DNA of 64,000 bases from Sphagnum compactum. Taxonomy: Eukaryota. The position numbers and the translations under genes are program-made. Location of the stretch: NCBI GenBank assembly GCA_965153455.1, contig OZ234493.1:4774001-4838000 (forward strand), read 5' to 3'. Of this stretch, positions 1 through 64,000 are shown piece by piece (positions within the stretch are counted from its first letter, which is position 1; each line of letters opens with the position of its first letter). Below the pieces are notes generated by a model, which saw nothing but the letters and a program-made list of their open reading frames with translations, made no database searches and had not been told where the DNA came from.

Positions 1-59
1 TAAGCCTCTTTTTGTGTTCATTCATTTCTATGTTTTGTGTGTTTTTAAAGTGTTTTTCA

Positions 60-1700
60 CTCATGTTTTTTCCTTTCAAAGTCAATAACATCCATATTTT
101 CAGCCCTACCCATGTTGTTCCCCTTGCCTTTGATCATTTTGCTTCCCATTTGGCCTATGGATTGTTCAACCTTGCAAGTGCTCACTTAGGCCCCTTCCAG
201 CTTGCTTCTTGGGTTTGCCCTCCCAATTGGTTTATGTTGCCATGTTGATGGCACTAGGATCTTAGGCATCCATTTTGGATCCAATTATTTATCCTCATCC
301 TATTTGCAAGATGTTTTAAATGAACATGTTTGCCATGCTAATAATGCATTCCCAAGGTTAGGGGATGTCCACGTAGCATTTGGGATCTTCTCTTGGTGTT
401 TCATTCAAAGGCCTTACTATTTGCTATGTTAAACCCCCCCCCCCCCCCCCCCCCACCACCTTTCTTTTGGGTTTTCAATGCCAATTTAACATTTTTTGTT
501 CAACTATGTTAGGAGTTTTTGAAAGGCTTTTAGGCCTAGGCTCTTTGGAATGCCTTTCCGCTCCCTTAGTCTATTGGTAGGTTTGCCTCCCCATTTTTAA
601 TGGAACTTAAGCTTCATTTTTATAAAGGGCATTACAATGGCCTATTTAAGGAGTTGGGTTTTATTTGCCCCCATCATATCCTTTGGGTTCTTGTTAGACT
701 CTCGCGCATTTTTATTGGAAGCAATTGGAACAAGTAATTCAAGTTTGTTAATTTTTCAAGCACATATGAGGTTGGTGTGGGGAGTTGTCATAAGATCTTT
801 TTCCCCTAATGATAGTGGCATGTGTATCCCCATTTGAACAATTGGTAGAAAAGAGGAGCAAATTGGCTTTAAGAAAATATTTCAAAAAGATTACATGACC
901 ATTCTTTTTTAACATCATTTCTAATTTGCCTTTTGATTGACATAGGGCACACTTGATATCTTGTGTGGGGTTGAGTGTGGGTGCATGGCTATCGACTCAC
1001 CCAATGATCATTATTTTTCCAATTAGCTTCAAAAAAAAATCTCCATTATGTTGTGCACTTGGTTGGGCTTCCCCCATCTTTCAACCCTTGGTTTGCCACA
1101 TTGCATTTGTGACTAACCTTTAGACCCTATGGGGATCCACCTTTTTCATTGCACCCATGGTGGGTAAAAATGTCTTCTCATGATGCTGTGTGGGATGTTT
1201 TTGCATCTATTGTGAGGGATGCGAAATTTCATGTCTTACATCAATAGACCCATGTTTTTCCACCACTTGCCCTTCAATTTTCGCATCAATGGGTTGACAT
1301 TGTGATTTTGGTGGATGGTGTTCGAATGTTGGTTAATGTCATCATCGATGACCCTATTCACTTGAGTAGATCTGTTTCAAATGTAATTATATTTCATGGG
1401 TTGTCACAATAGTCATGGGCTTTTAAGGATGGCTTTTATCACGATCAATAGCTTAGTGGGCATGTTTCTCCCTCTAGCCATATAAGTCTTTGGGTGTTTG
1501 CATCAACATGCCGATGGTTTTTTTCATCAATGTGTTAACATGGTGTGGAAAGCAAAGGGCATTGGAGGCCCTTTTGTTTTAGTTTTGCATTCATTTTATA
1601 AGCGTAAGGTGTTGGTGGCATTACAAATGAACGTAGGCGACTTTTATTTTGGAACATTTTGTTACCATAATTGAAGGTTTTTTTAAGCTAGGCATTTTTT
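60..1700 (+). mobile_element. Decayed non-LTR retrotransposon 3' part (RT thumb, Cys/His knuckle, restriction-like endonuclease; CRE-clade-like)
   Basis: Interrupted translations in the expected order: DGTRILGIHFG (RT C-terminal), RAHLISCVGLSVGAWLSTHP, WLGFPH..HCICD*PLDPMGIHLFHCTHGG..HDAVWDV, VDIVILVDG..VNVIIDDP, FLPLAI*VFGCLH, KVLVALQ. Many stops and frameshifts. Confidence 0.65.
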
Positions 1701-3039
1701 CATGTGTTCCTCCCCTCTCCTTATTTGATATGCTTCTCATGATTGAAAGGGGTTTGGGTATTTGATTTGTTCCCATTCCCTTTACAAAAAAATTTGTTTG
1801 CCAAGACTTGGGTCTTTCCATCTTTGTTGGGTGCTTTATTTTATTGATGATTGGCAACTTTAATCATTTTTTAGTTATCAAGTTAATGAAATAACAATTT
1901 AATGTGTAAAATAGATAAGTTGGTGAATGAACATTTAAGAATTCAAAGGAAATGAAATGTTCACACATTGTTTTTTTGGTTCTAAAGTTCTAAAAAAATT
2001 TGTGGCCTTCCATCTAACACTTCCAATGTTGCAAAAATTGTTCAATTCAATAAAGGAATGGGAAATATATGGGGTATTTGGTGTAAGGGGGATTTAATGT
2101 TTAATGATGGGTGGATTAAAACATATTTAAATTTTAAGAAAATATTATTTGATTACTGCATCTTTGCCTCTACAATACATATAAGTATTACAACCTTAAT
2201 TGGTGCACCCATCAAGTTCTAAATCACTCAAAACATATTGAAAATGAAAAAGATATGAAATTGAAATTAGAGAGGTGTCTAGAGTTTTTTTTCAAAAAAA
2301 TTGAAACAAACTATCATTCATCCCTTTCCTATATTTTTTGCATTTTTCCTTTGTTTTTGATGCTCAAAGGAACATTTATAACCTTCCAATTTGTACATCC
2401 AACAACAAAAAAATTGTTCAATTTGGTTCAAGAATGAAAAAATAACTAGAAACTATCTAGTGATAGGTACATATTTGGTGTAAGATTTTTTTTATAAATC
2501 TTAAAATGTGCGCAAATGGCGTCACTCTTTTCCTTTTGTTTACAAAAAAATGACTTCCCTAAAATTTTTGTCATAGGAATAGGTGGCCCCTTGATCAATT
2601 GGTAAATATGTTTTTTTATCATAGATGATTTTTTCAAAAGTGTAAAGTGGTGAATCCAATTTTTTTACCTAAATCCAACTAACACTTATAAAAAAAAATA
2701 GTGCACATGTGTGGTTACTTCCTTCATCACAAAGGGCTAATTTGGCTACACAAATGACATAAAATCAACATCATTTCAAATTTGCACATAACACATCAAA
2801 ACTTTGAAGGGGAGTTGAACCCAATTTAATAACAAATTTTGCCCAATGTAACTCAAAATCCCACTCACCACACCCAAATGTTAGTAAATTTCTTGATGAA
2901 TTTTGAACACAAACATCACCATGTTATCCAAATCATGGAAACAAAAACACTAAGACATAAAAGACTAGTTAAGGCCCAACACCCATTCTTAAGTGGTAGC
3001 ATCAATTCACATTTTTTGTTCTTTCCAACTTCTAATGGC

Positions 3040-5250
3040 CTCATGATAAAGGAAGTTTTCTTGAGTAAAAAACTTTTGTGCAAACATGTGAACAATCATT
3101 TCCAAATGTGGCCCCAATTGATTGCGCAATTTGTCCTTCATGAATGCAAAAGTGAATAAGTACTTTCATTTTCCAATGAGCCAAACACAAAAACAATTAT
3201 TATTTTTGTAGTTTCGTATACTTGTTTAAACATTGACACAACAATGAATTGTTGGTAATTGTCACCCGTGACTTTCTAAGTGGATTCCTATTAGATGGTT
3301 CGGCCATACTTTTGGTTGCTTGTGCTTTCATAGTGAACTTAAACATGGATTGTTGCATGTCAAGGAAAGTAACATTCAAAGGTTAAACAACTTGATATAG
3401 TGAAAGTTTCATCCTTTTCAATTCACAATATTGCTTCTTAATAACACTGAGATCGAAAGAAAATTCTACATTTGGTTACATCTAAAATTGAAGATACAAA
3501 ATGCCAACTCTAAATCAAGAAAATGCCTTTCTAATTTTGTCACAAACATTTTAGCTACAATAGCACATTGGCATTTCACTTGTGCAATGGATGCCAAAAA
3601 AAATCCCTACACACATGTTGATTTACCCCAGCAATTGCATAAAAAATGTGAGCTTGATAGGAGTTACTAGCCATATAAATAGATAAGTTTCCATACCATT
3701 GTTGAGGTTAATAACCCAATCTTGGGTGATGAAAGTAGAATTATTGTCCACAATGTCACAAAGAACTTGGAAATGTTCATGTTGATAGTTTGTGAATGGA
3801 TCAACTACATCATGAAAATGTCAACTTGACAAATCTTGATGGTTGCTACAAAATTATAGATGAAAACATCCCTTCCTTGAGCAAACTTAATCAAAGCATT
3901 AACTACCTCCATCAGTGGCAACAAACAAGACAAGGCTAAGCAATGTGTGAAGATCACAAAGGAGGTTGACATTCAATCTTGCTTGAACAACACTAATGTT
4001 GTCTTGGGACATCTTCACAATCAACATGTCTTGTATTATGTTGGGACATGTTTAAAAAATTCCAACATTGAAATCCACTAAATCTTAACATTTTTCAAAA
4101 TCTCAAATTCTCTTGTTTTTAAGAACTTGGCACGCTTAATGAATTCCAAATGGCGATTAAGGGAGCTAGAAAAGTAAGCATACAAGGACTAGAGCAATTC
4201 TTCCAACTTGGACACCATTGGCAAGTTTGACAAAGCTTGCATTACAAGATTTGTTTTATGGGCCATACAATGTTGCCCCATCCTATAAAAAAAATGCTTA
4301 TATCCTTCAGCTAAGATGTCATTCTAATGTGGCATCTTTGAAAAAGAGAAGCTCCATTTACACAAAGAAAATTAACCTTTCACCCACTTCCTTTCTAGTT
4401 AGCCTTACTTGCTACATTAGGGATTATGTAGCAATAAGGTTAAATTATCTATAGTACCCCCTTCAACAATGTGCTAAAGTGTGAGGAAGATAGGCACCAT
4501 TTTTCATGCTTGCATCACATACACATGGATTAAAATCTTGAACTATTTATTAACATAGTAACCTAATCTACACTTAACAAAAGAAACCTCTTAATAGCCA
4601 CAAAATTTTGAGTTCTTTTGAAAACGCACATAGAATTTACCATCTTCCAACTTGCCCCATTAGACCAATGTCTCATTAAATTGTTAAGAACATTTAATTA
4701 AACAAAGAATTTATGCATTTTTACGTAATCTATGATTGGACGGCCATGACTAAACAAGTGGAAAATCAAAGCAAATTGCACAATTTTTTTTCTTGTCAAC
4801 TTGAATTGCAACATGAGTTATTTGCCACAACACAATTTCAGAACCCTTAGAAAAATACAACTTCTCATTGGCCACGAGAGATTTTTTTTAAAGAACTAAT
4901 GATCCCCCACTTTCACCCCCGGCATGGTTACCAAAGCCTTATGATGACCAACATGTTTTTTTTCTTTTAAAAAAATCCAACATTGGAACCAAAAGCTTAT
5001 CTTTGGTTTCAATTTGTGTGTAAATCTTACATCGCACTTCAACAACTTTCCCAAAAGAACTTAGCATATATTCGACCCATAGAAGACTCATTGCCCAATT
5101 ATCTTAGAAGTGCCTATTCAATTCATAAGCATTTTTTTAAAAAACAATCGTGGTGGTGTTGTGCACATTATAGACCATTGCACATTATAAACCATGGTGA
5201 TGTTGATTTGTGGTAATGGCTTGCAAGGGTCACCGAGATAGCGATGGATG
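3040..5250 (-). mobile_element. Highly decayed hAT-family transposase remnant
   Basis: Minus-strand fragments LYAYFSSSLNRHLEF..EILKNVKI*WISML (about 4190-4065; xxTRW-like motif) and FMKDKLRNQLGPHLEMIVHMFAQ (about 3145-3075; hAT C-terminal dimerisation-like). Many stops; boundaries approximate. Confidence 0.55.
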
Positions 5251-8109
5251 CACTACATAGTGCATGCAACACATGAACACAACAATTAGCTTATAACACT
5301 AGTCCAAAATTTCAAGTTTCAAAGATGACCATGATGATCAATGGGTTATCATTGTGTTGCTGCTTAGGTGATCACTGATGATGATGAACTATTGCATGAT
5401 GATTGGCCTATTACTTGGGTGATGACGATGGATGATTGCTTGGCACCATTCCAAGATGATGATCATACCATGGATCATGGATTGTTACCCAAATGATGAC
5501 AATGGAAATTTGTTGCCTAATGGATCATGGATTGTTATGGTGATGCTTACACAATTAAAAAAATTATGGGCACTTGTAATTATCACACCACGATGATGAT
5601 CAATGTTGTTTAGTTCTTACACAAAATGAGAATCAAGACCATGAACACAATAAAAAAAATGGCAATGAATTGCCACCTGTAGGGTCAAGATCTAGACAAA
5701 CATGAAATGGACTATAGCAACTGCACATCATGAGAACCCTAATGAACCCTAAACCCTAAACCACAACCACAATATGATCAAGAAAAAAACCAATACAATC
5801 AATAATGAACATTGAGGATTTGCATTTTTATAATTAATCATGAAAAACAAATTCATGAATGATGAATCATGGGTGATGATGAGTAGTCACTAGTGGTGTG
5901 CCATGGAACCAACGATGCTAATCAATATTTAGACTTCAGTGTCAACAATGTTCGACAACTTCCAAGGCTCTCCAGAGTCCATAGTTCAAAATCCATGTTC
6001 ACACCACATAGCTTCATAGCTCCAACCTCATAACAACCAACCCAAAGTCCAGATGTTGTGCATTTTCATCATTAACTTGCAAAATCTTGCAAAATTCGGA
6101 TGTCCTATAGCAAGTGACAAAGAGGAATGGAGCAGTGGAAGGTGGAGGCGGCAATCTCAACACCAAGCCAAGAATCTCAGGTGGCAAATGTAGGAGAAGG
6201 GAGGTTGTGTGAGCACGATACCCTAATTTTCAACAATAGGATTTGGCCCCTCCATGTCACAAAGCATTTACGGTGAAGGTGACATCCAAGTGGCAGAGGT
6301 GGGAGCCATAGATGTGAACAAAATCCAACAATTTTTGGCACATTCGGTTTAAATTTTTTTCTCCTTTCCTATTCGCAAGCACCTTCTTCTATTCAACTTT
6401 TGGCAAACATTCAAACACACAAAAAAAATAAAATGGTTTAGTGATGGGTGGATTTACTCTAATAGCTATTTCCAGACAAGGTTCTAACACATTACTTAGT
6501 GCACTTTGTTTTAGTGTAACCGAAGGGCATGCTACCTAGTATATTTTTTCATCTATTTGGGGGGCGTCTCCAGAAAAGGAAACAAGTGGGCGTTTTGTTT
6601 TTTTGAGACAGTGGGTGTTCCATTTTTTAAATGCGGCACTCTGGATTTTTGTTGTTCCCAATGAGTTCCTATCGAGTTTTAGTGGGTTGTCAACATGTTC
6701 CGCAAGTTCTCAATGTGTTCCCCAACATGTTCCAATAGCACCTCACTTTTGTTTCATATTTTTGCTCCACTGCTGCTCTCTTGAACCTATTTAGATTGAC
6801 AAACATTGGGAAACGTATCGGTGTTTTGAGTTAACTTGAGGAGACATCAAAGATTCGGAACTTTTTTTGTGATCAAAGAAGCTCATCAGCAAAAATAAAT
6901 AAATAAATAAAATCTGAACTTGGAAGGCACATCCAACTAACTAATATGGATCGCACTAACAGTACATAAACTAACTATGTCCAACAATCGATATCCCTGC
7001 AATTAGCATAAACGTTACTACTATACCCTAGGACCGTGTTGTCATAAAAAACGAATTTCCATGACAATATGAAGTTGAGATGTTGAAAATCATCATAATT
7101 ATAGCAGGTACAATCTGAATAATTTCACTCCTCGGATGAAGATATCATAGATCATGAAATAATAATAATTTCAAATTTATTTTTAAAATTTTTTGAAAAA
7201 AATCATTATTCATTTTGTCCGTGTGGAAACTGACCCTAGGCTATAGTAGGTATGTCCCAGAATTGATGCCTGTGACGTTGGCCTATGGGAAAAATGATAA
7301 AGAACAGAGGTTCTTAAGACATAGACATTTTTGACAGCCAATGAGGTGAGCCAGCATGCACTCAAGGGTTCAGTTTTCTTTTTCCTTCTTGGGGGTGGGA
7401 GTTGTTGGATTTTTTGGTTCCCAATGTGTTCCCATCAAGTTCTCAATGGGTTCTCAACATGTTCCCCAAATTCTCAATAGCACCTCACTTTGTCGCAATA
7501 TTCTTTGCCGAATCATTGTCCTCTTAGAAAGAGTATAGGTTGGCCAATATTGGGACTAATATGTTTTTATGTTTTAAAGTTTTTTTTATGGGCCAATGAA
7601 GAAGGCTCATTGCAAAAAAAAGTTTCAGAACTTGGAAGACACCCCCAACTATTTCTACTTCATATGTAGTTTTCGGCCAAATTTGGCTAAATGTTCTAAT
7701 GGATGATTGCCACACGAAAAAAATTGGAAAAAATGAAACTCTTATACACATGAATTCATAGCAGACATATCAATGTTTCATAACAAGAAAGCCATTACCT
7801 GTGTGCCTTAAATACCATCTAGCAAAATGACAAAAAATATGTGCAATAACCTGGCAGAATTTTCTTTGGTGTTGGGGGGATGGCATGTTATTTACAGTAA
7901 TATTGCCTTCTAGAAATGTGGGGCATTCCAAAAATGAATTGTCGGCTCTGGTGGACACCCTGGTTGGTTACTTGAAAACAAAGGGAAAAAAAGAGCTGCA
8001 AGGTTATTAGGTAGTTAGTATGTGGGATAATGCCCTCATATGGGGTGTTCACAGTGCAGGTCCCTCCCTCGGCTGCCACCTTTTTGGGCCATTACTTGGG
8101 AATCAATGT

Positions 8110-8380
8110 TTTCTTTAATGGCAAAATTTCGTCAAAAAAGTGATTTTGAAGGTTTTCAGTCATTAGAAGTGACCCCAAAAAAAAAGAAGGTAAAATTGTG
8201 AGGTTCATATACTTGGTTTTCACAGTGTAACCAAACATATAGAAGGATGATAAAAGTTTTGTGCTTTATTTTTGGTTTATAGCCAGATTATGGCAAACCT
8301 TCCCAGGGATGATTGCCACTTTTCGTACATCTTGATATCGATGATCATCGCAGTTTTGGCTACCAAAAGAAAAGAAAAAA
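8110..8380 (+). repeat. Representative copy of a second dispersed short repeat (TAGCCAAATTTGGCTAAA..GGATGATTGCCAC)
   Basis: Related copies at about 7670-7720, 26260-26520, 40970-41100, 46300-46440, 48430-48900, 49490-49760 and 51215-51340. Confidence 0.75.
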
Positions 8381-9099
8381 ACCATCAGGCATTATCCTAC
8401 ACAATGTTTGCTCATGCATGCAACATGTATACATTATGATGACATATCAACTATTTGATTGAGACAAAATGATGTTTTCAATGGACAGGACTGTTTAAAA
8501 CTAACTACTCTTGAAAGTCTATTTCATGAACGTGCAAATGTAACCTGTCAATTACATAATGAGGCAAGTCCTCCTGCAGGTTACCTAGCCTACCATGCTT
8601 TCACGGATTTCAAGTATTCATGTGTCCAACAAGCATCCCCATGTTGGACATTTGTAAACATAACCGGTTTTCTTGGGTGACATTCCCGCACCCCAGTGGC
8701 TGGCTGCACGCTGCTTTCAACCCCTAACTCGTCTCCACTATTTCCACTCGCACGGGATTGGCTGAGCACCATCACTTGCATCCAGTACATGACACAGGGC
8801 ATAAATTGCATGAAAGAACTGGTTATGTCTGGTAACCGGCTGGAGGTCCAAAAGTGCTCCCCCTATGTTTCTAACTGTTTACAGGCTGCCCACTGTCTGA
8901 AATTTTATTCCTTCACTGCCCAGAATTCAAATTGGGATCTCAAGTCACTGTCTAGAAATTTATGACTGCCCACAATCGATCCTAATTTTGAAATGGGCTT
9001 AACTTCTTTTTTAAGGATAATAGTACATTGGGTACATAGTGTGACTTGTATTAATTTGTTGTTGGGTGCTTTCACACTTTTTTATTTTTTATTTTGGGA

Positions 9100-9480
9100 A
9101 GGGGCCATATTGATTGGCCCATCACCAATTTTTCTTGGAACATTGGTCACTCCTCATTAGAAGCACCTCTTTGGACCCCCAGTCCTAGAAACAAATGTGC
9201 TCCCCTATGGCCCACTTGTTCAGATTATATACATGAGAGTTGAACTTTGGGCAAAACTGTAAGGGACAAAAACTGAGGTGCTCTTGGGAAGGTCTTGGGG
9301 AACAACTTGAGAACATGAGGGAACCTCATGGGAACATGATGAGAACGCATTGGGAACAAAGGGGGAAAAATCCCTCCCCACGCCCCCACCTCCCCCCCCC
9401 CCTCCCGCCCCCCAAAAGAAAAGAACTGGACCTCACACGAGTGCATGTTGAGCCTTCTCATTGGCTGCATATATCCTCAC
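9100..9480 (+). repeat. Representative copy of an abundant dispersed repeat of about 300 bp (GGGAAC-rich)
   Basis: Motifs TTTGGGCAAA..GGGATAAAA..GGGAACA..GCATGTTGAGCCTTCTCATTGGCTGCA recur at about 6620-6950(-), 7340-7650(-), 9940-10290, 28340-28680, 31620-31880, 52850-53230(-), 53640-54020(-) and 58020-58250. Confidence 0.8.
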
Positions 9481-12192
9481 ACATAATGGATATTAGCTAA
9501 TGTGATTCATATTAATTAGTTGAGGGAGGTTCCGCTCAAGGTACAATTTTATTCTGTAGTAAATTGATTGATGGGCCCAAGAAGGAAAAGACCTTCTGAA
9601 AGTCAAAACTCTGGACAGTCCCTGAAACGAAAATTTCCAATCCACTCTGAAGTGGGAGTCACATGAAACAAGGCATTACAAACACGCTGGCCTTGCCAAT
9701 AGATAAAATGTTGTACATCTACCTGCCGTGTCCACACTCTGAACACCAAAACAATCCCTTCCAATCTAAAGAGTCTAAACACTTTCATCAACGAAACCGG
9801 TTCACCTTATGTGACACTGATTCTGATAAAATAAAACTTCGGAAAGTTGGATCCATTGCCATAGTCCTCATCCTTGTAGGGGCAGGGCCCAACAAAAACT
9901 TTGCTAACAAGACTACACACATGCAATAGTCCCCAAAGTAAAAGAAGGGTGATGTCCTTTGGCCCATCTATATATGTGAGAGGAGGACAACATTTGCCAA
10001 AGCATATGGGATAAAAATAGGTGCTATTGGGAACTCGTTGGGGAATATAGCGAGAACATAGGGAACAAATTGGGAAATTGATGAAAACACATTAAGAACA
10101 AAGGAAAACAACAAAAAACCTCCCCCTCCCACTGCAACCCAACAGGAAAAAAATCAAGGCACCTTGAGCACATGCAAACCTTTTCACTAGCTTTGCACTA
10201 GCTGCATGCAATTTCTCTTTTCAAAATTGTTCCTCACCATTTTGGGGCTATGCTAATGGCAGGGGCAGAATTTGGGGAACATAGTATTTAGTGCACTAAT
10301 ATACAAAGGGTGTTGAATAGGGAGAAAACCATGAATATATATAAATAAACAAGGATGGAAATCCATCCACCAAAAATATAAGGCATGTTGAAGCAAATGT
10401 AAACACACAAAAGAAGACCAAAACAATCAAAACAGTAGTAATGAAGTAGAAGACCTAATGCTAAAAGGGCATCGTCTATCACAAATTAGTTAGTGATGGA
10501 GGTGGACTAGGTGGCACGTGTGGAAGAGACGAAGAATTGTGATTAAGCATGCTAGCATGTTGAAGAATCACAATGGCCTACGCATGTTGGAGGGCTATCG
10601 ACATTCGTTCCTATAATAAAATATAAGCATTGAAAGTACCAAGGAGGTCTGATGATGACTAGTCATATTGACATGTGCACAAAGAGTCAAATTTTTAAAA
10701 GAAAATGTTATGGCCAATGAGATTGCTGGATTTCGTGATTTGAACTTTTTCCCTTAAGTATCTGGAGTGAACTAACGATTAAATGTGTAAGTAAGGTTTG
10801 GTAGGTTCATGAGAATTTTAAAAGACAAATGGAAATGGTAAAAAATGACCATTATTTTTAATATTTAGTATAATAAGGTTGTGTGTAGACTAGAAGAGTT
10901 TTTTCTAAAGAAGGATGGCTTGCTAGATTTGGTGGTTTGAATTTTTTTTAGTGATCTTGAGTGAACTAATGGTTCAATGTGTAATATCATAGTTATTGGG
11001 CTAGTTTGACATTAATTAAATTATTTACACATATTCTATAATTTCAATAAATACTTGATAATTATGTCAAAAGTATTAAATATATATAAATATATTCCTA
11101 TTTCCTTGTGTTTTTTTTCCATTTCAATGAATCTTGTTTACAACTTTCACCAAGAAATCAAGCAATTATTTGATACATGCACATGAGAAAGTCTACAATT
11201 GATGAGAGCTTAATAAGAGAATAATTATAATTCTTTCACTACTTTAAAAGTAGATTATTGAACCTTGTTTAGCATCATGAAAATGCAATGGGTGCCAATT
11301 TATTAATATTCACCCTTTGTCAATTTGCTAATTAATACTTTAACCTTTGTTGAATATAAAAATAATCTAAAAAATGAGTGTTGAATTAAAATATCAAAAA
11401 CTAAATATTTGACAATGGACTATCAAATTGGCCTAGGTACTACATTAATTGTTGTACATGTAATTCTTGTACATGTAGTTAATTTGATAATAATGTACAA
11501 ATAATGTTCATTTTGTTTTTATTTTCCTTCTTTTTGGATGGTTCTCTTTATTTTAAGAAGAAACCTTTCAAACTAACTTTTATGGTATTTTTTTGAATGC
11601 ATATGGAGAGTAAATTGGAAGGTTTTTGAGCTAAAATTCTATATTTCCTATATCTTCAATCTTTATGGATGATGTGGGATTTAAACCCATTGAATGAAAT
11701 GAAAGTACAAAAATCATTCATCATCCGTTTTCATATGAATGAATGAATGAATGAATGATGCATTAAATTGAGTACAATGGATGAATCATACCCCATTGGT
11801 GGATGAATTTCATAATTGTATTATGTCCAAATGCAACAATATTAATTTTGATGAATGGCCAAATAATATCAAATTTATTCCATTTGTGGAATATTATTTC
11901 ATCCATGAATTCCATTGGATAAATGGTTGAATTGCCAATCATAAGACTTTTCAAATGAAATAAGGTTCTTCCAAATTTTTCATTTAGAATTTCGTATAAT
12001 CCATGAAGTGATAATCCATTCCCAAATTTATTACAACAATTACAATTCCTCAAAAATCCATGGATGAACATCCATGAAGTACAATTTGATGAATTTAGGA
12101 TGGATGAACTTTAGGCACATGAAATTTTGTTGATGAAGTTTCATAGATGATGAAATTCAAGATGAAATAAGGTTCATTCATGAAATGTCATA

Positions 12193-13014
12193 TGTCGCAA
12201 CCCCACTTTGTCCAAGTGTGGGGGTGAAACCCAACACTTGGAAAAGTTGGAGGTTTGGAGTCCTCCGGGACTCCCGAATGTTCAGAGCTCGACAGCAAGG
12301 GGCAAAACACCTCGCATTGGGGTGTTCTTGGTGTCATTGGAAAGGTCTTGAAAAGTAGATATCGAAAATGGCCTTGCATTGGCCATTTGGACATTTGCAG
12401 CCCAAGTTATGGGCAAAAGAAGGGTCGGGAGTCAAACTGGCAGTTTGACTTCCGACCACTAAAAGTCGGGAATCGACCCTTTCCCGACGTCGCCTTAGGG
12501 AGTGCGACATGGCGTTGGAAAGATTTCGAGGAGAGCTACAACTTTGGTTCAGACCTCATTGCAATCGAACTTCGGAATCGGGAGTTATGACCGTTCAAAG
12601 TCCCGGGAGTCCCGCCGGGACAATTTCGGGACTCCATTTCGGGAGTCCCAACAAAATGTGCCATTTGGATGTAGCCTCCGTGGTGAGCTGCAGAGATAAC
12701 TATAAGGGGGAAGGTGGTGGCTTCCCCCAAGTCCGAGCCGTGGTGAGTCAAGTAGTCCGAAGTGCCCGTGGCTTGTCCCAACACCCAAAGGTGTTCCCGA
12801 ATGTTAACTAACCCATTTGTGGTTGGTTTTTGGATGCAGATTCGTGCTTGATCTACTAGTCCATCTTCCTAGTCTAATCCCGGGGCTTCCAACTCGACCC
12901 TCTACCCCTTTCTAGAGTTGGAAGTCGGGAGCGTGCCCCTTGGGTCCCCACTTTCCGCAACTTCACATTGGTGAACCCTCAAGTGGGTTCACCCCGGGAC
13001 CAAGGAGCGCGTCA
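12193..13014. mobile_element. Solo LTR, 822 bp, recent
   Basis: Begins TGTCGC and ends GCGTCA (TG..CA, 5/6 inverted). Flanked by a perfect 5-bp direct repeat TCATA (12188-12192 and 13015-13019). It is a GC- and CpG-rich block in AT-rich host DNA with no coherent ORF. Confidence 0.88.
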
Positions 13015-13487
13015 TCATATGTCATGCATGAAATTTAACTTATTCATAATCCTATTTCATCCATGAAAATCCATGTGAATTGTTGTATTGACATCATTGC
13101 AAAGTTCAAATGTTATGAAAAGGCTATTGCAATTAAATATTTCCCAATTTTATTTTCTTTCTCTTTTTCTTTTTCAACTTGTGAGCAAATCAAATAGTAT
13201 TTAAAACAAATAATTATGATCTAATGGAAAATTATTACAACAATATGCCACTACTTGATGGCAACCAAGTAAGTCATTGGCATTGTTTGATGACGGTCAA
13301 AATCATCATCATCTTGTAGTAGCAACCAAAAGTAATGTCCATCATTGGAGAAGTCACAACAATTGAAACAAAATGTCCATCAAACTAGAGTTTTTACAAT
13401 TCCATAACATTCAAGAGTCTCCACCATTGAATGGTGATTGAAAATATCCTTGTCATTGAATGGCAATCAAAAGTGATATTATTTATT

Positions 13488-14290
13488 GTGACCTTAACTT
13501 TGGATTTGTGACAAGACAAGGGAAATAGGCAAGGGGTGAGGTCGTAACATCCCTTTATTCACATTTAAATGTGTGAAAAGTGCAAAGGAAGAAGACCAAC
13601 ATTTCCAATTGCATTCCCATTTTCGGTTGGTTAGAGGTTGTGGGATATTTTGAATCTTTGGATGAAGATTTGAAGGAGCAAAGTTCGTACAAAGTAAGCT
13701 CTTTCAAAATCTTTGAAAAAATCTTGAAGAAGACTACAATAAAATAAGGTCACATTCTGAAAGCAAAGACATGTAACAGTAGTCATGGCAATTAAATGGG
13801 TTAGGAATTAAATTGTCAAATCGGCTTTCAGTCATTTAAATGACAAATTGAAAAATCAAATGACCTTTGATTAAAAAATTTGATATGTTGTTTAAATTTT
13901 CTTTTCAAAAGCTACAAGTCAGCCTTTGATAACTTTCAATTTGAATGTGAAACGAAAAAAGTTATGAGCCCCCAAAGTTGTTGGTTTCATAATTTGATAG
14001 TTTTAAGAATTTTGGGAAATGTCATTTTGATGGAGCCTTGTGGAATGTTGCAAATAAAAAAGTGGAAGGAGAATGATGTCTCTTCTAAAGTTTAGGTCAT
14101 GATGAGTCTTGTTAGTTCAAGTTAACCCATGACTTGTCCATGCATCAATATTCTAGTTCCAAAATGTATTAGCCACATTTTAATTTTGATTTGTGCAATT
14201 TGACTTATAGTTCCTAAGCTCAACTTGAAAAGCTTGTCTTAATCCCATCCTAGAACTCTCACTTTCTATTTCTTGTTAAAAGCTGTGAAA
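13488..14290. mobile_element. Old, diverged relative of the 12193-13014 LTR family
   Basis: Collinear similarity to the young copy: aaaagctacaag vs gagagctacaac; aaagttatgagcccccaaagt vs ggagttatgaccgttcaaagt; aaatgtcattttgatggagcc vs aaatgtgccatttggatgtagcc. CpG depleted; ends approximate. Confidence 0.6.
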
Positions 14291-17200
14291 CACATAATTT
14301 GGATGTAGTGTAATGCTTGAATGATTCAACATAAATTAAATTATTTTCATTTTACCAAATTTTGGAATTTTTTTTTGTAACAGTGCTGAAATTCATATCA
14401 AATTAAAAAAATTGCAAGATTCAATTGTCAAGTCTGCACCAGAGATCTTTATAGTTCAAGAACTTAAGATTGATACATATTAAACACAGCATACTATCTC
14501 ACAAAGTTTTTAAAAATGTGTTTATTATTGTTTATAACCATTACTTGTCGAAAATTTCAGAATTAAAAAACCAAGTGCTGAAGTTAATATTTAAAATTTA
14601 GTCAGCAATATGTTGCCGAATTTGATCAGAGAGTACAATAATTTCAATATTGACTCAAATTATTGAATGCAATTTTTTTGGTGGAATGATCTACAAATTT
14701 GGTGATTAATTGATGTTGCAACTTTCAAGAAGTCTGATTAATTATATTAGTTACATATGTCATGGACATCATATTTATGATGAGAATTACTAGTGCCATT
14801 TGGAATTGATTTTCAACAAAAACTAATTCAACACAATCATAGTGGTGTTCTTGTGGTGGTCAACCGATTTGAATTTAAGTATGCAGAAAAGGTTTTGGGT
14901 AGATGGTGCAAAGTGTAGGGATTAAGTTGAGAAACACAACACCTACCAAATGGTGGATTATGTAGAAAATGTCAAAAATACACGACCAAAATTACTTTCA
15001 ATAAGGTAGTCCTCATGGTGTGTGTATCCTTGAATACATTAGATTGGAATGTCTTTATTTATTATTTATAATGTCTTTACATACATTTGAATTTTGAACT
15101 TGGTGATGATAATGTGTCAGGTAAGAATCAAGAATGAGGTTGTTATGGGATGAAGGCTTGGTGCGAGGCTGGAATTGAGCGCACGAACCCAAATTTTCAG
15201 AATTGCCCCACTCAAAGTCTTTACCTAGTGTAAAGTTTTGGTAGAATTTTAAACATTAATGATTTTGTTTGAGAAGGAGAGGAGGCACAGGTTTTTCATT
15301 TTGAGGAACCTTACACAAAAGGAGATTTCTAATCTTGGGCAAGTAATCCATTACCTTAATATACCCATGAGATATAACAAAATAAATATATACCCTATCT
15401 GATTAGTAAATGTTTTTTAATTACCTTTTTAAAGTACCCTACTTGGCTAATAAGTATTTCAGATTTACCCTATCTTTATTTTTTCTCAAATGAGTATATA
15501 GTTGAAAATTACCTTTACTTGGGTTTTGGGGAAGGGAAATTATTTTGAAGAGCTTAAATATAAGGTATATATGAAAATCAATATATAACATACATCAATT
15601 TCCATATTTTGCATGTATGTCATGTAATTATGATGGATTTATTCAGATTATGGTGACTAACTATTGAATACGTTTCCTTTCTTGAGGTTTTTTTAATTCA
15701 TTACATTAATTACCATTGGGAAAAACTCTTACCATATGCTCAAGTTTGCACCCCCGTAGATTTTACTATCATTTTTCATTATAAAAATGCTTTGAATACA
15801 TTTTTAATGTGATTGATTTTTTAAATTATTTTTTCAACAACACTACAAAAATTTACTTTTTGCAATCAATCATTTTATACTTATATGCAACTTGTTAGTA
15901 ATGAGATTGGTCATGCTTGCAATTATAATATTAACACCATATATGTTTTGGACCATATGGTTTTGTGTGCAACTAAACATGCAACTAATCATATAGATGG
16001 GTTAGTACAAGGAATAAATTTAAGTGAACATTCTTAATATATTTGATGTTTGAAAATTTATGTGCTCATGTTTGTAATGCCAATTGGACAAGCAATTGTC
16101 TTTCTTCACCTTGAAAATGTGACATACTTGTGTAAATATTATTGTACTCTATGTTTACACACGTATATTCACATGGTATGTATAGGGTAATGATGAAATA
16201 TTTATCACTACCCTTACTTTGTGAACAAGGCAAATGTTCATCATCTACCTTTACCCCTACCTGGACTTATAATTTTGCAAACCCTTTATAGGTACCCTTT
16301 TCTAGTTTGGAATTCTTTTGAAGCCTGTTTACTTTGATCCGAGTGATATTTTTTTGAGTGTTTGTATTTACCCTTAATTGGCTGATATATTAAAATGGAT
16401 ATAACAACCCAACACTAGAGTCTTCCTTGCAGAAATTTTAATGAGGCTCAGTCGGCATTCCACATACACTAAAAACAACTATTCCAGTTCTTTTAAGGTT
16501 TGGGAGAACCCAATGTGTTGTCAAAGTATATAAAATGACTATATTGACAACATTTACAAGGGTTTCAAAACCACAAGAAAACTTCATACAAAATCAAAAT
16601 AATATTTCAGAAAGTGTTTGGTAAAAACCAGTTTACAATGTTTTCAGTTATTTTTGGAATAACTCTACAGAAATGGAGAATTTGTTTTCTGGATAATTAA
16701 TACTTCAGAGGCTCAGCATCCATTTCTCAATCTTGGAGTAGGTCCACCCACACCCCCTATTTGGGCCTCTACAGGGTGTTTATCACATCCAACATAGAGT
16801 GTTAATTGTTTCCATAGCCCACTCCCCCACCCCACCCCATAAACATTAAAAATTGGAGAATATAAGATTTGAGAGACTACAGATTTGAATGCCACTGCTG
16901 GGATAATCATTATGACTGGCCAATCAGAAGCAGTAATTTTATTTTACCAGGACTGAGCCTACTGTATGCTGAAAATTTACAGGTCCAAACTCATTTTCAC
17001 ACTATTTGAAAGCTATCCGGCATCGAAAGTACAGTGTACAGGCCATTATAGTGCAGTTGGTGGACCTGCTCTTACCCGACTGCCAAGAGAACTAGAAGGC
17101 AAACCAAATAACAAATACTTGTAGTAGAAGCCATACTTAGTTCATAGCTCTGAGGAGCAGTGCAAATCAATAGGAAAGAATGGAGTTACTGCGTAATGAA

Positions 17201-17566
17201 CCAAGGGCTTTTGTGCACGAACTCGAAGTATCATGGACTTGTTGAGAGAAAATAAATACATACATCATTCATCGCATTGGCAGGCAGGTGACTTGTATCA
17301 TACCTAGTTCATGATCTTTAATAGAAGGATGTTCAAGACCGAATTCTACTTCAACAAGTTTGATTTAACTGTTTCTGCCATCAACATAAAAATTGAGCTA
17401 CTTACTGCTGGAGGAAAAAATACCAAGACACTCAACGTTTTTAAGTTCTGTGAACAAAACATCTCATGTCTTGATAATATGTCTCTACAGAGCCTGATTG
17501 GGGGGCTAGTGCAAAAATTTCTCTCCATGACATAGAAAACCACTATAGAAATTTTTGCATAGTAGG

Positions 17567-20500
17567 CTATGTCAGAAAAGACCAATTCTTGAAGAGGAAT
17601 GCAATGCACCTAGAGGTCTCATCATCTGCAAAAACTTTCCAGGCAATTGCCCTTTCATATGTCACTGGCCGCCCCATACTTGATATCCGGACTCCAGCTG
17701 GAAGATATGCATATCCCTGCCACATCCACACAATATATGCCAGAAAACTTGATATCTGACATCTAGAATTTTGTGTGCCTAGATGGACCCAACAACTACT
17801 TGCAACCAAAAAAGTTTTCTTATTAGACAGTTGTGATTATGACCTTGCACCCAAGCTTTTTTATAACAGGCAAGAGGCGCTCATGTCATGACTTTCCAGC
17901 TCACCTGTTGTAAGACCTGAGTGAAGTCCGTGTAGGCAGTCTTGCGGCCATTTTCATCCAGAGTCTTCTCCCATGCTAAGTCCTGCAATGCCCCTGATGT
18001 TGTTTCCAGCATTTCCAAGCCTGCCCGGTTCCCGAAAGTGAATTCAGGTAACCCCTGCTGTAATAATACATTGTGTACAATTCGCAATGTTAGTGGTTGC
18101 TGTCTCCAGGACTCATCAAGTTCAGTCAACTTGTCTAAAACAAAGGATTAGTAGTGTAAACTGCAACTGGATCTCCACACAGCTGCATGGGTTTAGGATT
18201 TCTAAACCCGCAACAGTACTGGAAGTGAAGTAGTAGTATTATGTGACACCCACAATGTCTGGAAAAAGGTGAAGTTCTCTAGCGAATGAGCAAAGAAAAT
18301 ATATACCTTCCAAGCACAGCACAGTATGGCATCACTGTGATGCCAGAATGCCTTGAATAGCCCTTCATCATCCCCGGGTTCAGAACTAGTGAGCTCCATA
18401 CCCAAATGTAGTCTGCATGGGTCTCAATTCATTGGATAAACACACAATTGACAAATCATCATCCACTGCAGTTTCTAACAACAATTGATTTTTCTTTCTG
18501 TATGTGAACAAAAAGTAGTGGGTGAGCATGGGATAAAAGGACGTGAATGAAACCACATAATCACCATCAGATGCCTGAACCTCTTGAATCATTCTGGCTG
18601 AGAACCTGCAAATCCCTCCTGTTGCAAGTTTGAAATACAAACTGAAATCAAGAGCAACAAAGGAAACGGCAGGATCTGATACCTATAACTCTGCAGAATA
18701 CGATGTGCCAATATGACTGTATCTGGAGAGCCAGGAGGGAGTTGCGTGCCTCCTAGGTTTGCTGGTAGGTGTGAAGGAGCAAGTGCCATTGCAACCCTCT
18801 GCACTGAGGCCACTACTGTGCGCACATACCGCCGTGCCATACTTGCACATGCTTCACGTGTATGTGCCTCATATGCAAACTGGAATGCAATGGTGAGCAC
18901 CGATCGCAAGTTGCTGTTCATCATGACTGCACCAGTTTCACGACTTGCATCCGTGCCCACTTCTAATGTTGATGCTAAATCGAGAGTCCGTGATAACCCC
19001 AAACCATCCTGAAATATGATGAATATCACCTTTTCATGAGCACCGCGCGTGCCAATTACTTTGCATGGGAAGAAGTTTAGACACAATCACAAATACAGTC
19101 CCAATTGCATTAGCAAAAGCTGAGAACACACGAATACTAAAAAGGCACTACTTACAACAAGGCTGCAATCGAGAGGGATGACTCGGAATCCTGATGGTAA
19201 GAGAGGAACATCATCTGAAACTGCCACATCCACAGGTGCAAAAACAAGCTGGGCACATGCCCCCACTGCATTCTCATCAACTCCACTACATAACTGCATT
19301 CCCCATCCCCACATGTGGCCACACATAGTTTGTCAGTTAAGATCCCTTTGGTCAAACCTTGGATACAAGGAAGAGGAAGATGATGTATTAGCCTTGTGCT
19401 TTCCACAAATGGAGACTTCACAATGGCACACACAGGCTAGTTTACATTTCCACTTTCTGAAGAAACTTGGTCAAATAATCCCATAGTAATGAGAGCTATA
19501 GATGCGTTTCACGATTCACAAATTTGCAAAAAACAGGGAGTGACCTGCAGTAAGAAATTGTCACGAGTATGAATGTTGTCAGATAGTCCTCCTTGCCTTG
19601 CCAGTTTCACGACCTCCAGAAACTACACATCCAGAACCATTGGCTGAAAAAGGTCAGCACCTGGGTTTACAAATTCATACTAATGATGCATTCACTCACA
19701 AGCTCTCACTTCCTGAGGCATCAATTTTGGCAAACTAAAATATTTGCCTTCAAGGGCGAGAATGAACAGTTTCAAGAATTTCACCTCTTCTTGCTCAACT
19801 GAGTGAGCCAAAGGAAGGGGCAGCTGTCGATGACCAGCACTTCTGTTGCGAGTGCTAGAGTGGAAGGCAGCGGCAGCATCAGCATCAATATCAAAGTCAG
19901 CCCACTCTGACCGATGCTCCCGTAGAAACCGTATGAGCAGTGCTGGAGGTACATTCTGCATATAGAATCAAAGTCCCAGGTTTTGGAATCAACCCTAAAC
20001 CCTAAACCCTACTGAGAATAGGTGCTGCCGACTAGCTGAAAACTCAATGTGTCCAATACCCCTCTCCTGAATGTGTGGATCCGTGAAAAACAAATTCCTA
20101 GAAACAGAAATCATTGTGCACCAAACCCTGGAACACTGAACTTGTTGGAATTGTGGAGGCTGATACTATCTTGCATGCTACAAGCAAAGGCCTGATTATG
20201 AGCATGCACCAATCAATGCCCAGATCTTATCAGCACAGATGGGCATGACACATCACACAAAGAAGCTATCAACCTCCAGTATCCATGGACCTATAGGGAT
20301 GGGCCTTACAAGTTGGACAAGATCCATATAATGTGGAACAGAGAGAATATGTGAAGGGTTTATCAGGGAAGCATGATAGCAACCTGTAAGAGCATGGATG
20401 CCTTTGCACACAAGATACCCCCACCAAGAGAGCAGAGAAGCTTGTCAGTGGCCACCTGCCCCAGCATACCTTTGGTGGTGGGTGGTGACTCATTGAGTAA

Positions 20501-23500
20501 CACACTTACATCATCCATGCCATCACTGACAATTGCTGCCCAGCCATCATCTGGAAATCCATTCACTGCCTGGTTGAACCCTCTGCAGCAGACCCACCAC
20601 CCATGGCAACAATGGGCAACAGCAAATGGCATTCATCTTCCAATTTGGTTGGGGGGAATGCTGGAGGTAAATGCTTTCCTGCTGGGCCTTTGTTTTCCAA
20701 ATCCTGTGAACTGTCTCATTGTGCTGCAGTGAAGATGATGTAGAGACTATATATAGCATGCTCAAGTTGTTCTCAAATAGGGACTTACCTTGCAAGGCGC
20801 TGACTGAGACCCCGCAGCACAGCAGGTTGTTGTCCACTGCGCAGTCCCACAGTATCACTTGCCTCTTGTGCAAGCCGCCGCAAATGCCTCAAAGCCTGCA
20901 CAAGCCCAACAAACTGTGAGCTTGAAGTGTACAAAACATTCTCTCTGTTGCAGATACCATGTATTTTGATTCTCCAGATAGCAATAATGTACATGAAAAT
21001 CAAGGAAGGGTGATTTTCACATTGTCAAAATCTTACCCCTATTGTTGTCTTTTGTGCAAGGACAGCTGAAGACTCGTAGAGGGGTCGCAGCACCTCTGGG
21101 ACACTCCATGGCTGCAAGTTATCACAAGAGAAGCATTTCTGTTAGCAGCACATGACAGATGCATGCTTTACTTTCTCTCTCATGCCAATCTCCTGGCTAA
21201 ATAAATCTCAGTAGCCATTTTCAAATGTCTGCATCAATCAGAAGAGTGATTTCCAGTTAGTTCATACTACAAAGCAAAGCAATAGCCAGTCTAGTCTAGA
21301 AGGCAGGCATAAGAGGATCCTTTTACAGGCCCGAAACCCTAAAACCCTACCTCCAAGTCTAGATGATCAACAATGTGAATAATGCAACCCCCTCCATCGC
21401 ACTGCCGGATCAAGTAACCACTGGGAAACATCTCTGCCCTCACAAAAGACTGGACAGGAGGCATTGTAGGCCCTCCCTGTGCCCCAGTCAATGAACGTTC
21501 ACAAATCTGCACAAATGCCATGACTCCATTTAGACACTCGCCAAAGACTGTCAAGTGGACCTCACATCTAGGCTCAATTATGAGTGGTAGTGGCGGTCCA
21601 GCAATTGTTGAATTCTCTTTTAGGGACAGTGATCCGGGTGACATTCATCAGACTTTCCTCCTTCCAACTATGTTACACCCAGCACCAGCAAGCCCTGGTG
21701 TGGACATCTAGTCTGAATTGAGAATGATTTTTCATCAACATACCACCAAGTTTCCATCTTCTAGAAGAGTGGTATATCTTAGAGTGCAGAAGTCTCGAGG
21801 AGGAGCCAATGTTGTTGGTGCATACATCTGCCATAAAAATATCCAAATTTCAGTTTGCGTATGGTGCTCTGGCAATTTACCATTCTAGAACATGAAAGTT
21901 TCGCAAGAATGTATGTCTTTTCCAGTTGCTGTGGACAGCTTTTTTTAACAGACAGCGCCATGTTGCTGCTTGCTAGAGGAAAAGAAAAGTATTATGATGA
22001 AAGTGGGAGGTGACTGTGGTCATAGGTGTGCACATAGTCTTGAACTGACCTGTGTGTAAATAAGCTCTACAGTTCCACCATTTCCTGTTGGAAATGAACC
22101 CAATATATCTAGATGACGGCAGTCTGGGAGCCATGACTGCCGGTCTTTCAAAATCTCTGCAACCTAGTTGATTAGCACAGTAACGCAACCACGGCTGGTC
22201 AGCTCAAAAGAACAGAGCTCTGGAGTGAAAGTCATCTATGAAATTTGGATGAGTATCAATGCATGCATATAAAGGAGTTGAAAAGAACACTTGCACTTCT
22301 GCTAGGCAAAATTCTGCAATAGCCCCAGTACTTGATTCAGAAATTGACAATCTGAGTGAGACATTTCATTACCTTGCTGGGCTCTAGCCCCACCAAGCCA
22401 CAAGCTCTTGCCGCTACTCCCGGACAACCATGAGATATGGAGACAATGCCAATGGCATCCGGACCAGGCTACACCCAAAGAATCCCACTCGCATCTCCGG
22501 TTTGAGTTACTAGATGATTTTCAAGTTACAAATTTGACCAGACAGTCAGATAACCCACCATAACGTCTGTACACACAAATATCAACAAACATCAAGATCT
22601 TCCATCAAAGAGGATCTGCAAGAACACACCTTCATACCCGGTAACTGAATCCAGTCAATTGCAGTTCCCGTGGCCTTAGCAACAAACTCTGTTACAGTCT
22701 CCTCTGCTATTGACAACAGTCTGCCAATCCCAACAGATGCATATTGGAAGATCACATGGTTTAATAATACTCCTCATCATCTGATGTGCCAGTTGTGGGA
22801 AATAACTTTGGAATGACCCTCTTGCCAGCAAGAACTACTCCTAGGTTATCCCAGAAACATCAAGTTCTGACAAACCCAAGGAAGAATTCAATCTTTCAAG
22901 TGAAAATCTAAGAGCTCACAAGGCCACAAAAATGAAGCAGACAATATTGTGCAAGCTACTGAACAAACCAGGAGTGCAACATTCTAGAGGTGGCTGAAAT
23001 CCCAATTGGAGAGAAGATTGAGTCACACAGCTCGGGGTTTGACAACTGACCCAGCAGGGCCTGTAGCACGAGGTGAATGTTGAGGAGTGGGCTGTGGTGG
23101 CAGACCGACAGTAACCACTGAATCTGAGCTAGTGTCGGTGGAGGCCATAGCAGCCTGCACATGCACCCGCACATTCATGATGATTTACCCTGCCACTGGT
23201 GTTGAGCTTTCATTCCCTCCAATTTGCCCACCCCCTATTACCATTAGCCCCCCTTCTTCCTTCATAGGATGCTGCTGCAGCAGCACCTACCGCATGTCAC
23301 AAATTGCAGATTTCGTAATGGTATTGGGATACTGAATTGAGCCTCAAGATTGTGGTCCTACCCTATAACTCAAGGGTTGGTTACCCTCATGATCAACAGA
23401 ATTTAATTTTGTCCTCCAGGGAGTTAGTTGTATTGAGTTGCAATACCTGATCTGCTGGGAGTTGATGCTTATTGCTACTAGGTATGGGAGCCACCTGATG

Positions 23501-24350
23501 CTGCTGCTGCTGCAGTTGCCGCCGCAGGAAGTGATTGTCAAGGGTGAGTTGTGAGGTGTGTTTCGCAAGCCGCTCATTCTCCCCCATCAGAAGTTTGTTC
23601 AGTGCTGTCAGCTTTGCGTTCACACTCACCAGCCGAGTTGCTTCTTTTCGCTGCTTCTCCCGACACCTGCAAAAAGTTTGCCATACTTTTTTTTTTTTGG
23701 GAGTCAGTCAGGAAACCCTCCTCCCTCCTCTTCCTTCTCCTCTCCCCCCTCTCTCTCTCTCCAAGTTCCACTGCAATAATAAGAGGAGGGTTCCTCCAAA
23801 CAGGACTCCCATCCAATGATCGTCATGACCCAAGTTCAAGTCTTGTGAATTGTTCTCTCATTAGGAGAAGATCTCTCACATGATACTCTGACACATTCAT
23901 AAGCTGCAGCTGCATTAAGAAGAATTGTTCACATCCTGATGACTATAAAAGCTGTGAATGGGAGTGTCTTCTTGTAATACAATTGCCATGCTGATTCATC
24001 AGTACTGGGGATCATTCTGAACAGTTGCAAGGAAAGCAAGAAGTTCTACAAAATGCTAGTGTGGAGATGAAGGGAGAAGGAAGCAAAGGAAGATGTGAAA
24101 GCAGTTGCGACATTGGAGGAGGGCAATGAAAGGCGGAAGGAAGGAAGGAAGGCTTTGTGCAGCAAGCATCACACCGTCTGTTCTGGAACCAGACTTTGAT
24201 CTGCTTGGGTTCAATGTTGGCAAGGATAGGGCAGTCCTTGATGAGCTGCTGGCGTCTGATAGAGCTGGGCTTGGGGCACTCATGGTACACACGCTCCAAA
24301 GCCTCCACTTGCTCATTTGTGTAGCGAACATATTTTCCAGATGCATCCAT
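17567..24350 (-). CDS. C3HDZ: Class III homeodomain-leucine zipper transcription factor (REV/PHB/PHV family), 18 coding exons, 846 aa using exon 3b
   Basis: Exons (minus strand): 24350-24175, 23666-23447, 23154-23051, 22720-22630, 22468-22373, 22163-22050, 21827-21744, 21506-21351, 21111-21037, 20895-20789, 20582-20384, 19955-19785, 19622-19545, 19293-19156, 19008-18683, 18412-18307, 18054-17905, 17716-17567. All introns are GT..AG with matching phases; total 2541 nt. Family motifs: GKYVRYTNEQVEALERVYHECPKPS..IKVWFQNRRCREKQRKE (HD), zipper VNAKLTALNKLLM, START WIQLPGMKPGPDAIG and MYAPTTLAPPRDFCTLRYT, NVPPALLIRFLREHRSEWAD, LLPSGFRVIPL, RSVLTIAFQF, MEKHLA WHHSDAILCC..AGLEMLETT..SSMGRPVTYERAIAWKV..FKNWSF. 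The exon 2 end and exon 3 choice are the least certain parts. Confidence 0.95.
22459..22640 (-). promoter_or_regulatory. miR165/166 complementary site split by intron 4 (exon 4/5 junction)
   Basis: The spliced sequence CGGGTATGAAG|CCTGGTCCGG matches the complement of miR166 (GGGGAATGAAGCCTGGTCCGA) with two mismatches at the miRNA 3' end and one terminal G:U. This is the standard position in land-plant C3HDZ genes. Confidence 0.9.
23189..23286 (-). other. Candidate alternative coding exon 3a of C3HDZ (VLLQQHPMKEEGGLMVIGGGQIGGNESSTPVAG)
   Basis: Acceptor tag|GTG at 23289-23287 and donor GG|GTAAAT at 23188. It is 98 nt, phase 0 in and phase 2 out, the same as exon 3b, and open in the C3HDZ frame. 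Confidence 0.45.
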
Positions 24351-26000
24351 TCTGAGGAGTCCCTCCACACTCACTCTTCTCACTGACTTGCTTGAAAAAT
24401 CTGTAACACCCAAAGCAAAGCAACAGATTGAGGGTGATCGATCCACAGTGCATCATGGGTACTTCCTGTTCTTCATGGGTATTATGCTCTCTTTGTTCCT
24501 GTTGAAAATTAATGAATTATGGATAACTAAAAAATTGACCATGTTCATGTAGAATATGACTCTATATTTTAAGTTCATCTACAATTCAGAAAAACTATAA
24601 GTATGACAATCTCATTGCCTTTTAATTTTGCTTTCATCTATAATCTTAAAAGTTATAAGTATGACAGTTCAAATTGTCTTTCTACATGTGTTTTCATCTA
24701 CAATCCAGAAAAGAAACATAACTATGATAAAAATTATCCTCCTAGCAGTACTCCTACAGTAGTTTGAGAAAACACCCATGTTTTTGTTTGCCTGGGAGCT
24801 TTCTTTCTTTAGAGAGTCTGATAACTTAGAGGAAGACTTCCAGGCAACATATGATTGCTTTCTTTCTTTCTTTCCCAGCTGCAACAAGACACACAATGCT
24901 GCAGCCGTCTAGAAGCAGCATAGCATTCCTCCTGCTTCTTCTGAACAGGAATTTATTTTCCTCAAGTTTCTGTAAGTTGGGAAAATTTGTGCGATCTCTC
25001 TCTGGGGGAGGGGTGGGAGTGGACATGATCACGTCTTTTTGTGAATTACTGACTGAGACACAAACGTATGAATTCTCTTCGTCGTCTTTAGAGAGCCGAT
25101 GATGAGAGATATGGACTAGATCATGTGAAGAAGTACTGCATACACTCTCAAAGGCCAGCAGCAGCAGCAGCCGCCTTCTGCTCAGGACTTTAGCAGCAGA
25201 CGTATCCTTGATCGAGCCGATACTGTGAGACACAGACCCAAAAAGTGTATGGAAGATTACACAGAAGAAGAAGAAAAAGCCAATCCGAGAGAGACCCCGA
25301 CAGAGAAAGAGAGGTATCACATCACACCTTTTTGTCTTGTCAACAACACACTGATAATACAACAACAGTAGTAGTAGTGCTGTACAAGAAGCTCGAGGAA
25401 CAACGAACAACACCTTGCAGGAGCTCCCTGATCATTTTCTTCTTCCGCATGTATGTATTAAGTAAGCAAGCGACCAAAATCAGCAAGAAGAGCAGCAGCA
25501 GCAGCAGCGGCGGCTACAATAATAATATAGGAGAAAACCCAAAAACATAGCGCATTTGGTTTTTGAAAAAAAAACACACGCGCGCGCGAGCGCCCACACA
25601 CATACACACCCAACACCCACACAAAAACATACGCAAATGGCAACACAAAAGGAGGACACCACCGCCGCTTCTCAACGCCTAACTCAGGACTTCCTTCTCA
25701 ACAACAAACAAACAAAATCTCTCTTTGGGTAATCAGCGCATCAGCCGCTCATGCTTTTCCACAACTCCCGCAAATCACTCGCTTCCTCCTCGTCTCTTGT
25801 CTCTCGGTCTCTCCGTTTTGTCTCCCCTGCTTCCCCGCCCTTCTCTTCTGCCTCCCCTCAAGAGAGAGAGAGAGAAGAGAGAGACGGGCAAATCTGCCCG
25901 CTGCTGATCTCTCACACCGGGGGTAGACTGACTCACTCACTGCCCGACTCCAAAACGCCAAACCTCTTGGACCTTTACTTACTTTTTTTACTTTTACTTT
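24351..26000 (-). promoter_or_regulatory. Probable 5' UTR, 5'-UTR intron(s) and proximal promoter of C3HDZ
   Basis: Acceptor-like ttacag| 50 nt upstream of the ATG (exon from 24400). The segment 25550-25960 is CpG-rich and relatively GC-rich, with a GA/CT tract at 25860-25883 and (CAG)n runs. The TSS cannot be determined from sequence. Confidence 0.5.
24570..24730. repeat. Three degenerate tandem copies of about 59 bp upstream of the C3HDZ start codon
   Basis: ttcatcta(c/t)aat..aaaa..ataa(g/c)tatga(c/t)a at about 24574, 24633 and 24693. Confidence 0.7.
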
Positions 26001-26717
26001 AAGTTACTGCTTTGTACTTACATTATTTAACCCCCACCCTATGTTCTGTTGCGCCGCCAGGGACCTTTTTTTTTTCCTGTACACTTTTGTGCAAGTTCTG
26101 ACAAGTTCTGCTGTTTTTTTTTATGGGACAGTAACGTACAGTAGAAGCTCCTGAGATTAGGGTACCCTTGAGTCTTCTGATAATAGCCCTGTCTACTACA
26201 ATCTCCCCACTAACCTTTTCCACCACCACACCTTTTCTTTTCTTGGCCAAAAATATGAATTTGACCTATACCAAGCATTTTTCATGCACAACACACATGG
26301 CCCAGATTCGCCACATTTCAAAGGGGAAAATCAAATAAAATCCAAATCGCCAGATCTTTTTTTATGATAAGTTCCAGTAAGTAGCCAAGAATATGGAAGG
26401 ATTTTGTTTTTTTTACTCTAATATCTAGTATTTATGTAGCCAAATCTGGCTAAATCATCTTATGGATGATTGCTGTCACTTCAGCTACATCACAAAATTG
26501 ACCAAAAATAAATAAAAAACCCGGTTTCCACCACAACCCATCTGACCCAAATCCCCCCATCTCCCCTCACCCCCAAACAAACTTCTGGCCCAAACTTCTT
26601 CATAACAAACTGCTGATAATTCATACTTTCTTCCTTTCTTTACTTCAGGTGCTCTATCGTTGTGGTTCTGTATGCACTAGCCTATAAGTAATCTAGTTAA
26701 TCTTTTTTTTCAAATAA

Positions 26718-29406
26718 GTGTAGGGTAAAGCCCGACAATGGGGGAATTCCCAAAATAAAGGGCCTAAGATGGGTAGATAGCCAAGGTGAAGCTTATTGTT
26801 AAGTAGGTCATCAAGCATATAAGGAAGGAGGGGGTTACATATACTCCACATAGGTGTAAACAGTTGTAAAATAGGTGGAGTAGGTCTAAATAGGTGTAAG
26901 TTCCCTCCCGTTCTTAAAGAATAGGCATAATGTCCATCCTCTCTTCTACAAGGCATATATACCATAGCACTTTGGCTGTTTCAACACTTCCATCAAATAA
27001 TTAATTAATATTGAAGAATTCATTCCAACAAATGAAATATTCCTAAATATTCATTATAATCCTTCACAATATTTTTTGATTTGGAAGAAATGATTTTTGA
27101 AAATTTTAACGTTTTTAAAAATAGTATAATTAGTGTTGAATTGGCCAAGGTACTGGGGTATTCAATGGTATAATGTGGCCTCCAAATACACTTAAGGAAT
27201 TTCTCCAAGTGCTCTCCACAAATGCAAAAAAGAAAGAAATAAAAAGATTCCTTATTTACTCATAAGGGCCATCCATCCATGCCCAACCTCCAAGCTAATC
27301 GAATAGGTCTCTCATGAGAATAATGGGTGCAAGTGAATAACAAATGCATGTGAAAAATAGGCTGTGCTCTGACAGAAAGAATGGTTCTTTTGTATAAGCC
27401 AGAAAATATGCATCTATCCATGCCAAAGAAAAATTAAATTAAGTCTTTTAAAGCACTCCAAGAAAAATAAAATTCCTGATGTATTTGGAGGGTACCTTAT
27501 ATTCATGAATATTGCTCTTAGAAAATAGGAGACATATTATGCCTACTCCTACAGAGTGGAGAAAATTTATGGCTACTTGTAGGTGTAAGATTCTTCCCAT
27601 TCTAGAGTAATAGGTGTGTAAGAATCCTTCCCTTCTTACACCTCCTGATCTACATATGTTTAGGTTCATATAGCCTTGGCCTTGTGCTTTACAAGGCATA
27701 AAGCCCAGGAGTGAAGGCATCCCAAAATGCACAACTTGACCCTTATTTTGAGAATGTTCCCACCCTAAGGCTTCGCCCTGTGTTAACAAACATGAGAAGT
27801 GCATGTGAAAGATGGCATGTGAAAAGAGGATTTGTGAACTAGTCCCAATAACCATTTTAGTTAGTTGGTTGCTAAATCCACTATGTTCTAATGGGCAAAT
27901 GGATTTGAGATACCTATCAATGGTCAAATTACTGAAGGAACCTATGAATTGGTTTTGGGTGTCAATTATACTAGTTGCCAATCTTTCAAACTTCAAAGCC
28001 CCTCTGCTAACATTTTTTGTAGTGGCCCCCAATCATAAGATGAATGGGTGTTGACAAGGGGGATGGACATGCAATATTGTGCCAGTTACTCATCTTCAAA
28101 AAGACCAGTAGGTTATGAACAGATCACCCCATGTTGGTTATTGTACTTTCTTCGACACAACAAAGAAAATCATGTTGTAGGATTTTGCTGTGAGTGTGGG
28201 GGGAGGGATGGGTGGAGGGATCAACTTCAGCTCCATCATCAAGGGAAGTGCCATATTTTTTCCACCCATCCCTCCAGCCCAGTCCACACTATAAGAAGAG
28301 CTTACCACAACAAACACAGCTGTTTGTCCACCTTAGAATGTGGTACATAACATACCATGTCCTTGGCCCCTTACATAGGGTGGGGGAGAACTTTGGGCAA
28401 AGGATATGGGATAGAGCAAGGGGCTGTTGGGAACACCCTTGAGGAACATCATGAGAGAACCCATTGGAAACCAGCGAACATCATTGGGAACATGATGGAT
28501 GGGAACACATGAATTAAAAAATTCCATCCTCAAACCCTCTTCTCCCGAAGGGGAAAAGAAGATGAACGCTTTTGAGGGTATGTTCAGTGTCTCATTGGCT
28601 GCATGCATGCCTATTCCTAGACATGGTTGCCAACAATTTTTTTTGCCTCGGATAATACCACTTCTAAAAAGCACACCATGCCTATTGTACTATACATTGA
28701 TCACCTTATGTTACATGGCTACCCTTCACCTTGATCAGACTATAATTGCATTTAAGCTTTAACACTATGCCCATGCAGAAGCCCACTTTACACATGCTCA
28801 CTTGTTTCTTAACCATATAATAAGCTCCCTAAGAGAATTGCATCCCGTTTTCATGTTTCCAAAACAAATTTCCTTTGCCCAATTGTGCACAATACTATAC
28901 ATGGAAATAATGAGCCACTAGGAAAGACACTTTACTGCGTGTGTTCATAAGCAAGACAGGCACTCGACTGTGTTTAAATTGCAGTGGAGTGATCAGCACA
29001 ACAAATGTGCAAAGCACCTCAAGAAATGTTCTACTATATTTGGAGGGCACTTTTTTTTTAAATCCATGAATTTCCATCCCTCTTAGAAACGACCAGTGTT
29101 CTTACACCTACTCCTTAAGAATGGGAGGGACCTTACACCTACTTACATAAGATCTCTCCCACTCTTAAGGAGTACGTGTAAAAAACACTTCATCTCCTCT
29201 ACATCATGATCTACAAATGTTTAGGATTATATAAAGTTCATATCATGCTTTCCAATAGGTACCACCTATGAGTGAGGAAGAATATTAATGTAAATATTTT
29301 GTCTGAATTTTTTTATGTGTAATTGGATGGCATATTACCCAAAATTGGGCAGCCATGAGAGTGCCCGATTCAGGCAGGGCCTACTGCCTGGGGCTTTACC
29401 CTACAC
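26718..29406. mobile_element. Non-autonomous TIR DNA transposon (hAT-like TAGGG ends), about 2.7 kb, with a nested short repeat
   Basis: Perfect 16-bp inverted termini gtgtagggtaaagccc (26718-26733) and gggctttaccctacac (29391-29406). Subterminal TAGGTGTAA motifs on the left and CTTACACCT on the right. A related terminus occurs at about 41905-41960. No TSD found. Confidence 0.65.
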
Positions 29407-29896
29407 AAAACACTAGATGCACGGCGATAGTTCCATCAACACCAAAACCATAACAAGTCAGCCATCAGTAAATAATTTACACCCAAACACTTCTATAGAC
29501 ACTTAGAAGTAGACTGCACACCTCCAAAAATGTAATTTGGTGGAGTCAGGTTCAAGAATAACTACTTGAGAACAAGCCACAAGTGACAGTAGTATGTTAC
29601 AAATATGAGTCAACAAAAAAACCTTGAATCATCATTTTCTAGGTGGGAAATTGGAGCTTACAAAGTGGCGGGGGTACAATTGGGGATCCGGTGTATCATT
29701 CTATTTACCTCAGCCACACAAATAACCCAGCCTCCAGTTTCATCGGCAGTTGCCAAAGAAACAGGCCATACAAACACTGTGAGACGCTGGTGAAAAGACA
29801 GTTGTTAAGAATTGGTAATAAAGTAGGTGAGGAATCTGTCAAAACAAGACCTAAAATTTCTTTTGAATTTACAACAGCTTACACTAGTGTAATAAC

Positions 29897-30324
29897 CAGT
29901 GTTGGCCAGATACCGCATGAAGTCCAGGATAGCAATAATGCATATTTTGTAAAAAGAATTTAATCAGAAGGATATGCATCAAATAAAAATTCAACAATTT
30001 ATTTCACCTTAAGTTCAATTTTTTTCTTTCAGCAAATATGGATTTGTTAATATTCAAATTCAAATTAACTATGTATACATACTAAAGTTGTGTGTGTTTA
30101 GATGATCACATTTTTTTCCACTCACATGAGAGTGTACACTCCTAAACTGAAATACCTTGCAGGGGAGTTGAACTCACTGCATGCTTGTCACAACCACACC
30201 CCAAAGCCCACTCCAATTACCTTACATAAAAACCCCACCTCTATAATAACTTGCCAGGATATTCATATCCAGGATCTCATTAAAAAATCACCATTGAATA
30301 TGCATATTGCATGGTCACAATTGA

Positions 30325-30365
<41 letters not shown>

Positions 30366-30511
30366 GGATATCCATATGATCTAGGTTTGCCAATTACCTA
30401 CAATGCTGACTATGGGAAAACAATCAAAATCCGGATATGCATTTGTGCATGCATATCTAATTATTATGAATGTCAATAACCAACGCCCACCAATATATCC
30501 AGCCAACATTG
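29897..30511. mobile_element. hAT-type MITE
   Basis: TIRs CAGTGTTGGC / GCCAACATTG; 8-bp flanks GTAATAAC and GTATTAGC; contains (TA)n at 30328-30362. Confidence 0.7.
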
Positions 30512-30519
30512 GTATTAGC

Positions 30520-31124
30520 TAGTATTGTTTTGGTTCCTATCTTTTCAAGGGAACCTCTGTTCACAATTCAAGGGAACCTCTGTTTTTAATTTTAGAAAAC
30601 CTTCTGTTCTAGTCCAAGGATTCTTCATTAATTTGATGGATACTTGGGTCTGATTTTGGACCTAGTTCATCACATTTCTAAACTTTGGTTTCCCATTCTT
30701 ATAAAAAAACTCCTAAGTGAGTCTAGTTCCAAATAGATCTAGTTTTACTTACCTACAAATAGCCCAAAATTCAAGATTTTCTAGTTCCAAGCATTGTAGA
30801 ACCAGTGCCTAACCTCAAACCACATCACCACCATGCTTAATATTTTAAAAAGCCCTTTGTATAATTGAGACTTGTTCACAAAGTAAAAACATGTTTAACC
30901 CAACCTTAATTAATTAATTGATTTTTTTTAAATAAAATAAAAGTTAAGAACTAAACCCTATACCAAATATGTTTTGAGGCTGGGTTTGGGTCTGGGTCAA
31001 GTTCTAGCCAAAGGAAATTTCTCAAGTCTGGGTCTAGATTAGAATTTTTTTTTGTTTCCTCAAAATTTAGAAGTGATGGTCTAGGGACTCAAAACTGGCT
31101 CAAACCCCAAAACGAACAACATTG
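30520..31124. mobile_element. Second, different hAT-type MITE directly adjacent to the first
   Basis: Ends TAGTATTGTT / AACAACATTG; 8-bp flanks GTATTAGC and GTAATAAC; interior shows no evident similarity to the neighbour. Confidence 0.6.
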
Positions 31125-33430
31125 GTAATAACTTGGCCAAAAAAAATTAGTGTTAGGGAAAGGCACATTATCTACAATAATATTGCCTCTTTGAAATGCA
31201 GTTAAAAAATGAAATGCCCACTCCTATGCCCACTCCTATGTTTGTTTGGAGATGTATCGCCCTTTTTTAAACCTTTCCTCCATGAGACTCATCATGTATT
31301 GGGAGAAAAAAGAAAAAAACTATGCCAAGTTATGACCAGTGTTGTGTAGTATACGTTATATCCAAATATATTTGTCACATACAGATAGAGTATAAAATTT
31401 ATTTTAACTTTTTTTTAAAATCAATATATCCTAATGAAGTGCATACTTAGAAGGGTATGTAAATCTGAAGATTTTATAAATTGTTCATAACCTTAGGAAT
31501 ATGTTAAAAAGTACATGTATGCAAAGCTGGATATGTTTTGGCATTGGAGTAAAAAAAAACAGGGGGCAGCAGGCAGGGGATAAGTATGATCGAAACCCCA
31601 AATTTTGTTAGTTCTATTAGTTAGATGAAGTGCTTCCCAAGCTCTTTTTCTTTCTTTTGCAATGAGCCATTTTGATTAGCCCATCACAAGACCAAAGTAA
31701 TAATAAATAATAATAATAAATCATTGAAAAAAAACTGAAACTTTGGATGCAAAGGTTTCTATGTCCCAAAATAAAAGTTTCTATGTTTAATTGTAGTGTC
31801 TTCCTTTTGGCCCACCTATATAGGTGAGAAGAAGAGAACTTTGGGCAAACCATATGGGTTAAGATTAAGGTGCCAAGAGAGGGAGGATCAAAAAAAAAAG
31901 ATCCAAAGATACATTCTCAGAGGTAGTTCATATTTGTAGGTTAATCAAAGGTTAATCAAACACTTTGTTTCTTACATTATGACATTGAATTTGACCTCTA
32001 AAGTTTGTCTTAAAAATTCCAAAACATGTGAATATTTTGCTCCATTTTAATTTATTAAAAATACATACCTTTTTAACCTCAAAAAATAGGGGTACCTAGA
32101 CCCTACACATCTATTAAAAGATTTAATTTTTGTATACTCAAACCCTGTTCTAATGATTTTTTTTGGATACAAATGTACCCTTACTTGATTGGTAAATAAA
32201 TTGAAAAAATCTATATTTTCACCTGAGGATATATCAAAAACAACATACCCACACAACATTGATTATGACACCTTTAGATGGGAATTCCTAGTGTGGGTCC
32301 CTTTTTCAACTTGTGCCCTGGGGCCTCAGTCTTTGGGAACACCCTTGTGTTCTGAGTGTCATACTACATATAATCTTCCTCCTAGCATCCTACACAGTTT
32401 ATGTGCAGGATAAAGACCAACAATGAAGTTGTTCTCAAAATGACGGCCAAGCATATTGTAAGGAGTTGAACGTGGGACTTGAATTCTAAGAATTGCCTTT
32501 TTTTTATGTCCTTACCCAACCTAAAAAATTGGTATCATTTTGCTTCAAAATAGATCATTATGATTTTACTTGGGAGGACAAGAAATACCTTATATACAAG
32601 GTTTTTCATTTTTAAGGAATCTGCATGTAAGGTGCCATCCTTTATTGAGGCAAAATTTTACCGAAGTTAAAACACCATTCACATCAACCTTTATATTAAT
32701 TTTTTTGAAATTTTGAATAGGTGGCTCTTACAGATACAACATTGGTGTATATTTGACAATATTGCAAATGTTGAAATGTGAAACTTTTAGCTAAACAAAT
32801 CTTGAATAAATAAAAAACTAGTTACATATGTGCAAGAAAGAAATTTCAGTTCAAGTTGGTGAGATATCTTTATTTGCAACAAAAAAAGTTGACAAAATTC
32901 ACAAAGGGAAATCTAGAACATGCCTATGGAGTCTATGTACTATGGAGCTTTATGACAATGCATTATGGAACTATCTATGTGCTGAAACCTTTCAAGGATA
33001 CATGAAAGGAAGCCTTGTTCATCTCTGAGTGATTTTTTTTAAAACATGAAAAAAGATTCAAATACACATACATTCAAATACATATAGACTCAATGATGCA
33101 TAAATATCGATGTATATGCAACCTTACACATGCATAGACCATGGATGTTCACATATTACATAAACTCAAATGCACACATTTAGACACACATTCAACATTC
33201 AACATTCAAACTATAAACAATGTATAATGGACATTCAAACAATGGACAGTGGATGGACACTCAAATAAGGGACAATCAAACACAATGGACAAAACACTTA
33301 GACACATGAAACATTCAAATACTCAAACAATCAACCTTAGACACACAAAGCATTCAAACACAACATCCTCCAAGGCACTTAAACACTTAGACAACCATGG
33401 TCCACAAAGCAACTTCTAAATGAAATTTAA

Positions 33431-34711
33431 TGTTGTAACTTCCTTAGTGAATAAATCACATAGCTTTGGTCAAAAGTTTCCACCATCAAGCTATGGAACC
33501 CCAACTCATTGCCATTATAATCTAATTCCAACTTTCCCTAGGTTTATAATCCTTCTAATCATCAAAGCAACATCATATACATAAAGGCATTCAAAGTGTA
33601 GAAAGTTTAGAAATACATCCCAACAATAATGTACATAGGTGTGAATTCATTGAAACAATTTTTCATCTTTGATTTCATAAAAAAAGGTGGAAAAGGTTTA
33701 CTCATCCTACATTGACCTTAGCATTTGCAACATTGTAATCTTATCAGTTTGAAAAATTTAAGAAATGAATGTTTTAAGATGCAAAAAACTTATAACATGC
33801 ATGAAAACAACCAAGTCTACTGGATTTCTTAAACGAAGACGAAAACACAAGTAGTCCTAGTTCCAAATCCAGATCGTGAAACCAAAAAAACAAGAACATA
33901 AACACAACATGTGCAAGACAAGAATCCAAGAAAATTTTATTGTAAGAACGAAATAAAAACAAAACAATGACAAAATAACATACCCAAAACTAGTGTTGAA
34001 CATACTAAAGGTTCTACCTCTATTTATACCCCTTGAGGACCTAATTCAAGGAAGCCTCCATAAAAGCCTTGTCCCCATGTGGGGCCCATGACCACCCATG
34101 TGTGGCCCATGATTAGATTAAAAATGAATTAGGAGTGAAGTAATAATTAATTATGAGTGATTGAATTAACAATTAATTAAATGTGAATTAACAATTAACT
34201 AAAAGTGAACTAAACGAATAATTAATTAAAAGTGAACTAAGAGTGTGATGTTGGCAATGATGCTGACCATGATGCTGGTGATGATGTTGAAAATGGTGTT
34301 CACGATGTCATTCATTTCAAAACCTCCAACGTGTGCCAAAGTTTTGTTAAAATTTTGACATGAAATAGAGCCTCCATTGCAACATCATGATTCAAAAATA
34401 AAGACCTAAGCAAGATGTTTTAGCATCATCCATAATATTAATGAAAGTCTCCCAAATCATTAGGACCTTTTCACCATCGGGATCTAAATTCATAGCCTAG
34501 AAAGTGAAACACGAAGAATCAAAGCCCAAATATTCAACACTTGGGGTGTTGTGGAGGTTGAATGAAGTCACCTTCCATTTAAATGCATTAGGTTTTATTA
34601 CAATCAACTAAATCTTGAAAGTATTTGAAAATATTAAACATTTATTAATTTGTCACAAGTTTTGAATAATGAAAGTAAAGTTGTATTTGGCAAATCTTGA
34701 TGGTTACAACA
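33431..34711. mobile_element. 1.28-kb element with TG..CA termini (old solo LTR or TIR element)
   Basis: Perfect 9-bp inverted ends tgttgtaac / gttacaaca with TAA on both flanks. Internal minus-strand TATAAATAGAGG at about 34017-34028, as in LTR promoters. Confidence 0.45.
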
Positions 34712-37209
34712 TAATTACCAAACAAAGCATGCCTCACCTTTATGCAAATTTTATCAATGCATGGGTGAAAACATAATATAAGGAACCATAAAGGGTGTGG
34801 ATAGTGTATAAAATTGTAAGATCTTGAATTTTGATTAGTAGCAAATGTGACAAAAACATTTCAATTTTTCTTCAAAATATGGTGAAAATATTTTTTCCAT
34901 TTGTGAAAATTTCACAAAAAATGGTCAGACAAAGTGATTTTAAATATTTATTTCAAAATTTTAATGTAATGTTTTCAACTAAAATAATGTGATTATGTGG
35001 TTTCATAATAAAATAAAATAGAAATAGAAATACATAGTTTGAAATCGATTATACAATTTGTTAGGCTTCTAATACTTAATTTATTTTAATTTATTTTTTT
35101 CTTAATTTTTTAATTTGCCGCATAAGATTTCACAAAATTAGCATGTTTCAATCACAACAGTCATACATGGTGATGTGTTGTTGTCCCTTTCATATCCTAG
35201 TCATTGAATTTAGTCATGACATTAGCCTTACAATTTCCATGTGGGTTTTCCATGGTGGACAACTTAACTTTTATATTTATTCAATGAGTCAAGGTTTTTT
35301 TTTTATGGAGTTTATGTATTTTAATGTATTTTGATCCAACCAAACAAGGGTCAATTAAAATTCAAAAATCTTTAAAAGAATTTTTTTTCTTTTAATTTTT
35401 TTAGATCGATTTACACAAGGTAGGTAAGTGCAAATCATTAACACTTATACTTACAAACTTTTACATGACTTAAAAAAATTTACAATTACATTTACATGGA
35501 GTTAATGTCTAAAATTATATACATGCATAACATTGATTAAATTAGATAAAGTTAATCATATTAGTCAAATAACAATGACCCAACAACTATAATCTTAGTC
35601 GTGATGCTAAGGATGGAAAAAACATAATTTTGTTATATTGTGTTGTTATTTATGCTAGAGGTTTTAACCTTTCATCTTTTTCATGTGACACTAACCCACA
35701 ATAATCTTTCAATTTCATTATAGAATGCCTATCTTTTTCATCAACATTGATATTTAAAACCCATGGAAATATTTGGTTTTCATTTGATTGTTAGGACTTT
35801 GATTGTTAGTTTATTTACAATAAATAAATATCTCCCTATTTTTATAGTTCAATTTTTTGTATCTCTTCTATAATGCTAGGTGCCTTGTTGCAATTTGCTT
35901 ATTATGACATCATACTTATTTGCCACATCCTTGCACGTGGATCAATCCCAATGTTGAACCTTCAAATTGAATTTTTTCATTAGCCTTTCTTATTCATCAA
36001 ATTTCAAATATGACATGTTAGGCAAATGAATGTGAAAGTCATACTTGACATGGAATGAAACATTTAGGAAATCAATCTAAGATGATCATCAAAATTCATT
36101 ATTGCTAAATTTCACCAATTATACATGTTCCACTCCAAAATTGCCATGAACATACATACATGAAAACAAGTAAAGGTTTTGTGATAAATTTAACCTAAAG
36201 CCAACAAATGTAGAAAATAGATCAAATCTTTGTGTCAATTGTAAAATTTTGATAAGGATAAGTTCAAAAACAATGCACATGTATTGCTAGATTGTGTTCA
36301 TGGTTATATTTTATGCCATATTTGACAATTTTACACCATTTTGCCATTTGGGCAAACACTCATTCAATGGCATGTGCCACATTTACTTAATAGGAAATAC
36401 ACAAGTTTTGGGTAGGCATTGGCACATTGGGTGATGCCTTCTTGTGTTCATGGTTATATATGACATTCATGATTTCATGTGTTCCACATCTTTTAAATGT
36501 TGCTAAAAAGAAACCTAATCCCTTGCTTTTAGATTGTGACTTGTGAGGCTCACTTGTAATTGCAAGACTATATCATTGAAAAAAGATGAAATTTGTTATG
36601 AAAATATTTATTTGATTTGAAGTCTTTTGACTCACAAATTGTTAACGGATTCAAAATCTACATTGTTTCATTACCATTAATGATTTCCTATTTCATATGC
36701 CTTATCTATTTGTTAGTGCACCCACAATACCTTCCTCCCACTAAATACATGTAAATCAAGAATCAAAATATTAGTGAAACATGGTTATGAATAGCTTAAA
36801 AATAGAGGAAAACCTAGGAGGACATTAAATACCCCCTAACAAGTTTTTGCAATACATTAGTCAAACCTTGTGCATAATCATGCTTGTGCCACAAGAATGC
36901 TTAGGCAAAGCTTGTTAGGTGTTATTTAACATCACTACTAGAATTCCTTTTTTTTTTTACTAGAAATTTTGGTAAAAAAAGATCCATTTTGGGCAAACGT
37001 AAAAAAACCCTCCCAATCATTTTGAACTTGTCCATTGTGACTAGGCCATGTATTTTTTTACCAAGCCTAAATTGACATTTTTTATTAGTCATTCTAATTG
37101 GTACTTTTGACTAATCATTTTGACTAGTATTTTTGATTAGTCATTTTGATTAGTCAATATAATAGTCAAATGATTTTTTGATTGGTCAAACACCATTTTG
37201 AGTAGGCAA

Positions 37210-37470
37210 ATGCCATGTGACATTTAAACAATGGCCACCCAAGTTAAATCACGTGGCATCTAAACATTGGCCACCTAGGCTATGCCACATGGCATTTAAA
37301 CATTGGCCATATCGGCTACGCCACATGACATTCAAACATTGGTCATCCAGGTTATGCCATGTGGCATTTAAACATTGGTCATCCAGGTTATGCCACGTGG
37401 CATTTAAACATTGGCCATCTAGGCTATGCTTCGTGGCATTTAACAATGGCCACTAAGTTATGCCACATGG
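37210..37470. repeat. Tandem array of about 7.3 x 36 bp, consensus ATGCCACGTGGCATTTAAACATTGGCCATCYAGG(C/T)T
   Basis: Units start at 37210, 37246, 37282, 37318, 37354, 37390, 37426 and 37460 (partial). Confidence 0.95.
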
Positions 37471-38399
37471 ATAAAACCTAAATAACCTAGGTTAGACATG
37501 ATGTTAGATACCTATTCCTAAGGTCCTTATGTTTAAGAACCTACAACCTAAATTCCTAGCCCTAGGTCTATAACTAGCAATTAGGTATAGAAACCTAAAT
37601 AGGTTAGGGCAATCTAAACTATGACTTTTACAAAGTTTAAATGTACACCACTTATATTAAGTCTACACCTAGATGACCTATGTAGGAAAATCCTATTTCA
37701 TTTTGAATTTGACCTTTAGGGTTGAACCTCTACAATTAGCTTATCCCAAATGGCCTTTTTTTTAAAAACATTTCTTATGTCCTAGATGCTTATGGTGCAT
37801 CTATTTATATTGCTTATCATTTGTAAAGGATGACAAATAACATGGGACAAACTTTTGGGAAGGAGAAATATTTTTATGTCCACACAACATTAGAACCTTT
37901 TAGTTCACATAACATTATTCTTAAATAATTATGTAAGATACATAAATTAAGTAAATAAATAAATAAAAAGGTATGTAAATATGTATGTTAATTAAATTAA
38001 ATTAAAAACTATTAATAGTTAATGTTTAGTTATTTAGTTATATTTAATAATTACAACCAAATTATAACTAATCCTTACACATTTGACCTAATTCATTATA
38101 TATTATCAGCAATGTATTTGTAATTAATATTTAACTATTTAATTACACATTCATTAATGTATTTTAGGTAAATAACTAGTTAACCAACTAGTATTTATCA
38201 TAAGTATATAAACGACCTACCCTAACCTATATAACTAGGTTACTTATAGGCTAAAATATACGTAAATAGGTGGAGTATAAATAGGGTATGTATAAATAAA
38301 TACACCTACATATAAGCTAATTGTATTTAGGTTATTTAATCACATACTTACATAATATAAGTTAAATAGGTGGTGAATTTAACCTAGGAAAATTTAATT

Positions 38400-40330
38400 A
38401 TCAAAAAACTAATGATTGGTAAAATTATTGTTTAAATGAACCAAAATTAAATAATTATGAAAAAATAACCATGACTAAACTAATTATGGTTCAATTAACC
38501 ATATATAAATAAATATGGTGAAACTAACCATGAAACAAGTAAATAAGGCCAAGTTAACCAATGAATTAATGTGGTTAAACTAACCATAAGTAAAGTATAT
38601 ATGGTTAAACTAACCAATGAATAAATATCTTATGATTAAACTAAAAATGATTGAACTAACCAGGAATAAAATAAATATGGCCAAACTAACTAAATACTAA
38701 ATAATTTATGTTTAAACCAACAGTGATTAAACTAATCATGAATAAAGTTAATATGGCTAAACTAACCAATGAATAAATATTTTATGGCTAAACCAATTAT
38801 GCATAAATTAATTATGGCTAAAATAATAATGAATGAAATAATTATGGTTCAAATCAAAATGGTTAAAATATTTATGGCAAAATTGACCATGGCTAAACTA
38901 AAAATGATTAAACTAACCATAAGTAAATAAATTTGACTAAATTAACAAATGAATATATATTTTATGGTAAAACCAATTATGGAAAACTTACTTATGGTTA
39001 AAATAAACATGAATGAAGTAATTATGGTTAAAATCAAAATGGTTAAACTAACCATGAGTAAATAAATTTGATTAAACTAACCACTAATAAAGTTAATATG
39101 GCTAAACTAACTAATGACTAAATATTTTATAGCAAAATCAATTATGCAAAAATTAATTATGGCTAAGATAAACATGCATAAAATAATTATGACAAAATTA
39201 ACCATGGCTAAATTAGAAATGGTTAAACTAACTATGAGTAAATAATTTAGCTAAACTAACCAGTAATAAAGTTAATATGGCTAACTAACTAATGAATAAA
39301 TAATTTATGGCAAAACCAAATATGCAAAAAATAATAATGGCTAAAATAAATATGAATGAAATAAAATGGCTAAAATGAAAATGGTTTAAATATTTATGAC
39401 AAATTAACCATGGCTAAATTAGAAATGGTTAAATGGATAAATAAAATTGGCTAAACTAACAATGAATAGATTTAATATGGCTAAACTAACAAATGAAAAA
39501 ATATTTTATGGCTAAACCGATTATGAAAAATTGAATTATGGCTAAAATAAACATGAATGAAAAAATATGTCTGAAATCAAAATGGTTTAAATAATTATGG
39601 CAAAACCAGCTATGGTTGAACTACTAAGCATGAGTAAAAATGAATTTGGCTAAAATAAACATGAGTGAAATAATTATGGCCAAAATAAAAGTGTTTAAAA
39701 AAATTATGGCAAAACCAACCATGGTTAAATTAACAATAGTTTTAAATTAATTATGGGTCTATTGATTATGGTTAATTTTATTGATGTAGAATAATAATAT
39801 GTTTAAAATAAATATAACTAATTTAATTATGCTTATAATAAGCATGGTTAAATTCATTATGGCAAAACCAACAATTGCCCAACTAATAATAGTTAAATTA
39901 ATTATGTTAAACTAATTATCATGGCTAAACTTACTAAGGTTAAACCAACTATTGTTAAATTGACCATGCTTAAACTATATTATGATTGTTAAATTACTTA
40001 TGCCTAAACTAGCCATTATTAACCTAAATATGGCCCAAAAAATGATGGAATGATTAATTATGGATAATTGAGTCATGGTTAAATTAAATATGGCTAGATT
40101 AATCATGGTTAAAACATATACAACTAAACAAATTATGGTTAATTGAACATGATTAAATTGACCATGGTTAGATTAATTATGGTTAGTTTTAATTTCAAAT
40201 TTTTTTTCATAGGTAGTTGAGCCATCACTGATTTCAATAGTCAATTTAACCATAGTTAGATAAACCATATATATAATTAGTTTAATCATAATTAATTTGG
40301 TCATGATTCATTTAGTTATGATTAGTTAAC
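38400..40330. repeat. AT-rich satellite-like array of ATGGYTAAAYTAAYY subunits with higher-order units of about 160-200 bp
   Basis: The block aataaagttaatatggctaaactaac..aatattttatggc..aattatg recurs at about 38741, 38925, 39086, 39265 and 39464. Confidence 0.85.
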
Positions 40331-42869
40331 TTTCACATTTTCCAATTTTTTTCTAGTTGGTCAAACATAGTCAAAATGTTAAATATAGTCCCAAGATACC
40401 CAACTAATAATTAAAATTTATAATTGGCCGTTTTGACTAAGCCATTGGCCACTTTGTCTAGGCCTACTTAATTAACCCTATTGATTGAATATAATAGGTG
40501 TCTTTATTGACTAAGGTACTTACCAATTTGATTAAATTGGGTGGTCATATTGACTAGGCCACTAACCAATTTGACTAGATGTTCAATTTGACTAATTGTC
40601 AAATTAATCATTCTAATCAAATTGATTAATCAAAAAATACCCAATATCATTGAAGCCCTTGGCCTCTAGTCAAAAATACATGGCTTCTAGTAAAAGAAAC
40701 CCATATAGTCAACTTGGTCAGTTGGAAAAAATAAGAATTTAATAGTGCATGCATTTTTCCAAACTTATGACCTTGTTCTTGGGAGGCATATAATGAAAGA
40801 TAATTCATGCATTTTGAAAGTCATACATTTATTATTAATAATAGTAATACCAATGTACATGTTGGTTCTCCCTAGCCCCTAAACGAGTTTTTAATCCTCT
40901 ATATGTTGCCACTAACAAATGTAACAAAAATCCCATAACCATTAACCATTTGCACACCTAGTTTAGTGTTTGTTTTCTTCAATTTTGTGATGTCATTAAA
41001 CTAGTAAGTATCTAGAAAAAGGTTTAACCAAAGTTGGCTATAAATGAAATATGAAAGCATAAATATTTGAACTTTCAAATTTTGATTACTACAACTCCCC
41101 AAAAGTCACTTACGTTTCACATTTTTTACATTAACTCACACATTGATGAAATTAGGTTAAGGAAAAAGAATGTTTTGGAATATGAATATTAAAAACACAA
41201 TTTGCATATCACCATCTTCTAGGCACCAAATTTTATAATTTTAATTTTTGCAAAAGTTAGTGACTGAACTTTAATTGCATGCATAATTCGATGGACAACA
41301 TGACTTGGTCACATTAATTGATGTTGTATTTCAATCCTCTCCATAATTTAATTTGATGAGTTTAATCACAATGTGCTAAATGTAATTGCATTATTTCATG
41401 CATGTAGTTTGATTGTTTACATAAATCAATCACCATCCAAAAAATTTGGTCAATATAACTTTATCACAAATCATTTTTCAATTTTGTTTTGGGCATTTGA
41501 ACCTTGCATAACATAACTTCATTGAAATCTTTTGAACACCATTAAAATCATTTACTTTTGACATGTTTTGCTCATTTAAACATCACTCCAAATGTTTAGG
41601 GCTTTCATGTGTTCAACTCCAAATGTGGGAATGGATGGGTTTTGAAATGTACTTATTTTCTTTATTTTCACACATTTCCTTTACTTATTTGGTTGAAAAC
41701 TCTAGTTTGTTTAGCTGATGCCATGCCTTAAACTTGCTTTCAACTTTATTTTTTTTCTTGTTCCAAACTTAGTCATGAATCAAACACTAGGATTATAACA
41801 ATCAACCTTTGTTTCGAAGGTTGCAAGACTAAACTTTGTGATTAATAATATCCCAACCTTTTATCATTGGACATGAAGGTGTTAATTTGTAAAATATCAT
41901 ATCCTGGATTGGTGAAAACCCCTTATTGTGGGAATGACCCCACCTTGGGGCTTTACCTTATATGTAATCTAAGGTAAGATTTACATATGTACAAGTCCTC
42001 TTAACATGGGGGGAAGTCACTTAACGTTTTGGGGTGCAATTTCATACATTTTTGTATGGGTTTGATGTGTTTTTTTGGCACAATGAAAGGATGTTGGATG
42101 TCAAATCTTGGCATGACAAGTCATTACGCACCGTAATGCCCTTGGACAACATTACCAAAATAGGGTTCCCACTTGAGACAACAACTACTAAGGGCAATTG
42201 TCAAATTCTTAAACATGCACTTTATTCTAATAACACCTTCATTCCTAGGCCTTACCTACCACAATAAACATCAATAGGTAGGTGTCAATGGTCATCTTTT
42301 AAAATTATAAAATTATGTTCAAACTTGTTGATAACAAAGTCAATAAACGTGTAATTAGTTAACAACGCTCAAATTTAAGCATTTTTATTAATAACTTGTT
42401 AATGTGGTTGTTGATGTGGCTACTTAACATTACATGCTTAACTTTTATCATTAGCAAAAGTGTTAGGTAATTGATTTGGAGTTTAAACCCCTCCTCTTTT
42501 TCATGTGCACCTCCTCTCCTCTACAAGCAAATTTTCTTTGGGAGACCTCCATCACTACAACCATCTTTAGGAGCATTACAAAACTTTCATCATTGGGAAA
42601 CATTCCAAAAACACTACGAGCCAAACATTTTTGTGGACATTTCCATGGAGTAAATCTGTGAATGAAACATCTTTTTGATTTTTTTTTTCTACATAATCCA
42701 CAAGCATTTATTTATTTATTTATTTTTTTGCACAATCCAAACACTACAAGGATCAATGAACAATTCAACAAACATTATGGACATCTTGTAAGAGAATATG
42801 GTGATAATAGAAAATTCAAGGGGAAAGGTAGAAGGAAGGGAAATGTAAGTAGTTCACAACAACACAATT

Positions 42870-43260
42870 CCAATTATAGTACATAGGAAATGATTGTGTT
42901 CATCAACTATAAACACAAAGAAGATTTGTACCAAAATCATATTCTTGATCTACAAGGGAGCACGATTCATGCAATACAAAAATGTAACAAAATTGTTGAT
43001 TATTTGCAAGCAAAAACAAATTCAATATTTCCAAGGAATGGCAAGATGTGTAAGGATAAATGGAACTCCATCCATGGTGATTACCAAAAAAGAAAATTAC
43101 TACCATAAACGGACGTGGCACAATACTTGCTACTTGGATTTGATAGTAGAAGAGTGAAACAAATATCACCTACTATGACAATTTAGTGAAGATTGTTACA
43201 AGGCAATTGAAGTTTTCCAAGGAGAGCAAAATGTCCATGTTTCATCGCATGTGAGAGACC
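42870..43260 (+). pseudogene. Myb/SANT-like (trihelix) ORF1 remnant of a PIF/Harbinger element
   Basis: EMIVFINYK..PRNGKMCKDKWNSIHGDY..YHKRT, with frameshifts and stops. It lies convergent with the Harbinger transposase remnant. Confidence 0.65.
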
Positions 43261-44649
43261 TACAAGCTCTGGTGATGGAATATGTAGCCAACCAAGAGAA
43301 GATTCATAGGAAGAAAATTTCCTTACACCTTGCTCACTAATGGAAAAATAGTGTAAAGATGATTTTGTTTCAGAGAAGACCAACCAAGATTTTCAACAAT
43401 CTGGTCAAGGTTCGAATATGTCCTATCCATGTTCAAGATGGAAGAGACATTATGTTAAACCATGGAATTTGACAACCTAGTTACCATCAAGGAAAAATGT
43501 TGTCAAATAAAAAAAAGAATAAGAAAAAGATGAAAACACATGAGAGTAAGACTTGTTTATTGTTTACCTACCGTCCTGCAACAGTTACCATCATGCAACA
43601 ATTATCATGTACATATCGTCATCTGTAGACTTGAAAGAAGACCCCCAACTACGTGTAGACCTCCTATAGCTATTGCCTATCATTTGCAGCACATGTAAAC
43701 CCTTTTATGGTTAATGTCTACCATCTGCACTACTTGCAAACCCTTTTGTGGTTGTTGCTTACCATATGCAGCAACGTTACCTTCCCTACAAACCCCAAAT
43801 CTCATGTTTACCTCCTTGTTACTGTTTTTTAATGGAAGTTACCATCCTATGGCAAAAGATATTTTCTACTTTATAAACAAAAAACAAAGAGAGAATATCC
43901 TATTTTTCTTGTAGAGGAAACAAAAAACTATTACATAAAACATAACAAAACATTATGCAATTTTAATGTGTATTACTTTCTCCCACTATCTGACATCCTC
44001 CGAGTATAACAAAATAACACCAATATGATATACTTTCAACCATTTTCCATTGCAAAAATCAAAGTACAAGATATTTCCATATTTTCCATTTCTATTTTTA
44101 ATGCCACAAACACATTACTTCCCAAGAGAATGATCTCCTAGAAACTTTAATCTCGAATACCATCTCTAATACAATATCTAATACAATCTTTTCCTCTCCC
44201 CCCCCCTCCCCCTCAATAGATATATAAGGAACCCAAGAACGATATTCATCACACAAAGGTGGAGTCCTTAATTATCCTGCTAAATTTCATTACACTCATA
44301 GATTTTCTTATTCTAATCCCTTCCACACATCCTAGTCAAGGGAAATCCATCCCTCCATCCCTTATCCACTTGAACTAATTAACCTAAATGGTTTCACCTC
44401 TAGTAAATAAAAGATGGTTAATAGGATATTTACCACTAGTAATTAAATAGTTATTAGGATACCCTTCTAAGTAAACTAGACTAGGATATTATTTTTAGTA
44501 ACTAATATTACTTTTTATTAGAATTCCTCCCATAATTATCTTTTGGTTATTCCTACCCCCATGAAAATAGTTCATTATATTGATGGTACTACCGTCTCCT
44601 AACACCCATGGTGTTTAACCAATATAGGACAATTTTATACCATTAACAC

Positions 44650-45300
44650 TTTTGTGAATTGCCTCTAGTAACTTAGGCTAGATAATTGAAGAATTCTTGA
44701 ATCATTCATGGATCTCAACATATTGATGAACATTTCTTGGAAATGTTTTTCATGGTCGATAACAACTTGTAATTGTATATTGTATCCTTTCGACTTGCAT
44801 GAGAAATAATTGATTACAAATCCACCATTAGGTTTTTGGATGTGAATTGATTGTGAGTGTAATTGATTGCACCACAAATTCAAATGTAGGTTGCATAGAT
44901 TTCTAAATCCTACCATGACTTGAACCGGCTTTTCACCTTGTGGCCACTGAATATGCTCTTTAAAAACAACATTCACGACATAAACAAATTCGTGTAATAC
45001 CATGTTCATGGAGGAATTCTTGATCGTAAACATCTCGCTACATTATAGGTAAATTGCTCCATGAAAGAACTTGTATAGGGAATAAGCAACCCTAATTTTT
45101 ACTGGAGCGCACATATGTATTTTGTGTTTTTTTTTTCCCATTAAAGGTTTGAATTTTTCTCTCAATTGCAAAACTACCTCTCTAGTCACTCAAAAATGTT
45201 CTACCCACCTTTGATTCTCACATTTGTGTCATTAGGAAATGTAAGTACCATGTCATACTTTGTGCTTTCACCCAATCCCCCACCTCTTTATTCACTAACA
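44650..45300 (-). pseudogene. PIF/Harbinger (HARBI1-like) DDE transposase remnant, 3'-truncated
   Basis: VFKEHIQWPQGE..VGFRNLCNL..IHIQKP..YFSCKSKGYNIQLQVVIDHEKHF..MLRSMNDSRIL, with upstream RWVEHF*VTRE and VAYSLYKFFHG. Frameshifted. Confidence 0.75.
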
Positions 45301-47216
45301 GTTCAAAGTTGCATGACATTCGATGCTAATGTAAAATAGTAGCATTTCGCATGGCTTCAAACACCTACCATTGATAAGATTCCCAACACACTTCCATGAA
45401 ATTTGTCATTGCATCACCTTGTGAATCATTATAGAAGTTCAAATGTTCCTATAATCGCAATAGGACATGTAGCAACAAATTTAAAAACAAATTATTCGAA
45501 TTTGTCATTGTGATGAACTGAACAAAGGAATAAAAAAGCAAAAAATAGCAATGCATTGTGATTACAATGTATGAGAGCAATTCGCCGAACATTGTGTGAG
45601 AAATAGTGTGCCTTCAGTCAAATAATGGAAGGAAATCGAAAGCAGTAAAAAAGCTGCAAATGGAAGAGTAGAAAATCCAAAGCACACGAAAGTTGCAAAT
45701 TAGAAAAGTTGTGATGAGAGGAGGAGAGACAAAAGAAATGACAATTGTGAGACTATTTTGACGCTAACTTTGGGTTGAACATCGTGAACGAAAATTAGGG
45801 TTTAATGATTACCTACTACTAACTAAAAAGTCATAGGTCTAAACGACAATTGCCTAACTATGATTAACTTAAGCGTAGATATAAAACTTTATAGGTACCA
45901 ATGCTCCAAGTTTGAATGTACCTTAAAAGATTTTTAGCAAGGTCTTTATTTATGGGAGTAAGCACAAAATGGATGGTAACATATAGATAAACCAACTAAA
46001 ATTATTGACACAACTGGTTAAATTGTCTGTTACCAAATATTTCTCACTAGTTAAAATCATAGTTTCATTAATCTTGGACATGAATACATAATCTATAGCA
46101 GGTAAAAGAAAACTCATGTAACAATTTAAAAAGCGTGCATAAGTGTTAAAATTAGGCGATAAACTTCCACACTATATAAATACATGCTCTTAATTAAATT
46201 AATATTCCCAACCCATACTTCTAACTCCTAATAGGTTAGTAACTAGCAGCCTATTTTTCTTCGTCAAAAAGAGAAAATACAAATTAAAGGGGTTAGATTT
46301 TCTTTTTTTGCAACATCCAAAAATATCGAAGGATGATTAAAGATTTGTAGTTCACATCTGGTTTAATAACCATAATATTGGCCTAAATCTTCCTAAGGAT
46401 GCTCGCCACCTGTGGCTACAAACAAAAATTCTTTAAAGAAAACTCTAACTAGTAAGTAACTAGCTTACTTACTTTTCTCAATTTACTCCATTTATTCCAA
46501 CCTCTACTAACTTCCAACCTAGGGTGAAAAAGTTTTTACTATCCTTTACGTTAATTACTTTAGCTCATCACACATCAGGACAGCCAGTTTTAAAAGTTAC
46601 CCAGAGGGTACTTTTTTTTGACCGTTCAGGTAAATTTTCATTTACTCTTCCAGGCAGCACAGCATATCCCCACCTCGCCCCATAACGCTCATGATGGTAA
46701 ATGTTAAAACTCTTTTACTTCCATTTATTATGGGCTTATTGTATTAGAGGCTCCAGTTATTTATTTTACCACCTGGGGGCAGCCAGGGTTACCAACCCGT
46801 AAATCTTGCTGGTAAAACACCAGTCACCTGGGAGCCTGAGTAAATACCATTTATTACCATGCGTGTATAGTACGTATGATTCTTCATGTGGGCAAAATGT
46901 ACAGCATTGGCAGTTATTTAAGGGGGAATTATGAGGTGAAACCAGCTGGTTAAATACAATAGTTAAAAATTATGAATGTTGCTAATTACTAAGTAGCTGT
47001 ACCTGAGTCTTAAAACTCTTCCTGTAAATGTTTAAAGTTATCCTTAAAGTCACCTTGTCTTTGAGCCCTAGTTTGACCCTTTTAATCCTAGTTTCATCCC
47101 CAATTTGAGTGTAGTCAAAAGAAGTAAGCAAAACTAGGTATTGTAAAATGAAAGTGGGTATCAGCTCAGTAGATTTGTAGGATTATATTCTGAAGAGAAT
47201 TGATTTGGTCTCCTCT

Positions 47217-47247
<31 letters not shown>

Positions 47248-50200
47248 TTTGTTTTCCTGTGTACTGTGTTCATCCTCAGTTTTGGCGAAACTGGGGCCCA
47301 TACCTACTCCAAGTTTGGGGTACTTTAGGGGGTATATTGATTTATGCCTACATGTTAGAAAAGTCACTATCGTAGACTGGCCCATTATTGACCGCCTGCC
47401 TATGACCAAACACTTATTTGTATCTTCATCAGATGTGCTTCATTTTGAGTAATTAAAAAATGTTATGGGAGCACTACCTCAAGCTGTAGAAATCATATTT
47501 GAAGTGCAAAGGAAAAGTATTAATGAAAAAATAACAAGATGAAAACTAAGCTTTCGAACTTAGAAAATGTGTTTTTTCTTTTTTTTCTCTTTAGACCCCG
47601 CCTACTTTCAAACCTCCTAACTTTTTTTACTTCTTATTCATTTTAAATCATTTAAAGTGCTATACTACAAATCATCTTTGAACTCTAATAGCAACAAAGC
47701 AACATACAAAGAATTTTTTGGGTGTTCAGGAACTGGCCTTCGTAATGTTCAATGGTTTGTTATTTTGAGTTTTTGACTCCTTTTACTTTGGGGAGCCATA
47801 ACTTTCTCATTTTCAATTCATTTTCAATGATTGTTAGTGTGTTAGATGCATCAAGAGGAGCGGTCCAGTCCAAGATTTGTTTCGACGCAAGGAACAACAG
47901 CCCTCCCCTTGGATCCAGGCTGCCCTAAATGCTTAAGTGTTCAGTCACTGGCTGGTCTACCCTACTAAGACCCCATAACCTTCATAGGAAATTGGCATCA
48001 GGCTTGTTTAGTTATGGAGCCCTCTTTTAAAATTAACCGAATAGGAGGTCTTGGGTGGCAGATTATGTCATTTTCTCAAAACCTGTTATATGACATAATC
48101 TTCTAGTGATGATCCTACATTGACCAAATGTATCTGTTTGAACATGATTTTTATTTATTTTTGATTGTTGAATCTGCCACCCCAGACCATCACATCATGG
48201 AAGGGCCTTGCCTAGCTTTACCATAATGGGCTTGCCTGGTGCTTTACCTGACATAATGGGCAGGGGCTTGAGCATTCCATAGTACGCAACGAGTTTTGGA
48301 GTCCTCTCAAAATTAGGGCGGGTTTTTATGCTCAAGAGGGGTAGGCCCTTAGCCTTTCCTTGCTTTTTTGGTTTCCCTGATAATTTATGGTGTCCACAGT
48401 TGGGGAGGGGAATGAATCAGATTCTAACAAGTTTATGATGTAGCTAAAGTGGCAATCAACGATAAATGAAAGTAAAAAATGAAATCATCTGTCTATATTT
48501 TTCTGATTTGTTTGGAGATATACAAAACCCCAAAACACACTTGTTTGCATCGTCTTGTTTTGGGGGCAAATTTTTGCATGTGGTGACCTCAAAAAAATCT
48601 AGTGCAACTCATAGACATGATTTTTTGAGAGAAAAAAAATGTGCCAAAGTAACCAAATTTTAATGAAAAACGACAATTGGTTCCAATAGGTTGCCAAATA
48701 TAACAAGATTCTTAAATTTTTCTACTTTCCTCTTTGACATGTAACCAATTTTGGCCAATTACTCATATGGATGACCTCTAGTGGTGTTACATCACAAAAT
48801 TTATAAATTAGGAGACAAAAAACAACAAAAAAAAAGCCCATCCTTTTTTGTCAATTTTAAAATAAATAAATCACCAAGTGATAAATTTTCACCCATAAAA
48901 AAAACTAGAATAGCAGCGCACTCTAAAAGTCAATGAAGTTTTAAGTACCTAGTAGGAGGTGATACAGAAGTGATGGTCCATAAATAGGATTCCCTTTATT
49001 GATCATCTTGATAAAACCCTACCATACTTTAGAATAGAAAAAAGACCCACCTCGAAGGGGAAATGAAAAAACAACAAAAGAGGAAAAACATTCAACCAAG
49101 CAACAACACCCAAAAAGCACAAATGTGTCATGAAGAGAGCAATGGGAACTTGTTGAAGAGTATAGACTTAAACTCTTTGCCACATGAAGCAAATCAGACA
49201 AAGAGACTGGGGGGTGGGAAATCTACCTTGCTGTACCTTTGCAATTAAGCATGGTCTAACTGAATCGTGTCCCAAGTTCAACCCATTGCATGTTTAACAA
49301 GACTCAGCCTCTCTTTTGTGATATCCAGCAGGTACGGGTATCGCAAGAAAAATGAAAAAAAACATTTATGCCTTGCTGCCCTTGGATTAGGGCGTTCCCA
49401 AAATACAAGCTCCTTGGCTCTACCTCAGGCAAGTGCTTATTTTGTGAACCTCCTGCCCCTTGACGTGCCGTCCACCACCAATAAGAAAATTTAGCCAAAT
49501 TTGACAATCACAAACGAAACATGAAAATGAAATTATTTAAGCATCCTTCTACATTGTTGGCTACCCACTGGAACCTTATATAGAATCTTGTAAATTTTAT
49601 TTGAAACATATTCACATTCGGAGATTAGAAATCCCAAAAAAACACCAATTTTTTGCTTTTTTTTTTGGGGGGGGAGGGAGGGGAAGGGGGGGTCAAAGAA
49701 AACTAAAACTAAGGAAAGAAATGAAGCTATGCCATGTATCTCAAAAGTTACCATTCACATGGTTGGTGTTTTTTTTAACAATCTGTTTCTATTGATTAGG
49801 TTTAAAGGATCATTGTTGTTGCATGAGGGCTAATTAGGAATTGCCAAATATTCTGAAACAGGAGGACCCATTAGCTCTGAAAACACATTCATTGCTCACC
49901 TCAAAAAAAAATTTGTCACAACTTCCATGACAGTTTTATCTACTTTAATGCATTCACTATTTTGCAAGGAATGATGAAACCTGAAACAAAAGTGTGTAAG
50001 TTCACACTTCACACATATTGTGCATAATTTGTTTTTTATATTATTTTTCCCTTCCATTAAATGACTACATGCTAATAAAGGCAACCCTTACATAAAATCA
50101 AGCGATTTTGATCAGCAATAATAAATGATTAGGTGTTGGAATGCCCAATACAGTAAATGCAAGGAATATTTAGCCCTAACTTGCCCATTGCTGAAGGAAT

Positions 50201-51475
50201 ATTTTGCTCCTATATTTTGGGGCTTTCATGATGGATTAGGTTAAGCTGCAGAAAATGTTTTCTTGTCATGCAATAATTTATTTAATTTTGCCTCCTATAC
50301 TTAAATGTCTCACAACTTTTGGTGATCATGAATGTGGCAAGATCATCTGTATCGATTGATTTGTCAAACTACTACTGTATTTGGCCCCCTTCACACCCAA
50401 CCAACTACCCCAAAGACTGCAAATTGCAATTATTTTTGTACTCAATGCAGAGCATGCCTGATCCATTGCCAAGTCTCTCACAATGCCTTAGGCAACAACA
50501 ACATTGCATATACTACTGTCATAGTATAATGCTGTGCAAACAAGGGGACAAGTAGTAGTAAGCTGTTCATTCACTCTCACTAGTTAGCCTGCGCCGTTGG
50601 CCCAAGTGTGACCAAACAAACACATTGAGGGCTCAACTCATTTTTCCTTCCAAACCCAATTTTTAGCAATTTTTTTGAATTTCCAGCAACAAAATCCACT
50701 CAAAAAGAAATATCCTCCACACCTTAGCTCTGAAAATTGTGAAATAAACTCTATTAAATCTGACTTACTAAGGGATTTTCACCAAATAATTCCAATACAG
50801 TTTTCAGTTTCGATTTTAGTTAATTTTCATTGAGAAAATGGTTCAATAATCAATAGCTTCCACACTGTAGCTTCAAACAATCTCAAACACCAAGTAGGTG
50901 CACCCTAACTCATCAAGAGCTTTCCAAAGATACCAAGAAGGCTGCATGAAACACCATGGTTTGGGAGATCTCTCAGCGTGACATGACAAAACAAAACAAA
51001 CTACCTCCCTTGCTTCATAGATGGATATTATATTTTACATGGAGAAGGAAAGTAGAAGACACTCATCATGTTGTCTCCAGAGTTATCCTCCAGAAATTAT
51101 TAGAGGCTTGGGTGGGGGCTAGGTGGATGTCACATTCCTGGATCCATGGCTTGTTTTTAGAAAACCACTTTTGTTATGGAGGAGCTATGGTGGGAATCAA
51201 TATAACAAAGGGTTAAGCCAAATTTGGCTATAAATGAATTATGAAAGTGAAAAACATCTTAGCAACCCCCCCCCCCTTTTTTTTGGCTACCTATTGCAAC
51301 ACAATATAAAAATCTGGCAATTTGTTTCTGATCCCCACCCCCCTTCCCCCAAATCTGCAGGGGACAGAAACCCCCCATATACCCCTTTTTTATTCAAAAT
51401 GTTGTATGTGATGAACACCACAATGGAACCAAAATGGTTCTCCTGAGGTTCTCACTGGGTTCCTTTGGTTTTGAC

Positions 51476-51818
51476 CAGTGTTGGGTGGATATTTGATTTT
51501 ATCAATAAACTTTGGGCCTGAAATTTAAAAATATTTCTGAATAATAGAACTGTCATTTTTTTAAAATAAAAAAATGATAATCAAAGAAGTGACGGCTTTC
51601 ATGAAAGAACTGGTAAAGAACTGATGATTTTATAAGCAGTTATTAGTTTCATTCAATTTTTTTCTTGAAAGACAAATGAAAAAGTTTAATTCAATTTTTG
51701 AGAACCATATTATATGGTATCAGACCCAGTTCTTTGAGTTTTTGAGAATTGCACTTACAAACCCTAACAAGCAACCGCCACGATAACTGTAAGGGCTCCA
51801 TTTTATCCCCAAACATTG
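51476..51818. mobile_element. hAT-type MITE (CAGTGTT family)
   Basis: Ends CAGTGTTGGG / CCCAAACATTG; flanks GTTTTGAC and GCTTGAC. Confidence 0.5.
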
Positions 51819-54800
51819 GCTTGACCAACGATGTTGGGTGAAATTGTAGATTGTGGGTTAACATGCCATGTAAACCGTGAAAGTGCAGAGCCATTTGTTT
51901 GTTGTGTTGCATGAATTGTGTTTGCTTATCATTTTGAACTGCTTCAAGCCAGGTTGACAGATAAAAGCTGATTCAGCCATCTTCCACATATACTGTAGAC
52001 TAGGGTCAGTTTCCACATTCACAAAACGAATTCTTTTTAAAAATTTGAAATTATATATTTTTTCAAACATCTACTATAGTATTGTGAAAAAGAGTAGTGA
52101 AATTATTCAGAGTATAGTCTATGATAATCATGATGAATTTCAACATATCAACTTCATATTTTCACATAATTTCATTTCAGTATGACGAAGCTAACCTTAG
52201 GGTGAGGTACTACCCCAGAACTAATCAGCTCATCATAATCAACCACTGGCATAATCGACCACACAAAAGTCACCTTAGAGGCAGTTAGTTAAATGAGGGG
52301 ATTTCAAGGGAGTGGTATGAGCATGTAAATGATATGATAGCCACCAGAGAGATTGCGTTATAAACCAGGGATTTTGGATTCTGGGTGGAGTTGAGTACAG
52401 ATGAGCTTGTAAACCGTATGATAGCCATGAAATCTTTTGTTTATAAACTAGGAATGTTCCCTTCCAGGGTTAAGTACAATGAATGAGAACTGTGTGTTGC
52501 AAGGGTGATGTTGCATCGGAGTCCTGCACAGTGGCACATGACAAGCAGCAATTTATTAACATGGCCCTTGTAAGATAACCTTGTAAAGCATCAACTCCCC
52601 CACCGCCTGGCATCAGCAAATAAACTGATACCAACCACAAATAAAGCCATAAATAATTGAATGCTTTGTGTTTCTTTTCTAAAGAATACCAGACACCTAC
52701 AGCTACAAACCCTTTGAAGCACTGGTGGTTTTCATTATATAGCCAATGGTTTTATAGAAAAATAGTCAAGGTAGGGTGCTCTTAAAAAGGGCTATTATTC
52801 CAGGCAAAAATAGTGGCAGCCAATTTTTGGAATAGAATTTTCACTGCAACCAATGAAAAATCGTGTCATGGAGTGCAGGGACCTCCTGGTTTTCTTTTTA
52901 AAGTTATGTTTGGTGTAGAGAGTGGACTGTCCACTGTTCACTTTCCACTTGCACAGTGGACAATCAACTTTCCATGCAAGCTTTGCAGGGTGTCAAATCA
53001 AACAGTTCCCAAGTTCCTGACATGTTCCCTGAACAGTTCACAATAGGACCTCATTTTTATGTTTGGCACATGTTGGGCCAAAGGGGACGAGCTCTATACT
53101 TCAAAATAGAACCTTCTTTTTTGGGGAGCCTCCATAGAATTATTTTTTTAATGATGGCCCAATCAAGGTTTATTGCAAAGGAAAAAAACAAAACAAAACA
53201 AAACTTGGGAGGCATCTCATCTACTTAATAAGGGAGGTGAAAAGGAGGGATGAATATGGCATAGTTTCCCTTTTCAATTAGGTCTCTTTACACTAGAGCT
53301 TGAAAGCTTATGACCATTGAAATAGAAAATTCGTGATGAGAGGAAAAGATGTATTGAGATATAAATTCACTTAACACAAAGCTTGAAGGCATAAGGGACT
53401 AAAGAAATGGAGGCAATGAAAACTTGACATGGAATCCTAAGTGGCAACTTATGAATAATGTTTCATGGTCTAGTGGATTTCACATCCAACTCACATATTT
53501 GAGGTGGGCCTAGTGCAAAGTTTTTTAGACCATTCGCCCAAAAAACCATGATTGGTCTAAAATGTTATTTCTTTTTGGCTTAATAGCCCATAGTTTTCCC
53601 CTACCATTAACCTAGGCCAACAATGACCAAAAAAAAAACATGTATGCAAAAAAATTCTTGCAACCAAGGAGGTGAAGGAACATGCCTCAATGGGCCCAAG
53701 TTTTCTTTCTTTTGGGGGAAGGGCGGGGGTGCTAGATTATTATTGTTCCCATTATGTTCCCATCACATTCCCCAACGTGTTTTCAATAGCTCCTCACTTT
53801 ATCCCATATTCTTTGCCCTAAGTTATACTCTTGAAAACCTACATATCCAACCCAAAGGAAGAGATTACAATGCATCTATTTTGAGACTGTTCAAAGCATG
53901 ATTTTATTTTATTTTCATTGATGGCCCAATCAAAGATGCCCAACACAATTTAGAATTTATTTTTTTTAAAACTTAATTTATTTTTGGAGGTTCCCACAAC
54001 TAATTAATATGAATCACAATGTCCTACCTTGGTAAGGTACCTCAGCAAAGTCTTTTATCACTTCACAACCAGGGCCCACACATAAATGATTTCTGAATTT
54101 ACATGGGATGATCTTGCGACATATTTGGAGGGCTCTCAGCATTTCCGTGGCCAGGGTTCCTCACCATAGTGTTAATGGGCCCTTAGATTTTTTAGAACTA
54201 CAGAACTACATATCAGAATCAATTTGTATGTAGATATTGTGAGAACCATGGTTATGTTTTGAAGGCTCACTTGAAAATCAAGGGTCATTTGGTGTTATTT
54301 CTCAGAAGTGCCCAACACTTGTCGACACCCAATCAATCAAGAGCCCACACACAAGAAGTTCCCATGAGGGTGGGTGAGCAAAATTGTATGGCTATATTTC
54401 TAAAGTAACACAATTTGCACTTCCACATCACCATAAAATAATTCCAAAAGTTGAAAATTTTCAATTCCAAGAATATTGATTCAAATCAGGGATAGGTGAT
54501 AAGAATCCAAACAAGAAGTTTGGAGTTTGGTCTCAAAAAATAAATATTATGCACCCAAGAGGTTGAATTGTACTTAGACTGGGTAATAATAATGAGTAGT
54601 TACTTGCCCCTAAGTATGGGCTTCATGAGACAGCATCCACTAATGCACCATGTAGGATTGATGGTAGGTGGAAAGCAAATGATTTATCATTACTCAATAA
54701 TGCCTTCTCTAACACTAGCAGTTAAGCAAACAAAGATGCTTAATTTCTTCACATTCCCATTGGGGCATTTTTAATACATTTCCTTCCTATTTCACATGGA

Positions 54801-56264
54801 TTCATTATTTAATGCACATGCACTGTGCACATGTATTTACCTACTTATGGGCACATATTTTATTATTACACCTACTTAAGAATGGATCCAATAGGTTCAC
54901 AATTCACACACTAAGTCCCTAGTCCATACCTACCTAACATGGATTCAATGCGGTGCACACACAAGGTGCACATATGAGTTATTTAAAGAGTTGGAAGTAT
55001 AATGCTTAATTTGTTTCAAATGGGATTTAGAATTGAAGCACATGGATGGATTCAAATTTCACACATGCACAAAATGAAAATAGTTTATTTCTGCAATTTA
55101 GGTTATGAAGAACACACAATATTTTCATAATTTAATTATATTGATTGGTCTATTATCAACATTCAATATTTGAACTAATAGAGATATCCATAAAATAAGT
55201 ACAACATTAGTACCTAGAGTTAGTCATTAAGGGAAATTATATATATATATTCATTTGAATAAATTATTCTAAATGGCTTGTTTAATGATTATTTCAATAG
55301 ATAATATTATCATATGACATTTTAACTTGTATGTCTTATAAATCTTACTTACAAATCAATCAAAAGATAATATGCTTAAGAAAACCACTATATATAGATA
55401 TCCATATGTTTAATTATATATTCCAAATATACTTAATATGGGCACAAATATGTGCAACATCCACATTTGTTGAGAAGGATTTTGTAAACAATTTATGAAT
55501 AAAATACAAAGCCCGAATTGCAAATACATTTACAATGTCAAAACATATTTCACTTGTTTTGTATGCCATGAACTATTAACCAAGAAGAAAATCAGAACCA
55601 TATTTAAATTATTTTTCTAAGGTGCTACATAATGTGCATTTATTATCTTTCAAAAATACCCCCTTTCTATCTATTTAATGGTTGTATGGGTAAATTTAAA
55701 CTTACATAACATATTAATGAACATTTGGTACTAATGTAATAGCACATGTTGGTGGTCCATTACTCACATCTCACATTCAATTTGCATAATGGTAATTTTA
55801 ATTTAGATGTAAACATATTATTTACATAAATATTATGCACTCACTTTACCATCATTAACCATCATGTCATGAGCAAATGAATATATCTTCATCCATGTAA
55901 CATGTGAATAATATGATTGAATTTCCATAATTTTTTGTAATCTACATCGTTTATAAATGTTGGGTTCATGGATTTGGCTTGTAGTTTTATTTTAAAAGAT
56001 TAATCCCACCTTTCTTGACTGTATGTTAATGTTGTTCAATGGAAGGGGTGGATCATGACTTATCCAACAGGCTTTAGATAATCTAGAGATGACAAAAGAT
56101 GGTTTATGTACATATTGTAAAACACTTCTGTTGCAATGTTGGCACATTATTTAAATTGGTGAAGGAAATTTTAAGTAATTTAAATATATATGTCACATGG
56201 TATCATAATACATTTTTTTGTTAACGCATTAGACATACATAATTTATGATGGAAATCAATCTAA

Positions 56265-56727
56265 AGGTCACTTTAGACAAAGGTCCAAGGAGCATGGTCC
56301 AATGAAATTGAATATTTCTATTAGTCAAGAGTTTTAAATTGGTCCCAAGGCCTTCAGACAAGGGTCCACGAACAAGACAAATCAATTATGATTTAGTCTA
56401 CATGGCATCATTTTGGAAGGAACACCAATTGGTCCAAACCAAAAAAAACAGTTTAAAGGAGAGCTCATGGTTTGGAGAATCAAAATGTAAGTTAGAGTCC
56501 AAGGTTTCTTTTCCTCTTGTTGCTCAAAATTCTGTGAAAATAGAAGACAGATCTATGGATGAAGTACTTTGTTGAGAGCACACCAACTCTCTCATTTTTT
56601 ATTAATTCTAAAGTTAACATGGCTTTTTTGTGGATCCTCGCAAGGTGTTTGATAAAAAGAGTGCATTTTCAGGCTTGCCAAGTGCACAAAATGAAATTGA
56701 AAACAGAAAATTAAAAAACCCATGAAA

Positions 56728-56763
<36 letters not shown>

Positions 56764-56963
56764 AAAGGTTAACCTAATCCTCTCAGAGGTCAATCACACA
56801 TTTTTTATATTGAACCTCGAATTGGACCCCAAGCCTTTAGACACACTCATTATACCTTACAAATTATTTCTTTTAAATGTGAAAAAGGGTCCAATTCAAG
56901 ATTCAATTTGCTTAAAATTGGTCCCTGAGCTTTTGGTCTGTGGACCCTTGTCTAAAGTGACTT
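56265..56963. mobile_element. Tourist-like (PIF/Harbinger) MITE, 699 bp
   Basis: 23-bp TIRs AGGTCACTTTAGACAAAGGTCCA / TGGACCCTTGTCTAAAGTGACTT with 2 mismatches; TAA on both flanks; internal poly-A at about 56729-56761. Confidence 0.85.
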
Positions 56964-58542
56964 TAATATATTTGAATTAAGTTTCACATGGAACAACCTT
57001 CGCATTTTTTAACTAATAGATAATTACATGAAGTTCTAAGCAAAACAAAGAAGGAATCGCTTAGTAGTACTCTGGAAGTTTTTAATCCTGCTATAGACCC
57101 CAAAAAAAAGCGGAAAACAACTTTAGAAAACAAAAATTCGGAAAGGCTTTGACCAAAGGAAAAAAGAAAAGGAAAAGAGATGAGATTACAACAAGCGCAA
57201 TGAAGCTACAAGGAGAAAAAAATTCACACTGAAATTTCTTTAACTAACACACAAAGAAGAAAATGAACAAGGAAAAAAAACAGAAAAAAAAGAAGGCAAA
57301 GATCAACAATTAACAAGCAAAGCAAGACCACAAAAAGCCAAACAGAGAAGAGAGGGATAACAGGGTTTTTTCCCTTCAATTTTGTGATACTGAAAAATTG
57401 ATGTTTTTTTCCAGAATAGAAAAAATAGACAAATCTAAACTATAAAAACAAACATTTCCCTATTTTTTTGTTGAAAAAGGTCAAAAAACATGGTGGAAGA
57501 AAAAACACTGATGACCAAGCTATGAGGGGTATGAATTATTTTCTAAATATAAAGAACCACACTTTTGAAAGCTAGCATAATTTTTTAAAAGTTAATTAGA
57601 AAACAAATAAAAGACAAACTTTCACAAGCAAATCAACAAACAGAAACCAAACAAAGCATGAGAGGAAAAACAAAGAACAAGAAAAATAATAACAAATTTG
57701 CAAAAATAACAGCATCAATCGAACGGTGGAGGAGAGGTATAGCTAGCTGTAATTATTCTATTATGTATACTCTTTTTAATTTCCGTTCATAAAAATTACC
57801 TTTCTTGACCCAAACCAAGAAGGAAACCCAACATGGAGTCCATGGATCAGTTGGGGTTCATCCACAATAGACACCAAAAATTTCTTTGTTGACCTAAATC
57901 AAGAAGGAAACCCGGTGTATGCTACAGAATGGGCAAGTGGATGCGCATTAAGATGGATAATGTGTCCTTGGGGAGCCTGGTACAGTGAGAGGGGTGGCAC
58001 ACTTTGCATAATGGGCAGCTACAAGCCCATTCCATACGTAACATCTTTGGTAAATGATTGTGATGCACAATGAAATGGGGACAACATGAGAAGTACATGG
58101 GAAGAAGAGAACATCATGCGAATGTCATGTGAACAATGTGGGAACAACATGGGAATGTCATGTGAACAATGTGGGAACATTATGAGAATGTCATCAAAAC
58201 ATGTGAAATTTAATGGGAATCTGAACAAAACAAAATATGGGAAACTCTCTCTATGGTAATAAGTGTATGCTTCTAGTTTGGAACATTATATAACATAATG
58301 ATCTCCTACGCTAGGGAAGAGTATGAATTATTATCCATGTGACTGCATGTGGTAGGTTGAAGAGCACCAAAATTACCCAACCTACTACGGTTTGTAACAT
58401 GAACCTAACAACCGCTCGTGTTTGTGTACTTGGAAAGCGCCTTATGTGGCGCAACAACCCAGAGGCCTTTACGAAAACACAATTTTGCCTGCAGAGAGGT
58501 AGGCAATTACATTTTCATAAACCCTGTCATTGTTTTTTTTTC

Positions 58543-59460
58543 CAGTGATACCCAGCACGTACCTGTTGGGTATTATGAGATTTTTTTTAAAAATTTTTTA
58601 AAAAGGCACATGGTTTTTTACGTCATGTAACGCCCTTGGCCACAGGCATTACTGGAATGGGGGCCCACTTATGGAGCTCCGCCTCACATGGCCCTTATTC
58701 TGGTGATGCTGGTGGCATTAGACGCTACCCCACAGAGAAAAAAGTGACATAGGTAGTAATCATTCACCACAGATTTTAAATGGGCTCAGTTGGCTGGATT
58801 CATCCACAACAATAGAGACCCAATGAAGGGGGGGGGGGGGGGGGGGGGGGGGGGTGTTTGTTCCACTCAAGCCTTAGGCGTGTGTGGTACGTTGTTGAGT
58901 AGGCATCCAAAATCATGTGGCCGCGGGCCATTTATAACAAAGCCCAGATTACACACGCTTGGGCATGGAACACTAGGTAGTGTTTTCAGCTTTTCTGGGA
59001 GTTTTATTTTAATAATAAGTGGATGGATGTCCCACTGGCTGGCTGCTGGCCTGTTTGTTGCCTTTGCAGACACGGCTAATAAGGAGCATTTCTTGACATG
59101 CTCTTCTTGGTGATAAATATGGGGGCCCATTCTCCACATTCCACACACCGCGTTTGTGTGTGTGTGTGTGTGTGTGCAGAATTGCAAAGACTGAATGTGT
59201 GAGTGAGGGCATGCTGCTGCTTCTGCATATGGCTGGCTGCTGTTGTCGTCCCATTGGGTACCAACTTTTTAAATTTATTTTGGCAGATTAGAACGTGGAC
59301 AGGTGGAATTTTTTGTAAAAAAAAAAAGCCATTTTCCAGTATATCCTTAAGGACCAAAGCTTTTTACATGGTGTAAAAATCCCCCTTTTCTTCTTATAAA
59401 AAGAATGAATGTGTATGATAGTTGAAGGGTACCCAATGAATACCCTCTGGGTATCACATG
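58543..59460. mobile_element. Probable hAT-type non-autonomous element
   Basis: Inverted ends CAGTGATACCCAG..TTGGGTA / TACCCAA..CTGGGTATCACATG; contains a G27 run and (GT)n; no convincing TSD. Confidence 0.45.
58828..58854. repeat. G27 homopolymer
   Basis: Direct reading. Other simple repeats: C21 at 434-454, (TC)n at about 47214-47247, (GT)n at about 59155-59176. Confidence 0.9.
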
Positions 59461-60939
59461 AATTTTTGGTTTGGAAAAACACGATGACTACCTCCACAGG
59501 CATTAAGGTTTTCAAAATGTCCACTGGATACACTAGAGAAAAAAAAAACCTGCGAGTTTTTTTTACAGTGTTGAGAAAAAAGAGTTATAGTCTAGTGTAA
59601 GGCTAAGACAGAGCATGCAGGCTCTCCTTTTCTTCGATTGTTTTTTTAAATGGGGGAATATTCAACAGAATATGTTTTTGGAAAAAAATAATCACCTCGC
59701 CCCAGAAAGAAAAAAAAATGCTGCCTGCAGAGTGTATTTCTCTCTAGTCCCATACTTATTCAAGGCAGGGAAAGAGTTGAGCTTGCATCCTCCAGACTCC
59801 TCCCACGTATATGGGATAAAAGGAACAGGCCAAAACCCTACTTTACAGACCAGCATGATTCTTCTTCTGAGATTTTGCACCAACCCAGCCAGGACACCCC
59901 TCGCCTACAATGCACCTGCCTTCTAGACCACAGCCTCTAGCTCTCTCATTCACCTCCCTTTTTGTTTGATTCATTGTTTATTTGTTTGATGTGAGCAACC
60001 TGTGATGACAAGTTTTTTACATTTAGCTCATCTTCATAAACAACCAACCCATAAGAAGACTTTTAAAACTTCATTTTGAGGGGACCTTAGAATATCTCCC
60101 ACCCATACACACAGACACACACTCAATCAATCAGGACTTGTTAAGTCCAAAATGTAAATCAAATGTCGTCTCCCCCCTTTGCCCCACCTGTAAACAAGAA
60201 AAATTGAACAAGGTGAATTAAGTGAGAGATAATTTTAAATATCATGGCTTAATTGACCAATGGTTTAAGCTAGTTTGGCTCATCCTGTCAATTATCAACA
60301 ATGAACAACAATGATTTTTGCATTATTGCATTATGGAAGGGCCTTAAAACATATGCATGTTTCAAGCCCAAAACTATTTTTTTCCAATAAGTTCATTACA
60401 TTTGATTATTGTATTTCATCAAAAAAATTCAATTCAAAGCATTTAACAATTGTCGTCAGCGATGCTCGTCTTACCCTTAGTTAAATTATTACCTCAAATG
60501 AGGATGGCATCTTAAATGTAAAGTTCGTCAAAACATTTATAAAAAGTCACTTGTTTATAGAAGGAAAAAAATTCTGAGTTCTTTACACCGAGTAAGGACT
60601 TTGACCTGGGGGAGTGTTCTGAGAATTCGGGTCTTGTGTTTGGTTTTGGCCTTCAAGAGATCTCAAGTCAGAGAAAGGCCGTTCTTGTCCTTACTCTATA
60701 TGTTATTGCTTGCTGCCATTTCTTGGTTTTTCTTGGGGGGAAGAAAAGAGGGTCAGAAAGGGTATGACACCTCTACCAAATTTTACGGTCTTTTGTGTAA
60801 TTTACCATCTCACCTAATTCAAACTCTTTGGGATTTACAGAGCCATGGTGACCAGGGTGAACCAGCACCCCCATTGGTACCATGGGTAAAAATCCCATAA
60901 TCCATTTAAATTATTTCTGAATAGTACAAATATCCCATG

Positions 60940-61325
60940 CATGGACCACAGTGAAGCAGCACCCAGTGCACCATGACGGATGAATGGTAAGTGGTCAGGA
61001 AACAGTTTCCTGTTGGCTTCCAGTTCATTAGCTAACCATGGTGGTTAGCTCCAGTGCTTTTTTCCCTACCTACAAACAACCCACAGGCAGATTGTTATTA
61101 GATAAGTAGTAAAAACAGCCCTTACCTATGTATAAACCATCTACTGACTGAGAAGTTACATATTTCCTTAACTATCTACCTATGTATGAGACCTATTCCT
61201 TACAAAATGGGTTACCAAGGTGAAACCAAATATTAACTCAGGTGAGGTTCATCCACAACTGGGTAAAAACTGGCATCCAATGGATGACGGGCTGGCAGGT
61301 GGGTGCTGGTTCACTATGGCCCCAT
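60940..61325. mobile_element. MITE-like element, with an extra terminus copy at about 60845-60872
   Basis: ggaccacagtgaagcagcaccc is inverted relative to gggtgctggttcactatggccc. Confidence 0.55.
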
Positions 61326-64000
61326 GGATAGACAAAATCAAGGGAGGTCTTGGAGTTCAAATCCAACATTTTTTGAGGGCTTAAATATGGTCACGAAGAG
61401 GCCTCACTCAAAAAGGTGAAGGTACCAACATGGGTACCAACATGGTTCACCCAAGGCGTGCCTGGTTCAAAGAAAAGCTGTGTGTAAGTAGTAGGTATTA
61501 GCCTAGGGTATTCAAGTTCAAAGGGTTTTTACATGTGTGGCAAGGGAGGATACAGACAAGTGATTGTAAGAAGGTGTCAGGTGAGGACTCAGGAGGCTGT
61601 TTGTTTGTTTGTTTGTGTGGTTGTCCTTTCTGTTAGGGGAAGCTTGGCACTAGAATTCAGGCGGCGCCGCCCACTTCTGTTGTCATCTACCACTTAGGGA
61701 GGGGTAGTGCTTGTACAACTGGGTTTTCCAAAAACAAATATATATTAATTTTTAAAGAAAAATAGGCCAAGGCCAAGAAGGCCTATACCTTAAACCCTTT
61801 CTCGTAAATAGATGTACTGCGGTACTGAAGAAACAAAGGTATCAAAATCAAGATTTCTTAGAGCTGAGTCTGGATCCAGTTTCAAACCCCAAAACCATAA
61901 GATTTGTCAGTACAAATCTCACCAAGGGATGTGTCACACTGTGGCCTTGACATTTACATTTTAAAGTATTTTAATGCAAATGAAGAATTATGGAAACTCA
62001 AATATTTCACCATGCCAAAATATAATGTTCAAAACATCCTCTAGAAGGAAGCAAAATCTTTCAAGATATTTATAACTCTATAACTAGTCTCAAGTTTCAA
62101 CACAAGCCAAAATATCATCTTTCAAAAATCCTCGTATCAAAATAGACCTATTACCTACGGGCCAAAATCCCTTAAACTACTATACTCTATAATGAATCTA
62201 AACACAATATCCTTATCTCAGTAGGCAAACCCAACAAGGGAATGTCCCTGCAACCCACAATATCACCAAATTTTGTTTGTCCACACAAAGAGGAAGAATT
62301 CCCCTTGCTTGGTGTTAGTACCCATGGTACTAACTACTTGTCCATGCTGGGGTTCTCTTTCTGTGAATGGGTATGGAATAGCAAAAAGGCTATTACCATT
62401 GGCCATACTAGTGGTATGGAATATTTCTATGGCAAGGAATAAGAAGGGGGGGCTTTTTGAGAATATTCCTCCTAACTAAGGGTTGCTGGACCCAGCCTGA
62501 GCTTTTTTAGAATATTCTTCCTAACCAAGGGTCTTGGGATCCTTGGTTAAGAGGAATATTCTCAATAGGCATACGCTTCTTATCCCTTGTCATTACCCCA
62601 AGTTCTTTTCACCCTGGCCATGAAAAATATTCCTTAAGAATCAAATAGCCCAAACTTTTGAGAATATTTTCAAAAGCCCATGGTTCCTAGGTATGAAAAA
62701 TATTCTCAAAAGTTGGGTTATCTCACCTTTGATGATGGAATATTCTTATTACCATGGTCAATGGATAGGGATCTTTTAGAATATCTCAAAACATTGTCTA
62801 TAGCGAATGGGAATAGCCTTTTCATTGTTCCATAGATGGGTTACCAGGGTAGACAAGTTGGAGACCGAACACTTAGTATACTAAAAAGCTTAAAATCTTT
62901 GGAAATTCTGTCATTGCTTTTGAAGTTCAAAAACATATTGTAGACTATCACTTGATGTAGCCATAGCCATGAAGAATGATAAAAAAGGACAAGAAATGAA
63001 GAAGATACAAGGTCTTGAAGTCAAGATGATCAATGTCCAATTACTGACATGTTGAAACAATTTGTGAGTTGCAGTTTAGAATCTTTAGACATTGTTCCAC
63101 TACCTCTAGATTTCAAAGAATTTTTGCAAAACTCTAGTTGGCACATAGATTGCTCAAAATGACAAAAAATGAAAAGATATGGGGTTTAAAAGTTGGCAGA
63201 GTTTAACTTTCTTTTGCAAACAATTTGTGATTTGGATAGTTTGTCATGCCTTTTTTTCTTTTCTTTTGTAGATCCATTTCTTCTAGAGTTCAAAAAGGTA
63301 AGTTATAGACCCTTGTTTAGTAATCATAGCCATGAAAAACACTCAAAATGGATTAGAAATGAGTAAGATATGGTTGATGTTTGCCTATCAACCTATGCTC
63401 AATGGAAGGCATGTTTACCCTAGTAAATGGGTAGGAGAGAAAGTGGCAATGGGTTTACGGTGACCTAGATAAGAATGATATGTGATGGAGCCAACCTTTC
63501 CCTCTTCTTTATGGAGGTGCTTGGTTGGTGTGCATTGTTTTAATTAACATTTGGTATTTTCAAAAACAAACTTGCAAAATGTCAACAAAACTTGTTTTGA
63601 TGTGAAAATTTGATCCACTTATCAATAGACTCAAGCAATTAATTGCACGAACTTTGTTAGATCATGCAGTGTATTGTGAAGGTGGTTGAAATGAATGTGG
63701 ACCAATTATTGAAAAAACATTTGGTTATTAATAACCTAATGGACGATTTTTTAAAAAAAATCTATGTGAGCAACCTAATTACTTGGTAGGAAAAATATAA
63801 AGAAGTGGCAAGACCCTTATAGCTCAGTTATTGGATTTTTACATTGGATGTTTGAAGTTAAATTCATCTAAATACATTATCAATCTTGAAATCCTAAAAC
63901 TTTAATAACCTACATGAATCTTTCATTTAAATAGGTTATCAATCTTTAAATCCTATATCATAGTTGTGCATATTTCCATGTAATCCCACAACTTTGACAA

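Follow-up and report, generated by a model that had tools for sequence, protein, structure and literature searches.

The window analysed here, a stretch of 64,000 nucleotides from contig OZ234493.1 of Sphagnum compactum, carries on its minus strand an intact, expressed class III HD-Zip (C3HDZ) gene. When P0001 was mapped to the window as a spliced alignment, 18 exons resulted, with GT..AG introns throughout and 7 amino acid differences, and the conceptual protein aligned with the S. compactum model CAM6032612.1 (P0140) with no mismatches and 2 gap columns. In P0140, Pfam matches were found for Homeodomain (residues 6-64, E = 1.2e-15), for START, which follows the linker (residues 155-361, E = 5.5e-47), and for a C-terminal MEKHLA domain (residues 686-827, E = 1.5e-41). 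A C-terminal MEKHLA separates class III from class IV HD-Zip proteins. In addition, the zipper region ..LTALNKLLMGENERLAKHTSQLTLDNHFLRRQL of the window gene aligns with all C3HDZ proteins in our alignment. The joined exon 4/5 sequence ..GGGTATGAAG/CCTGGTCCGG.., in the START-coding region, resembles by eye a miR165/166 target site and is a candidate for one.

Three annotated Sphagnum orthologues represent the same gene as that of the window: CAM6032612.1 of S. compactum, BDL97_07G079300 of S. fallax (831/847 aa) and CY35_07G079600 of S. magellanicum (830/831/846/847 aa). All three share the coding model of the window. The features discussed below are as follows (a slash marks a splice junction).

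17567..24350, minus strand: C3HDZ coding region, complete, 18 coding exons; 831 aa with short exon 2, 847 aa with long exon 2
23495..23666, minus strand: exon 2 core, end of the leucine zipper ..LRRQLQQQQHQ; upstream donor CATCAG/GTGGCT; exon model
23447..23494, minus strand: alternative 48-nt exon 2 tail (VAPIPSSNKHQLPADQ); downstream donor GATCAG/GTATTG
23287..23446, minus strand: intron 2, ordinary part, bounded at 23287 by the old acceptor gcggtag/; RNA depth 15.7, as in other introns
23155..23286, minus strand: probable vestigial 5' extension of exon 3, made up of 3a (23286-23189) and a 34-nt spacer (23188-23155); intron 2 ends with it today
23185..23187, minus strand: TAA stop, in this genome only; TAT in the orthologous contig L001, in an unspliced X1/X2 contig and in a DNA-like X18 contig, Y in P0123
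23051..23154, minus strand: exon 3 proper (3b), AAMASTDTSSDSVVT..GPAG, conserved pre-START linker; identical in L001
22630..22720, minus strand: exon 4 (LLSIAEETVTEFVAKATGTAIDWIQLPGMK), where START begins; exon model, with joints 23051 to 22720 (contigs) and 22630 to 22468 (3 raw reads)

Transcript evidence came mainly from assembled RNA contigs of two runs, X1 and X2, which are counted as one data set because both give identical contigs at identical depths. In these contigs exon 2 is joined straight to 23154, from donor 23495 as well as from donor 23447. A contig over 23494-23667 (depth about 105) ends at 23494 in 16 loose letters that equal the start of exon 3, and the same was seen for the 16-letter loose end at 23446. 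The short junction QQQQHQ/AAMAS is read in P0001 and P0002, and the long one, LPADQ/AAMAS, in the JGI calls P0136 and P0137 and in the S. fallax and S. magellanicum isoforms of 847/846 aa. Genuine alternative splicing in this linker comes down to the choice between these two donors of exon 2, 48 nt apart; it yields the 831- and 847-aa proteins, and the public annotations of S. fallax and S. magellanicum already include it. On the other side, exon 3 is joined to exon 4 (23051 to 22720) at a depth of 74.8. The block encoded by 23154-23051 was found in every land-plant C3HDZ protein aligned. Exon 3 is this segment alone, and 3b is the true, universally conserved exon 3, as it is in all three annotated Sphagnum orthologues, where it follows either the short or the long exon 2.

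A preliminary description of this DNA had divided exon 3 into two phase-identical exons, 3a and 3b, separated by 34 nt and by a stop codon that is also a splice donor. Its reading of the letters was accurate. The minus strand from 23286 to 23051 forms a single frame, VLLQQHPMKEEGGLMVIGGGQIGGNESSTPVAG, stop, IIMNVRVHVQAAMASTDTSSDSVVTVGLPPQPTPQHSPRATGPA, with one TAA at 23187-23185; this TAA overlaps a GT donor context (GGCAGG/GTAAAT), the CAG ahead of 23154 provides an acceptor context, and 3a (98 nt) and 3b (104 nt) both have lengths of 2 mod 3. Either segment alone does leave the protein open, but the lengths, counted from the ATG at 24350 with the 23447 donor, are 845 aa for 3a and 847 aa for 3b, not 844 and 846. 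Inclusion of both fails as described: translation that runs through the spacer stops at codon 165, and excision of the 34 nt causes a frameshift with a stop at codon 203. A gap of 34 nt lies below the size range of plant introns. This block on joint inclusion is formally there, and it is equally expected of one old exon. Openness of the frame was dropped as evidence, since 36.5% of all 132-nt windows in the introns of this gene contain no more than one stop in a given frame (10.3% have none), so that it is not beyond chance.

No trace of 3a was detected in mature transcripts at the contig level. The X1/X2 contigs showed no joint or loose end at 23286/23287 or at 23189/23188, and RNA depth was 15.7 over both 23165-23266 and 23318-23419 versus 105-419 over exons, which places 3a at the level of an intron. 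All 15 listed orthologue models lack it. These cover seven named species (S. fallax, S. jensenii, S. tenellum, S. magellanicum, S. balticum, S. troendelagicum and S. compactum) and two JGI calls; S. magellanicum contributes 6 isoform models and S. fallax contributes 2. Protein searches and the orthologue cluster listing gave no model or spliced gene call containing 3a, and the gene call of a related locus, P0003, also skips the segment (PPDQ/AAVGS). The segment and its stop fall in intron 2 of the annotated Sphagnum orthologues, in no annotation that we saw. For annotation this means a single exon 3 and an mRNA free of premature stops; the public models, which join exon 2 to 23154, are correct. 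Logan contigs lose rare variants, and a minor or tissue-specific long isoform could escape them; the raw-read RNA run X23 placed 10 reads on the window, none of them between 22757 and 23623.

A joint between 23290 and 23495 (depth 101.9, side 21) was rejected as a junction of this gene: in gene orientation it has GT..CG ends and no AG acceptor, and on the plus strand its ends are CG..AC. Loose ends that match it, at 23270 and 23516, each run on for 255 unlike letters, and the joint probably reflects a foreign contig, rich in CAG repeats, that touches short CAG/CTG stretches at two places. Two joints in X18, 22473 to 23650 and 22478 to 22624, had sides of 27 and 30 and non-canonical ends.

The origin of the skipped segment is indicated by other moss proteins. 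Translated 3a plus spacer aligns at the homologous place with an insert, ..LKKEGAVNGGDESSTQGGICV[KR][VIL]HGQ, of Physcomitrium, Ceratodon and a Sphagnum paralogue. This insert sits between ..RLxSQ and AG[VI]ASTDTS in four Physcomitrium genes, in Ceratodon and in the S. compactum protein P0013. A BLASTP comparison of 23286-23155 with P0014 gave E = 0.004 (as a single comparison), with 17/43 identities, at residues 137-168, right before AGVASTDTS. In addition, the start of the segment, VLLQQHPMKEEG, which lies just after the 23287 acceptor, matches ILQSPLKKEG, which opens the insert of PpHB10 isoform X1. Judged from these alignments, the protein-level match of 23286-23155 to the moss insert at the homologous place is beyond chance. 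The Physcomitrium linker motif given in the preliminary description was thus verified, and its idea of an ancestral exon encoding the whole linker was supported, in that 3a plus spacer is homologous to an insert contiguous with ..ASTDTS.. in the Physcomitrium, Ceratodon and Sphagnum paralogue proteins. The comparison with these proteins is at the protein level; from the contiguity seen in the window we infer that the insert is contiguous with exon 3 in these genes, and that the extension was so in the ancestor. A full-text search yielded no paper on the moss C3HDZ linker insert or its splicing; Floyd et al. 2006 or Prigge and Clark 2006 may describe the insert, and the passages of PMC3773374 that name C3HDZ do not treat the linker.

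Divergence was assessed by one pairwise DNA comparison, with an orthologous genomic contig (L001) that is 96% identical and S. fallax-like. The 3a plus spacer segment differs at 9/132 positions (6.8%) versus 133/4108 (3.24%) in introns, 34/2496 (1.36%) in the CDS and 0/152 in exon 3 plus the exon 2 tail (0/48 in the tail itself). The binomial p for the segment is 0.028 when the intron rate is taken as the expectation and 9e-5 when the CDS rate is. Its codon changes comprise 1 synonymous change, 1 stop/Tyr change and 6 non-synonymous codons. The adjoining intron sequence, 23287-23446, differs by 4 substitutions and 1 indel. An intron-like or faster rate, non-synonymous changes and a disabling mutation suggest that the segment is under relaxed selection, evolving in a neutral-like manner.

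Among other relatives, the segment is preserved to varying degrees. Its frame is fully open in three close ones (L001, P0123 and X18), and at a more distant locus (P0124, 68% identity) the frame is open as well and contains the very insert-like GGNQSSTQGCIMNVRVHAQ. At a Sphagnum-like locus (P0125), whose spliced transcript is P0003, VLWQHPMK..VYVQ is kept and the middle is unrelated; two further Sphagnum-like loci (P0126 and P0127) have no trace of the segment. The AG of the old acceptor at 23287 is intact in the window and in L001. A search of metagenome contigs with the 49-aa 3a peptide gave 598 pattern matches, none of which was confirmed by tblastn, and it missed the known segment in L001. 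This blank is not evidence of absence, because L001, from the same collection, encodes a 92%-identical segment.

The likely explanation is that 23286-23155 is the remnant of an ancestral 5' extension of exon 3, now spliced out and decaying in an otherwise ordinary gene. In the ancestral moss gene, exon 3 would have carried a 5' extension encoding the linker insert; Physcomitrium, Ceratodon and the other Sphagnum paralogue retain it as a coding insert of 28-60 residues. In the lineage of the window gene, the spliceosome takes the inner acceptor, ..GTGCAG/GCT (23155/23154), whose junction position is that of liverworts, hornworts and vascular plants. Because this acceptor is used, the old extension leaves with intron 2, of which it forms the final stretch. 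Freed from selection, it appears to be decaying, and in this genome it has probably gained the TAA. Relatives have homologous coding sequence for the segment, which is contiguous with exon 3, out of the mRNA at the contig level and apparently under relaxed selection.

The TAA codon reads TAT (Tyr) in three related genomes, and P0124 has C near the place. Most likely, TAA is a lineage-specific change in sequence that was already skipped. Skipping of the extension most likely preceded the stop, because it is annotated in species whose relatives carry TAT. As part of the vestigial-extension reading, TAA is likely to have no effect on the mRNA, and its overlap with a GT is likely to be incidental.

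Two kinds of observation sit less comfortably with a vestigial extension: a clear likeness between the segment and the Bryopsida insert has survived the old clade split, and its frame is open in L001, P0123, X18 and P0124 with the old acceptor AG kept. Long neutral decay should erase such similarity, and therefore either use of the extension ended recently or some use persists.

The second of these options corresponds to a living alternative 3' splice site, in which the 23287 acceptor is used in some tissue or condition and adds an insert of 44 aa; in the window species this isoform would recently have become nonsense and subject to NMD, with the main isoform unaffected. The open frames in relatives as far as P0124, the retained acceptor AG and the insert-like residues kept despite the old gene split all favor this possibility, and the contigs, together with the gap in the X23 reads, cannot show that such an isoform is absent. 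However, the RNA contigs have no 23286 junction and only intron depth there, the segment is in none of the 15 listed models, even with several isoforms each for S. magellanicum and S. fallax, the segment diverges at least as fast as introns do, mainly by non-synonymous changes, and a tenth of same-size intron windows are free of stops by chance. We therefore regard a living alternative site as unlikely. There is a slim chance that the 23287 acceptor is still used in some Sphagnum tissue or stage (e.g., sporophyte), giving a regulated long isoform of the window gene's clade with the moss insert. If true, the window species would be a natural nonsense knockout of the long isoform alone, a ready-made test of insert function.

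Could the TAA be an assembly error, with a true base that gives TAT? TAT in three related genomes would fit such an error, and no same-species read from X23 lies over the site. However, TAA versus TAT is a substitution rather than an indel, and the window differs from the TAT relatives at many sites of the segment (e.g., it keeps CGG where they have TGG). It therefore represents a distinct lineage, in which a private change is unremarkable. An error is improbable, and the conclusion on splicing is the same whether the codon is TAA or TAT.

The preliminary description had also proposed a nonsense mutation rescued by cryptic splicing: the long exon would have been constitutive until TAA arose, and the inner acceptor would be a genome-specific compensation. 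The ancestral exon was indeed probably long, TAA is present in the window, and the mRNA avoids it. As worded, however, this proposal is not supported. The 23154 acceptor is not cryptic, because its junction position is common to liverwort, hornwort, lycophyte and insert-less moss proteins, and the inner junction is annotated in seven named Sphagnum species. The relatives with TAT include both an S. magellanicum-like ORF (P0123, with a QQSPR signature) and the S. fallax-like L001, and these genomes already carry other non-conservative substitutions in the segment. The order of nonsense first and rescue second is thus very improbable.

Mutually exclusive use of 3a and 3b, one per mRNA with proteins of 845 or 847 aa, is close to refuted: although both segments are 2 mod 3, end in ..AG codons and have usable AG/GT contexts, the junctions into 23286 and from 23189 to 22720 are missing from the RNA contigs, and none of the gene models or calls found includes 3a. 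BLASTP finds no alignment between the two at E <= 100, and their counterparts in other proteins differ, namely the moss insert for 3a and the conserved STDTS..PAG block for 3b, with no sign of an exon duplication. With 3a alone, the protein would be missing the STDTSxDSVVT..PAG block kept by every aligned C3HDZ protein, and 3a evolves like an intron or faster.

The vestigial extension can be compared with several known systems. With mutually exclusive exons, the two segments share adjacency, phase, similar length and the property that either keeps the frame. They are unlike such exons in that one (3b) is present in mature mRNA and the other (3a) is not, as judged from the 15 models and from contigs that may miss rare isoforms, and in that they lack mutual similarity and the gap that separates them is too small to be a viable intron.

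A closer comparison is with PpHB10, PpHB11, the PpHB13-type gene, PpHB14 and C3HDZ1 of Ceratodon purpureus, which belong to the same family and carry, at the corresponding protein position, the insert ..[IL]LQxxLKKEGAVNGGDESSTQGGICVKVHGQ, immediately followed by AGVASTDTS; this insert is homologous to window 23286-23155. The insert is present in 34/34 listed Physcomitrium and Ceratodon isoforms that cover the linker, whereas in the window it is spliced out, bears a stop and evolves like an intron. In the gene tree, the window gene falls in a Sphagnum-only clade (A), which split from the insert-bearing clade (B) before the divergence of Sphagnum and Bryopsida. The relic would thus show that the linker insert predates the split of the two moss C3HDZ clades. 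Like the window gene, the PpHB12-type gene (P0010/P0193/P0194) and jgi_863 encode a protein without the insert; in these two, ..RLSGQ is joined to AGVASTDTS. Unlike the window gene, the PpHB12-type gene nests within clade B, and therefore the insert was lost there independently. The insert would thus have been dropped from mRNA at least twice, in the window gene, by way of the inner acceptor, and in the PpHB12-type gene. Across Sphagnum genomes, the relic could serve to mark or date the loss of the extension.

Shortening of an exon through an inner 3' splice site, with a vestigial pseudo-exon left behind (intronization), is a known change of gene structure, and the case described here reveals no new splicing mechanism. 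The likeness is that a once-coding sequence beside a retained exon would now leave with the upstream intron and gather non-synonymous changes and a stop. Compared to intronization in general, the window gene offers a specific new instance, in which similarity across an old paralogue split exceeds what would be expected of a long-dead segment.

The window locus is an intact class III HD-Zip (C3HDZ) gene on the minus strand. The Sphagnum fallax protein P0001 maps on it in 18 coding exons (24350 to 17567), all GT..AG, with a complete frame of 831 codons and 7 amino-acid differences. The S. compactum model P0140, picked among the listed members of the orthologue's 90% cluster, shows 0 mismatches and 2 gap columns against the window's conceptual protein and contains Homeodomain, START and MEKHLA domains. 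The gene is not a pseudogene, and the window probably comes from S. compactum or a very close relative. The two gap columns are the sole difference between the 831-aa conceptual protein and the 829-aa P0140, and presumably stem from one splice site being chosen 6 nt apart in the two. In C3HDZ genes, the miR165/166 target site spans the exon 4/5 junction; here this junction reads ..CCGGGTATGAAG/CCTGGTCCGGATGC.. in the mRNA (22630-22645 joined to 22455-22468, minus strand), which we take from its resemblance to be a candidate site.

Exon 3 is 23154-23051 in every model. The region around it comprises:

23286-23189, minus strand: upstream segment 3a, 98 nt
23188-23155, minus strand: spacer, 34 nt
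23154-23051, minus strand: segment 3b, 104 nt

As the preliminary description stated, the minus strand from 23286 to 23051 reads in a single frame, VLLQQHPMKEEGGLMVIGGGQIGGNESSTPVAG, stop, IIMNVRVHVQAAMASTDTSSDSVVTVGLPPQPTPQHSPRATGPA, with a sole TAA (23187-23185) overlapping the GT in GGCAGG/GTAAAT. Acceptor-like contexts are present before 23154 (CAG) and 23286 (TAG). Both 3a and 3b are 2 mod 3 in length. With the 23447 donor, either segment alone does give an open frame, but the lengths proposed for these products (844 and 846 aa) were recomputed as 845 aa from 3a and 847 aa from 3b. Using both behaves as described: the 236-nt read-through reaches a stop at codon 165, and removal of the 34 nt shifts the frame. 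An open frame by itself means little, since 36.5% of 132-nt windows of the gene's own introns have one stop or fewer and 10.3% have none.

Four sequencing runs were mapped to 22400-23900. The metatranscriptome contigs of X1 and X2 were counted as one data set because contigs and depths were identical. These contigs contain the joint 23051->22720. At 23446 and at 23494 they also have loose ends of 16 letters that spell the start of exon 3; therefore, exon 2 is joined to 23154 from donors 23447 and 23495. Neither joints nor loose ends were found in them at 23286/23287 or 23189/23188, although rare isoforms escape contigs. Thus, among the junctions named in the preliminary description, 23447>23154 and 23051>22720 are present in the RNA contigs, whereas 23447>23286 and 23189>22720 were not found. 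Depth over 23165-23266 (15.7-18.1) equals that of the flanking intron (15.7), with 105-419 in exons; all 10 reads of the raw-read run X23 lie outside this part. Independent gene calls agree with the contig joints: QQQQHQ/AAMAS in P0002, LPADQ/AAMAS in P0136 and P0137, and PPDQ/AAVGS in P0003 from a related locus. Segment 3a is absent from 15/15 listed members of the orthologue cluster, which cover seven named Sphagnum species (among them 6 isoform models of S. magellanicum and 2 of S. fallax) and two JGI calls. With no joint at 23286 or 23189 and 3a missing from all these models, the proposal that 3a and 3b are mutually exclusive exons is not supported.

The true alternative splicing in this linker is the choice between two exon 2 donors 48 nt apart on the minus strand, CATCAG/GTGGCT at 23495 and GATCAG/GTATTG at 23447. 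In the RNA contigs each donor connects to 23154, and the choice adds or drops VAPIPSSNKHQLPADQ in the zipper-START linker. The short form looks dominant, given depths of about 105 for the shared exon 2 contig and about 20 for the tail contig, including the unspliced signal of 15.7. This choice is already known: the public gene models of both S. fallax and S. magellanicum include the two forms.

Two other contigs touch this region. A joint 23290->23495 was rejected as a gene junction: it has a 21-letter side and no AG acceptor in gene orientation, and at 23270 and 23516 it is flanked by ends of 255 letters that do not match the window. We attribute it to an unrelated contig rich in CAG; this foreign X1/X2 RNA contig (depth about 102) touches two short CAG/CTG-rich stretches at 23270-23290 and 23495-23516, mimics a splice joint and is a trap for junction counting here. 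A DNA-like X18 contig matches exon 2 to 23494, followed by 255 letters unlike the window, and may be a paralogue whose similarity stops exactly at the upstream donor.

The read-through window sequence was aligned with the zipper-START linkers of 16 C3HDZ proteins from bryophytes, lycophytes and seed plants. In liverwort, hornwort, lycophyte and Ginkgo proteins, ..Q is directly joined to A/G-x-A-S/T-T-D-T-S. At exactly this point an insert (..LKKEGAVNGGDESSTQGGICVKVHGQ/AGVASTDTS) is present in four Physcomitrium genes, in Ceratodon C3HDZ1 and in another S. compactum gene, P0013; the window's MKEEGG..GGNESSTPVAG, stop, IIMNVRVHVQ/AAMASTDTS aligns with this insert. By BLASTP, the 44 residues of 3a plus spacer matched protein P0014 at a single place (residues 137-168, 17/43 identities, E = 0.004 for a single comparison). 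In addition, the insert of PpHB10 isoform X1 starts with ILQSPLKKEG, matching the window's VLLQQHPMKEEG right after the 23287 acceptor. These three observations verify the Physcomitrium motif given in the preliminary description. Judged from this homology, the 132 nt (23286-23155) are probably what remains of the 5′ portion of a formerly longer exon 3, and they still directly adjoin 3b. Exon 3 was probably shortened when splicing moved to the inner acceptor at 23154, which is the ancestral one, leaving 23286-23155 to decay inside the intron. Full-text literature searches, covering main texts other than two 2006 family papers, yielded nothing on the moss insert or its loss.

In a midpoint-rooted tree of 18 full-length proteins, chosen by us among 120 listed matches, the window's orthologue P0001 and two other insert-less Sphagnum-type proteins formed one clade (support 100/99). 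Its sister clade (96/95) contained the insert-bearing P0013 and all Bryopsida genes, including a PpHB12-type pair without the insert. On this placement, the insert is older than the split of the two clades and was lost at least twice. The division into Sphagnum-only and Sphagnum plus Bryopsida clades suggests a duplication predating the Sphagnum-Bryopsida split, one copy then being lost in Bryopsida. Four genomic ORFs from Logan/JGI/ENA contigs, compared as proteins, show stages of segment decay in Sphagnum-like loci. The segment is open, well preserved and very insert-like in P0124; in P0125 it is open and keeps its ends around an unrelated middle, of the kind that compensated frameshifts would leave, and P0003, a transcript of that locus, skips it. 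In P0126 and P0127 nothing of it is left.

Searching a metagenome collection for an exact 29-nt match gave a single genomic contig of 22 kb, L001, which is 96% identical across the whole gene and nearer S. fallax at 6/8 diagnostic residues.

Differences between the window and L001
Introns: 133/4108 (3.24%)
CDS: 34/2496 (1.36%)
Exon 3 plus 48-nt exon 2 tail: 0/152 (0%)
3a plus spacer: 9/132 (6.8%)

The rate in 3a plus spacer exceeds that of CDS (p = 9e-5) and, if anything, that of introns (p = 0.028). Its changes (V>M, G>W, Q>K, V>A by 2 nt, stop/Y, I>I, I>V, R>W) comprise 1 synonymous and 6 non-synonymous codons plus the stop, a pattern that looks like unconstrained sequence.

The TAA position is TAT in L001, in the unspliced X1/X2 contig and in the X18 contig, whose even depth (near 22 in 30/30 bins) marks it as DNA-like. 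The genomic ORF P0123, with QQSPR of the S. magellanicum type, has Y there; the more distant P0124 has C near this position, like Physcomitrium GGIC. The likely order is TGT > TAT > TAA, the final step private to the window's lineage. The segment 3a plus spacer is better preserved than we would expect had it gone unused since the clade split; its frame is open in four other genomes and its old acceptor survives. Either loss of use was recent in this gene lineage, or else a minor long isoform persists in TAT species; we consider the latter unlikely, although contigs can miss rare isoforms. An assembly error at the TAA is unlikely and, if true, would leave the splicing conclusion unchanged. Cryptic-splice rescue of a nonsense mutation puts the events in the wrong order and also mistakes what kind of acceptor is used, the inner acceptor being ancestral. 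Exon duplication was rejected because 3a has no similarity to 3b. The preliminary description is therefore upheld in its sequence and moss homology but not in its two splicing proposals.

Unlike the listed members of the window's orthologue cluster, which all lack 3a, the insert-bearing Physcomitrium and Ceratodon genes retain the insert in each listed isoform spanning the linker (34/34 rows, clusters 3-7).
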